A stretch of 64,000 nt of DNA. Source: Phyllobates terribilis. Taxonomy: Eukaryota. The notes under the pieces were generated by a model. It was not told the DNA's origin. It saw only the letters and a list, made by a program, of their open reading frames with translations, and made no database searches. The stretch spans positions 257,796,001 to 257,860,000 of the forward strand of contig NW_027362767.1 of NCBI RefSeq assembly GCF_046119375.1, read 5' to 3'. Each line of letters starts with the position of its first letter. Position 1 is the stretch's first letter. This document shows, one piece after another, positions 1 to 64,000 of this stretch. A program made the position numbers and the translations under genes.

Positions 1-750
1 GATGGATGAGGCGCACACACACTCAGACTCTGGGGGTGATGGATGAGGCGCACACACACTCACACTCTGGGGGTGATAGATGAGGCACTCACACTGGGGG
101 TGATGGATGAGGCGCACTCACACTGTGGGGGTGATGGATGAGGCGCACACACACTCACACTCTGGGGTTGATGGATGAGGCGCACACACACTCAGACTCT
201 GGGGGTGATGGATGAGGCGCACACACACTCACACTCTGGGGGTGATGGATGAGGCGCGCACACACTCACACTCTGGGGGTGATGGATGAGGCGCACTCAC
301 ACTCTGGGGGTGATGGATGAGGCGCACTCACACTCTGGGGGTGATGGATGAGGCGCACTCACACTCTGTGGGGGTGATGGATGAGGCGCACACACACTCT
401 GTGGGGGTGATGGATGAGGCGCACACACACTCTGTGGGGGTGATGGATGAGGCGCACACACACTCTGTGGGGGTGATGGATGAGGCGCACACACACTCTG
501 TGGGGGTGATGGATGAGGCGCACACACACTCTGTGGGGGTGATGGATGAGGCGCACTCACACTCTGTGGGGGTGATGGATGAGGCGCACTCACACTCTGT
601 GGGGGTGATGGATGAGGCGCACTCACACTCTGTGGGGGTGATGGATGAGGCGCACTCACACTCTGTGGGGGTGATGGATGAGGCGCACTCACACTCTGTG
701 GGGGTGATGGATGAGGCGCACTCACACTCTGTGGGGGTGATGGATGAGAC
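1..750. repeat. Minisatellite, ~31-35 bp unit (GATGGATGAGGCGCACTCACACTCTGTGGGGGT), runs off the window start
   Basis: More than 20 near-identical tandem units are directly visible; they explain the repetitive ORFs at 297-780. Confidence 0.95.
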
Positions 751-786
751 ACGTCCAGGGTGGGGGCTATGGAAGGCCATGACGTA

Positions 787-2722
787 TCACAGTCCTCTTT
801 CTCGCAGCCTATGGCATGCGTTCACATACTGCGCTGCTATCTCCACCGCTTGCTCTTCTTCCCCCAGCAGGATATATGTTTTCTCTTCCTCCTTCATGGA
901 GTTGAAATCCGGGCAGAGATCAGAGATTCTCTTGAAGTGAGTGTCCCTCACTGCTGAGTATTTGGTGCAGTGTAGCAGGAAGTGAGTCTCATCCTCCAGG
1001 GCTTCCAGGTCACAGTGTGGGCACAGTCTGTCTTCTCTGGGCTTGTAGCTCTGTGTGAGCTGGCCAACCTCAATGGCCAGATTGTGGGCACAGGGTCTAT
1101 AGCAGCTCAGGATCTGGCTTTTTCTGGGGTCCGGGAGTTTCTCCAGGTATGGAGTCAGTCTGTATTCTCTCTGTAGACTCCGGTACATGGTCAGTTTCTG
1201 TGAGGCGATGATATAGTTCCTCCAGTCACTGACAATTCTCTCCTGGCCTTCGTCTACCATCTTCCTGATTCTGGCTTTTGTCAGGCTGCTGTGGTTGTTG
1301 TTTCGGTCAGGTTGGGTTTGGTCGAGGTGGGTTTATGTAGCAGGGCTTTATGGTGATGGGAGCTTGGATTATTAATATGTAGGTGAGACTGGAAGGACAG
1401 TGCCCTCTTCAGGACTGCTAGGTGCAGTGGGAATCTGCCCAGCTCAGCCCGACATTCACTGTTGGTGGTGCTCCGATGGACCTGGAGAAGGTGCTTACAG
1501 AATTCCAGGTGGAATATTTCTGTTGGGCTGGAATCCCACCTTGACCAGTCTGGGTATGTGTGAGAACCCCAGACTTCGCTGCCGTACAGGAGGATTGGGG
1601 TGATGATGGCATCGAAGATTTTTAGCTAGACCCTCACTGGCGGCTTCAAATAGTAGAGTTTCCTACGGATGGTATTATAGGTTTTGCAGGCCTTGTCCTT
1701 CAGGGTCTCTATGGCGTGTTTGAAGCTCCCTGACCGGTGAATTTCCAGGCCCAGGTAGGTGTTTCTGTGAGAGCGCAGTTGTTTAGCATTAATGAAGGGT
1801 GCTGGTCCAATCTTGTCTTTCTCTTCTGGAACACCATGATGTTGGTTTTGTTTGGGTTGATGGGTAATGCCCATGTGGAGCTGAATTTCTCCAAGATTTT
1901 CAGGTGGTCTTGGAGACTTTTCTCAGTTTGTGACAGCAGCAGTAGGTCATCTGCATACAGATGAGCGTCATGGAGTGTGAGACCTGGTGCCGCGGAGGAT
2001 TCCAGGGCAGTGGCAAGCTGATTGATGAAGATGTTGAAAAGCGTTGGACTTAGGCTGCAGCTCCGTGTGACTCCTCGGCTATGCTGGAAATCAGCCATTC
2101 TTTTCCCGTTCACCCTCACGCTGCAGCGGTTCTCAGTGTAGGAGCTTTTGATGACATCGTAGGTCTTTCCTCCTATTCCGCTCTCCAGCTGTTTCAGGAA
2201 CAGACCCGGGTGCCATATTGAGTCAAAGGCCTTTTTAAAGTGTACAAAACAAGCGTATATCTTCCCGTGCTTTGTGTTGTGGACGTGACTCTGAATCAGA
2301 CTGTGCAGGGTGTAGATGTGGTCGGTGGTGCGGTGGTTTGGCATGAAACCTGCTTGGCTTTTGCTGAGGACGTTGTGTTCGGTGAGGAAATGGAGGATCC
2401 TCTTGTTCAGGATACTGTTGAACAGTTTTCCCAGGTTGCTGCTGACACATATTCCTCTGTAGTTGGTAGGGTCATACCTGTCCCCACTCTTGTGGATGGG
2501 TGAGATGAGGCCTTGGTTCCAGGTGTGAGGGAAGTAGCCAGCGCTCAGCACGATGTTGAACAGTTTAGCCATTGCAGCCTTTATTTCTGGTGGGCTGTAC
2601 TTCAGCATTTCTCGTGGGATTCTATCCAGGCCGCTGGCTTTTCTACACCTTATGGAATATGGATGTTGCTTTTTGTGCCCATGTGGTTCCATAGTTCCCA
2701 GAAGGAGTTGTCTTGGAGGGCG
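787..2722 (-). mobile_element. Degenerate non-LTR retrotransposon (jockey/CR1-group-like LINE) ORF2: RT plus C-terminal Cys/His motif; 5' part cut by a gap
   Basis: Fragmented ORFs with NYRGICVSSNLGKLF, FKKAFDSIWH, SLSPTLFNIFI, LYADDL, YLGLEI and C-terminal CPHC...HFLLHC; frameshifts lie between the ORF pieces. Confidence 0.85.
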
Positions 2723-2886
2723 NNNNNNNNNNNNNNNNNNNNNNNNNNNNNNNNNNNNNNNNNNNNNNNNNNNNNNNNNNNNNNNNNNNNNNNNNNNNNN
2801 NNNNNNNNNNNNNNNNNNNNNNNNNNNNNNNNNNNNNNNNNNNNNNNNNNNNNNNNNNNNNNNNNNNNNNNNNNNNNNNNNNNNNN

Positions 2887-4504
2887 AGTTTGGACACACC
2901 TTCTCATTTAAAGATTTTTCTGTATTTTCATGACTATGAAAATTGTACATTCACACTGAAGGCATCAAAACTATGAATTAACACATGTGGAATTATATAC
3001 TTAACAAAAAAGTGTGAAACAACTGAAAATATGTCTTATATTCTAGGTTCTTCAAAGTAGCCACCTTTTGCTTTGATGACTGCTTTGCACACTCTTGGCA
3101 TTCTCTTGATAAGCTTCAAGAGGTAGTCACCGGAAATGGTCTTCCAACAATCTTGAAGGAGTTCCCAGAGATGCTTAGCACTTGTTGGCCCTTTTGCCTT
3201 CACTCTGCGGTCCAGCTCACCCCAAACCATCTCGATTGGGTTCAGGTCTGGTGACTGTGGAGGCCAGGTCATCTGGCGTAGCACCCCATCACTCTCCTTC
3301 TTGGTCAGATAGCCCTTACACAGCCTGGAGGTGTGTTTGGGGTCATTGTCCTGTTGAAAAATAAATGACGGTCCAGCTAAAAGCAAACCGGATGGAATAG
3401 CATGCCGCTGCAAGATGCTGTGGTAGCCATGCTGGTTCAGTATGCCTTCAATTTTGAATAAATCCCCAACAGTGTCACCAGCAAAGCACCCCCACACCAT
3501 CACACCTCCTCCTCCATGCTTCACGGTGGGAACCAGGCATGTAGAGTCCATCCGTTCACCTTTTCTGCGTCGCACAAAGACACGGTGGTTGGAACCAAAG
3601 ATCTCAAATTTGGACTCATCAGACCAAAGCACAGATTTCCACTGGTCTAATGTCTATTCCTTGTGTACTTTAGCCCAAACAAGTCTCTTCTGCTTGTTGC
3701 CTGTCCTTAGCAGTGGTTTCCTAGCAGCTATTTTACCATGAAGGCCTGCTGCACAAAGTCTCCTCTTAACAGTTGTTGAAGAGATGTGTCTGCTGCTAGA
3801 ACTCTGTGTGGCATTGACCTGGTCTCTAATCTGAGCTGCTGTTAACCTGCGATTTCTGAGGCTGGTGACTCGGATAAGCTTATCCTCAGAAGCAGAGGTG
3901 ACTCTTGGTCTTCCTTTCCTGGGGCGGTCCTCATGTGAGCCAGTTTCTTTGTAGCGCTTGATGGTTTTTGCAACTGCACTTGGGGACACTTTAAAAGTTT
4001 TCCCAATTTTTCGCACTGACTGACCTTCATTTCTTAAAGTAATGATGGCCACTCGTTTTTGTTTACTTAGCTGCTTTTTTTTCTTGCCATAATACAAATT
4101 CTAACAGTCTATTCAGTAGGACTATCAGTTGTGTATCCACCAGACTTCTGCACAACACAACTGATGGTCCCAACCCCATTTATAAGGCAAGAAATCCCAC
4201 TTATTAAACCTGACAGGGCACACCTGTGAAGTGAAAACCATTTCCGGTGACTACCTCTTGAAGCTCATCAAGAGAATGCCGAGAGTGTGCAAAGCAGTCA
4301 TCAAAGCAAAAGGTGGCTACTTTGAAGAACCAAGAATATAAGACATATTTTCAGTTGTTTCACACTTTTTTGTTAAGTATATAATTCCACATGTGTTAAT
4401 TCATAGTTTTGATGCCTTCAGTGTGAATGTACAATTTTCATAGTCATGAAAATACAGAAAAATCTTTAAATGAGAAGGTGTGTCCAAACTTTTGGTCTGT
4501 ACTG
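2887..4504 (-). mobile_element. Tc1-family transposon with DD38E triad (Intruder-type); transposase 4097->3036 broken by one in-frame TAG
   Basis: ~265 bp inverted repeats (2887-3140 and 4237-4504), end ...GTACTG followed by TA; ORFs 3654-4097 and 3036-3632 are in the same frame; [14 protein letters not shown] and SPDLNPIE motifs with 38 residues between the second D and E. Confidence 0.92.
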
Positions 4505-4507
4505 TAG

Positions 4508-4541
<34 letters not shown>

Positions 4542-4739
4542 TTTACTCACTTATATAGCGCCATTAATTCCACATCACTTTACAGACATTATCATCGCTG
4601 TCCCCATTGGGGCTCACAATCTAGATTCCCGATCAGTATGTCTTTGGACTGTGGGAGGAAGCCCACACAAACACTGTATATCCCTCCTCCTATTTATATA
4701 CTGTTGCCTATCACTGTATTCCCCTCCTCCTGTGCAATA

Positions 4740-5375
4740 GTACTACTACCACCACCATTACTATTACTACCACTATTACTACTACCACCAATAGTACTAC
4801 TACTACCACTGCTATTACTACCACCACCATTACTACCACCACCATTACTATTACTACTACCACCACCATTACTATTACTACTACCACCAATTGTACTACT
4901 ACCATTACTAGTACTACTACCACCACTATTACTACTACCACCACCATTACTATTACTACTACCACCACCATTACCATTACTACTACCACTACCACCACCA
5001 TTACTACTACCACCACCATTACTACTACCACCACCATTACTATTACTACTACCACCAATAGCACTACTACCACCACCATTACTATTACTACTACCACCAA
5101 TTGTACTACTACCATTACTATTACTACTACCACCATTAGTACTATTACCATTACTATTACCGCCACCATTACTATTACTACCACCACCATTACTATTACT
5201 ACTACCACCAATAGTACTACTACCACCAATAGTACTATTACCACCAATAGTACTACTACCACCACCATTACTATTACTACCACTACTATTACTACTACCA
5301 CCAATAGTACTACTACCACCACCAATAGTACTACTACCACCACCAATAGTACTACTACCACCAATAGTACTACTA
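4740..5375. repeat. ACT/ACC/ATT trinucleotide-derived low-complexity satellite abutting an assembly gap
   Basis: Continuous (ACTACC/ACCATT)n-like sequence up to the N run. Confidence 0.95.
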
Positions 5376-6059
5376 NNNNNNNNNNNNNNNNNNNNNNNNN
5401 NNNNNNNNNNNNNNNNNNNNNNNNNNNNNNNNNNNNNNNNNNNNNNNNNNNNNNNNNNNNNNNNNNNNNNNNNNNNNNNNNNNNNNNNNNNNNNNNNNNN
5501 NNNNNNNNNNNNNNNNNNNNNNNNNNTACTTCTGCCACCATTATTTCTACCACTTGCACTACTTCTGCAGAGTGAAGGGTCTTTTTAAAGGGTCTCTCCA
5601 GTGTACAAAAAACATCACCGTGCAATCTCAGGAGTTTGCTGGGATTTGTAGTTTCCCACCAGTTTAAAGATCACATGGCATGCTAGGACGGGGCCTGCAA
5701 GGACAGGCGGTCAGATTATAGCCCTCCTGTAATTTATCTTTCAGCTGATAAGTGGCACCTTATAGCATCTGTTGTAATAGTACGTAGGCTTTTGGCACTC
5801 CACCATGCTTTACACTTCAGCTTTGCTTGTTGTTGCTTAGTCTAGGCCCAAAATGTCATCTACAGACAGAAAGGGAAAAACCCTTAAAGCTGATAGTAAG
5901 ATTCCCTGTAGGGTGCTGGCGGCCATGTTGGATATCTGGATGAGCCGATGTCCGCGGCTGCAGTACAGAGCAGATGTCGGGACGTGATCTGATTTACTGC
6001 ATTATTTTGCAACCGTCTTTCAGCAGGGAATCTATAACTCCCAGTATCACAGGAATGAG

Positions 6060-6925
6060 CTGGTAGAGGCCAGTACTGGCTTACAGGGCATGCTGGGAAT
6101 TGCAGTTCTCTGCCTTGCATGTGGTGATGATCTGCTAGAGGCCAGTGCTGACTGGCGGGGCATGCTTGGAGTTGTAGTTCCCATCAGGCTCTTCCCTTGT
6201 ATGCAGAGATGAATTGCAAGAGGCCAGTGCTGAGCATGCTGGGAGTTGTAGTTCCCAGCAGGCCGTTGCCTTGCGTGCAGGGATGATCTGCTAGAGGCCA
6301 GTGCTGGGCATGCTGAGGGTTGTAGTTCCGTCAGGCCGTTGTCTTGCGTGCAGGGATGAGTTGCTAGAGGCCGGTGCTGGGCATGCTGGGGGTTGTAGTT
6401 CCCAGCAGGCGCTTGTCTTGTGAGCGGGGATGAGTTGCTAGATGCCAGGGCTGGGCATGCTGGGGGTTGTAGTTCCCGTCAGGCCATTGCCTTGCGTGCA
6501 GGTATGAGTTGCTAGTGGCCAGTGCTGGGCATGCTGGGGGTTGTAGTTCCCATCAGGACGTTGCCTTGCGTGCAGGTATGAGTTGCTAGTGGCCAGTGCT
6601 GGGCATGCTGGGGGTTGTAGTTCCCATCAGGACGTTGCCTTGCGTGCAGGGATGAGTTGCTAGTGGCCAGTGCTGGGCATACTGGGGGTTGTAGTTGCCT
6701 TGCGTGCAGGGATAAGTTGCTAGAGGCCAGTGCTGGGCATGCTGGGAGTTGTAGTTCCCAGCAGGCACTTGCCTTGCGTGCAGGGATGAGTTGCTAGTGG
6801 CCAGTGCTGGGCATGCTGGGGGTTGTAGTTGCCTTGTGTACAGGGATAAGTTGCTATAGGCCAGGGCTGGGCATGCTGGGGGTTGGAGTTGCCTTGCGTG
6901 CAGGGATAAGTTGCTAGAGGCCGGG
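6060..6925. promoter_or_regulatory. ~73 bp (variant ~61 bp) tandem array upstream of MBD1; each unit carries GCATGCTGGG(A/G)GTTGTAGT, a ZNF143/THAP11-type SBS+ACTACA motif on the - strand
   Basis: About 12 units; the reverse complement ACTACAACTCCCAGCATGC matches the established ACTACAnnTCCCA-SBS composite; the array ends ~200 bp before the first coding exon. The repeat is certain; the regulatory role is inferred. Confidence 0.6.
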
Positions 6926-7153
6926 GCTGGCTCCCAGCATTGCAGGGTGTTCCTGTCTGCTCCACTTCCTCCGCAGCTCGGTGTTGTGGGCTGGAGCAGC
7001 AGGAATGTAGTGAGTCAGAGGCTCCGGAGAGCGGAGCATCCATGTGTGTCTCCAGCGTGAGTCCCCCTCCTCCATGGCGTATTACTGCAGCTGCTCCACA
7101 CTTCCAGCGTCATTGATCATCTCCTCTTATTGTCTCAGGCGTCGCCCTGCACC

Positions 7154-7737
7154 ATGTCCGAGGGCTGGGTGGATTGGCCCATTCTGGGGCCCGGCTGGAA
7201 GAGACGGACCGTCGTCCGCAAATCCGGAGCATCTTCGGGGCAGTCGGACACCTACTATCAGAGGTATGATGGATTCGGGGACTGGGGCTAAACATGCCGC
7301 CATTCATAGTCATACCTGACCCAGGGAGAGCGGGCAGCTGCCATTATTGGTGCCGTCACCCAGCCTTCTTGGCTTTTGAATGGCACAGTATGGAAATAGG
7401 CAGATCAGGACGCCGGGAATATTGGGTGACACAAGCACGTTTGTGGCTACATTGGTTATCATGTTAATGCAGCTTTCCTATCCTTGGAAGTGAGTGGCCA
7501 CCAAATGAACGTTCACCCAGCTTTCCCAGGTTTGGATTCTCCAGTGATGCCCAGACCTTGTTTACTGCAGAAGCTGAGTGATGGCGGATGGTGAGGATCC
7601 TCCTCTCTTATTCCTTCTCTTTTAGCCCCGTAGGACAACGCTTCCGGAGCAGGAATGAGCTGGCCAAATACCTTGGGGACGCCGTGGACCTGTCACGTTT
7701 TGATTTCAAGAGCGGGGCGTTATTACCAGCGGATCAG
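7154..7737 (+). CDS. MBD1: MBD domain exons (7154-7263 and 7626-7737)
   Basis: Acceptor TCTCAG at 7137-7138, ATG at 7154, donor AG|GTATGA at 7264; the second exon is bounded by TTTTAG and CAG|GTA; translation matches the MBD fold consensus. Confidence 0.93.
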
Positions 7738-10700
7738 GTAAAAAAAGCAAAATCATCGGAGGCTACATCTGTCCGTCATGATGGTGGGGGTCTCCGCTCC
7801 AGGACCCTTAGTGCTACTCTTATCTGAGTTTTGTGTGTTGGGCTCTCTGTTAAATATGGAGACTTTTGCCTATACCAGGAATAAAGGGGATATCTGCGAC
7901 TTAAAAAAAAAAAAAAAGTGCTTAAAGGGGTTTTTCCATAAACAAAAGTTCATATTAATGAATAGATCTTGGAACAATAATAACTTCCATAATTGGATGT
8001 GGTTAAATAAAATGTTCCTGTGCTGAGATAATCTTATAAATGTGCCCCTGCTGTGTACTGTGTAATGGCTGTGTCTGACCATACAGGAACATGGTCTGAT
8101 CATACCACAGCTCCTGGGCAGGGAGGAAACAAAAGAGTATACAGACATTACAGCAGGGGATCACAGAGGATTCTTATTGTGAGATAAAACATTTCCCTGC
8201 CTGTTTTTAAACAATGTTTTATTTCAAAGAATCCTCTGTGGTATGATCAGACCATGCTCCTGTACAGTCAGATACAGCCATTACACAGTACACAGCAGGG
8301 GCACATTTATAGGATTATCTCAGCACAGGAACATTTTATTTAATCACATCCAATTGTGGAAGTTATTATCATTCCAAGATCTATTGATTAAAATAAACTT
8401 TTGTTCATGTGACAACCCCTTTAAGTAATAACTGGCATGTAGTAGTTAATCAAGCAACTACCTGCCTGATGTAGCCGGCATCGGTCCTTGACCGCTCCTG
8501 CTGGAGATTCAGCTGCTCCGCCGACAGAGCAGCAATTTCACTTCCTATTGAGAGGGCGGGACTACTGGCGTCATGCTGATTGACAGCCGGCTCCCCCCAA
8601 TTAGGCAGCGGAGTGCCGGCTGTCTTTCAGCATCAAGCCAGAAGTTCCACTGACGTGACGTCAGCGGAGGTCCGTGATTGATCTGTGCCGGCAGAGATCG
8701 TCGCCGGACACAACAGAGTTTGACAATGAAGCAAGGGCAAGCAATAGTAGGAATAGTAGCTGAGCTGGTACAACAGCGCCACACCTATGGTCCGGTTGTA
8801 AGTGGTACTGCATCTCAGTCTTATTCACTTCAATGGAACTAAAGCTGCAGTACCAGATCCGACCTGTGGACAGGTATGGCGTTTTATTAGAAAGATTTGA
8901 TTTACTGTGGTCAGCGATCTCTTACATCCCCTTGTGTCAATCACTATTCTCCTTTTTCCCCCATAGAGGAAACCTCTTAGGAAGTACAGCCGAAAACACC
9001 CAAAGTGCACGGCCAACTCTCAGGCTAAAAAGAAGCAGGAGTTGCCCCCTCCTGTGGAGCCCGACCAAGACCTGCAGAATGGGAAGGATGAGGAGCCGTC
9101 TCACATTGCGTAAGTCACAGCAGCGACTTGCTTGGAGATAGATGGCGGCATATGGGCATCTGTCAATTTTCCTGCCATCATCTCCTTTCACGCATAAATT
9201 CCAGGGGGTAAGTGCAGGATGCCGTAGTGGATGCCATCTGCTGTGTGCACATATACAATCTGACTTCCGACCGCATCACTCCACTGAAACTACCCTGACA
9301 CCAGCGACCTATTAACCGCCAAATCCAAGCGACACTACTCTGTCCTCCTCCTCCTGGACCTGTCATCTGCTTTCAACACAGTGGACCATTCCCTCTTACT
9401 ACAGACTCTCTCATCATCACAGACCTGGCCCTATCTTGGATCTCTTCATATCTAACAGATAGGACATTCAGTGTCTCCCACTCACACTCCACCTCCTCAT
9501 CTCGCCCCCCATCTGTCGGTGTCCCCCAACGTTCAGACCCCTGCTCTTCTCCATCTACACCTTCGGCCTAGTACAGCTGATAGAGTCTCACGGCTTCAGT
9601 ATCACCTCTATGCTGATGACACACAGATCTACCTCTCTGGACCCGATATCTCCTCCCTACTAACAAGAATACCACAATGTCCGTCGCCTATTTCATCATT
9701 CTTCTCTGCTAGATTTCTAAAACTTAACATGGATAAAACTGAATTCAACATCTTTCCTCCATCTCACTCAACCCCCCCATCTGACCTATCCATCAAAGTC
9801 AATGGCTGTCCACTCTCCCCAGTCCCACAAGCTCGCTGCCTTGGGGTAACCCTGGACTCTGATCTCTCCTTCAAACCACATATCCAAGCCCTTTCCACTT
9901 CCTGCCGACTCCAACTCAAAAATATCTCCCGGATCCGCACATTCCTCAACCATGAATCTGCAAAAACACTAGTGCACGCCCTCATCATCTCCCGCCTCGA
10001 CTACTGCAACCTCCTGCTCTGTGGTCTCCCTTCTAACACTCTCGCACCCCTCCAATCTATCCTAAACTCTGCTGCCCGACTAATCCACCTGTCCCCCCTC
10101 TATTTCCCAGCCTCTCCCCTCTGTCAATCCCTTCACTGGCTCCCCATTACCCAGGGATTCCAGTTCAAAACCCTAACCATGGCATACAAAGCCATCCACA
10201 ACCTGTCTCCTCCGCATATCTGTGACCTAGTCTCCCGTTACATACCTGCACGCAACCTCCGATCCTCACAAGATCTCCTGCTCTACTCTCCTCTTATCTC
10301 CTCTTCCCACAATCGCATACAAGATTTCTCTCGTGCATCCCCCCCTACTCTGGAATTCTCTACCCCAACATATCAGACTCTCGCTTACCGTGGAAACCTT
10401 CAAAAGGAACCTGAAGACCCACCTCTTCCGACAAGCCTACAACCTGCAGTAACCACCGCTCCACCATCCCGCTGCACGACCAGCTCTACCCTCACCTACT
10501 GTATCCTCACCCATCCCTCGTAGATGGTGTGCCCTCGCGGGCAGGGTCCTCGCTCCTCCTGTACCAGTCGCTGTCACATTGTGTTCAAGATTAGTGTAAT
10601 TGTTCTTGTATGTATACCCCTTTTTCACATATAAAGCGCCATGGAATTAATGTCGCTATAATAATAATAAATAATAATAATAATATAGGGCAGGAGGAAT

Positions 10701-13700
10701 CCTGAGCCGGTCACCCACCCTGCCATATCCTACCTGCTGACTGTATCCGCTTGTTTTTCAGGTGTTGTTCCGGCTGTCATGAATGGTTTACAGGAGTTGA
10801 GTTCGGCAAATCAAAGCAAACGGGGTGGTACTGTGGGGACTGCAGAGGTGAGGCAATGGTGGGGGGTCATAAGCTAAGACCCCTCCCCACCCAAATATTG
10901 GAGACCCTGCTTTGTTGTGACCCCTTAGATCTCATTTTCTTGAGTTGGGTTGATGGAGTGGGAAACTTTGCAAAAAAAAAAAATCTTATGTGCTGTATGC
11001 AGGCCCTGCACAGTCTTATGCATCGCCATGGTAACAGACTACAAACTACACTATGTAGTCGAGGCCTCCAGTGAGCTTGGAAGTTAGAAATGACTGTCTG
11101 GTTGGTTTCTTGTCGGCTTCCTTGGGGTTTCCTTACTGTTGGGTGTAAGATCTCTGTATGTAGACCCTCGTCCTAGTGCTGTAGAGTATTTGGTGGGGCT
11201 GCTGTGGTTTCTGCATGGTCCTGACACAATGTGACACTTCTGTTCTGTGCAGCCTCCCGTCGGGCGTACAACAAGCAGCTGAAGGTGAGTCTGTTTGTGT
11301 CAGCCCAGGGGCTCCGTTGGTGTGATGGACCCTGCGGGGGCTGCCCTCTCTGATCCGTCCCCCTCTGACTTGCAGACCAGCGGCTGCGGATCGTGCACCG
11401 CCTGCCGGCTGACGGAGAACTGCGGGCATTGCTCTGTGTGCCTCCTACGCTCTCAGAACCCCGAATTTGGAAGCTCCTGGAAGTGTGTGAGACGACGCTG
11501 CCTGCAGGTCATCAGGAAGGTCTGACAAATCAATCCTGTAGATGAATGATGGTGGTGGTAGTCAGGCAGGTTTAGTCAGTGGGGGCTTCAGTCAAAATAG
11601 AAGTATGGTGGGTGGGGGGCTGCACCTTGCTAATATACTCGCTGTTCCAATTCATTACTGTATCCAACACATCTGCTTGCTTTAATGAATGAAAATAATC
11701 ACCAGAAATAGTCACACAGCTGAGCGAGTCGTTACAATGTATCAGTAGACAATCCTATCCTCCTGGACTACAGACTAATAGCACTCACCTGCTCTGATAC
11801 ACTGTAACGGGTGTCTCAGCTGTGTTGTGAGCTGGATGTCAATTCTCTGTTTCCAACATCTCAGGGATTTAAAGCGATCAGAAATCTTGGAAAGGGTGAC
11901 GAGACTTGGCGCTGAAAAGCTTTAAGACCTGTTCCTGCTCACACAGCTGAGCCTGTCGTTGCAGTGTATCAGTGTAGACAATCCCCTCTCCCTTCGCCTG
12001 GATTTCAGGCGAATAACTATTGCCTACACTGATACATTGCAACAAAAACTCAGGACTAGTCCAGGATGGGTTTGCATTCCATGGCAGCAAGCAGAGTTAT
12101 TGGAAATAGTATAAAATAGATTAAAGTTTATAGTAGGATGATGGCAGAATCTCCTGACCTCCTGTAATAATGAAGGGGTGTAGATGGCCGCGGCCCCCCT
12201 ATAATGTGTGTCCTGTTGTGCCCCCAGGGAGGGGTGTGTGGCCGCTGCCCGGGCTGCTGCATGAAGGAAGACTGTGGTACCTGTGCCGTGTGTGTCAGTA
12301 AGGAGCAAAACCTGAAGGAGGCAAGCGACAAGAAGTGTCTGCGGCGCTGGTGCCACAATAAGGTGAGGAGCTGGCGGTGTCTGCTCCTGGAAAAGCTGGG
12401 TGACCACAAGCCATTATCACCTCCCTGTAATACCCAGACACAGCCAGCGAGTGAGGGTGGCGCTGTGTCTGCGCCCTCCATCATTGCATTGAATTTCCTG
12501 TTTTCGTCTTTGCATAGAAACAAAAGATCAAACCTCCCATGTTCAAAAAGTTGACGAAGAAGTTGAACCTGGTATGTATCTTCTGACCTGCACAACGTGA
12601 TGATGCAGCTGTTCACCCACAGAGGGCGCTAACGGCTGCTTTTATCATCTGGCTCAACAGAGAGGAAACTGCGGCCACTGTCCGGGCTGCTGCACGGCAG
12701 AAAACTGCGGCGTCTGCTCGCTGTGCATCAGAAGAATGCAGAACCCGGGTCGCAAGATTAAAGGGAAGTGTGTAAGGCGACGGTGTCACAATAAGGTGAG
12801 GGCTATTCTCTAGTGCCGTGGTGGACTACAGCTCCCAGCAGGATATTAGTACATACATGGTACAGGAGGAAAGAGCGAACGGCAGACTCGGCCCTGTGTA
12901 TAGCCGGAGTGTAATACCTCATTTCTCCTGTAGTGGCCTCTGTTGGGCTGAAAGGTTTTTGCATTTGGCTATGTGCCCACTATGCGTTTTTCAAGAGTTT
13001 TTTCTGCGAAATTTCCGCAGCAAAAATGCTTAAAAAACGCTTGGTAATATGTGCCCCATGGTCCCCAATGATAATACGCATGTGCTGTACACATGCTGCG
13101 GAAATTTCCGCTGCGGATTATCATTGCGGAAAAATACGCAGCATGTCCATTAATTTTGCGGACGCGCAGTGTAATTGCCGCCATTGACTTGCATTGGACC
13201 GCGTGAGATCTGCATCTGCACATGTGGATATTACACGGTTCAATGTGCAGATGGTACCAGGGTTTGGAGAAGAGGAGACTCTCCTCCAGACTCGGGTACG
13301 ATAGAACCTGTAAAAAAAAGAATTGAAAATAATAAATAAAGATTATACTTACCTTCCAATGTCCCCCGGTCTCCTTAGTGATGCGTCCGTTCTCTTGTAC
13401 GGCTCGCGGTGGTGTGAAGGACCTGCCATGACGTCATTTAGTCATGTGACAGGTCACGCGACCGCTGATGTCGGCGGTCGCATGACCTGTCACATGACTC
13501 AATGACGTCACCGCAGGTCCTTAAACACCACCGCGACCCATACCAGAGACCGGATGGAGCGGAGATAATACCGGGGGCCATCGGAAGGTAAGTATAATAT
13601 AATAGTATATAATAGTATTTTTTTAACTATTTCTTGGTCACACTATATAAATCCATGCCTGTTGCGTGGATTTATATAGTGTGACCAAGTTGTCAAGCAC

Positions 13701-16700
13701 TTTCCAAGTGATGCTAAAATCGCCTGGAAAGCGCTTGATAACCCGCATGCAGAAATGCATGTGAAGAACGCTTCACAAACGCTTCTACATGGCAGGAAAA
13801 CGCATGTACAATCCACATGTACAATCCACATGTACAATCCGCATGTACAATCCACATGTACAATCCGCATGTACAATCCACATGTGTTTTTCCTGCCAGG
13901 GAGAAGCGGAAAAAATCTGCAGCATTTCTGCATCGTGGGCACATAGCCTTAGTGTTTTTTCCTCCCCTTCTTCCATAACTTTTTCTTTCCTGTGCAGATA
14001 GCTGTGTGAGGGCTTGTTTTTTTTCAGGATGATTTGTAATTTTGAGTGACATTCATTTTTCCATATAAAATATAGAAAAATCAGGAAAAGAAATCCCAAG
14101 TGCAGTGAAAAAAAACTGCATTTCCGCCATTGTTTTTGGGCTTTGTTTTTACTGCGTCTAATATGCAGAATAAAACTACTTGGAAACTGGATTTTCTTGG
14201 TCAGTACGAGTACAGTGATACCAAATGTGGTATCCTATTGGACTATGGAGTTCTGCCTTTGTCATTTTTGGATATATATATATATATATATGTGTCTTTT
14301 AAAAACATTACTTTCCCTTTTTTACACCGGCTCGTCCTGACTTTCACAGGAATAACGGAATAACAACATGGGGGGAGGCCTATAGGTCCAATACATCCAT
14401 AGCATCCAAGTAAGACCCCATGATTGCATCGTGGGGTGGCCTCTAAGTTCACAGGAACAAGCGCTCCTTAATTGCCACTGTCGGCGATTGACAGCGGCAT
14501 TTAAGAGGTTAATGGCAGGAATCGGAGCCTAGCCCAGCTTTGATCGCTGCAGTAGCAGGCTCCATACATACCAGCACATCCTATGTGGAGAAGGGGTTAA
14601 AAAGCCTGATCTGCATTGTTCGGCCAATCAGATAACTGGGCTTTGACAATAGACGCAGAGATCTGATTGATTGCAGTTGACAAATATTTTTCTTTTCTTT
14701 TTTTTCCAGAAAAAGAAAATAAAAGTGAAGCCGAGACTTGGGATGAAAGGACAGGTGTGTGACGAGGGGGCCGAGCTGGTGTGAATGCCCCCGAGCCCTT
14801 TTTCCTGCTGCTTCCATGCTGCATTGGTTGCTGCTTGCAGAAGCTCCATCTCTAATCACCTGCATGCCCCCCCGCAGATCTTGCAGCCCTTCCCCCTGTC
14901 CTCGTAGGACCCTTCCATCCTCCACATACTCCTCTCCTGCTCCAGCCTTTCATCACTGTGCCCCCTCTTTTCTGCCGAGCACCTGATCTTTTCTTCCTCT
15001 TCACCCCTCCTCCTATGTTCGCAGCTGGCAGGCCGCCGCAAGAACCGGAAATGTGGGGAGTGCGAGGCCTGCCTTAAGAACTTGGACTGTGGCGTATGTG
15101 ACTTCTGCCAAGACAAGCCCAAATTCGGTGGCCGCAATCTCAAGCGGCAGAAGTGTCGCTGGCGGCAGTGCCTGCGTTTCGCAGTGGTGGGTTCACGTCC
15201 TGTCTCCTCAGCTTAAACCCTTATATTGGAAATTCTTTCTAAATTTCTAACTTTCTGGACTTTTACCTATTGTAATAATCTTTCCCCGTAAGCTTCCATG
15301 ATCAGAGGGGACACTTGGGGCAGTCTGTACCGGCGTGCGCCTCCTCTACAACGGCACCGATCCCAAAGATTTATGATGCGGAGCAGCTGTGGATTTCTAA
15401 TCATAGCTAAGCAATTGCTTAAATAGCCATTCCTCAGGACGGATCTATAAAATACGACTTTAGGTTCAATAGGTGTGCTGACTAGAGGCCACCATAAAAC
15501 AGCCTGAGCCCTGCAGTACTTTGGGATCTCGCTACCAGTTCTCTAGCACAGCAAGGAGTTGCCATTTTAGAAAGTTCATGATTTGAGTTGTCTGTGTGAC
15601 CCATGGCCGACCATCCCATGCTATTTTTGCCCGCTGTGGTTTGTGTGGATAGGGTGGGTGATACTTGCAGTAAATGCACTGTGCCCCCTTTCTTTACGGA
15701 GCTTGTGCCGCTTTGTATCTTAGGAGAAGAACATACCGCTATACCTGAAATCGTCCAATCACCCAATACTGCTGGAGCGGATACAGAAAGAGGCGGCCGA
15801 GGCTGTCGAGAACACCGAAGCCGTGGTAAGTATGGCAGCCCAGTCAGTATGATACTTCTGCAACTGATGCATCGCTCCACTGTGTCTAAAAGACAAAGTA
15901 TTGCAGGATTGTGAACAGTCTCGATATAGAAATCGCTTACCGTTTTCTGTATGCAGCTTCCTGTGCAGAGCTATGTGTCTCCATGGTTACAAACTGCAAG
16001 CAAATCTTCCACATCCCCGTTGTAGTCATGTGTTACTCCACATCATCTGTTCTCTGCCCGATTATCAGAAGCAGCAGAGTAACACGTGACGGCAGCTGGT
16101 AATTATTAACCCCTTCCCTTATGTCACAGTTGGGGTGCGCATGTATGGCGCGGGCTCAGGCGCTGCGCACATAGTGGCTCTGTTCTGTAACTACAACTGG
16201 AGACAGCTCAGATCGCTGCTACTCTGACAGCAGCATTTAAATGACCTTGGCTTCACCCCCCCTCCATGCCTCCAACCACCACATTTTTTTGTGATGCGAT
16301 TGTAAGGTCCCAACGGGTCATCAAGGCAAAAGGGGGCTACAGAGGGGTCCCCATTCGCTGCTATGTTGGTCCCTTTGGTCCTAAAGTGAGAACGTCACTT
16401 TAACCATACACTGCAATACTGTGGTGTACTGTGTGTAGTGTATGCAACCAAACCAGTCTTCCTAATAGTTTAAAGTAAAAGAAAGGTTGTTTTTTTTTTT
16501 TTGTTCTTTTTTTTAAAAAAAGAAAATTAAAATTTCCACTCCCCCTTTCACTAGTTTAAAAGAAAAAAAAAAAAAGTTTGAACTTTTATATCCATATACA
16601 TGCATGCTACTTACTTGAGTGTGGGATGAGGTATCACATGAACCGTTTCTATTTAAAAGTTTGGCTGGTTTATTTCACTCCACATGAACCGCATCACAGG

Positions 16701-19700
16701 AAAACTTAAATGCAGCCCTTGTCCGGCACAAAGTGAAACATAAAGTAGTCCATATAGTAGTGCGGGTTTGGCCGCTTGGGCTAGAGTCCAGCTGTTTAGT
16801 CTTTTAGCAAAGGTTCACAATCCTGGAGGTCTGCGCACCTCTGGACACAGACCATGTGTGAAACAAGCAGGTCCCATTTTACAATGTGAACCACACCCAG
16901 GGATGGAGATATGGTGAACAGCCATCCCGCCCAACTCTTCAGCTGCTCACGATAAACCTGGCCCTGTCATGGCCAATTAACCCCTCTTAGTACTATGTGT
17001 ACTAGAGCATTACTCCAGGTGTACATCACAGATGACATCCACCTCTGTGATACATATCTCCCATCCACTATGTCTCCGACAGCCACCTTCCATACCTCTG
17101 CATTAAGCCTTGGGGCTTGGCACCTTCTACCACTAGACACTGGATTCTTGAGAGGGATTCTGACATGCGAACAGTTTCCTACACTGGTAGAGAACAAGGT
17201 GCTCCTCTCCATGTATATCCTGAGAAAGGACCGCTCCTAATCAGACTTCTGAGGCGTCCATCTGGAGTACAAATATTTTCTTAAAGTTGGGGGCTGCCAG
17301 GATCGGCTGTTTACACAGAGCCACTTTCAGTTCTTGAAAGGCTGTCTCCACCTCCGAAGTTCATTTGGCCATAACTGATTTTGTCCCTTTAAGGAGGTTG
17401 GTCAGGGGTGCTGCCATCATGGCAAAGTTTGGAAGGAACTTCCTGTAGTACTCTATGATTCCCAGAAAGGCCATAACTTGCTTCTTTGAGAGTAGATTCA
17501 GCCATCTCTAGATTGTGTCCATTTTACTGATCTGGTATTTGTTTTTGCCTCTACCTACTACATATCCAAGGTATTTGGCCTCTTCTTTCCCCATGGCACA
17601 TTTTTTTGATGTATGGAAAACCCTGCCTTCCTGACAGCATAAAACACCTCCTGGACATTTCCCAGATGACTTCCCCAATATGGGCTGAAGATTACAATAT
17701 TGTCCAGATATGCTGCAGCGTAATTCTTATGGGGTGCGAGGATCCGGTCCATGGCCCCCTGGAAGGTGTCCGGAGCTCCCTGCAGTTCGAACGGCATCCG
17801 GACATATTGGAAGCAACCGTCAGGCGTAGAGAAATCCGTCTTTTCCTTGGCTTCTTGTGACTTGGGGATTTGCCAATATCCCTTTGTTAGATCCAAGGTG
17901 GTTATATACCTTGCTGGCCCAAGTCTCTCGATCGACTCTTGGACACGCGACATCGGATAAACGCCGAATTTGGAAACTTCATTCAGCTTCCGATAATCAT
18001 TACAGAATCTCCATTCTGCATTGGGTTTTGGAACAAGGACAATGGGGGCTAGACCTCCTGCTCTTAGATTCCTCAATGACTCCGAGATTCAGCATACTCT
18101 TCACTTCCTTGGAGATCAGTTCTCCCTGGGCCTCAGGAATTTAGTAGGGCTTCACACTCACCCGCACATGGGGTTCTGTCAGAACATCGTGTTCTATGAC
18201 ATTTTTACACCCCGGTAAATCTGAGAACAGGTCCCGGTTCTGCTGCAGCAATTTCAGACAATGCTGTTTTTGGGCCTTTGATAGCGTCTCTATTAATGTG
18301 ACACCTTCAATGTTCCCTTATAGCTTCACCAGCAAACATGGAGTTTCAACGGGGTCCCTGACTTGCCATGCCTTGATAAGATTGAAGTGGTAGACCTGGT
18401 ATGACTTTCGTCTTCCCGGTTGATGAACCTTGTAGTACTCTTCACTCTTCTTCTCTACCACCTCACACGGGCCTTGCCATTTGGCAAAAAACTTACTCTC
18501 TACCGTGGGAATAAGCACGAGGACTTGGTCTCCTGGACTGAACTGCCTCACCCTGGCTGACCCGTTGTACACGCAGGATTGAGCCTCTTGTGCCTTGAGG
18601 AGATGTTCCTTTACTATAGGCATTACCATTGCAACTCTCTTGCATCTGGATGATGTACTCAATGATGCTTCGGTGGGGCATGACTTTGGCTTCCCAGGTT
18701 TCCTTCGCAATATCAAGAAGACCCCGCGGATGTTGGCCATACAAGCGTTCAAACAGAGAGAATCGGGTAAAAGCTTGTGAAACCTGCCAGATAGAGAATA
18801 ACAGATATGGTAAGAGACAGTCCCAGTCTCGTCTGTCCTTTTCTATGACTTTCTTAAGTATACTCTTTAAGGTTTTAATAAACCTTTCCACAATGACTGT
18901 GGATGGTAAACTGACGTCTTCAGTTGTGTAATTTGGAAGGTCTTTCCTCATCACCTTACTCATATAGGGTGTTCCTTGGTCAGTCAGGATCTCCCTCAGT
19001 ATTACTGTCCGGGAAAAGATGTGTACCAACTCGCTGGCTATACTTTTTGGAGGAGTTTCTCAAAGGAACTAACTGCTTTTGGGACCACGTAGCATAGTTG
19101 AGGACAACCAATATATAGATGCCCACGAGCAAACTTAACCAGGGGGCTGACCAGGTCCATGGCAATTCGCTCAAATGTCACCTCTATGATGAGTAGCGGC
19201 ACGAGAGGATTTCGGAAGTGAGAGGTGGGAGCAGTTATCTGGCAGGAGGGACAGGACTTGCAATACCTTAGGATTTCTCGGTGACTTCCGGGCCAATAAA
19301 ACCTCAGAGTGAACCGTTCTTGGGTTTTGTCCACAAACGGATGGCCACCCAGGACATGGGAATGGGCCATGTCCAACACCCTCTGTCTATAGGGTCCTGG
19401 TACCAACAATTGCTCCACTATCTCCTCCCTCACTTTAGTACAATAAAGCCCCCGTCTCACATAGCGAGATCGCTGCTGTGTCACGGTTTTGGTGACGCAA
19501 CAGCGACCTCACCAGCGATGTCGCTATGTGTGACACTTTGCAGCGATCAGGCCCCTGCTGTGAGGTCGCTGATCGCTGCAAAGTGTCCTGGACCATTTTT
19601 TGGTCGTTGCTCTCCCGCTGGTCAGCACACATCGCTGTGTGTGACCAGCGGGAGCAGCGATCAGGTTGGTAACCATGATAAACATCGGGTTACTAGGGGC

Positions 19701-22700
19701 ACACGCGCTCCTAGTAACCCGTTGTTTATCATAGTTACGAGCCTGCTAAAGTGAGCGGTAACCTCCCGCTCACCGTAGCAGAGTGGTAACTATGATAAAC
19801 AACAGGTTACTAGGAGCGCGTGTGCCCCTAGTAACCCGATGTTTACCATAGTTACCAGCCTGATCTCTGGGCAATCCAAGTCTGTGTCGAGCTCAGAAGG
19901 TAGTGTACAACCTGGTCCATTACAACTTGTTCTACCTTCTGCGCTGGTGTAGGGAACTCCGGCTGTAACCATTTTTAGATGAGATGCAGTAGATCAAACA
20001 TTTGGGAGTGAGGGGGTTTGTCACAGTGATATGCCCAGCAGTGGACCCGTTGTGCCCTGACAGACATTGTCACTCCCAAGCACGCCAAAATTTCCGTTTT
20101 CAATTTTGCATATTCTTTGGCGTCCTGTAAGACTAAATCATAGTAGACCTTTTGTGGCTCCCCCGTTAAGTATGGCGCCAGGACTTCCGCCCACTGCTCT
20201 GGCAGGAGTTTCTCTCTCTCAGCGACCCTTTCAAAAACGGTTAAAAAGGCCTCTATATTGTCACCCAGGATCATTTTCTGTAAGGCTCTCCTCACCCCTT
20301 TCCGGATTGAAAAATCATCAGCTGACCTTGGAGTCAGAGCTGCCGCCGTGCCAAAACCCGCCTCTATGAGTAGTTCAAACTTCTGTTGCCTGTGCTACTG
20401 CTGTTGCCTGTGCTACTGCTGTTGCCTGTGCTACTGCTGTTGCCTGTGCTACTGCTGTTGCCTGTGCTACTGCTGTTGCCTGTGCTACTGCTGTTGCCTG
20501 TGCTACTGCTGTTGCCTGTGCTACTGCTGTTGCTGTTGCTTGTGCTACTGAGGTTTCTGCTGCTGGAGCTGTGGCATAAACAGCTTATTTGTCTCCTGTT
20601 GTGCCAGCTGTTGTTGCTGCTGAAGGAGCTGTTGCTGCTGGTCTTGCACCAGGTGTTTAATCAGGTCCTCTATGCTGTCTGACATTGCTTCCTGGCTTAT
20701 AGCCGCCTTCACCAAAGACAATGCGGTACCTATGTAGCAGTCACATGTGTTCCCTGGAAACGCTGCCCTCATGTCTAACACCAAATGTAACAATGCTACT
20801 CACTGGGGAGTGATATGAGGTATCACAGGATCTGTTTCTATTTAAAAGTGCGGCTGGTTTATTTCACTCCACATGAACCGCGTCACAGGAAAACTTAAAT
20901 ACAGGCCATGTCTGGCACAAAGTGAAATATAAAGTAAAAAGTCCTTACAAAGTAGTGCGGGTTCGCCGCTTGGGTTAGAGTCCAGCTGTTGAGTCCTTTA
21001 GCGAAGACACACAATCCTGGAGGTCTGCGCACCTCCACACACAGACCATGTTTGAAACAAACGGGTCCCATTTTACAATGTAAACCGCACCCATGGATGG
21101 AGATATGGTGAACAGCCGTCCCGCCCAAATTTTCAACTGCTCACAATAAACCCGGCCCTCTCATGGCCAATTAATCCCTCTTAGTACTGTGTGTCCGGCA
21201 GCCACCTTACATATAGATCACCTCCCCTGTAAATGTCCAATCTGTCAAAATGTATAATTATTTAGACTTTATTGTACATAAGTTAAAAAAAAAATAGAAA
21301 TGCCACAATTGTTGCTTTTCTGTTGCCACATTTTTGTAAACATGCAATAAAAAGTGATCGAAACGGTACTGATCTCAGAAAATGGTGTCACAAACTAAAA
21401 TTGATTTATTTTTACAAATTTCTGATTTATTTTTTTTTAAACTAGCCAATAACTAAAATGTAATAAAACTTGTTCCTTGGTGTCGTCGTAATCGCACTGT
21501 CCTGGAGAATCGCGTTACCAGGTCAATTTTAGTGTGCAATGAACGCCTTAAAAGCAAAACCCAAGAAAAAACAATGGCGGAATTGCAGCTTTTTTTTCCC
21601 CACAATTTCATCACGCTGAGAATTTTTTTTCCACTTCTTTTAGTACATCATTTGGTAAAATGAATGGCGCCATTCAAAACTACATCTCGTCCCGCAAAAA
21701 AAAAAAAACAAGTCCACATACGGCTATGGGGACGGAAAAGAAAAATGTTATGGTTGTTGGAAAAAGGGGAGGAAAAAACGAAAACGCAAAAGAGAAAAAA
21801 AACATTCATGAAGGGGTTAAGACGCATAGTTCTGCATAGGAGTTGCATGCACAGAACGGGAGGATGTATTAAATGAATAAATGAGTTGCAAGTGTGTGCA
21901 CTGTATTTTTCTTTAGAAGGGTCTTTACAGTATTTTCTCCCTCCATAGTGTCTAGATGAAGATGTGGAGTTGTTGCCACCCAAGATACCGGTGATACGAC
22001 TGGCACTGAAAAATGGAGGATACCCTTCTGCTGATGTAAGAAATGTGCGATATATGTATGACATAAATACATGGAGCGTGTGGGTGCCCACCTTGCATAA
22101 AGAAGCCTGGCATTGCCCCCATTGATTGTTACAGGGCACACGTGGTGGTTGGGTCATAGGTGGCATGGACACCAAAGAGGTGGAAGAAGAGATCATCTCT
22201 GTCATTGATGACGACGATGACGAGCAGCCCCTGGTACGCCCTTCGTTTTCATTCCTTGCCCTTTTGCGATGTGGAGTTTATTCTGTGTCCTCCCGTGTTA
22301 TACGACCCCCCACTTTGTTTTACAGGATCTCCATTGCCCGGTGAAATCAGAAGAGTTCATGGTGGAGGATGATGATGTAATGCTGGCGGATGATAATACT
22401 CCCGTGGTGAGACTTCGCATGTCTATGCGCAGAAGATCCAGCGCGGCGCTCGGTGGTCACATGCACAATTGGTTCCCATCACTGATGCCAGCAGTGCGGC
22501 GTGGGGCTGCTGCAGTCAGTGATTGAGTGCCGATAGGTTGATATGGCAGCCAGGGTCCTTCTGAAAGCCTCTGTGTCTGCCATGGTATAACTCCTGCCTG
22601 CGGCTGGGCTTCATAGGTGATCAGTAATTAATCAGTACACTGCAATACTCTAGTATTGCAGTGTATCATAGGGACGATCAAAAGGATTGCCGTTCAAGTC

Positions 22701-23736
22701 CCCCAAGGGGAACTAATATAAACCATTAAAAAATATATTAAAAATACATTTAACTACCCTTTGACCACCTAATACCCCAAAAGTAAATAGAAAAATGTTA
22801 AAATGAACATATTTGGTATCCCTGCATGTGTAATTGTCTGAAGTAATATATAAAAAGATTTATCCAATATGGTCAATGCAAAAAGGGACTAAAAAAAAAA
22901 TCAAAATGGCAGAATTGCTGTTGATAATATTATTAATATTATTATTATTTAGCATTCCCACCTACCTCCCAAAAAAGGAATGAAAAAAAATCATCAGAAA
23001 GTCATACGGACCCCATAAAAACAAGCCCTCATACGACTTTCTCCTATTGATGGGAAAATTACATTTTAAAAAAAATCAGGGCTCTCGAAGGAAGTGGAGG
23101 AAAAAGTGAAAACGTAAAAAAAAAATTAAAAATGGCTGCTGTGGGAATGGTTTTGGGTAGAGGGCACTGGTAGATGCTGCAGGTATTGCCGTGCCAGTAG
23201 GCTGACATCTGCATTATGATCTCCTGCCGTGGTTCCCAGGATGGTCGTCCTTCTGTTTGACTAAACCCTCAGTGTTTCCTTTTGCTTTGCAGATCATGGA
23301 GATCTACAGTCTGGGCTCTTACGCCAGGAATGATCTGGATCCACTCCTGCAGGAATTTATGGATGAACTGAATGAGATCCCCTTACCAGCTCATTGGGAA
23401 GTTCTTGCTCCCACCGGCCCCACCCTACATCTAATCCAGAGGTCCGGGGCGTCCACCATGGCAGAGACAATCATCCACATACTACCAGGACTTCACTTTA
23501 ATATTGCAGTGAGGAATTACCCCGTCCCCTCCTCCCACGAACTCTTCAGCAAGCATCCCAACCGGCTCACCACCGTGGACGAGGTTGTGGAGCTCATCTG
23601 CGACCTGGAGGCCTACCGTCCTTGCGGAGGTCTACCGAAAAGTGGGCCGCCTTCTCCAAACTGTTTGGTGTTGGTGTATGAGGAACGGTGCCCCGAATGT
23701 TGCACAATGCCCTGGCCATCAGGCATTTATCACTGA
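7154..23736 (+). CDS. MBD1: Methyl-CpG-binding domain protein 1-like, 656 aa; coding exons 7154-7263, 7626-7737, 8967-9109, 10762-10847, 11253-11284, 11376-11519, 12228-12362, 12518-12571, 12661-12795, 14710-14754, 15025-15186, 15724-15825, 21949-22035, 22135-22233, 22326-22406, 23293-23736
   Basis: All exons have AG/GT boundaries with consistent phase and sum to 1971 nt (657 codons). MBD: [32 protein letters not shown]|[27 protein letters not shown] with [19 protein letters not shown]|IMEIYSLG resembles the human MBD1 TRD motif TPVITEIFSLG. Confidence 0.9.
7926..8420. mobile_element. T2/Kolobok-type palindromic MITE
   Basis: TTAA|AGGGGTT...AACCCCT|TTAA with ~200 bp inverted arms. Confidence 0.88.
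9190..10684 (+). mobile_element. 5'-truncated L2-clade LINE in an MBD1 intron
   Basis: ORF 9471-10523 with [24 protein letters not shown] and LHWLP motifs; 3' (TAA)n tail. Confidence 0.9.
11376..11519 (+). CDS. MBD1: CXXC finger 1 exon
   Basis: [22 protein letters not shown]...[10 protein letters not shown]; phase 0-0 exon. Confidence 0.9.
11634..12113. repeat. Imperfect palindromic MITE-like element
   Basis: TATACT..TTCCAAT..CTGCTTGCT is mirrored by GCAAGCAG..ATTGGAAATAGTATA; internal CACAGCTGAG/CTGATACA hairpins. Confidence 0.45.
12228..12362 (+). CDS. MBD1: CXXC finger 2 exon (135 nt)
   Basis: [22 protein letters not shown]...[11 protein letters not shown]; CAG acceptor and GTGAGG donor. 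Confidence 0.9.
12661..12795 (+). CDS. MBD1: Additional CXXC finger 3 exon (135 nt), absent from the ORF track
   Basis: [22 protein letters not shown]...[11 protein letters not shown]; CAACAG acceptor, GTGAGG donor, no stops. Confidence 0.87.
12967..13948. mobile_element. PIF/Harbinger-like non-autonomous element with central hairpin
   Basis: TIR GGCTATGTGCCCAC / GTGGGCACATAGCC followed by TTA; ~300 bp internal palindrome; an inverted relative lies at 62804-63746. Confidence 0.8.
15025..15186 (+). CDS. MBD1: CXXC finger 4 exon (KFGG type, predicted to bind unmethylated CpG)
   Basis: [50 protein letters not shown], matching the pattern of human MBD1 CXXC3. Confidence 0.93.
19447..19865. mobile_element. 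Truncated multi-hairpin Harbinger-like MITE inside the Gypsy element
   Basis: TAA|AGCCCCCGTCTCAC end; nested hairpins; inverted full-length relative at 60297-60909. Confidence 0.8.
20380..20548. repeat. 18 bp minisatellite (CTGTTGCCTGTGCTACTG)n within gag
   Basis: About 8 identical units. Confidence 0.93.
23293..23736 (+). CDS. MBD1: Terminal coding exon: TRD motif plus a ~130 aa Cys-containing domain
   Basis: TTTGCAG acceptor, open to TGA at 23734-23736; begins IMEIYSLG. Confidence 0.85.
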   Translation: MMEIYSLGSYARNDLDPLLQEFMDELNEIPLPAHWEVLAPTGPTLHLIQRSGASTMAETIIHILPGLHFNIAVRNYPVPSSHELFSKHPNRLTTVDEVVELICDLEAYRPCGGLPKSGPPSPNCLVLVYEERCPECCTMPWPSGIYH

Positions 23737-24079
23737 ATCCGGTGGGGCAAAGGGTGGGCCAGCGCTCAGGGACAAGGGACTACTCATGAAAATTTATCTG
23801 TGGAACGGCAGGATCAGAAGGAAGGAGCCTGTATGGACAACCCTGTGTATCCGGCAGCCGCGGATTGGCACGAAGATGGTTAAACATCCTGCCTCCCGAT
23901 AAAACTTGCCATCTCCGTGTACACGTAGATCTCCAAAGAAGAGTGAGCGGGGGGCTGCACGCTCTCCGGTTCTTAGTGTGGGCTTCCCGATAGCCCAGAG
24001 GTGTAGGAGATTTTAGCTGTAGGTGTATCTAAGCATACATCGGCCTAAAGCTTCCATCCAGCTTCAGTCATAGGGACCA

Positions 24080-24085
24080 AATAAA
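24080..24085 (+). other. Candidate polyadenylation signal of MBD1
   Basis: AATAAA ~345 nt after the stop, followed by a GT/T-rich tract; a second AATAAA lies at 25527. Confidence 0.5.
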
Positions 24086-25757
24086 AGCCATGTATTTTGT
24101 TTAGAGGCATGATATTATATGTAGGATGTGGGGTCACAGGGGGGCTGTATCTAGTATTGCTGGGGCCCCCACAAATCACAGGAACAGTGGTCCTGAGCCC
24201 CTTGTTCAGTTAGTGCACTGCCCCTGCTTTCTGACGGAGGTAGCAGAACAGTCTCAGCAGTGCACTTGCTCAACCGCTGCTCCTGGACCCCCGTTAGGAC
24301 CCCCAATGATCAAGAAGTTATCACCTATCCTGACTTGCAATCTTAATACATCCGCTTTAACTTAAAGGGGTAGTAAGACTCCGCTTTCCCTTCTTCCAAT
24401 GAGGAAATTTTACAGTATCTGGGGAGCTCAGTAAGATGTCACAGAGCAGTCCCGCTGCTGTAAGCTGATCACCAGGGGTTAAAGTGACCATACAAATTGC
24501 TCGAAGGTCACCCTGACCTTCACCTGCCAACCCACTTAATGTGTATGTAATGTCAACCAACTTGTCTTCTAATTAATATAAGGGATTGGACATGTTGAAT
24601 TGGACATGCTCAATCCTTTGAGCGGTAAATAGAGGTTATAAGGCCAGTTTTACACATCCATGTTTCATGGCTTGAGTAGGGACCGTGATGTATGGACCTT
24701 ATTAACTCAAAAGCCGCATATATGCCCATGAGGGTGTAGCGTTCAGGTGAGGAGACCTTCAGCCGGTCCGTACTGAAACCATGAAATGTGGTTGTGTGAA
24801 ACCGACCGAACGCTGTCCTTCCCACTCGAAACTCATGCATGCTCGACCAAACTGACAGCCCACGCATTAGGAAAGGTGTGAAGGGTTAACTGTTGGCGAA
24901 ACGAGCATCCGGCCCAGTGGTGATCACCTAAAACCAGCAAGAAAGGGCTTGTCCCCCTTTAAGGCGCTGTCCATTTTTAGTATTTTTTGACATTGAGATG
25001 AGTCAAAAAGTTGCATTGGGGAGGACCTGGCTGCTGGGGGGACTCATTTCATTTACGAGATGGGTCTCCCCATTCATTTCAGTGATGCTTCCATCAGGAC
25101 GATTGCTGGGGGTCATTGTGAGGGAGCAAGGGGTCCCTATGGAGTCTTATAAGCTGGGCCTACAGTGTTTTTGTTATTATTTTGTGTTGTCTTGTGATGT
25201 GAGCTGTTCTCACATTTATAGGGAATAGATGATATTTTAGGGGAACGGCTCTTTGGACTCGGATTGATTTTTCTCTTTCTACACTGGACGTAACTGAGGC
25301 TGGGCCGCAGATATTATAAAGTTCTTCGTTTATCAATTTTCAGGTTTTTCGGAGAGTTGGTTTTATGTCATTACATGTAATATTTTATCCAGGACCCGTC
25401 TGACTAGTCTTCCTTTCAGCCTCTTCAGAGTCGGACTGTTTTTCGTTTTGCCGACATTAGGACCTCTCCTCACCGTAGCTCTCGTTATAAACAAAAAACA
25501 AACAAAAAAAAAGTTGCTGCTTTTTAAATAAAGGATAAATATCTTTATATTTGTTATTCTGTACAGAAATGTCTGATTTGTAAGTCGTGTTGATCTATCA
25601 GTGGTGTATAGCCGTGAACATGCGCCAGTATCTTGTTAATGTTAATGGTCCTCTCCTTGGCTAGAAAGAATTTTTTTTGTCATTGCCTAATAGCCATCTG
25701 GCACGAGCCCCCTACAATTAGGCCACACACAAAAGCCCCCGATAAAATTAAATCACT

Positions 25758-26380
25758 TCCTGTACTGATCCTGAGTTACATCCTGTATTATACTCCAGAG
25801 CTGCACTCACTATTCTGCTGGTGCAGTCACTGTGTACATACATTACATTACTTATCCTGTACTGATCCTGAGTTACCTCCTGTATTATACTCCAGAGCTG
25901 CACTCACTATTCTGCTGCTGCAGTCACTGTGTACATGCATTACATTACTTATCCTGTACTGATCCGGAGTTACCTCCTGTATTATACTCCAATTAACAAT
26001 TTTGCAGGCTTCAGAGCTGAAATCTCCTTGTTAGTATTTATACCTGGCACTATACTGATTTCTAATGTAGCAAATTTCCCTTAAGTAAGCTGTTAGGTGT
26101 CTGACTATTTCAATTGACAACCATCAGAATAGTGAGTGCAGCTCTGGAGTATAATACAGGATGTGACTCAGGATCAGTACAGGATAAGTAACGTAATGTC
26201 TCTACACAGTGACTAGACCAGCAGAATACTGAGTGCAGCTCTGGAGTAGAATACAGATTTAACTCAGAATGAGTACAGGATAAGTAATGTATGTACACAG
26301 TGACCCCACCTGCAGAATAGTGAGGTCAGCTCTGGAGTATAATTCAGTATGTAACTCAGGATCAGTACAGGATTAGTAAT
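25758..26380. repeat. 97 bp-unit tandem arrays in inverted (fold-back) arrangement
   Basis: TCCTGTACTGATCC starts at 25758, 25855 and 25952; reverse-complement units at ~26125-26380. Confidence 0.85.
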
Positions 26381-27167
26381 ATACTAAGAACTTACCATTG
26401 TATCTAGTTTGCATATAATAAAACTCTATTATGTTTTTAAAGGTGGGCATCCCCTTTAAAGAGGACCGTCTTAGCAATACACGCCTTTTAATGCCACCTA
26501 GTAGCTTGAAGTCTCAGAATAATCCAAAGAATGAAGACCATGAATACTTAATATTATATGTCAGATGAAGTTGCCCTTTATTTTGGCTACTTAGATGTGT
26601 TAGCTCAGATATGTATTTCGCATCATTCCATGCACCCCTCTTTGATGGACCTCTCTGATGTGTGGGTGCCATAGTATAATACACTGGAGCACGTCCATAG
26701 CAGAGTAAATGTCCTATTTGTTTTTAAGATGTATAATTCCACCACCTAAGAAATAAAAGTTTTGCACTGCCGATCCCAAGTACAGTATTATCTTCCTAGA
26801 CAGATATATTAACAGCTTGGGCAAGCATTATTAACGTGGACCCGTCATAAACATGTCTCCGAGGCAGCAGTTGTGCTGTCTGCTGAGGTCACTGGGACAT
26901 TTCCCTACTACCATAGACTTTTTATTCCTGTTATGCAATGGATAACATTATCTTTTTAGCTTACCAACAAAAATGTCCACCTCCTGTGAATGCATAAGTG
27001 ACGGATCCACTCTATGGCTTCAGGTTTTATGTTTGATTTGCCATAAGTAACTGTAACTTCTCCTTTCAAGGATGTTCATATTTCTCCAATAAATTTTATT
27101 TTGTTTACAATGAGCAAGTTTCCCCTCTTTATTTTTTTCTGGCCGGAATTTCTTTTCATTGTGACAA

Positions 27168-28154
27168 TCATAGTAACAGCTTGACTCCAAATATGGACCT
27201 CACGGGTGGAGTGATGATCTGGGAAAAAATCTTCTTCAGAGACTCCTTAACTTGCTTGTTCCTTAGACTGTAAATAAAAGGGTTGAGAAGAGGAGTGAGG
27301 GTGGAGTACACAACTGTCACCGACCTATCGTCTTCCACAGAATTTGATGAGGAAGGACGGAAATATGTGAAAAAGACTGTGCCAAAGAAAAGTCCTACGG
27401 AAGTTAGATGTGAAGAACATGTGGAGAAAGTCTGGTGTCTTCCGGAGGTTGACTGCATCGTTAGGATAATTTTGAGGATCCTACAATATGAGACGACTAT
27501 GAAAATAAAGGGACTCATTGTGACCAAAGAACCTTCGGTAAACACCAAAAGGTCATATTGTGACTTATCTGAGCAGGACAAGGCAAGCAATGGGGGTAGG
27601 TCACAGAAATGCTCTCGGATCTTGTTTGGCCCGCAGAAATTCATGGAAGAAACGATACAGACGTGTAGAAGTGAATGTAGCGAGGTAAATATCCAACACA
27701 ACACGATGAGACCCAAACATCTCTTACTGTTCATAATGTAAAAGTAACGAAGAGGATTGCTGATGGCAACCAGTCTGTCGTACGCCATGATGGCCAGGAC
27801 AAAGCACTCCATGCTGGCCGTGCAAAACAGAAAGAACAGCTGGCTCATACATCCTTTAAAGGTGATCGTCTTCCTCTCCCGGAGAAGGTTGGCCAACATA
27901 AGTGGAGCTGTCACGGAGCTGAAACAAATGTCGACAAAGGAGAGGTTCCCGAGGAAGAAGTACATGGGATAGTTCAGCCTCGGATCGTTGTTGGTAGCAA
28001 TAATAATTAGTGAATTGCCCAGAAGCGTCAGTAGATACGTCAAAAGAAAACCTGCAAAGAGTGTCATCTTCTGGTCTTTGTCGTGAGAAAGACCCAGAAG
28101 AAAAAATTCAGTGACTCTTGACACATTGACTTCATCCATTGATAGCGCAGTCAT
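27168..28154 (-). CDS. Olfactory receptor (class II/gamma-like), intact single-exon ORF; start may be the Met at 28139
   Basis: PMYFFLGNLSF.D, MAYDRLVAISNPLRY, HFCDLPPLLALSCSD, STCSSH and PLLNPFIYSLRN motifs; 5'UTR acceptor TTGATACAG at 28180-28181. Confidence 0.96.
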   Translation of the reverse strand: MTALSMDEVNVSRVTEFFLLGLSHDKDQKMTLFAGFLLTYLLTLLGNSLIIIATNNDPRLNYPMYFFLGNLSFVDICFSSVTAPLMLANLLRERKTITFKGCMSQLFFLFCTASMECFVLAIMAYDRLVAISNPLRYFYIMNSKRCLGLIVLCWIFTSLHSLLHVCIVSSMNFCGPNKIREHFCDLPPLLALSCSDKSQYDLLVFTEGSLVTMSPFIFIVVSYCRILKIILTMQSTSGRHQTFSTCSSHLTSVGLFFGTVFFTYFRPSSSNSVEDDRSVTVVYSTLTPLLNPFIYSLRNKQVKESLKKIFSQIITPPVRSIFGVKLLL

Positions 28155-28721
28155 CAGCGTTCTTTATAGGGCAACTTGCCTGTATCAATTTACAGACACA
28201 CAAGTATTTAATGATTGGGTACATTTTTTACTTGTATACTTTCCCACTAGTGTTATTTTTTTATTTGCCTCTTTTGGGGTTATGCTGGTCAAATGTGAGC
28301 TATCAAGAACTAGTTTGATTGTAGATCTGACTACAATTCTAGTTTTATGGTTCAGTTCGAGGACATAGTAGCATTCGGTGATACACACATGACTATGTGA
28401 TGGCCAGTTCTATTTGACATGATATTTGGAGGATCTTCTCATTAGCTACCTATTTTCAGTGATTTCCAAGTACATCCAATGTGTATAGGTGGGCTTACAC
28501 CTAGGGGAACACCTATCGAGTTTCTCTCTTTGGAAGGTAAGGATCGAGCAGTTGTATTTCAATAGCCTGATCCCCTTTTGGGTGGGAAAATAAGCTGCTG
28601 CCAGAGGTATCTGCCCTCGGCTTACTATCCTGAGAATACATGAACCCTTGTCTAATTAAACCTTGCGTGGTAGTGTGGACAGTGTATGGCCAACCTAACG
28701 GCAAGAATAACGTAACATGTA

Positions 28722-31700
28722 CAGTGGGGAAAAAAAGTATTTAGTCGGCCACCAATTGTGCAAGTTCTCCCACTTAAAAAGATGAGAGAGGCCTGTAATT
28801 GACATCATAGGTCGACCTCAACTATGAGAGACAAAATGAGAAAACAAATCCTGAAAATCACATTGTCTGATTTGGAAAGAATTTTTTTCAAATTTTGGTG
28901 GAAAATCAGTATTTGGTCAATTACAAACGAGCAAGATTTCTGGCTCTCACAGACCTGTAACTTCTCCTTTAAGAGGCTCCTCTGTCCTCCGCTCATTACC
29001 TGTAGTACGTGCACCTGTTTGAACTTGTTATCAGTATAAAAGACACCTGTCCGCAACCTCAAACAGTCACACTCCAAACTCCACTATGGTGAAGACCAAA
29101 GAGCTATCGAAGGACAACAGAAACAAAATTGTAGCCCTGCACCAGGCTGGGAAGACTGAATCTGCAATAGGCAAGCAGCTTGGTGCGAAGAAATCAACTG
29201 TGGGAGCAATAATTAGAAAATGGGACTCCACACAAGATCTCACCCCATGGGGTCAAAATGATCTCAAGAACGGTGAGCAAAAATCCCAGTACCACACGGG
29301 GGGACCTAGTGAATGACCTGCAGAGAGCTGGGACCAACGTTACACAGGCTACCATCAGTAACACACTACGCCGCCAGAGACTCAGACCCTGCAGTGCCAG
29401 ACGTGTCCCCCTGCTTAAGCTATTACATGCCCGCGCCTGTCTAAAGTTTGCTTGAGAGCATTTGGATGATCCATTATTATTATTATTATTATTAATTTAT
29501 ATAGTGCCATTGATTCCATGGTGCTGTACATAAGAAGGGGTTACATACCAAATACAGATATCACTTACAGTAAACAAACTAACAATGATAGAACAGTACG
29601 GAGGGAAGAGGACCCTGCCCTTGCGGGCTTACATTCTACAGGAATGGGGAAGGAGACAGTAGGTTGGGGGGGGTTGCAGTAGCTCCGGTGTTGTTGAGGT
29701 GGCAGCAAGCAAGGTCATGGCAGGCTGTAAGCTTGTTTGAAGAGATGGGTTTTCAGGTTTCGTCTGAAGGACCCAGGTGTGGTGGATAATCGGACATGTT
29801 GAGGCACAGAATTCCATAGGACGGGGGATATTCGGGAGAAATCTTGGAGGCGATTGAGTGAGGAACGAATAAGTGTGGAGCAAAGAAGGAGGTCTTGGGA
29901 GGACCAGAGGTTACGTGAGGGAATATATCGGGAGATTAGTTCAGAGATGTATGGAGGAGAGAGGTTATGAATGGCTTTGTAGGTCAGTGTTAGTAGTTTG
30001 AACTGGATACGCTGGGGGAATGGGAGCCAGTGAAGGGATTTGCAAAGGGGGGTAGCAGAGGAGTAGCGAGGCGAGAGATGAACTAGTCGTGCAGCAGAGT
30101 TGAGGATGGACTGGAGGGGTGCGAGAGTGTTAGCAGGTAGGCCACAGAGGAGGATGTTGCAATAATCGAGGCGGGAGATGATGAGGGCATGCACAAGCAG
30201 TTTAGTAGATTGAGGGTTGAGGAAAGGACAGATTCTGGAAATATTTTTGAGCTGGAGGCGACAGGAGGCGGCGAGAGCTTGGATGTGTGGTTTGAAGGAC
30301 AGGGAAGAGTCAAGGGTTACTCCGAGGCAGCGGATTGTCGGTACAGCGGAAAGAGTGATGTCATTTATTGTGATAGAAAGATCAGGTGGGAAAGATATGC
30401 AAGATGGGGGAAAGATAATGAGTTCAGTTTTGTCCACATTGAGCTTGAGGTAGCGGGAGGAGAAGAAGGAGGATATGGCTGCTAGATATGCTGGGATTCT
30501 GGACAGCAGAGAGGTGACATCTGGGCCAGAGAGGTAGATCTGGGTGTCATCAGCGTACAGGTACTGGAAGCCATGAGATTTTATGAGCTATCCCAGGCAA
30601 AGGGTATAGATTGAGAAGAGTAGGGATCCTAGGACAGAGCCTTGAGGGACTCCAACAGAGAGGGGGCTGGGTGAGGAGGTAGTGTGGGAGTGGTAGACGC
30701 TAAATGTGTGGTTAGAAAGGTATGAGGAGATCCAGGATAGGGCAAGGTCTTTGACGCCAAAGGCAGAGAGGATCTGTAGGAGGAGGCAGTGGTCAACTGT
30801 ATCGAAAGCAGAGGACAGGTCAAGAAGAAGGAGTACAGAGAATTGTCTGTTAGCTTTGGCTGTAAGTAAGTCATTGGTGATTTTGGTTTCGGTGGAATGG
30901 GGGGGGCGGAATCCGGATTGTCGGTTGTTGAAGAGAGAGTTAGATGAAAAGTGGGAGGAAAGTTCAGCGTGAACGTGTTGCTCAAGGAGTTTGGAGGCAA
31001 ATGGGAGCAGCGATATGGGGCGATAGCTGGACAAGGCAGTTGAGTCGAGGGATGGCTTTTTGAGGATGGGTGTGATTGTGGCATGTTTGAAGGCAGCGGG
31101 GAAAGTACCAGAAGATAGTGATAGGTTGAAGAGATGGGTTAGGGATGGGATGAGTAAGAGTAAGATGGGATGGGATCCATAAGAGTATTGGGAGACTGTC
31201 ATATGGTCAGATGAAACCAAAGTAGAACTGTTTGGTAGAAACACAACTCGTTGTGTTTGGAGGACAAAGAATGCTGAGTTGCATCCAAAGAATGCCATAC
31301 CTACTGTGAAGCATGGGGGTGGCAACATCATGCTTTGGGGCTGTTTCTCTGCCAAGAGAAAAGGATGACTGATCTGTGTACATGAAAGAATGAATGGGGC
31401 CACGTATTGTGAAATTTTGAGTGCAAACCTCCTTCCATCAGCAAGGGCATTCAACATGAAACGTGGCTGGGTCTTTCAGCATGACAATGATCCCAAGCAC
31501 ACCACCAGGGCAACGAAGGAGTGGCTTCCTAAAAAGCATTTCAAGGTCCTGGAGTGGCCTAGCCAGTCTCCAGATCTAAACCCTATAGAAAACCTTTGGA
31601 GGGAGTTGAAAGTCCGTGTTGCACAGCGACAGCCCCAAAACATCACTGCTCTAGAGGAGTCTGCAGAGAGGAATGGGCCAACATACCAGCAACAGTGTGT

Positions 31701-31991
31701 GCCAACCTTGTGAAGACTTACAGAAAACGTTTGACCTCTGTCATTGCCAACAAATGATATATAACAAAGTATTGAGATGAACTTTTGTAATTGACCAAAT
31801 ACTCATTTTCCACCAAAATTTGAAAAAAAAATTCTTTCCAAATCAGACAATGTGATTTTCAGGATTTGTTTTCTCATTTAGTCTCTCATAGTTGAGGTCG
31901 ACCTATGATGTCAGTTACAGGCCTCTCTCATCTTTTTAAGTGGGAGAACTTGCACAATTGGTGGCTGACTAAATATTTTTTTCCCCCACTG
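28722..31991 (+). mobile_element. Tc1-like DD34E transposon (degenerate), split by an L2 insertion
   Basis: TA|CAGTGGGGAAAA...CCCCCACTG|TA with ~200 bp TIRs; [10 protein letters not shown]-terminus; [16 protein letters not shown] with 34-residue spacing. Confidence 0.92.
29473..31173 (-). mobile_element. 5'-truncated L2 LINE nested in the Tc1 element
   Basis: (ATT)n tail at 29473; RT ORF pieces; GATCC direct repeat at 29468-29472 and 31174-31178. Confidence 0.9.
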
Positions 31992-32024
31992 TAGCTATAT
32001 TCTTGTAATCATAGTGACAGAAAC

Positions 32025-32381
32025 AAGGGCTGTGGAGTCGGTAAGCCAAACCACTGACTGACTCCTCAATTTCCCTGACTTCCGACTCCACAACTCCGAC
32101 TCCACAGCCCGGCCTCACTACTGAGTGTGTACATAAAGTGCAGCACAGATTCATCTCAACTAAAAGCCGAGATCCTTAGATCAGGAATAGAACCGACATT
32201 TATAGGACATTTCATAACTTTCCCAAATTCTTATGAAAACATTTACAGCTCATACTGCATTGAACTACTGTACCCAATGTATTACGGTATATATTTTAGG
32301 AGTTGGAGTCGGTCCATTTTATACTGACTCCAACTCCACCAAAATGGACACAGACTTCACGACTCCAACTCCACAGCCCTG
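32025..32381. mobile_element. hAT-like MITE with GGAGTCGG/CCGACTCC subterminal repeats
   Basis: Ends AAGGGCTGTGGAGTC / GACTCCACAGCCCTG-like; 8 bp TSD ACAGAAAC / AAAGAAAC (7/8 match). Confidence 0.75.
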
Positions 32382-32896
32382 AAAGAAACCTTCATGGATT
32401 TGCAAAGAACCCAAGTACAATACAGTGGAGGGGGGAGAAGTTCGTGGGGGCTATTTGTAAATTGTGTTCAAATTGGTTGTCTGTCCTTGAAAGAAGACCA
32501 GTGTAAGGCCCACCATACACCTGTTTTATCGGATAGCACTCGGCCCAGTGTTATTCTATGGGGCAGTGCAGATCAGCGATTATTTCCTCATGCAGATTCG
32601 GCATGAGAAAACAATCTCAACATGCTGCTATTGGCAGCGAGACTTGGCTCACATGCACCCATGGGTGCGTGTGAATGTCATCCCAGTGCAGTCCGATATA
32701 CGCCAAGACAGGCAATGGAGGAGATGGAGAAATTACTTTTCAGTCTCCTCCGGTGCTGTGCTGAGATTCTGTCAAGCGAGATGATCAGAGCGCAGACACT
32801 CGGCTCACACTCGCGCAGAGCTGGGGCTGTGTCATTAGCATATCGCATCCAATGTGCTCACATCAGATGCCATACGCCGGTGTGATTCCAACATAA

Positions 32897-33110
32897 GGCC
32901 ACGGCCTCACTATCAGTATTTGGTCAGTACTCAGTCAGTATTTTTTCTCAGGAGTGGGAGCCAAAACCAGGAGTGGGTGATAAATGCAGAATTGGTGACT
33001 TATTTCTATTATACCTTTTCTCTGATTGTTCCACACCTGGTTTTGGCTCCCACTCCTGAGAAAAAATACTGACTGAAAACTGACCAAATACTGATAGTGG
33101 GGCCGTGGCA
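32897..33110. mobile_element. Harbinger-like palindromic MITE (relatives at ~60913-61165 and 62750-63880)
   Basis: TAA|GGCCACGGCC...GGCCGTGGC; CAGTATTTGGTCAGT arms. Confidence 0.75.
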
Positions 33111-33204
33111 TAGATAGCGGTCGGCCGTCTCTCCCATATACAGGAGCACTCATTTGGCCATCTCTCCCATACATGCAAGCGTTTGTCCGGCCATCTTTCT
33201 CATA

Positions 33205-34322
33205 CATGATTGCTCATTCAGCTGGCTGTCTCTCCCACACACCGGAGCGCTCATTCGGCTGGCTTTCCCACACGCAGGAGCGTTCCTTCGGCTGTCTCTC
33301 CCGCACACATGACCACTTCTTCAGCTGGCTCTCCCACACACCGGAGCGCTCATTCGGCTGGCTTTCCCACACGCAGGAGCGTTCCTTCGGCTGTCTCTCC
33401 CGCACACATGACCACTTCTTCAGCTAGCTCTCCCACACACCGGAGCACTCATTCGGCTGGCTCTCCCACACACCGGAGCACTCATTCAGCTGGCTCTCCC
33501 ACACACAGGAGCACTTCTGCTGGCTCTTCCGCACACCGGAGCGGAGCGCTCATTCAGCTGGATCTCCCACACACTGGAGCACTTCTCCGGCTGGCTCTCC
33601 CACACACAGGAGCACTTCTTCTGCTGGCTCTCCCACACACAGGAGCACTTCTTCTGCTGGCTCTCCCACACACAGGAGCACTTCTTCAGCTGGCTCTCCC
33701 ACACACAGGAGCACTTCTTCAGCTGGCTCTCCCACACACCGGAGCACTCATTCAGCTGGCTCTCCCACACACCGGAGCACTCATTCAGCTAGCTCTCCCA
33801 CACACCGGAGCACTCATTCAGCTAGCTCTCCCACACACCGGAGCACTCATTCGGCTGGCTCTCCCACACACCGGAGCACTCATTCGGCTGGCTCTCCCAC
33901 ACACAGGAGCACTTCTCCGGCTGGCTCTCCCACACACCGGAGCACTCATTCGGCTGGCTCTCCCACACACCGGAGTGCTCATTCAGCTGGCTCTTCCACA
34001 CACCGGAGCGGAGCGCTCATTCAGCTGGATCTCCCACACACTGGAGCACTTCTCCGGCTGGCTCTCCCACACACAGGAGCACTTCTTCTGCTGGCTCTCC
34101 CACACACAGGAGCACTTCTTCTGCTGGCTCTCCCACACACAGGAGCACTTCTTCTGCTGGCTCTCCCACACACATGAGCACTTCTTCTGCTGGCTCTCCC
34201 ACACACAGGAGCACTTCTTCTGCTGGCTCTCCCACACACAGGAGCACTTCTTCTGCTGGCTCTCCCACACACATGAGCACTTCTTCTGCTGGCTCTCCCA
34301 CACACAGGAGCACTCGTTTGGC
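33205..34322. repeat. 33 bp minisatellite (CTCATTCAGCTGGCTCTCCCACACACCGGAGCA) with higher-order blocks
   Basis: About 33 units; variant block GCGGAGCGCTC..GGATCTCCC recurs at ~33540 and ~34010. Confidence 0.95.
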
Positions 34323-35259
34323 TAGCTATCCCATATACACGAGTGCTCTTTTGTCCGACTCTCCCTTACATGGCTCTCCTGTGTTCTTCTGGCAGTGCAT
34401 TATATTCCAGAAGACCATACGATCAGCAGTCCAAAATCTGACATGCCGGATAGATATTTCCCCCGCCAGTAAAATATCCAGGGCTCCCATGCACATTAGA
34501 CTGTCTGCTGAATCCATCAATATCTGTGAGTTCGGCCGACATTTAATATGTAAGGGGAGTTTAAAACTTGTTCATTAACCATAGTAAACTGCAAAGTGTA
34601 ATGGGTCATCTGAATTCCACATCAATTCAACCCATAGTGACCAGTCACTTACCTTTGATGGACTGATGGTAACCACCATAAAGACATACCACCTCGATGG
34701 AGGGACGGGATCTGTGCTACAATATAAACTATTATACAGTCCCCAGGGTCTACTTTAGAGACTAAAGCTGTATCTAGGGGGCATGAAATGCAGTATCCAG
34801 GGGATGTTAGTTATGGCTTTCATCCATAATAATCACAGTATATTGCGTAGGTTTTTATTAGAAACATCTGGTGAAACCATCTGACAAGTTGCAGATGGGA
34901 CAGTACCAATTTTGGAACATTTCTGAAATTTTCACCAAATATATAGATCTATTTCCTGAGGTTTGCTTGTTATGTCACTACATCCTCCAATCTTTACACA
35001 CCTTTTTAGTTTTGGCTCTGGACTCTCTCTGGTTCTGGACTTTTAGGGGAAAATGGACACAGAAGAGAAGAAAGAGAAAGGATGGAAAAAATGAGCAGCT
35101 GGAAAGAATAAGTGGATTGAGCTCCTTGTTGAAACATTGAAGATAATTTAATTCTCAGTCGTCATTATCTTTGAACATTTTTCCACTCTCGTCATATAGA
35201 CTTGTGTTTTGTAAAAAAGGGGAATCAATCATGTAAGGTGGTGACCCATAGTATTAAGT

Positions 35260-35650
35260 TGCCTGTGCAATGTCCATGGAGAGTCCCCTAGATATCAAAG
35301 CTCTCAATGGCCCAAAAGGCGATGTTCTCCAGCACCAAAGGAAAGTAGTTAAAACTTAGCCTTTAATCACATAAGACAAATTGGCAGAATGTGCAAGATG
35401 TGAAAAAAACCCATAATACTTTCACGTTTTAGGGAGAAAAACCTTTAATCATGAGACATGATTAAGGGTTTCTCAACCTGAAACGCGTAAGCATTATCTT
35501 TTTTTTTTATATGTGCACATTCTGATAACTCTTTTTTTTTTTTATCCTATATGATTATGATTTCTTTTGGTGCCGGAGAAGTTTGCCTTTTGGACTATTG
35601 AGAGCTGTTTGACCTGGAGTTGGGACCAGTGCATACTCCGTGCACGGCAT
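35260..35650. repeat. Diverged inverted repeat with hammerhead-like motifs back to back (Penelope-like)
   Basis: Arms mirror around 35454-35456 (CATG-AGA-CATG); the right arm reads CATGATTAAGGGTTTCTCAACCTGAAACGCGTA. Confidence 0.6.
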
Positions 35651-36675
35651 CCAGACCACAGACTGTCCACCCTGGAGGGTTCCTAGGATTCATATCTCTG
35701 TATCAGGAGCGGGGAGCTGAATTGACAGTTTTTTTCCTATCTTTTATAGATATCAAAGCAACCTATGACTGCTTTAATCATCTAGTTCATCAGCTGCACG
35801 GAGGGTGAGCAAAATTTTGCAACCCTCTAGAGATGCACATGGTGCTGTCCAGGAGCACTGCCTAATGGCTCCCTCTCTTTTACAGCTCTTCTCCACCGGC
35901 AGGTGGCGCTCTGGGTACAAATGATATCATTTATCAGTGTATATCTTAGTAGATATCCTATTCACAGCTGATTCCTTTGTAGGTGTCAGTACATGCTGCA
36001 CTGGTATTCGTATATTTACTGTTACGGTTTTATTTCATTCACATGTAAAGCGTCATGGAATAAATTAATAATAATAATAACTGTGATTTTAGGCAGTTCT
36101 TTACAGTTGATACAATAAATTATTAACCCTTCACATGTGAGATCAATTTATGATTTCTTTCAAAGTAAATGCTTTCCGTTTATGCTGTTTATTGGGCACG
36201 GAGATCTTTATTGGTTTCAGGGTTGTTGTTTTTTGTATCTTGACGAAACGTAAGATTTCTTTTTATGCATAATGTGTTTACTAGGAGCTAAAATTACATC
36301 TGTATCTACATTTTTTGACATATGTATGACATCTGTTTTCTTATGTCCGCAAAAAAAAGAAATTGGGCAGTTTAGTTTCCTGTGTTATTTTTGTAATGGA
36401 TCATAAAAAAACTGGATGTCATATGGAAGGTGCGCATACGGGTTGTGTTTTTTTGGGAGAACTCATTGAGTTCACTAATTGAATGTCATCCACAAATCGA
36501 ACTTGACTAGTGGACACTGCGATTTTTTCTCAAATGGACCGTGTGAAAACACTTTCATCTGAACTGTGCCGTTGACTTACATTGGTCCGTGGGTGGTCCG
36601 CCGTGCACACAGATCGAAAGTCTGCTGCGGTAAAGCTGGTCATGAACCTGTTATATTAGTACTTTTGGCAAACTT

Positions 36676-37162
36676 AGATGATCATACCTCCCAGATGATC
36701 AGTGGACAAGAGCATACCTCCCAGATGATCATACCTCCCAGATGATCATACCTCCCAGATGAGCCTACCTCCCAGATGATCAGTGGACAAGAGCATACCT
36801 CCCAGATGATCATACCTCCCAGATGATCATACCTCCCAGATGATCAGTGGACAAGAGCATACCTCCCAGAAGAGCATACCTCCCAGATGAGCATACCTCC
36901 CAGATGATCATACCTCCCAGATGAGCCTACCTCCCAGATGATCAGTGGACAAGAGCATACCTCCCAGATGATCATACCTCCCAGATGATCATACCTCCCA
37001 GATGATCAGTGGACAAGAGCATACCTCCCAGAAGAGCATACCTCCCAGATGAGCATACCTCCCAGATGATCAGTGGACAAGAGCATACCTCCCAGATGAT
37101 CATACCTCCCAGATGATCATACCTCCCAGATGATCATACCTCCCAGATGAGCCTACCTCCCA
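36676..37162. repeat. 17 bp VNTR (TGATCATACCTCCCAGA) with a recurring 13 bp insert TCAGTGGACAAGA
   Basis: Directly visible tandem units. Confidence 0.95.
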
Positions 37163-38387
37163 GCTTATACGGAAGAGAAAGAGGGACAAATCTTGAGACG
37201 TGCTGCACAACATGGCAAATATTTGATGCGTTTTTGATGCAGATGTGAAGACCCCGTTTTTAATGTGTTTTTTTATAGTACAGAAAAGTTTTGATTCTGC
37301 ACTTAAAAAAGTATCTGCTGTTTTATACATGCGTTTTTGGAAGCTCCACATAGAAGACAAGAGAGAAAAAAGCACCAAAACCGCACAGTGATTTCATGAA
37401 AACTCCGGCCCCCCGGCGTGTCTAATGACGCTGCTGAACTAGGCCGTGTTGGTGCTTTTTTTTCTCTATATGCCTCTATGTGAAGCCTAAAAAAAACACA
37501 TGTAATAAAAAAAAATTGCCATTGCATTTTTAAGTTCAGAATCAAAGCTTTTCTATAGTAATAAAAAAAAACATTAAATATGTGGATTCACATGTGCACC
37601 AAAAACCATTAAAAAAGGGAAAAATCGCCTAAAAGAAATGCAGCAAACAATCAGAGAAAATTGTTATTGTGACTTGTAGTGCGGACACCTGCAGAAAACA
37701 TGCAAAAAAATGCAGTAAAAAAAAGCAGCATTACACTATGTGTGAACATAGACTTAGCATTAGATTTTATTATGGGTATAATGGAGAAAATAAAATCAAT
37801 CACACCATTTTTTATGCCATCTAAATAATATGATCGCTGTGCTGTGTGGATTGTTATGATTACAGGGACACCAAGAATGTCCATGTAATTTGCTGATTTG
37901 TGATGTTTATTATTTTTCAAAAAAGCTTAAAATGACATTATTATAACTGTTGGGGCTGCAGCGCTGGTGTCTAATTCGGTTTGCGGCTCCCTACCAATTC
38001 AGGTAATATAACCATCATGACACTTACTTTTTTGGATGCTGAATCTCTTAGGTGACTGCCAGTCTGTATTTGTACACCTGTGTACGGACTTAATGAGGAC
38101 TATATATGAGATTTAAATAATCTTACTACTATATTCCTCTATGCTTATTTACTAATAATGGAAAAATGCAAGAGCGCAATAGGGTCTTATCCAATTAATA
38201 AATGTTACATAAGAATAAAAAAACTGCTCACCTAGTAGGGTTGTGTGGGACACAACACCTATAAAGCCTGGAGTCCAAATGCTGTAGCTTCCTATGGATG
38301 TGTCACAGATAGATGCTGGGAATGGAAGTTATTTCTAGGCTCTCTGGAGTCACGACAAACCATTAGTATGGATAAAAATGTAGGTTT

Positions 38388-38433
38388 ATTGTCTACGCAT
38401 TTCAGAGTCCACCGACTCCTTCCTCAGGACAAC
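38388..38433 (-). ncRNA. Minimal type I hammerhead ribozyme motif, copy 1
   Basis: The - strand reads GUUGUC CUGAGGA AGGAGUC GGUG GACUCU GAAA UGCG UA|GACAAU: intact core, 6 bp stem I, stem II, GUA cleavage triplet. Confidence 0.8.
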
Positions 38434-38533
38434 CATACATAAGTTGAATTGAGCTGAGTTGTTGGGAAAGGAAGTTGTTTCTGCGCTCTCTGGAGTCACG
38501 ACAAACCATTAGTATTGATAAAAATGTAGGTTT

Positions 38534-38579
38534 ATTGTCTACGCATTTCAGAGTCCACCGACTCCTTCCTCAGGACAAC
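38534..38579 (-). ncRNA. Minimal type I hammerhead ribozyme motif, copy 2 (identical, 146 nt from copy 1)
   Basis: Same sequence in a tandem duplicated unit. Confidence 0.8.
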
Positions 38580-39169
38580 CATACATAACCATACCATACC
38601 ATACATAACCAAAGGTTATGACTCCATAGAGCACAGTGTTCTTTCCCCACTCCACCTGTCCATTTGTATTTTATTAATAAAGCATTTGCACTTTACATTC
38701 TGGTCTTTGGTCTCATCCTTTGTTGGCTTTTGCCTTCACCACCCCCTCCTTTCTCAGTTATGGTATGATGAACCTGTTTTATTCTATGTCCTAGGTGGGC
38801 AGTAGTTAATATGGAGTGCTTTCCTTACATATGGATACTACTTATACTGCTTTTCTCTGGATGCTTCCCTTACCTAATACAGGCACATAGAAATACACTG
38901 ATATATACAGATATATCTCTTTGTATCAGCATAATCTGCCTGTGAGTTCAAAACCTGCAAACCAGCTTCAAGTATAGGAAATCCTCACATTCTTATAAGT
39001 GTGGGCTACGACTCACAGCTTTAGCAGCTGCCTGCAATGATACAAGTTGTTAGTTTGATTCCATTGGAGGCCTGATCTCAAGAAAAGAAAAGACTTGTTG
39101 GTTTAATTAATTTAAGTGTGAGCAAAAAGATGCTGGCTCAGCCCCTTGAGGAGAAGGAGCTACAAAGTG

Positions 39170-39221
39170 ATGAAGAGAGAAGACGAGAGAGAAGACGAGA
39201 GAGAAAGAGAGAAAGAGAGAA

Positions 39222-39252
<31 letters not shown>
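39170..39252. repeat. GA-rich microsatellite
   Basis: (GA/GAGAAA)n tract. Confidence 0.9.
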
Positions 39253-39253
<1 letters not shown>

Positions 39254-39866
39254 CAAAGCTGTGAACTGCCCAGGACAATGAGACTGTCCCCTCAAATCGT
39301 GACAGTTCCACTGAGTCTGGGACGGTTAGGAGCTATGCAAGAGGACTCTCATGAGTGATTAAAATAATCAGGGGGCATACTTCTGAGTTGGTCTGGGGGC
39401 CCCGGGATTATAACCCCTTCCTACTGCAATCAATTTTACACGGACGAGCAAATGGTAACAATGTTTTGAACTTTTGACTTTCAGGTTCCATTTCTCATTA
39501 TGCACTACTGCTTCGAATGTGAGACTGCCATCATTTTATAGACAATCATGTCTGCTATCTCCTACATAAATTTGACGTGCAACTATTTTGCATGTTGCCC
39601 TTTTGCTTGTCACTGTATTTTTGGCGCTTTTTTTTTTCTTCTTTTTTTCCCATTCCATAGCCTTGTTTTTTTGTGGGATGAATTGTAGTTTTGAATGACA
39701 TCATATAATGTACTGGAAAAATGTAAAAAAAATTCAAAGTGGTGAAAAAAAAAAAATACAATTCCTGACGACCTGATAATATCATTCTCCATGTCAGTAC
39801 GAGTGCAGTGATGCCAAACTTGCATCATTTTTTTTTTTATCTAAGTGATGAAAAAAATTGGAAATA

Positions 39867-40635
39867 CAGTACAGACCAAAAGTTTGGACACACCTTCTCA
39901 TTTAAAGATTTTTCTGTATTTTCATGACTATGAAAATTGTACATTCACACTGAAGGCACCAAAACTATGAATTAACACATGTGGAATTATATACTTAACA
40001 AAAAAGTGTGAAACAACTGAAAATATGTCTTATATTCTAGGTTCTTCAAAGTAGCCACCTTTTGCTTTGATGACTGCTTTGCACACTCTTGGCATTCTCT
40101 TGATGAGCTTCAAGAGGTAGTCACCGGAAATGGTCTTCCAACAATCTTGAAGGAGTTCCCAGAGATGCTGAGCACTTGTTGGCCCTTTGGCCTTCACTCT
40201 GCGGTCCAGCTCACCCCAAACCATCTCGATTGGGTTCAGGTCTGGTGACTGTGGAGGCCAGGTCATCTGGCGTAGCACCCCATCATTCTTCTTCTTGGTC
40301 AAATAGCCCTTACACAGCCTGGAGGTGTGTTTGGGGTCATTGTCCTGTTGAAAAATAAATGATGGTCCAACTAAACGCAAACCGGATAGAATAGCATGCC
40401 GCTGCAAGATGCTGTGGTAGCCATGCTGGTTCAGTATGCCTTCAATTTTGAATAAATCCCCAACAGTGTCACCAGCAAAGCACCCCAACACCATCACACC
40501 TCCTCCTCCATGCTTCACGGTGGGAACCAGGCATGTAGAGTCCATCCGTTCACCTTTTCTGCGTCGCACAAAGACACGGTGGTTGGAACCAAAGATCTCA
40601 AATTTGGACTCATCAGACCAAAGGACAGATTTCCA
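39867..40635 (-). mobile_element. Truncated second copy of the DD38E Tc1 element (one TIR plus the catalytic half)
   Basis: TA|CAGTACAGACC terminus; ORF 40030-40569 is nearly identical to 3036-3632; sequence breaks off at ~40635. Confidence 0.92.
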
Positions 40636-41157
40636 TTTCCATAATCATCATCATCATCAGAAATAAACACGTGAAATAGATCACTCTGTTTGTAATGACT
40701 CTATATAATATATGAGTTTCACTTTTTGTATTGAAGAACTGAAATAAATAAACTTTTTGATGATATTCTAATTTAGTGAGATGCACCTGTATTTATGTAC
40801 ACCGTGTTTTCTTTCCATTTCACTATAACCTTCAACTTTTCTGTTTCGGATCTGTACACACTCAGTTTCCAGCTTTTAGGGTAAACAAAAAAGTCATAGA
40901 TGATAAGAAAGAGAAAAAGGATGAAAAAAAATGAGATGGAGCACATTGAAGAAGTTAACAATTCCCCATCAGCATCTTCATGCTTTTTTCCAATTTCGTC
41001 ATCTTTACCAGTTTTCTCTAGTGAAGGGGAACGGAAGACGATACACAAAATTCTGGAAGGGCAGCATAGGTTTTTCAAAAAGCTAATTGGAGTCCTTAAT
41101 TTTGGGGTTAAAGACAATGTAATGCAATGATTAGGTAAAGGCCATCAATCTTATAAT

Positions 41158-41722
41158 GCACTAGAAACAATTCAATGTCCTCAAAATACACAAGGTCCCT
41201 TCATACAAAAGCATATATCCTATAGACTACAATGAAGGAGTACTAGACCCAAAAGTATTAAAAAATCATCAATTTTATTATCAGATATATAAATCACATA
41301 GTATATATAAAAACATACATATACAAGATGCAGACAAAACTGACAAAAGGTAAGGGGACTGTGATGGTGCAACCACTATAAATCGTACATCAGTATAACC
41401 ATCTGCAGTAAAGTGCTAATTAATACCATTAAAGAGCTAGTGCCCCTAAATACACAGCAATATATGGCCACCCATATAAATCAAAATCACAGATATAGCC
41501 ATATGATGAACCTCATGACAATATTATATCTAAAAGAATAAAGGCAACATCACTCTAATTACACATGGGTGCCCATATATATCTTCTTTTATTGAATAAA
41601 TAGGACACTCAAACATAACACCATACCTGCAGCCATTGTGGAACTGTATGTGGAGACACCAAGTGTCATGTCCCCCTACACTCTGACGCGTTTCACTGTC
41701 CACAGCAGTTTCATCTGGAGGT
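41158..41722 (-). mobile_element. 565 bp insertion with a hammerhead-like motif, flanked by a 15 bp direct repeat that includes the OR stop codon
   Basis: CATCAATCTTATAAT at 41143-41157 and 41723-41737; the - strand at 41721-41681 reads CAGAUGA..ACUG/CAGU..GAAACGCGUC. Confidence 0.65.
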
Positions 41723-41730
41723 CATCAATC

Positions 41731-42687
41731 TTATAATATTCGCTTATTTTGATGTTTAGGATGAATTCCCATTGCTTTCCTCATGGCAAATTTTACCTCC
41801 CGGTTTCTCAAGCTATAAATAATGGGGTTCAGCATGGGCGTCATGATGGTGTAGAGCACAGCCACCAGTTTGACATCTTTGTCCATGGCGTAGGTGGAGG
41901 AGGGCCATATGTAGCTGAAGATCCCACTGCAGTAATATAGAGCCACGACAATGAAGTGAGAGGCGCAAGTGGAAAAGGTCTTTCGACGACCTTTGCTAGT
42001 GCTAATTTTTGTAACCGCAACAATGATCCGGCCATAGGTCACCAATATAAAAATGAGGGGCCCCATCCCAGCAATGACGACCACTATCATGAACAGTCCC
42101 TCCCCGACTTTTGTGTCAGAGCAAGATAACTTGAAGAGCGGAGTAACATCGCAAAAGAAATGGTCAACCTTGTTTGGACTACAAAAGTCAAGATGACATA
42201 TAGAAACAACTTGGACCACCGAGTTCAGAAGACCACTGGCCCAGCAGGCAAAGACAATTCGAATTCTTACAGCTCTACTCATAATGAGGGTGTAGTTGAG
42301 TGGAAAGCAGATGGCCACATACCTATCATAAGCCATCACCGTAAGAATATAGCACTCCACCACCATGAAAAGCTGGAAAAAGTAGAGTTGGGTGACACAT
42401 CCAGAATACGAAATGGACTTCTGGGCTGTGACCAAAATTAACAAGAGCTTGGGGACAGTGACTGAAGACAAAAGGATGTCAACCGCAGCAAGGTTGGCCA
42501 AGAAGAAGTACATAGGCGTGTGGAGTTTTTGGTCCGAGGAAATCACGCTCAGAATTACTATGTTTCCTATTACTGTGATGAGGTATATGGCCAGGAAGAT
42601 GAGAAAAAGGAGGATCTGAGGATCCGCTGTTTCTGAAAGGCCAACAATCAGAAAGATCGACACCGATGACTTGTTAGAGTATTCCAT
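41731..42687 (-). CDS. Olfactory receptor, intact (318 aa)
   Basis: LHTPMYFFLANL, MAYDRYVAICFPL, HFFCD, KTFSTCASH and PMLNPIIYSLRN motifs; acceptor CCTTTTAG at 42703-42704. Confidence 0.97.
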   Translation of the reverse strand: MEYSNKSSVSIFLIVGLSETADPQILLFLIFLAIYLITVIGNIVILSVISSDQKLHTPMYFFLANLAAVDILLSSVTVPKLLLILVTAQKSISYSGCVTQLYFFQLFMVVECYILTVMAYDRYVAICFPLNYTLIMSRAVRIRIVFACWASGLLNSVVQVVSICHLDFCSPNKVDHFFCDVTPLFKLSCSDTKVGEGLFMIVVVIAGMGPLIFILVTYGRIIVAVTKISTSKGRRKTFSTCASHFIVVALYYCSGIFSYIWPSSTYAMDKDVKLVAVLYTIMTPMLNPIIYSLRNREVKFAMRKAMGIHPKHQNKRIL

Positions 42688-43969
42688 TGGACACGTGATG
42701 ATCTAAAAGGTTAAGAGACTACTAGTATTAGGTAGAATGGATTTGCTTACCTGTCTTTATTCACAGTGTCATATTCACCATCTTCCCCTCGTGTCCCATA
42801 TCCTTTAGTTACCTCAAAGGGGCTCTAAAACAAGTATCTTTGGAATATAATCTATTACACCATGCCTACTTTCAGTACTAAGAAACTCAACTACACAAAT
42901 GCAAATTTTGGGAGGTTAGATGGGCAAATCTACCTTTAAGGCACCCTTAAAAAATTGATGACCTTAAATTTTTTACCACACTCCACAGAGGATGTCATCA
43001 CTCATGTGATGCCCAATGGGCCTCACAAGTTATAGGAGACACAGGCAAAAATACTAGGTTAGGTTACCTATCAGGATAGCATCTTTTTGGAGTGAGGACT
43101 TATGACTCCCTCATTCATTTGTACATAACCCACATTAGACACCCACTTACGACCCCAAATTTATACTCCATCTCTCCTGATTTATTTAATCTTTTGCCCC
43201 TGTTTTTCTCAATAATTTGGGACTATGGACCAATATATAGCACAAAAATATAAATAAATAAACAGTAAAAGTAAAAATATGTAGCCACAAAACCCTTAAC
43301 CAGATGCAGGTGATTAATAATGGAGAAAATTATAGTTTCCTCTTCACCAAAAAAAAAAAGTTATAGCCATAAGACCCCATGAGTAGTTAGGTCAAATTAC
43401 CTTACAGGATCGATGCCCTCATCACCCAGAGAGGTTGCCAGTTGTATACTATATAACTCCGATCTTAGTTGTTTAACTCCTTTAGATGCCATGGTCAATA
43501 ACATCTAAAGGGGTTTAAAAAGGGAAGAGGGTTCTCTATGTTACTTCACTGGCACCCTGACTTGTGTATGCCTAATAGACTACCTGCCAGTTTTACGCTG
43601 GCAGGCATTCTACACTCCATAAAAATAAACTGCAGACTGTCTCACATGCAGAGTGAAGAGAGGTGTACTATCCTCGGTTTCATCTGTGTAATGCGTATGG
43701 AGTCGCTGCCACTGAAGACGCATCCCGGACTCACCTTAGGTTACTCTTTATCTTTTTTTACTCTCTGATGTCCAAAAACCCAACAGGACCTCAGCTGCAT
43801 AGCGACATACACTTATTTTGTATTTTAATTTATCACCATTTGAAAGATATTTGCTTGCTGTCTGTAAATGAGAACACTCTTGTCAGATGCATACTAGATA
43901 ACTCTGATCTCGGCTATCAACCCCTTTAGATGCTATGGGCCGTGGCATCCAAAGAGATTAAACAGCTGA

Positions 43970-45367
43970 GATCAGAGTTACCTAGTACCCATACTCTCTC
44001 TGTCGGAATCCCAGAAGGCTCTGTCCTAGGACCCCTACTCTTCTCAATCTATACCCTTGGCCTGGGACAGCTCATAAAGTCCCATAAAGTTTCCAGTACC
44101 ACCTATATGCTGATGATGCTCAGATCTACCTCTCTGGCCCAGACGTCACCTCTCTGCTGTCCAGTATTCCGGAGTGTCTGCTGTTCAGTATTCCGGAGTG
44201 TCTATCAGTCATATCCCCCTTCTTCTCCTCTCTCTTCTTCAAGATCAATGTGGACAAATCTGAACTCCTTATCTTTCCTCCATCTGGCATATCTTCCCAA
44301 CCTGATCTATCTATCACAATAAATGACACCATGCTTTCCCCTGTACCTGAAGTCCGCTACTTCGGAGTAATCCTCTGCCCTGACCTTCAAACCCCACATC
44401 TAAGCCCTCGCCACCTCCTGTCGCCTCCAGCTCAAAAATATTTCCAGAATCCGTCCTTTCCTCAACCCTCAATCTACTAAAATATTAGTGCATGCCCTCA
44501 TCATCTCCCGTCTCGACTACTGCAACATCCTCCTCTGTGACCTTCCTGCTAACATACTCACACCTCTCCAGTCCATCCTTAACTCTGCTGCCCAACTAAT
44601 CCATCTCTCTCCTCGCTATTCCTCTTCTTCTCCCCTCTGAAAATCACTTTATTGGCTCCCAATTCCCCAACGTATCCAGTTCAAGCTACTAACATTGACC
44701 TAAAAAGCAGTACATAATCAGTCTCCACCACATATCTCTGAACTAATCTCTTGATATCTTCCACCACATAATCTCCAGTCCTCCCAAGACCTCCTTCTCT
44801 CCTCCACACTAGTACATTCATCATCCAATTGCCTCTAAGACTTCTCCCGAGTATTCCCCATCCTCTAGAATTCTTTGCCCGAACACGTCCGATTATCCAC
44901 CACATTCGGAGCTTTCAAGCAGAACTTGAAAACCCATCTCTTAAGAACAGATTACAGCCTATAATGACCCCGAGTCCACCTCACCAACACCGGAGCTGCC
45001 ACCTCACCAACACCGGAGCTGCAGCCTCACCAACACCGGAGCTGCCACCTCACCAACACCGGAGCTGCCGCCTCACCAATAGTGGAGCTGCCGCCTCACT
45101 ATCACCAGAGCTGCCGCCTCACCAACACCGGAGCTGCCGCCTCACCAACACCGGAGCTGCCACCTCACCAACACCGGAGCTGCCAAGACCCCTGAACCTA
45201 CTGTCTCTTTCCCCATTATCCTGAAGATGTAAGCCTGGAAGGGCACGGTCTTCTCGCCTCTGTACCTGTCTATCACTATTAGTTTGTTCATTGTAATTTC
45301 TATTTGTGTTCTGTATGTAACCCCTTCTCATGTACAGCAGCATGGAATCAATGGAGCTCTAAAAATA

Positions 45368-45398
<31 letters not shown>
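43970..45398 (+). mobile_element. Degenerate 5'-truncated L2 LINE with an internal 23 bp VNTR (~44978-45185)
   Basis: [13 protein letters not shown] and SRLDYCN-coding pieces; (AAT)n tail at ~45367-45398. Confidence 0.88.
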
Positions 45399-45401
<3 letters not shown>

Positions 45402-46333
45402 GTTCTCATTTACTGCTTGAAAGAGGGAATGGGCTCCCTCTGTCATTCCATTCACAGACTTTGTCCATAGCTAGTCCTGAGACATGGATATCATTGTGTC
45501 CTGTCTGTGAGCTGAACACATCAGCAGCTGCACAAATCAGTATCAGTCAGAAGTCCAGGTTGTTTCCAAATGTAGCAAGTGATTCTCGAACAATTGCGGC
45601 ACGCTGCGCTGTTAACATAGCGCGACATCTATACATTGTGTATTACAACTGGCACACTACATAAATAGTAAATCACCCTACCCCTTGCTCCGCACTAAGT
45701 CTAGCAGTCCATACACCCGTATTACGTTTGAGTAAGATGTACCTCTTATTCAATTTGGAGCATTTTCGTCTGTCTGTGCGCCAGAAAAGCAAATCTGCGA
45801 CAGCTATTTGCTAGCGTAGGTTTGCGCCGTAATTTATACCCATTTCTAATAAGTTATGATAAATCTATTGGTCCTCCTCTATTTCTTTTATGAGTTTTAA
45901 AAAAGTCCAATGCCACAAAAAGGCAAACATTTTTTGCAAAAAAATCAGGTTTGCACCCAAATTTGTGACTTTTACAGGCCTAAATATCTTAATATTCATT
46001 ATTTTATTGTTGTCATACATTGTATAAAAAGCTGCCATATAGTGCACAGTACTATGCAGTGACCTAAAGTTGCACAAATCTTGACTGCTGTCATGCAATA
46101 ATTAAAAAATGTCCCAAAATTAGAAAAAAAAAAGTTAAACGGTAAAAAGGAAAAAAAAAAAATTCCAAATAAAACAAAATACTGGTATGCAAAAATCAAA
46201 GATTAGATGGGCCTATACTTTCTATTCCAAAATAAATAGAAATTCCCAGAATGTTGGCAAAAGAAGAACCCAACTGTTCAGCAATTGGCATGGCTAAAAA
46301 GTAAGTGCACCCCCTGGTGTTACTGTGCAATCT

Positions 46334-46430
46334 CTGGCATCATACTCACAGTCTGTCCTCAGGCATACACCACATGTTCTGTCTCTCAGCTCCTATAAAA
46401 CCCTTTAGAGAGATCCCCTTGTGACTTTGT
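46334..46430 (-). promoter_or_regulatory. Candidate non-coding first exon/promoter of the OR at 41731-42687
   Basis: 27 bp identical to 54846-54872; contains a - strand donor GACT|GTGAGT (intron starts at 46349); conserved AAAACCCTTTAGAG and O/E-like TCCC..GTGA. Confidence 0.5.
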
Positions 46431-47124
46431 CACCTCAGTTACTGATAACTTTTCTAGAAGTTTAACTGCCTTAAAACTTTTCACTCAAAACTTTTTTGTA
46501 CAGATCGTACGAATAAATAAAAAAAATGACAATAAAAATATATATTCTCTGAAAAGTTGCGCGACAAAAACATTTGTGCAACTTATCTGCCACTTGGTGT
46601 AGAGTGACTATTTTATACCTCTGGTTTTGCTGCAAAAAAACCCCAGACAAATTGCAGATAAGTCGCATTTCATGTGGGATTTGCATTAAAATCTATGGCA
46701 AGAGGGTGACCTGCAAAGTACGACCAGCAACATAAAAGCCCAAACATTTGGAAACATTTGCGACTCTGTGATGCAGTCGCAGGTTGCAACCAGAAATCAT
46801 TACATCCAATATTGCAATTTCAGTGTCTAGCCCTAGCCTAAATTTGGCCTAATAGTGCACATAGACATGAGATAGCTGCCGGCCGACAGATGTTCTTCAT
46901 GAGTCCTCTATTGACATAGCCACTTGCCTCGAGGGTAGGAAGAAAGCCGCTACTATACAAGACACCTCTGGCAGCGGCTTATAATCCAAGATAAAAGAAA
47001 AAAAAAATCTGTGTTTAAATTGAAACTACCCCATTCTTTTCTCTCTCGACATCGTCTGTCGTTCTGAAGAATTGGGAGGACAGCCCCACTGGAATAGGTG
47101 GTTCTGTCTTACTTTGATCTAATG

Positions 47125-47307
47125 CAGTGTTTCCCAAACCCCATCCTCACGGACCCCCATAGGTCATGTTTTCAGGATTTCCTTAGTATTACACAGGTGA
47201 TTGAAGTATCATCAAGGCATCAGGAATTCTCTCACTTGTGCAATACTAAGGAGATCCTGAAAACATGACCTGTGGGGGGCCGTGAGGATGGGGTTTGAGA
47301 AACACTG
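47125..47307. mobile_element. hAT (Charlie-like) MITE, 183 bp
   Basis: CAGTGTTTC...GAAACACTG TIRs and a perfect 8 bp TSD ATCTAATG. Confidence 0.93.
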
Positions 47308-47374
47308 ATCTAATGTGTATTGGGTCTTAAAGTTCCTGCCACATTTTTGTACATAGGGTCGGTGGTGGTTTCCT

Positions 47375-48025
47375 TTACCACTAATTCTGTCCAGAACATC
47401 CTACTGGACACAATATACTATCGGGCAGAATATCCTATAGGACAAAAAATCCTACTGCACAGAATATCCTGTCGGACAGAACATCCTAATAAACAGAATA
47501 TCCTACTGGACAGAACATTTAACCAGACAGAACATCCTACCAGACACAACATCATACCACAGAGAACATTCTATCGGATAGAATAACCCTGCCGGACAGA
47601 ACATCCTATCAGACAGAACATCATACCATGGAGAACATCCTACTGGATAGAATAACCCTGCCGGACAGAACATCCTATCAGACAGAACATCATACCATGG
47701 AGAACATCCTACTGGATAGAATAACCCTGCCGGACAGAACATCCTATCAGACAGAACATCATACCATGGAGAACATCCTACTGGATAGAATAACCCTGCC
47801 GGACAGAACATCCTATCAGACAGAACATTATACCACATAAAACATCCTACTGGATAGAATAACCCTGCCGGACAGAACATCCTATTGGACGGAATATCCT
47901 ATCAGACAGATTATCATGCCGGACAGAACATTCAACCAGACGGTACATCCTACTGGACAGGACATCCTACTGGACACAACACCCTACCAGACAGAATATC
48001 CTAGCGGACAGAACATCCTACTGTG
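47375..48025. repeat. 17 bp-subunit satellite with a 69 bp higher-order repeat in its centre
   Basis: GAATAACCCT recurs at 47581, 47650 and 47719; flanks are diverged GGACAGAACATCCTACT monomers. Confidence 0.9.
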
Positions 48026-48466
48026 GTAGAGGAAACTATTATCCACCACTTGTAGAAGAATGTGGTAAGACTCTTAAAACCTCATACACATTAGATCAAA
48101 GTAGGCTGTCCAGAAGGAGCGGTGGAGGACACCACTTCTGGGATGAGGGACCTTCTGTGGCGTTTGAATCAGTACAACTGAATGTAAACCTAGGACAGTG
48201 TAGTGGCCACAATCTTCTATAGTCAAGAGGCATTTCACTTTGTGATGGTGAAAAAAGAGGATCCAGCCTGAAGATAAATAATCATTCGCTCCAATCTGGG
48301 TCCAAGACCCCATTTATTTCATTTTGATATTTATTTAGAATCTTTGTGACTCATATATTCTTACTCCTGAAAATTTTTGAGAATGTCTTGTGTGTGTACA
48401 TTTTAAACAACCTTTTATTGAGTGATAACAGGTGACAAAATATGGATAACTGTAGATATTGAGAAA

Positions 48467-49408
48467 TTATTTTATTCCCTTACTCCCCAGTACTTTCTTC
48501 AGTGCCCGTTTTACATCCCTGTTACGCAGGCTATAAATAAGGGGGTTCAACATGGGAGTCATGATGGTGTAGAGCACAGCCACCACCTTAACATCTTTGT
48601 CCATGGCGTAGGTGGAGGAGGGCCAGATGTAGCTGAAGATCCCACTGCCATAATATAGAGCCACCACTGTGAAGTGGGAGGCGCAAGTAGAAAATGTCTT
48701 AAAACGACCTCTCGCGGTGCTAATCTTCGTAACGGCAGAAATTATCCTGCCATAGGTGACCAAGATGAAAGTCAGCGGCCCCATCCCAGCAACCACGACT
48801 ACGATCAAAAATAAGGCCTCGCCAAGCCGAATGTCAGAGCAGGACAACTTGAATAGAGGAGTAACGTCACAGAAGAAATGGTCTACTTTATTCGGTCCAC
48901 AAAAATTAAGATGGGAGATTGAAATAGCTTGGACCAATGAGTTCACTAGACCACAAGTCCAACAGGCAATGACTGATCTGATCCTTACCTCCTGGCTCAT
49001 TATGAGAGTGTAGTTGAGCGGGAAGCAGATGGCCACATACCTGTCATAAGCCATGATGGCAAGGAGGTAGCACTCCGCCACCACGAAAAATTGAAAAAAT
49101 GAAAGTTGGGTGACACAGCCTGAGAAAGAGGTGGCCTTCTGACCAGTGATCAGAATAAACAAAAGTTTGGGGACGGTAACGGAGGAAAAGATTATGTCAA
49201 TAATGGAAAGGTTGGCTAAGAAGAAGTACATGGGTGTGTGTAGCCTCTTATCAAAGGAGATGACACCTAGAATCACAATATTGCCGATAATTGTGATGAG
49301 ATAGATGCCAAGGAAGACAAGGAAGATCATAAATTGAGGCTCTTCTGTGTCACATAGACCCACGACCAGAAAAATGGACACTGATGACTGGTTTTCAGCT
49401 TTTGCCAT
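48467..49408 (-). CDS. Olfactory receptor, intact (313 aa), close paralogue of 41731-42687
   Basis: Same OR motifs; shares PNKVDHFFCDVTPLFKLSCSD and SGIFSYIWPSSTYAMDKDVK; acceptor TTGTCCAG at 49424-49425. Confidence 0.97.
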   Translation of the reverse strand: MAKAENQSSVSIFLVVGLCDTEEPQFMIFLVFLGIYLITIIGNIVILGVISFDKRLHTPMYFFLANLSIIDIIFSSVTVPKLLFILITGQKATSFSGCVTQLSFFQFFVVAECYLLAIMAYDRYVAICFPLNYTLIMSQEVRIRSVIACWTCGLVNSLVQAISISHLNFCGPNKVDHFFCDVTPLFKLSCSDIRLGEALFLIVVVVAGMGPLTFILVTYGRIISAVTKISTARGRFKTFSTCASHFTVVALYYGSGIFSYIWPSSTYAMDKDVKVVAVLYTIMTPMLNPLIYSLRNRDVKRALKKVLGSKGIK

Positions 49409-50360
49409 GGGTTTACTAGCGAACTGGACAACAAGTAAAAAAAATTACAAAAAAGTCCACAAAAAAAATCTCCATTAAATCTCTTAACGTTCTTGAGTTG
49501 GCCACAAACTGATCAAAACCACCAAGATTTCTAAAAGCAGATATCCATGTTTACAATAAGATGGGTATGGATGATGTATCTAGGTAGACTTGTGATTGAA
49601 ATTTTGGGTAAATCCTGTTTATTAACTATAACGGCCTCCATAAAATTGGGAAAACTTGACTGAAGAGGACAACTCATTACCATTATATACTTGATAGCTA
49701 TTGAATGATACCTCTTAGATCTTCTTAATGGCTTCTTTCTTTACTAATAGTCATATAATGTGATACAATGTGATTGTCATCAAATCAGCTCATCCTCAGA
49801 TTTTCAGATCCATCAAGTTCCTGGAAGGATGATAGATATTGGTGGTTACTATGTTACATGGGTGTTCATACAACTTGACTCCATCTTACGTTGATGGCAT
49901 CCCTGTCAATGTAGAAGTCAATCATTGAGGTTTGTTCTTCTGTTTAATCAAATCTATGATGGAATCGGGAGATCTCCCTCGTTGGTGTGGCCAATCCCTA
50001 ACCACGAGTACCTATCATTAGAAATAAAAAAATAGATATAGTGGAACCAGTGTCAAATTGCACAGTCGGTGGACTCTTCCTCTGACCCCATCTGCTCCTC
50101 CTCCAATCTCCCTCTTGCTGTTACACTGAAATGATGGGTGAAAAACTGCAGCTACATCTCCCTCCTCCCTCTCATCTCTCTATTTCACTTACTGTTTCAC
50201 ACTATATGGATTTTGTTTTGTGGCTGAGGAGGTTTCTGAAAAGTTACATTAAAGAAAAGAGGGGACTAGACTACAGACTGGGTGAGGGTGAAGAAGATGA
50301 CACTTTTCCTTATAATTATAGCATTCCTACAAAATGGAAAATGATGACTCAGCTCAACTA

Positions 50361-51987
<1,627 letters not shown>

Positions 51988-52233
51988 TATGTCCAGGACA
52001 ACCCATCATTTTATGCTGATGGTAGGAAAATGGGTGTTTGACGCCGCTTATAGAATTCATGAATTTCTGAAGAAATAAAAAAAATAGTTATATCTGGCAG
52101 AACCTGGATCCTTTGTTGCACATTAATCTTACCAATGGGGTTGTCTAATCTTTCTTGTTACTTGTTTCCTGTCCTCCACATCACAGCTTGCTGTCAGCAA
52201 ATGGAAACATCAGCAAACAGAGGTATTAAAGTT

Positions 52234-52405
52234 AATAATAATAATAATAATTTTATTTCTGTAGCGCCAACATGTTCCGCAGCACTTTACATTTTAGAGG
52301 GGACTTGTACAGACAATAAAAAGACATTACAGAATAACAGTAGTCACATAAATCAACAGATACCAAAAGGAGTGAGGGTCCTGCTGTTCGCAAGCTTACA
52401 ATCTA
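52234..52405 (-). mobile_element. Short L2-type 3' end fragment
   Basis: (AAT)n run followed by TTTATTTCTGTAGCGCC...CGCAGCACTTTACA..GAGGGTCCTGC..GCTTACA, similar to other L2 3' ends. Confidence 0.5.
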
Positions 52406-52467
52406 TGAGGAAAATACGAAAGCTGGATGGTAACAATTGCTTGTATTGTACGGTCCAGCCATCAATA

Positions 52468-53658
52468 TGACGCGCCCCCTGGGCCAGTGTTGTTGGGGAT
52501 ACCCGGAGCCGGATCAGATGGGGGTTGTAGTCTCCGAGTGGCTGTGACCCGGTCCGTGCCCAGGGTGTCAAGCTCAGTGTGTGGCAGTCCTTATGATGTT
52601 ACTAGATGTTCTTTTGTGTCGACTACGCCACCCGTTGAATTGCGGTCAATACGGCCGCCGCTGCAGCAGGGTCCGCTGAGGCTGGTGATGTATGTGCAGC
52701 TCAGGTAGTATAACCCCCAACGGGAGGGGTATAGCCTCAGGGGGTCAGTTGCAGAGGATGGGGGTTGTGGTGGTGCAGCGGGGATGGAAATGAGACTCAG
52801 AGTCGGGCTGTGCAGTTCAGGGTTTGTTTACTTACTGCAGTTGTTCTGGTCACTCCGGCCTTGAGTGACCACCCGAGCCGTGCTGCGTCCACCAGGTCCT
52901 GGACTCGGCCAACCCCCAGGTGATTCTGGAGCGTGGTCCTGAGCTCCCTTTCTGTCCTGTCCTCTTCTCTGGCCTTCCCCACCAGGGATCCACCTATGTC
53001 CGGCTCCCTCGGGCCTCTTGGTGGTAAACCCTTGTCTCTGGGTTCCCTGACCCTATTCCTGGTCTGCCTTCCGGGTGGATTTAGTGGGTGATCGTGGCAG
53101 ATCGGTCCTGCCCACGACCTCCGGTTCCTGGCTAAGGTGTGCTGTAGCCTCTGCCAGCTTGGGATCCGGTACCCTGTTGCCAACTCTTCACCCTCTGGTC
53201 TAATTTGGGCTCTTGGAGTTCCTTCTTTCTCCCCCTCTGGGTCTTTCTTTCTCCTCTCTCTCTCTCTTGGCCTTGGAGCTGCTCTTCTCCTCTGCTCTCT
53301 TCCTCTACAAAAGACCCTGATCTAAGATGGTGCCCACCTTATATACTCCCTCTATGTGTGAGCTCAGGTGACCAGCACCCAATGAGCTCCTAGCACTACC
53401 CAGACTGCTCCCCCTATCTGCCCCTACACTACTGGGATGTTCCACCCCCCTCCCACTCCAGCCAGGAACAGACACTGTCGTACCTGCACATTTCTCTAGT
53501 GGGAGTACCATCGGTCTGTTCCCCGGAAATGGGATGTGTGTAGTGTATGCAGCCTACTGAGCTCAGTTCCACACTCCATCCTTACCCAAGAGTGGAATAC
53601 CACACCTCTGGCTTGAGGTGTAATACCCCTGTAGCAGCCGAATCCTCAGGGTGCTACA
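52468..53658. mobile_element. Solo LTR (Gypsy-type), 1191 bp
   Basis: TG...CA ends with 4 bp TSD AATA on both sides. Confidence 0.75.
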
Positions 53659-53909
53659 AATATAATAATAAAGTTGCTGGTTTATCAATCATTGTGGATT
53701 ATCGGATAGAAAAGCATCCATAAAAAAGGAAAAAATATATAAAATACATATATGCAAAATGCAAAAAAAAAAATCATAAAAAAATAAATTCAAAAAATTA
53801 CATAGGACGTCAAAAACATATATAAATATGACAGAAAAAAGAAATGCAATGTAAAAGACCTAAATATAATTATATTAATAGCAAAAAAAAAAAAAACAAA
53901 ATTATATAC

Positions 53910-53958
<49 letters not shown>

Positions 53959-54845
53959 TTTTTTTTACTTTTATGTCCTTTTAGAACTTTATTGTTTTTA
54001 ATGATTTTGCACATATGTATTTTATATATCATTTCCTTTTTTATGTATGATTTTCTATCTGATAATGGTTGATAAAATAGCACTTTTAATACCTCTGCTT
54101 GCTGATCAGTCTGGATCCTCTGACGATAAGTGATGAAAATGTCAGTCTTGGTGGCATGGCGGTGTTACGGCTGTGTGGCTGAAAACGACATACAAAGGCT
54201 GTGCGGATATCAGTGAAACGACAGTTCACCATCAACTCCGTTATTTCATGTTTGTCATTTACAAATCGGAGCTGGTCCTGGATGTCACATCAGTTCTCAG
54301 CTGCACTACGGCCTCATCTCAGCCGTGATGTGACGGAAAAATAAATTTAAAAAAGGTAATTAGTAAGAAAAGCATGATGGTTCTGTAGGCATAGACTGTC
54401 ATTGTTCTCGGCAGCACATGTCCTGTTTACATGAGATGATGTGCTGCCGAGAATGCTGATTTTTTTTTTCTAAGCAAGCTTAGGCTGCATTTACACTGAT
54501 TGATTATCGTGCACGAGCGTCCTAGGAACTTTTATTTCCAGATAATGGTTCAGTGTAATCAGGTGGATTCCTCATGGTTGGGCTTTTGTGGTGGATTTGT
54601 CATGGAATTCACTATTAAATTCTGATGTAGAAATTGGCAGCATAAATTAACAGTCCAAAATACAAAAATAAAACAAAAGAAATTATGAAAAATAAATTAA
54701 TCCCCACAATACTTTTCAAAGACATTACAATATATATTTTTTTTCAAAATGAATGTAGTTTTTCTAGTTTAATGTGTAGTCGGGTAGGAAACCCGCTACA
54801 GTATAGGGAGGCATCCTCGCCGCTGCTGTCATGGATGTGATGTGC

Positions 54846-54950
54846 CTGGCATCATACTCACAGTCTGTCCTCTGGCCTCCGGCGCGGCTTCTGTCCTCTG
54901 CTCTCATATGAACGTTCAGAAAACCCTTTAGAGCAAATCCCAAGTGACTG
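54846..54950 (-). promoter_or_regulatory. Candidate non-coding first exon/promoter of the OR at 48467-49408
   Basis: Paralogue of 46334-46430 with the same GTGAGT donor (intron starts at 54861). Confidence 0.5.
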
Positions 54951-55142
54951 CTCTGCACCTGCTGCCCAGGACGGGAGCAAGAAAACCTGGCAAAGAAAAC
55001 AAAAAGTTGAAATGAAATAGAAAAAAAAAAGTAAAAAATAACTTTTTAGGGCTCATTCAGACGTCTGTTCTAGCCATGTTTTTTTCATAGTCGAACACGT
55101 GCCCATTAGAGTCTATGGCGGTTCACATGCCTGTGTTTTTTC

Positions 55143-56211
55143 TGACGCGCCCCCGGGGCAATGGGGTACTCGGCAGTCGGGCCTATGGATGCTGGTGGGG
55201 GATATGTCACAGTGGCTGGCCCGGTCCGTGGCCCAGGGCGGTCAACCAAAAAGGGGGATTGTAACTTGGATAAAAAATAAAAATAAAGTAAATAGTTTGT
55301 GACGCCACCTGTGGTACCTGGTAAGGTTTACCAGCGCTGCTGCAGACCTCCGGGGGGTGATGGGATGGCAGCTGAGGTGTTTCTGCTCCCTACAGGTGGA
55401 GCGGGCCCCCGGGACAGTGTGGAGTTTGATGGTGGTGATGCTGGGACTTGTAGTGCAGGCGGATGGCGCAGCAGGAGTAACTGACAGAGACAGGGGATTC
55501 GCTTCAATACCTTTACTGGTGCGGATGTCAGGTACGGTCCAGGGTACTCAGTAGGATGGGTGCACTTCAGGACTTCTCCCCAGTGAGCGGGTATAAGGCC
55601 TCCTGGTCCGTGTCTGCCTCTCTCTAAGCTCCTGGCCAGCCAGCAACTGGGCCTAGCTTATGTGTCGTGCTGTTCCTTCACCTGTCGCTCAGTAGTAGGA
55701 CCTTCTGCTGGTAACCACTATCCCTGGGCGTCAGAGCCTTCGTGGTTCCTGGTACTGTGTGGGTCTAGCTTCAGGTCGTCCAGGGACTTGTAGTCCTCCT
55801 GGAATGCCCGTGATCCCTACTGGGTATAAAGGGACCCTGTAGGCGCGGACCCTATGTCCGGTTTGTATATCGGGGTGAGCCTATGATGCTCCTCTGCCCA
55901 CTCAACTCCTCTCTCCTTTCTCCTCTTGCCTTCGGCCACACTCAGGCCCCTCAGAACTCAGCAGCAGACGCGCTGCGTCTTCGCTGCTCTTAGCGTCAGC
56001 ATGCTCTCAGACTCTCTGACTCTGTCTGAACTACTAAACAACTGACTGAGCTGCCTGGCTCCACCCTCCATATATATATATCCCTAACGGGCTCCCTCTG
56101 GTGGTGTGAGGTGGAAGGGTGGAGGTGTTTGTATGTAATGAGGGCCTCTTGTGGAGAAGTCCGTCCATGCACCCTGGGTCCTGTGGTACCTGTGCACAGC
56201 AGAGTGCCACA
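55143..56211. mobile_element. Solo LTR (Gypsy-type), 1069 bp
   Basis: TG...CA ends with 4 bp TSD TTTC; starts TGACGCGCCCCC like the LTR at 52468. Confidence 0.75.
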
Positions 56212-56255
56212 TTTCTTCTATGAAAAAAACAAACTATGTCTAAATGAGGCCTTAA

Positions 56256-56601
56256 AGGAGTTTCCAGAATTACAAAAACATGGCTGCTTTCTTTCAGAAA
56301 CAGCGCCACCCCTGACCATGGATTTTGTCTGGTATAGCATCTCAATTCTGAGTCCAGCTTGCTTCATCTACCTCATTTGTAACTACTGTCATTTGCTTTT
56401 AAAGACAGAATAAAAGTTATATTTTATCCCTGTGAGAAGTTTTCTGGTGCCTCGGATTTCCTTGGATCTTTGTAGCAGCTCAACTCTGTTCACTTCAAAG
56501 ATTCTGAATTGCAATACCAGACACAACCCACAGTCAGGGTTGGCGCTGTTGCTGAGTCAAGGCCCAAGGAAGCCATGTTTTTCTAAAACTGGACACCCCC
56601 T
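56256..56601. mobile_element. T2/Kolobok-type MITE
   Basis: TTAA|AGGAGTTTCCAG...CTGGACACCCCCT|TGAA with imperfect inverted arms. Confidence 0.65.
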
Positions 56602-57034
56602 TGAAGGAGAAATGTTGATGTATGTGTTATTTCTACTCTCTACACCTTATTATACTCTGTGTTTCAGTTTTCACTATCTTTCTGGTAATGTATTCATGAA
56701 CCAAGAATCTATAGATGTCTCCGGATAGGGAAAACACCTTCATAAATCATTTCTTCAGGTGTATACGCCAAATGCGTTGGAACAGAGGCTTGGAGCTTTA
56801 GGACTATATTCAGCCCTTTTTGACCTCGAGATCAAATACCACATAAAAAACTAGAACAGTTTTACCACATATTACTGCGATGTTGTGGGGCAGTGTTCAA
56901 CTACAAGTGAAACGTAGCATTATAGGTTTCATTGATCAAAACATTACAAATACCTTTGTTGTCCATGGCAACCAATCAAGGTACAGTTTACATTCCTTAG
57001 GCCCCCTTCACACGTCCCTTTAAAAAAACCGTCC

Positions 57035-57640
57035 GTGTGTACATGTGTACCATCAGTTTGTACGTGTGTATGCGTGTACCATCCATGTGCCGTCCGTGTG
57101 TACCATCTGTGTGCCGTCCGTGTGTACCATCCGTGTGCCGTCCGTGTGTACCATCCGTGTGCTGTCCGTGTGTACCATCCGTGTGCCGTCCGTGTGTACC
57201 ATCTGTGTGCCGTCCGTGTGTACCATCTGTGTGCCGTCCGTGTGTACCATCCATGTGTCGTCCGTGTGTACCATCTGTGTGCCGTCCGTGTGTACCATCC
57301 ATGTGTCGTCCGTGTGTACCATCTGTGTGCCGTCCGTGTGTACCATCTGTGTGCCGTTCGTGTGTACTATCCGTGTGCTGTCCGTGTGTACCATCCATGT
57401 GCCGTCCGTGTGTACTGTACCATCTGTGTGCCGTCCGTGTGTACGTGTGTACCATCCATGTGCTGTCCATGTGTACCATCAGTGTGTACGTGTGTATGCG
57501 TGTACCATCCATGTGCCGTCCATGTGTACCATCCGTGTGCTGTCGTGCGTACCGTCCGTGTGTACATGTGTACCATCCGTGTGCCGTCCGTGTGTACGTG
57601 TGTACCATCCATGTGTACGTGTGTACCATCCGTGTGACAT
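57035..57640. repeat. 22 bp minisatellite (GTGCCGTCCGTGTGTACCATCT) after a Harbinger-like end
   Basis: More than 20 tandem units; TTA|GGCCCCCTTCACAC at ~56998. Confidence 0.93.
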
Positions 57641-57916
57641 GTCCCAAATAAAATACAGAATAGAAATGATAGATTTTTAGATGTTNNNNNNNNNNNNNNN
57701 NNNNNNNNNNNNNNNNNNNNNNNNNNNNNNNNNNNNNNNNNNNNNNNNNNNNNNNNNNNNNNNNNNNNNNNNNNNNNNNNNNNNNNNNNNNNNNNNNNNN
57801 NNNNNNNNNNNNNNNNNNNNNNNNNNNNNNNNNNNNNNNNNNNNNNNNNNNNNNNNNNNNNNNNNNNNNNNNNNNNNNNNNNNNNNNNNNNNNNNNNNNN
57901 NNNNNNNNNNNNNNNN

Positions 57917-58595
57917 TATCCCGTCTGTCTGTCCGTCCAGAAAATTCCGCGTCGCTGATTGGTCCGGCTGCGGCCAATCAGCGACGCGGGATTTCAGAAC
58001 AAGATGGCGGCCGTTAGAGGCTCATCTGCCGCACGGAGGTCAGTGGCGATGCAGCCGGGAGATAACCGGCGCTAGCAGGTCATCTCCCCGCTGCTCGCAG
58101 CAGAAGTACCCCGACCGGCTGCCTAGGCGGCGCCACTCCCCGGTCCTCCCTTCACACTTGCCGTCGGAAGATCAGCGGCCCTAGCCGCTGATCTCCCGAC
58201 GGTAGCCGCATGGTCATCTCCCGGCTGCTAGCAGCAGAAGTACCCGTATAGGCAGCGCCGCTCCCCGGTCCTCACTAACAGGGTTCGCTGATTGGTCGCG
58301 GCCGGAGCAAACAGCGATATTGGCGTGAAACTTAAGACACCGCTGGGGAAGCAATAGCCGGCTGCAGCCGGGGGAATTACGTGCTGGCTGTGCGTGGTCA
58401 GCGATGTTGTCACAAGCAGCATTGACAACATGATGTAATTACAAAATTCATTAGGGGCCCCGGGGGGATACATTGGGGGGTTAATTTAAAGTAGTGCACA
58501 ACCCATTTAAACACTGCTTCGCTGATTAGTCGCGCCCGCTCGGTCGCATACATATTCTAGAATACCCGATGCGTTAGAATCGGGCCACCATCTAG
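57917..58595 (+). mobile_element. Helitron-like non-autonomous element, 3' portion
   Basis: Hairpin CCCGAT-GCGTTAGA-ATCGGG (58565-58584) just before CTAG|T (58592-58596); the 5' end is lost in a gap. Confidence 0.6.
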
Positions 58596-60296
58596 TAGAT
58601 AGATAGATAGATAGATATCCGTGAGATATATAATCAGTGCTTGTGTGTGTAGCTTACTGTACATGTATTAACTTAATAAATAAATAAATGTAAAAAACTA
58701 CGTGGGTCCCCCCCATTTTTGGTAACCAGCAAAAGTAAAGCAGAGAGCTGAGAGCTGATATTATCAGGCTGGGAAGGTCTCTGGTTATTGGGCCCTTTCC
58801 AGCCTACAAATATCAGCTCGCAGCTGCCCAGAAGTGGAGCATAACATTAGATGCGCCAATTATGGCGCTTCGTTTCAGCTCTTCCCCATGCCCCGATGCT
58901 TTGGTAATTGGGGTAATGGTGCTTTTGCTTGATGTCAGCTGTGATGTTTCCAAAAACACAGCTGACATCAAGCCCTGATGCCAGTAATGTAGAGGTGTCT
59001 AGCAGACACCTCTATTACTAACCCAGTAATAAAAAAAAAGATGCACAAAAAAATACTTTATTTATATAAACACTCCCCAACATTTTCCCTAGTTCACCAC
59101 TTTATTGGAAAAAAAAAGTTCTCAAGCAGGTCCGGCATAGTCCACCGAATCTGACGTAGTCCAGCGAATCCAGCAGAGTCCATCGGATCCTCTGTATAAA
59201 GCCTATGGAGACTCGTTCTGAGGCCTCATAGTCGTTGCAAACAGCCACTGCCGGGTCACGCAGCGTTACGCAAGACCCGGCGGCTCTGAACAGCGGTGAT
59301 GTCAGTAACGTTACTGCTCATCAGGGTCGCCGGGTCAGCCGTGTGCACGTGTGCAGTACATATTGTCATCTGCAATGCCAGAAGAAAACAGACATGTCTA
59401 TGTGTGGGTCAGAAGGACGAGTGCGCAGCCCCATCGATTATAATGGGTGTGTGGGTGTACATGTCTCCGGTGTGTGTTAAGGGCTCTGGTAAAATGAAAC
59501 CTGTGCTCTGATTGGCTGCTATGGGCAATAACGACTGCTTTTCAGGGACACAGTGTTGATAAATGAGGCCTGATGTGCTTCAGATGTAAAAACTATACGG
59601 CCAAAAATTTACATTACGAAACTGCCAGCGTGCTTGGTGAGATCACGTGCAATTTACATCACATGGTCAAAAAAACCCTTTATATAAGTACACCCGAGCG
59701 CACAATCTGTTCTCATTTGCTAATGTTAATTTGGTGAAGGACACAGTTGCATTGGGTTAATGTGCCCCATAGGTTACCATTCCCATTAGTAGTGATAATG
59801 CGCAACATCGTCCTGTGACCGGACTGTATAAGGCTGGGGCTACATGATGACTTGTCAGGCATAATGGTTTCTTATGGTGTCGCGTTGTGACCAGCGATCT
59901 ACCGCGATGGATGACATAGAGACGCGAATGACTCCAAATGTTCAGTTTTCTGTCGCTGGTCACAAGTTGTGACTTGGTCATGCGAGGTGTCATTGTGTAA
60001 CTCCAGCCTAAGGACATGTTCACACTGAGTTATTTTCACGTTGATTTTTTTTCCTTGAAAATTTTATGTGAAAATAAGGCTGGAATTACATGGCCTTAAT
60101 ATGTCACCTAACCAAAGTTTGCCAGGTGTCACTGCTGCATGGAGGGCACTGTGACAAGCAGGTGGCGCTCTCGCGTCCTGCTTGTCACAGTCGCAGTATC
60201 CTAAGGGTCACAAGGCGACCCCATTCACTGTGGTGTAGCAACCTTTGGTCACCCCAACAGGTGTCGTGGCGAAAGTCGCTGTCTAGCCTCATCCTA

Positions 60297-60909
60297 AGGG
60301 CCCCGTCACACTAAGCGATGCAGCAGCGATCCCGACAACGATACGACCTGTCAGGGATCGTTGCTGCATCGCTAATACATCGCTGGTGAGCTGTCAAACA
60401 GGCAGGCTCACCAGCGATCAGGGGAGCAGCGATATCGTGGAAAGAATCGTTCCACGATGTCCTGCTCCCGTTACCAGCCTGCTGCAAGCAGGAGCAGGCT
60501 GGTAACTATGGTAAACATCGGGTTACTAAGTGCGCGTGTGCCCCTAGTAACCCGCTGTTTACCATGGATACCACTCTGCTACGGTGCGCGGGAGCCTCCG
60601 TGCACCGTAGCAGAGTGGTATCCATGGTAAACAGCGGGTTACTAAGTGCGCGCGTGCCCCTAGTAACCCGATGTTTACCATAGTTACCAGCCAGATCGTT
60701 GGTCCCGCTGGTCACACACAGCGATGTGTGCTGGCCAGCGGGAGGCCAACGACCAAAAAATGGTCCAGGACACTTTGCAACGATCAGCGACCTCACAGCA
60801 GGGGCCTGATCGTTGCAAAGTGTCACACACAGCGACATCGCTGGTGAGGTCGCTGGTGAGTCACCAAAACCGTGACTCAGCAGCGATATCGCTATGTGAG
60901 ACGGGGGCT
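60297..60909. mobile_element. Multi-hairpin Harbinger-like MITE (full copy)
   Basis: CTA|AGGGCCCCGTCACAC...GTGAGACGGGGGCT|TTA; ~100 bp-arm central palindrome. Confidence 0.82.
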
Positions 60910-62803
60910 TTAGGCTTCGGCCCCACTATCAATATTTGGCCACAGCCCCACTATCAATATTTGGCTACTGCCCCACTATCAGTATTTGGTCAGTATTCGG
61001 TCAGTATTTTTTCTCAGTAGTGGGAGACAAAACCAGGAGTGGGTGATAAATGCAGAATTGGTGACTTGTTTCTATTATACCTTTTCTCTGATTGTTCCTC
61101 ATCTGGTTTCGGCTCCCACTCCTGAGAAAAAATACTGACCAAATACTGATAGTGGGGCCGTGGCCTAAATCTTAAAAAAACAGGTTTTTTTTGTGTATGG
61201 GGCCTTTTGTTCTCCATTAATTGATTAATTTGTCAAATTTTGAGTGTTTTTTTATTTTTTTATTTTTTTTAGTAGCAGTGCCCCAAGAATTGACATGCTG
61301 TAAAAAAAACAAAACAGCACCATGCACACCATAGGCGTGTTTTCCTAATGAGATGAATAGGCAGCTTAATCAAAGAGTATTTGAAGTGTTTTTCAGGTGG
61401 ATTTTGGAGTAGAACCTGCTCCATAATCCAGATTAAAAAAACACGTGGAAAAATAACCCTGTCCCATGTTTTCCCAAACAAAAACCCAAACTGCATAAGG
61501 GAGTGTGCACATGGCGTCTTATATACGTCGGCGTACGCGCATAGTTTGAGGGGCAGATGACACTTCAGAAAACACGGGGGGTGGCTGAATCATCTTCTTT
61601 GTCGTCTTCTTTGCCGTATTTATGGCAGTTTTGCGTTTTTTAAGCTTTTTTTTTTCTGCAGCAAAACCTGATCTCTTGCCAGGAGTATTTTTCTTGATTT
61701 TTTGCTTGTTTATTGGTGTGTTTTTTCAGCGTTTTTTTCACTGTCCTTTTGTCTCTTTATGCATGTACATAACAAGTTTAGTGGAAAAAAAAATCTGATT
61801 CTGGGTTTGGCACGAAAAACGCTGAAAAACCTGACACCTGCGTTTTTGGTGCATTTTTTTCAGCGTTTTTTCACCCATTGGAAGTAACATGCTCTATTCT
61901 GCAAAAAAAAACATGCAAAGCACAAAATACTGATCAAATAAAAGCCAAGGTGTATGCATGAGATTTCTGGAATCTCATAGACTTTGCTGGTACTGTAAAA
62001 CGCAGCTGAAAATGTGCATCAAAAAACGCATCAAATAAACGCTGATAAAATGCAATGTGTGAACATAGCCTAAATTTTGTAAAAAAAAAAAACCAAACCT
62101 TCTTCAGACAGAAAAATCCATGTTGTCAAAATTTTAAAGGGTATGATCACATTTTTTACCTGGATTTTTCATGCTGAAATATCCATATCAAGCAGCATCA
62201 CAAGAATATTTTTTGTGATGATTTTGATGCATTTTTTGCATATAGTGCATTTTTCTGCTTCAATAAATTCAGTGGTCAAATTTGGAGAGTTTTTTTCTTT
62301 CAAGCAGAAAAACCTAACGTATTGACGTGTTGCTTCTTTTTACATTATATAAAAACACGTGGCAGCGCCATGTACACGATACACGTTTTGTTACTGAAAT
62401 TAATTGAAAGCTTATTCATAGAGCATCTTAAGCAGAATCAGCTCCAAAATTCTCATAAAAAACTCCGTGTGAACATACACAAAAGGCTAGGGTCAGAGGT
62501 TTTTTTTTTATTCTCTGGAGATTTTTGAAGAGAATCTGCTCCAAAATTCTCCTCTAAAACTGCTGAAAATTCTCTATCGATGCAATGGAAAATCCACTTG
62601 GCTGTTCATACGATGGACTTCTTTGAGGTTCTCTAAACTTCACACCATCAAGTCAAACTGTTGCAAACCACTATATGTTAAAAAAAAACACTTGAAAGAC
62701 CTATTCAAGAAGAAAAAAAAAACAAACTAAAAAAAAGGAGCGTTTCCCAAGGCCACATGCACACATTGAGTATTTGGTGAGTTTTTTACTTCATTATTTT
62801 TAA

Positions 62804-63746
62804 GGCTATGTGCCCACGTAGCAGATTTGATGCAGAGCGTTTTTGCCTCTCTCTGGCAGAAAAAAACGCATGCAGATTTACATGCGTTTTTTCTGCCAGA
62901 GAGAAGCGTTTTTACATGTGTTTTCGCATGCGTTTTTTCAAGCAGTTTTCCAAGCGATTTTGAGCATCACTTGGAAAAGTGCTTGACAAGTTGGTCACAC
63001 AATATAAATCCATGCAACCGGCATGGATTTATAATGTGTTAACAAGTGATGCTTTAAATGCAGCATCTATAGTAAAAAAAAAGAGAATTAAAACGTTAAA
63101 AATAAAAAAAACCCTGTATACTCACCTCTCCGGTCTCCTCCAGTCTGCTCCCGGCGGTGATCCTGCGATCCTCTCTCTTCGGCGTCCCGCGGTGTACTGT
63201 CAGGACCTGCGGTGACGTCATTTAGTCAGCTGGTCGCGTGACCATCAGGTGACTAAATGACGTCACCGCAGATCCTGACAGTACACCGCGGGACGCCAAG
63301 GAGAGAGGACGTGGGCGGGAGCAGACCGGGGGCCGCCGGCGAGGTGAATATACAGGTTTTGTTTATTTTTAACTTTTTTATTTCTTTTTTTCACTGCGTG
63401 GTAGCCGGGATGAAGAGGAGTTGTAGTCTCCTCTTCATCCCGGGTACCACACGCACCGCGATTACGCTGCAAATTCACGGCCATTGAATTTAATTGAAAC
63501 GCAGCAAATCCACATATACCTGCGGGTTTGCTGCGTTTCAATGTTCCTCAATGGCCGCGAATTTGCAGCGTAATCGCGGTAGAAATGGTCATGCTGCGTT
63601 TTGCAACGCAATGCGAATTCGGCGGGCAAATTAGCACATCATGTGCACAGCGCATCCGAATTCACATTGCTTTGCATGGCAGACGGTTTTACAAGCGTTT
63701 TCGCAGCCATAAAAACGCTGCAAAAACGCTATGTGGGCCCTTAACC
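62804..63746. mobile_element. Harbinger-like element nested in a smaller MITE (62750-63880)
   Basis: TAA at 62801-62803 and 63747-63749; TIR GGCTATGTGCCCAC; inverted homologue of 12967-13948. Confidence 0.78.
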
Positions 63747-64000
63747 TAAGCCAAAACCAGGAGAGGAAAAGTATAATAGAAACACGTCACCACTTCTGCA
63801 TTTATCACCCACTCCTGGTTTTGGCTTACAAATACTGATGTAAAATACTGACCAAATACTGAAGGTGTGACCGTGGTCTAAAATTAATTGCTCTTGAAAA
63901 ACATGCAGAATTTTTCTACTTCCAAAAATAAACTCCATTTGAACTTTGCCTCAAATGGCTGTGGATGGAGCGTATAGCCTCCAGTCTCTCATTAGGAATA

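What the first reader, a model, noticed from the sequence alone, without database searches (positions are those of the whole stretch)
38296..38590. Tandem pair of canonical hammerhead ribozymes 146 nt apart: candidate frog retrozyme / double hammerhead
Seen: a ~146 nt unit is duplicated in tandem. Each copy carries on the - strand GUUGUC-CUGAGGA-AGGAGUC(GGUG)GACUCU-GAAA-UGCG-UA|GACAAU, i.e. all hammerhead core nucleotides, a 6 bp stem I, a stem II and a GUA cleavage site. Stem III in a monomer is only 2 bp with a 2 nt loop, but two copies of AUGCGU pair with each other over 6 bp (A-U, U.G, G-C, C-G, G.U, U-A). Established: minimal type I hammerheads of Penelope-like elements and newt satellite 2 cleave as such dimers, and tandem ribozyme repeats of a few hundred nt are described as non-autonomous retrozymes yielding small circular RNAs. 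Inference: transcription would excise a 146 nt monomer (+ coordinates 38394-38539) that could circularise and be mobilised in trans by a Penelope RT.
Basis: partly seen in the sequence, partly recalled or inferred. Interest (0 to 1): 0.82.

Follow-up and report, generated by a model that had tools for sequence, protein, structure and literature searches.

The report
Penelope-type hammerhead ribozyme tandem repeat
A short piece of non-coding vertebrate (reportedly frog) DNA is duplicated head-to-tail, and each copy carries an intact self-cutting "hammerhead" RNA motif of the minimal kind typical of Penelope-like jumping genes; this is a real but already well-described kind of repeat, and this copy may well be inactive.

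Summary
A 146-nt unit is present in about 1.85 tandem copies (38311-38588). On the minus strand each copy has an identical 46-nt type I hammerhead with every core nucleotide, a 6-bp helix I, a 6-bp helix II and a GUA cleavage site. Helix III is too short in one copy, but the two copies can pair AUGCGU with AUGCGU. Predicted cuts fall after 38540 and 38394, releasing the 146-nt RNA 38539->38394. Such a motif is expected 0.003-0.02 times per shuffled window.

It is not a canonical hammerhead. No Rfam hammerhead model matches it even at E<=10. Its unpaired A before a long helix II and its tiny palindromic helix III are the published signature of Penelope-like element (PLE) minimal hammerheads (about 9,000 in Xenopus tropicalis). 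One metagenomic relative has the same helix II about 145 nt after a decayed GIY-YIG ORF.

The locus meets the operational definition of a non-LTR retrozyme dimer. However, I found no target-site duplication, no rod-like fold of the circle, no PLE RT in the window and no second locus. Only 1 of 9 Xenopus dimers cleaved in published tests.

The scan has already noted about 22 tandem hammerhead repeats elsewhere in this genome.

Verdict: a new member of a known kind, of low interest.

The parts
38311..38588 (-). Whole tandem repeat: about 1.85 copies of a 146-nt unit (copy 1 is 38588->38443, copy 2 is 38442->38311)
   Evidence: TRF period 146, 1.9 copies, 96% matches. Two 132-nt copies at 95% identity. 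The aligned copies have 7 differences, all at aligned position 73 or later.
38534..38579 (-). Hammerhead 1 (upstream copy), type I, PLE min-HHR architecture. Helix I 38579-38574 / 38539-38534; core CUGAGGA 38573-38567; unpaired A 38566; helix II 38565-38560 / 38555-38550; GAAA 38549-38546; predicted cleavage between 38540 and 38539.
   Evidence: Sequence read; exact duplicate found; descriptor scans; 46-mer MFE -13.1 kcal/mol with helices I and II formed.
38388..38433 (-). Hammerhead 2 (downstream copy), identical in sequence to hammerhead 1. Predicted cleavage between 38394 and 38393.
   Evidence: 77.8 bits with model R1.
38394..38539 (-). Predicted 146-nt monomer RNA released by cleavage at both ribozymes (5' GACAAU ... 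GCGUA 3')
   Evidence: Coordinates follow from the two GUA| sites. Folded as a circle it gives -26.4 kcal/mol, z = -0.62 against 500 shuffles, 51% paired.
38457..38507 (-). Spacer segment partly complementary to almost the whole ribozyme (includes CUUCCUU opposite GAGGAAG and CAGAG opposite CUCUG); a possible ribozyme-masking strand
   Evidence: RNAduplex -31.0 kcal/mol against -23.9 +/- 3.4 for shuffled spacers, 33/1000 as good. The same pairing appears in the MFE folds. It is marginal, and it is lost in copy 2 (-24.8, 321/1000).
38577..38611 (-). Microsatellite-like tract (ATGGT / AACCATACAT periods) at the 5' edge of the repeat, including a 14-nt duplication of the ribozyme leader
   Evidence: TRF rows 38577-38611 and 38578-38604; direct repeat D3, 38578-38591 = 38598-38611. 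PLEs have a published insertion bias for microsatellites (PMC8557442). The link to this locus is inference.

Best explanation
This is a short non-coding repeat derived from a Penelope-like retroelement, of the class now called non-LTR retrozymes. It carries the PLE-type minimal hammerhead ribozyme in each of two head-to-tail units.

Shown here: the repeat, the two intact ribozyme cores, the PLE-type architecture (an unpaired A before a 6-bp helix II and a helix III too short to form in one copy), and the fact that the two copies can build a nested double hammerhead with a shared 6-bp helix III.

Inferred: if the minus strand is transcribed, the double hammerhead would cut after A38540 and A38394. 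That would free a 146-nt RNA with 5'-OH and 2',3'-cyclic phosphate ends, which a tRNA ligase (RtcB) could circularise.

My reading is that this particular locus is most likely a dead-end genomic copy with weak or no cleavage. The tandem itself may have come either from PLE-style head-to-tail integration or from a multimeric or circular RNA template.
For: - Repeat and identical cores.
- Rarity by chance: 0.003-0.023 motifs per shuffled window against 2 observed.
[quoted passage not shown] They work as dimers and number about 9,000 in X. tropicalis (PMC4209133).
- Independent relative L002: the same unpaired A and the same GGAGUC/GACUCU helix II, lying about 145 nt downstream of a decayed GIY-YIG ORF on the same strand. 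Model R1 scores it 24.8 bits, E 2.6e-4. Its helix I pairs at 5 of 6 positions, three of them changed on both sides relative to the window.
- Energetics: the double hammerhead is 14 kcal/mol better than two single hammerheads (-36.8 against -22.5).
- Location: intergenic in an olfactory-receptor cluster, as published for retrozymes.
- Divergence pattern: all 7 differences between the copies fall outside the 72-nt leader plus ribozyme, (60/132)^7 = 0.004.
Against: - No Rfam hammerhead model matches at the gathering score or at E<=10.
- There is only one locus in the window, and I had no access to the rest of the genome. Family size, core conservation and covariation within this genome are therefore untested.
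- The window holds no Penelope RT/GIY-YIG ORF; its RT fragments are LINE-type.
- No target-site duplication was found.
- The similarity to L002 is confined to the ribozyme, and most of it was imposed by the search pattern.
- The closing pair of helix II is G.U (or A-U with a bulged G) rather than the usual G10.1-C11.1.
Confidence: 0.78

Rival explanations
1. Active retrozyme source locus. The minus strand is transcribed, the double hammerhead cleaves efficiently, and the 146-nt monomer is circularised, accumulates as circRNA and is reverse-transcribed and inserted in trans by a Penelope RT.
For: - Both cores are intact and identical.
- The 6-bp inter-copy helix III is possible.
- The operational criteria for an 'active' dimer are met.
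- Axolotl dimers cleave far better than monomers, and RtcB circularises the products (PMC7229834).
- The spacer has marginal anti-ribozyme complementarity, as expected for a switchable viroid-like RNA.
Against: - 8 of 9 Xenopus dimers gave no cleavage in vitro, and PLE min-HHRs show low activity.
- An inactive fold is about 13 kcal/mol more stable than the double hammerhead.
- The circular monomer is not rod-like (z = -0.62).
- There is no TSD.
- Copy 2 is 3'-truncated and its spacer is degraded.
- No promoter or expression data are available.
Confidence: 0.15
2. A chance hammerhead-like motif inside an ordinary local tandem duplication, unrelated to Penelope elements or retrozymes.
For: - Rfam models are silent.
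- There is a single locus in the window.
- At 0.003-0.02 motifs per 64-kb window, a genome of gigabases would contain tens to hundreds of chance motifs, and many windows were screened.
Against: - The motif also has features outside my descriptor that match the published PLE variant: an unpaired A at the 5' end of helix II and a self-complementary AUGCGU.
- The same helix II sits behind a GIY-YIG ORF in L002.
- The motif lies in a tandem unit, as the class requires.
- All divergence between the copies avoids it.
Confidence: 0.05
3. A canonical amphibian satellite-2 / HHR_Amex1-type retrozyme hammerhead, with loop 1-loop 2 tertiary contacts and robust dimer activity.
For: - Helix III is minimal and palindromic, as in newt and axolotl hammerheads.
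- Energy minimisation predicts a possible extension of helix I through an asymmetric internal loop.
- Earlier notes report ~330-nt satellite-2-like units elsewhere in this genome (unchecked).
Against: - Helix II is 6 bp with an unpaired base, not 4 bp.
- The unit is 146 nt, not about 330.
- Rfam Hammerhead_1, which covers the canonical type, does not match.
- There is no evidence for the conserved loop nucleotides.
Confidence: 0.02

Closest known systems
Minimal hammerheads (min-HHRs) of Penelope-like elements (Cervera & de la Pena 2014, PMC4209133)
   Same: [quoted passage not shown] Such motifs are abundant in amphibian genomes, mostly away from intact PLEs.
   Different: No PLE ORF or recognisable pLTR lies next to it in this window. 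Helix I is 6 bp rather than the 4-5 bp quoted for schistosome families. It carries a 4-nt insertion (UGCG) in helix III, like the D. virilis-type variants, rather than no helix III at all.
Non-LTR retrozymes of animals (Cervera & de la Pena 2020, PMC7229834; Li, Clavereau & Pollet 2026, bioRxiv 10.64898/2026.07.22.740005)
   Same: It is a tandem repeat with a type I hammerhead in every unit, of low GC (42%), intergenic, in dimer form, and the vertebrate ribozymes need to act as dimers. The 2026 survey derives such repeats from PLE terminal sequences.
   Different: At 146 nt the unit is below the 170-400 nt circRNA range of the 2020 paper, though inside the 51-972 bp range of the 2026 survey. 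The predicted circle is not highly self-paired. No TSD was found. Copy number and expression are unknown.
Newt satellite 2 / axolotl HHR_Amex1 hammerheads (Forster et al. 1988, cited; PMC7229834)
   Same: The double-hammerhead principle applies: helix III is too weak in one copy and becomes stable when two copies pair.
   Different: Those are canonical hammerheads with a 4-bp helix II and conserved loop 1-loop 2 contacts in ~330-nt units. This one has a long bulged helix II and a 146-nt unit.
PLE partial-tandem insertions and non-autonomous PLE derivatives (Craig et al. 2021, PMC8557442)
   Same: The arrangement is head-to-tail, with a 5'-truncated copy preceding a fuller one. An edge lies in a microsatellite-like tract and no TSD is discernible.
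   Different: There is no ORF-bearing body. The inverted 5'-truncated copy typical of PLE insertions is not supported here (local alignment 26 against shuffle mean 20.7, max 30).

Membership tests
Hammerhead ribozyme (any type) | Conserved core: C3 U4 G5 A6 N7 G8 A9, G12 A13 A14, A15.1-U16.1, and H17 not G | tested here: met
   CUGAGGA ... GAAA ... UA| is read directly in both copies, and descriptor scans hit only these two sites.
Hammerhead ribozyme (any type) | Three helices around the core | tested here: met
   Helix I is 6 bp and helix II 6 bp in the 46-mer MFE. Helix III forms only between copies (AUGCGU/AUGCGU, -3.9 kcal/mol). The nested double hammerhead is -36.8 against -22.5 kcal/mol for two single ones.
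Hammerhead ribozyme (any type) | Match to a curated Rfam hammerhead covariance model | tested here: not met
   No hammerhead family is reported at the gathering score or at E<=10 on 38200-38700. Per PMC4209133, min-HHRs needed a dedicated relaxed descriptor.
Hammerhead ribozyme (any type) | Site-specific self-cleavage giving 2',3'-cyclic phosphate and 5'-OH ends | not testable with these tools
   This needs in vitro transcription. Published relatives are weak or inactive.
PLE minimal hammerhead (min-HHR) | Enlarged helix II with an unpaired nucleotide at its 5' end | tested here: met
   A38566 / A38420 is unpaired before GGAGUC-GGUG-GACUCU.
PLE minimal hammerhead (min-HHR) | Helix III absent or reduced to a short palindromic segment, implying action as a dimer | tested here: met
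   A15.1-U16.1 plus UGCG; self-complementary with two G.U pairs.
PLE minimal hammerhead (min-HHR) | Location in the terminal repeat (pLTR) of a Penelope-like element, next to an RT/GIY-YIG ORF | tested here: not met
   The window has no GIY-YIG or telomerase-like RT, and its RT ORFs best match L1 ORF2p and R2. The literature says most genomic min-HHRs are solo. The feature is met for relative L002, where Pfam GIY-YIG scores 22.6 bits about 145 nt upstream.
PLE minimal hammerhead (min-HHR) | Family-level conservation with compensatory changes in the helices | tested here: inconclusive
   Only one relative was found. L002 helix I pairs at 5 of 6 positions, 3 of them changed on both sides, and its helix II identity was imposed by the search pattern.
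Non-LTR retrozyme | [quoted passage not shown] 2026 criterion) | tested here: met
   MFE -13.1 kcal/mol; the criterion is quoted.
Non-LTR retrozyme | Monomer folds into a highly self-paired (rod-like) circular RNA | tested here: not met
   The circular MFE is -26.4 kcal/mol, z = -0.62, 51% paired against 57% in shuffles. Only a marginal ribozyme-spacer complementarity was found.
Non-LTR retrozyme | Target-site duplication flanking the insertion (when present) | tested here: not met
   No direct repeat of 8 nt or more was found at compatible edges. PLE-type insertions into microsatellites often lack discernible TSDs.
Non-LTR retrozyme | Many dispersed or tandem genomic copies, and expression as linear and circular RNA | not testable with these tools
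   There is one locus in the window, and no frog genome or transcriptome is among the searchable collections.
Newt satellite 2 / canonical amphibian type I hammerhead | 4-bp helix II and conserved loop 1-loop 2 tertiary contacts in a ~330-nt unit | tested here: not met
   Helix II is 6 bp plus a bulge and the unit is 146 nt.

The most novel reading that the evidence does not exclude
The 146-nt unit could be a compact, still-active retrozyme family of this frog. Its spacer would carry an anti-ribozyme strand that masks the hammerhead in the monomer or circle and lets it cut only in the multimeric transcript. That would make it one of the smallest animal viroid-like circRNAs, with a built-in conformational switch, and it would be mobilised by a Penelope RT.
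Probability: 0.08. Interest if true: 0.45.

Novelty: new member of a known kind. Interest (0 to 1): 0.2.

Why it matters
If it is active, the locus would add a very small (146-nt) ribozyme-processed RNA to the animal retrozyme catalogue, in a frog lineage for which I found no published hammerhead work. The class, its link to Penelope-like elements, its abundance in amphibians and the dimer mechanism are all already published. This single, partly truncated copy therefore mainly serves as an annotation: a PLE-derived hammerhead repeat. It is also a reminder that Rfam models miss this variant.

Tried and rejected
1. Rfam cmscan, at the gathering score over the whole window and at E<=10 locally: no hammerhead hit, only noise matches to sn2841 and MIR1031.
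2. An inverted, 5'-truncated copy next to the dimer (a PLE hallmark), suggested by nested inverted repeats I1, I3, I4 and I6: rejected. The best local alignment scores 26 against a shuffle mean of 20.7 and a maximum of 30, and the MAFFT alignment is unconvincing.
3. An internal half-unit duplication or second degenerate ribozyme in the spacer: rejected, because the only hit was the trivial leader overlap.
4. Primers of the nine tested Xenopus retrozymes: none match the window.
5. The exact core string in the literature: 0 papers. It is also absent from the held supplements of the 2026 preprint, and no supplements are held for the 2014 paper.
6. Public collections. The specific pattern gave 0 hits in metagenome and viral contigs. 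Relaxed patterns gave L002 (informative) and L001, L003, L004 and L005, which are bacterial contigs without a coherent helix I or II and so are chance matches.
7. The search for homologous proteins with the L002 GIY-YIG piece found nothing because there were no shared words.
8. Covariance model R1 with filters off over the window: no further ribozyme. The best other hit, at 41678-41723 (13.7 bits, E 0.33), has a CAGAUGA core.
9. A host-taxon check through the neighbouring olfactory receptor gave only 'Chordata'. 'Poison frog' rests on an earlier unchecked note.

Full report
**Observation**

The minus strand of 38100-38800 contains a head-to-tail duplication. Tandem Repeats Finder reports 38317-38588, period 146, 1.9 copies, 96% matches. 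The repeat finder gives two 132-nt copies at 95% identity, 146 nt apart.

A 46-nt segment is present twice without any mismatch, at 38534-38579 and 38388-38433 on the minus strand. Read 5' to 3' it is GUUGUC / CUGAGGA / A / GGAGUC-GGUG-GACUCU / GAAA / UGCG / UA | GACAAU. Every conserved hammerhead position is there:
- C3 U4 G5 A6 G8 A9
- G12 A13 A14
- the A15.1-U16.1 pair
- a non-G at position 17

Helix I is open-ended, so the topology is type I. The predicted cuts fall after 38540 and 38394, and the released RNA is 38539->38394, 146 nt.

There are two corrections:
- The downstream copy loses homology after about 132 nt, so there are about 1.85 units.
- Stem II is 6 bp with one unpaired base, not a clean 7-bp stem.

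**Is it more than chance?**

A structural descriptor required the core, helix II of at least 4 bp allowing one unpaired 5' base, GAAA, UH and helix I of at least 4 bp. It finds only these two sites in the window. It finds 0.023 sites per dinucleotide-shuffled window, or 0.003 when both helices must be 6 bp. Allowing the published U3-A8 and A3-U8 core covariants adds nothing.

At those rates a gigabase-size genome would still hold many chance motifs, so the statistic alone is not enough. What adds weight is that the motif sits in a tandem unit and has extra features that were not in my descriptor.

**What kind of hammerhead**

Rfam release 15 reports no hammerhead family, either at the gathering score over the whole window or at E<=10 on 38200-38700. 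'Canonical' is therefore not the right word.

The architecture matches the 'min-HHRs' that Cervera and de la Pena (2014, PMC4209133) found in the terminal repeats of Penelope-like elements. These have:
- a larger than usual helix II
- a helix III that is missing or reduced to a small palindromic segment
- action as dimers, with low self-cleavage in vitro

The paper counts about 9,000 such motifs in Xenopus tropicalis, most of them not inside full PLEs.

By contrast, the canonical amphibian hammerheads of satellite 2 and of axolotl retrozymes have a 4-bp helix II and conserved loop 1-loop 2 contacts in ~330-nt units (PMC7229834). Those features are not present here.

**An independent relative**

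No frog genome is searchable with these tools. Pattern scans of the public collections gave one informative hit, metagenome contig L002.
- On one strand L002 encodes a decayed ORF whose pieces include a GIY-YIG catalytic domain (Pfam PF01541, 22.6 bits, exactly at the gathering score).
- That is preceded by a segment reading YRKPTHTDQYL...SNHP, which from my own knowledge is typical of the C-terminal part of PLE reverse transcriptases.
- About 145 nt downstream on the same strand lies CUGAAGA / A / GGAGUC-AUGA-GACUCU / GAAA / UG / UC | CUCAAG.

The search pattern imposed the core and helix II. It did not impose the 5'-flanking helix I strand or anything 3' of GAAA, that is the UH site and the other helix I strand.

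A covariance model built from the window's ribozyme (R1) scores L002 at 24.8 bits, E 2.6e-4. It aligns its helix I with 5 of 6 pairs intact, three of them changed on both sides relative to the window. Beyond the ribozyme the two sequences are unrelated. L002 therefore supports the architecture and its PLE association, not homology of the whole unit. The other hits (L001, L003-L005) are bacterial contigs without coherent helices and are chance matches.

**How it would work**

In one copy, helix III is A-U plus a U.G pair closing a 2-nt loop, which cannot form. Between copies, AUGCGU pairs with AUGCGU over 6 bp with two G.U pairs (-3.9 kcal/mol as an isolated duplex).

In a transcript containing both ribozymes the double hammerhead is a nested structure:
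- the helix I 5' strand of copy 1 pairs with the 3' strand of copy 2
- the shared helix III lies inside that
- the helix I 3' strand of copy 1 pairs with the 5' strand of copy 2, closing the spacer

Constrained folding gave the following for the 201-nt transcript:

| Conformation | Energy (kcal/mol) |
|---|---|
| Unconstrained MFE (inactive fold) | -49.7 |
| Double hammerhead | -36.8 |
| Two separate hammerheads | -22.5 |

In the inactive MFE fold the core pairs with the spacer. That spacer-ribozyme complementarity is marginally above chance in copy 1 (-31.0 against -23.9 +/- 3.4; 33 of 1000 shuffles as good) and is lost in copy 2.

The dimer mechanism is thus structurally available. Cleavage, circularisation by a tRNA ligase (shown for axolotl and mussel retrozymes) and mobilisation by a PLE RT are all inference for this locus.

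**Evidence on activity and origin**

Several hallmarks of an active retrozyme are absent or untestable:
- The 146-nt circle is no more structured than shuffled sequence (z = -0.62, 51% paired).
- No target-site duplication was found.
- The window has no other copy.
- Its reverse-transcriptase fragments are LINE-type, with best matches to L1 ORF2p and R2.

Published tests are also sobering. Eight of nine Xenopus dimer retrozymes gave no cleavage at 6 mM Mg2+ (bioRxiv 10.64898/2026.07.22.740005). A schistosome min-HHR cleaved only weakly as a dimer or trimer.

On the other side:
- All seven differences between the two copies lie outside the 72-nt leader plus ribozyme, (60/132)^7 = 0.004.
- The locus meets the 2026 preprint's operational definition of an 'active' dimer: at least two consecutive complete HHRs and an HHR MFE below -5 kcal/mol, here -13.1.

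The tandem itself has two published possible origins that I cannot separate:
- copying of a multimeric or circular RNA
- the head-to-tail partial tandems that PLE integration and its non-autonomous derivatives produce, with 5' truncation and a microsatellite insertion bias that hides target-site duplications (PMC8557442)

The 5' edge of the repeat does abut an (ATGGT)n-like tract. An adjacent inverted copy, another PLE hallmark, was suggested by short inverted repeats but did not survive a shuffle test.

**Context**

The repeat is intergenic in an olfactory-receptor cluster, with OR ORFs at 27168-28154, 41731-42687 and 48467-49408, all on the minus strand. It lies about 3.1 kb downstream of the nearest one on the same strand. 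This agrees with the reported intergenic enrichment of retrozymes.

The neighbouring receptor shows only that the host is a chordate. An earlier follow-up note calls the genome a poison frog (unchecked). Earlier notes of this scan list about 22 tandem hammerhead repeats elsewhere in the same genome, mostly with ~330-nt units, and about 9 solo or palindromic Penelope/retrozyme-like hammerhead inserts. All are unchecked. They suggest that the class is common in this genome and that the 146-nt unit is a different, shorter family.

**Verdict**

The element is a Penelope-type minimal hammerhead repeat of the non-LTR retrozyme class. It is most likely a relic with weak or no activity (confidence about 0.78); the fully active circRNA model gets about 0.15. 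It is a new member of a known kind. I found no paper printing this core and none on hammerheads in poison frogs, but the class, mechanism and amphibian abundance are all published. Interest is low (0.2).

Noticed in passing
window 36676-37163: Complex minisatellite with nested periods of 17, 64, 81 and 162 nt (unit AGATGATCATACCTCCC), about 1.1 kb from the hammerhead repeat.
   Followed up: no
window 27168-28154, 41731-42687, 48467-49408 (all minus strand): Three intact olfactory-receptor ORFs (7tm_4, E 1e-43 to 1e-57). The hammerhead repeat is intergenic within this cluster.
   Followed up: partly
window 50666-51655 (-) and 40030-40569 (-): A Tc1/mariner-type transposase ORF of 329 aa with HTH_Tnp_Tc3_2, HTH_SB and DDE_3 domains, and a second DDE_3 fragment 1.5 kb from the repeat.
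   Followed up: no
window 1709-2950 (-), 9471-10523 (+), 30588-31457 (-): Reverse-transcriptase ORF fragments. The two I searched against solved structures (1709-2950 and 30588-31457) best match L1 ORF2p and R2, so they are LINE-type rather than Penelope-type. The third (9471-10523) has only a weak RVT_1 match and was not searched.
   Followed up: partly
window 33210-34325 (+): GC-rich 371-aa ORF with only a weak, low-complexity ActA-like Pfam hit. It may be an exon-rich or repeat region.
   Followed up: no
L002 350-1234 (minus strand): Metagenome contig Ga0126339_10126360 carries the decayed 3' end of a Penelope-like element: an RT C-terminal piece, a GIY-YIG piece at 539-853, and a minimal hammerhead at 350-393. 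This looks like eukaryotic DNA in a metagenome.
   Followed up: partly
window 41678-41723 (-): This is the best non-self hit of the ribozyme model (13.7 bits, E 0.33), just after the stop codon of an olfactory-receptor ORF. Its core reads CAGAUGA, so it is not a hammerhead.
   Followed up: yes
window 39174-39253: An (AG)n microsatellite of about 80 nt, 600 nt from the repeat.
   Followed up: no
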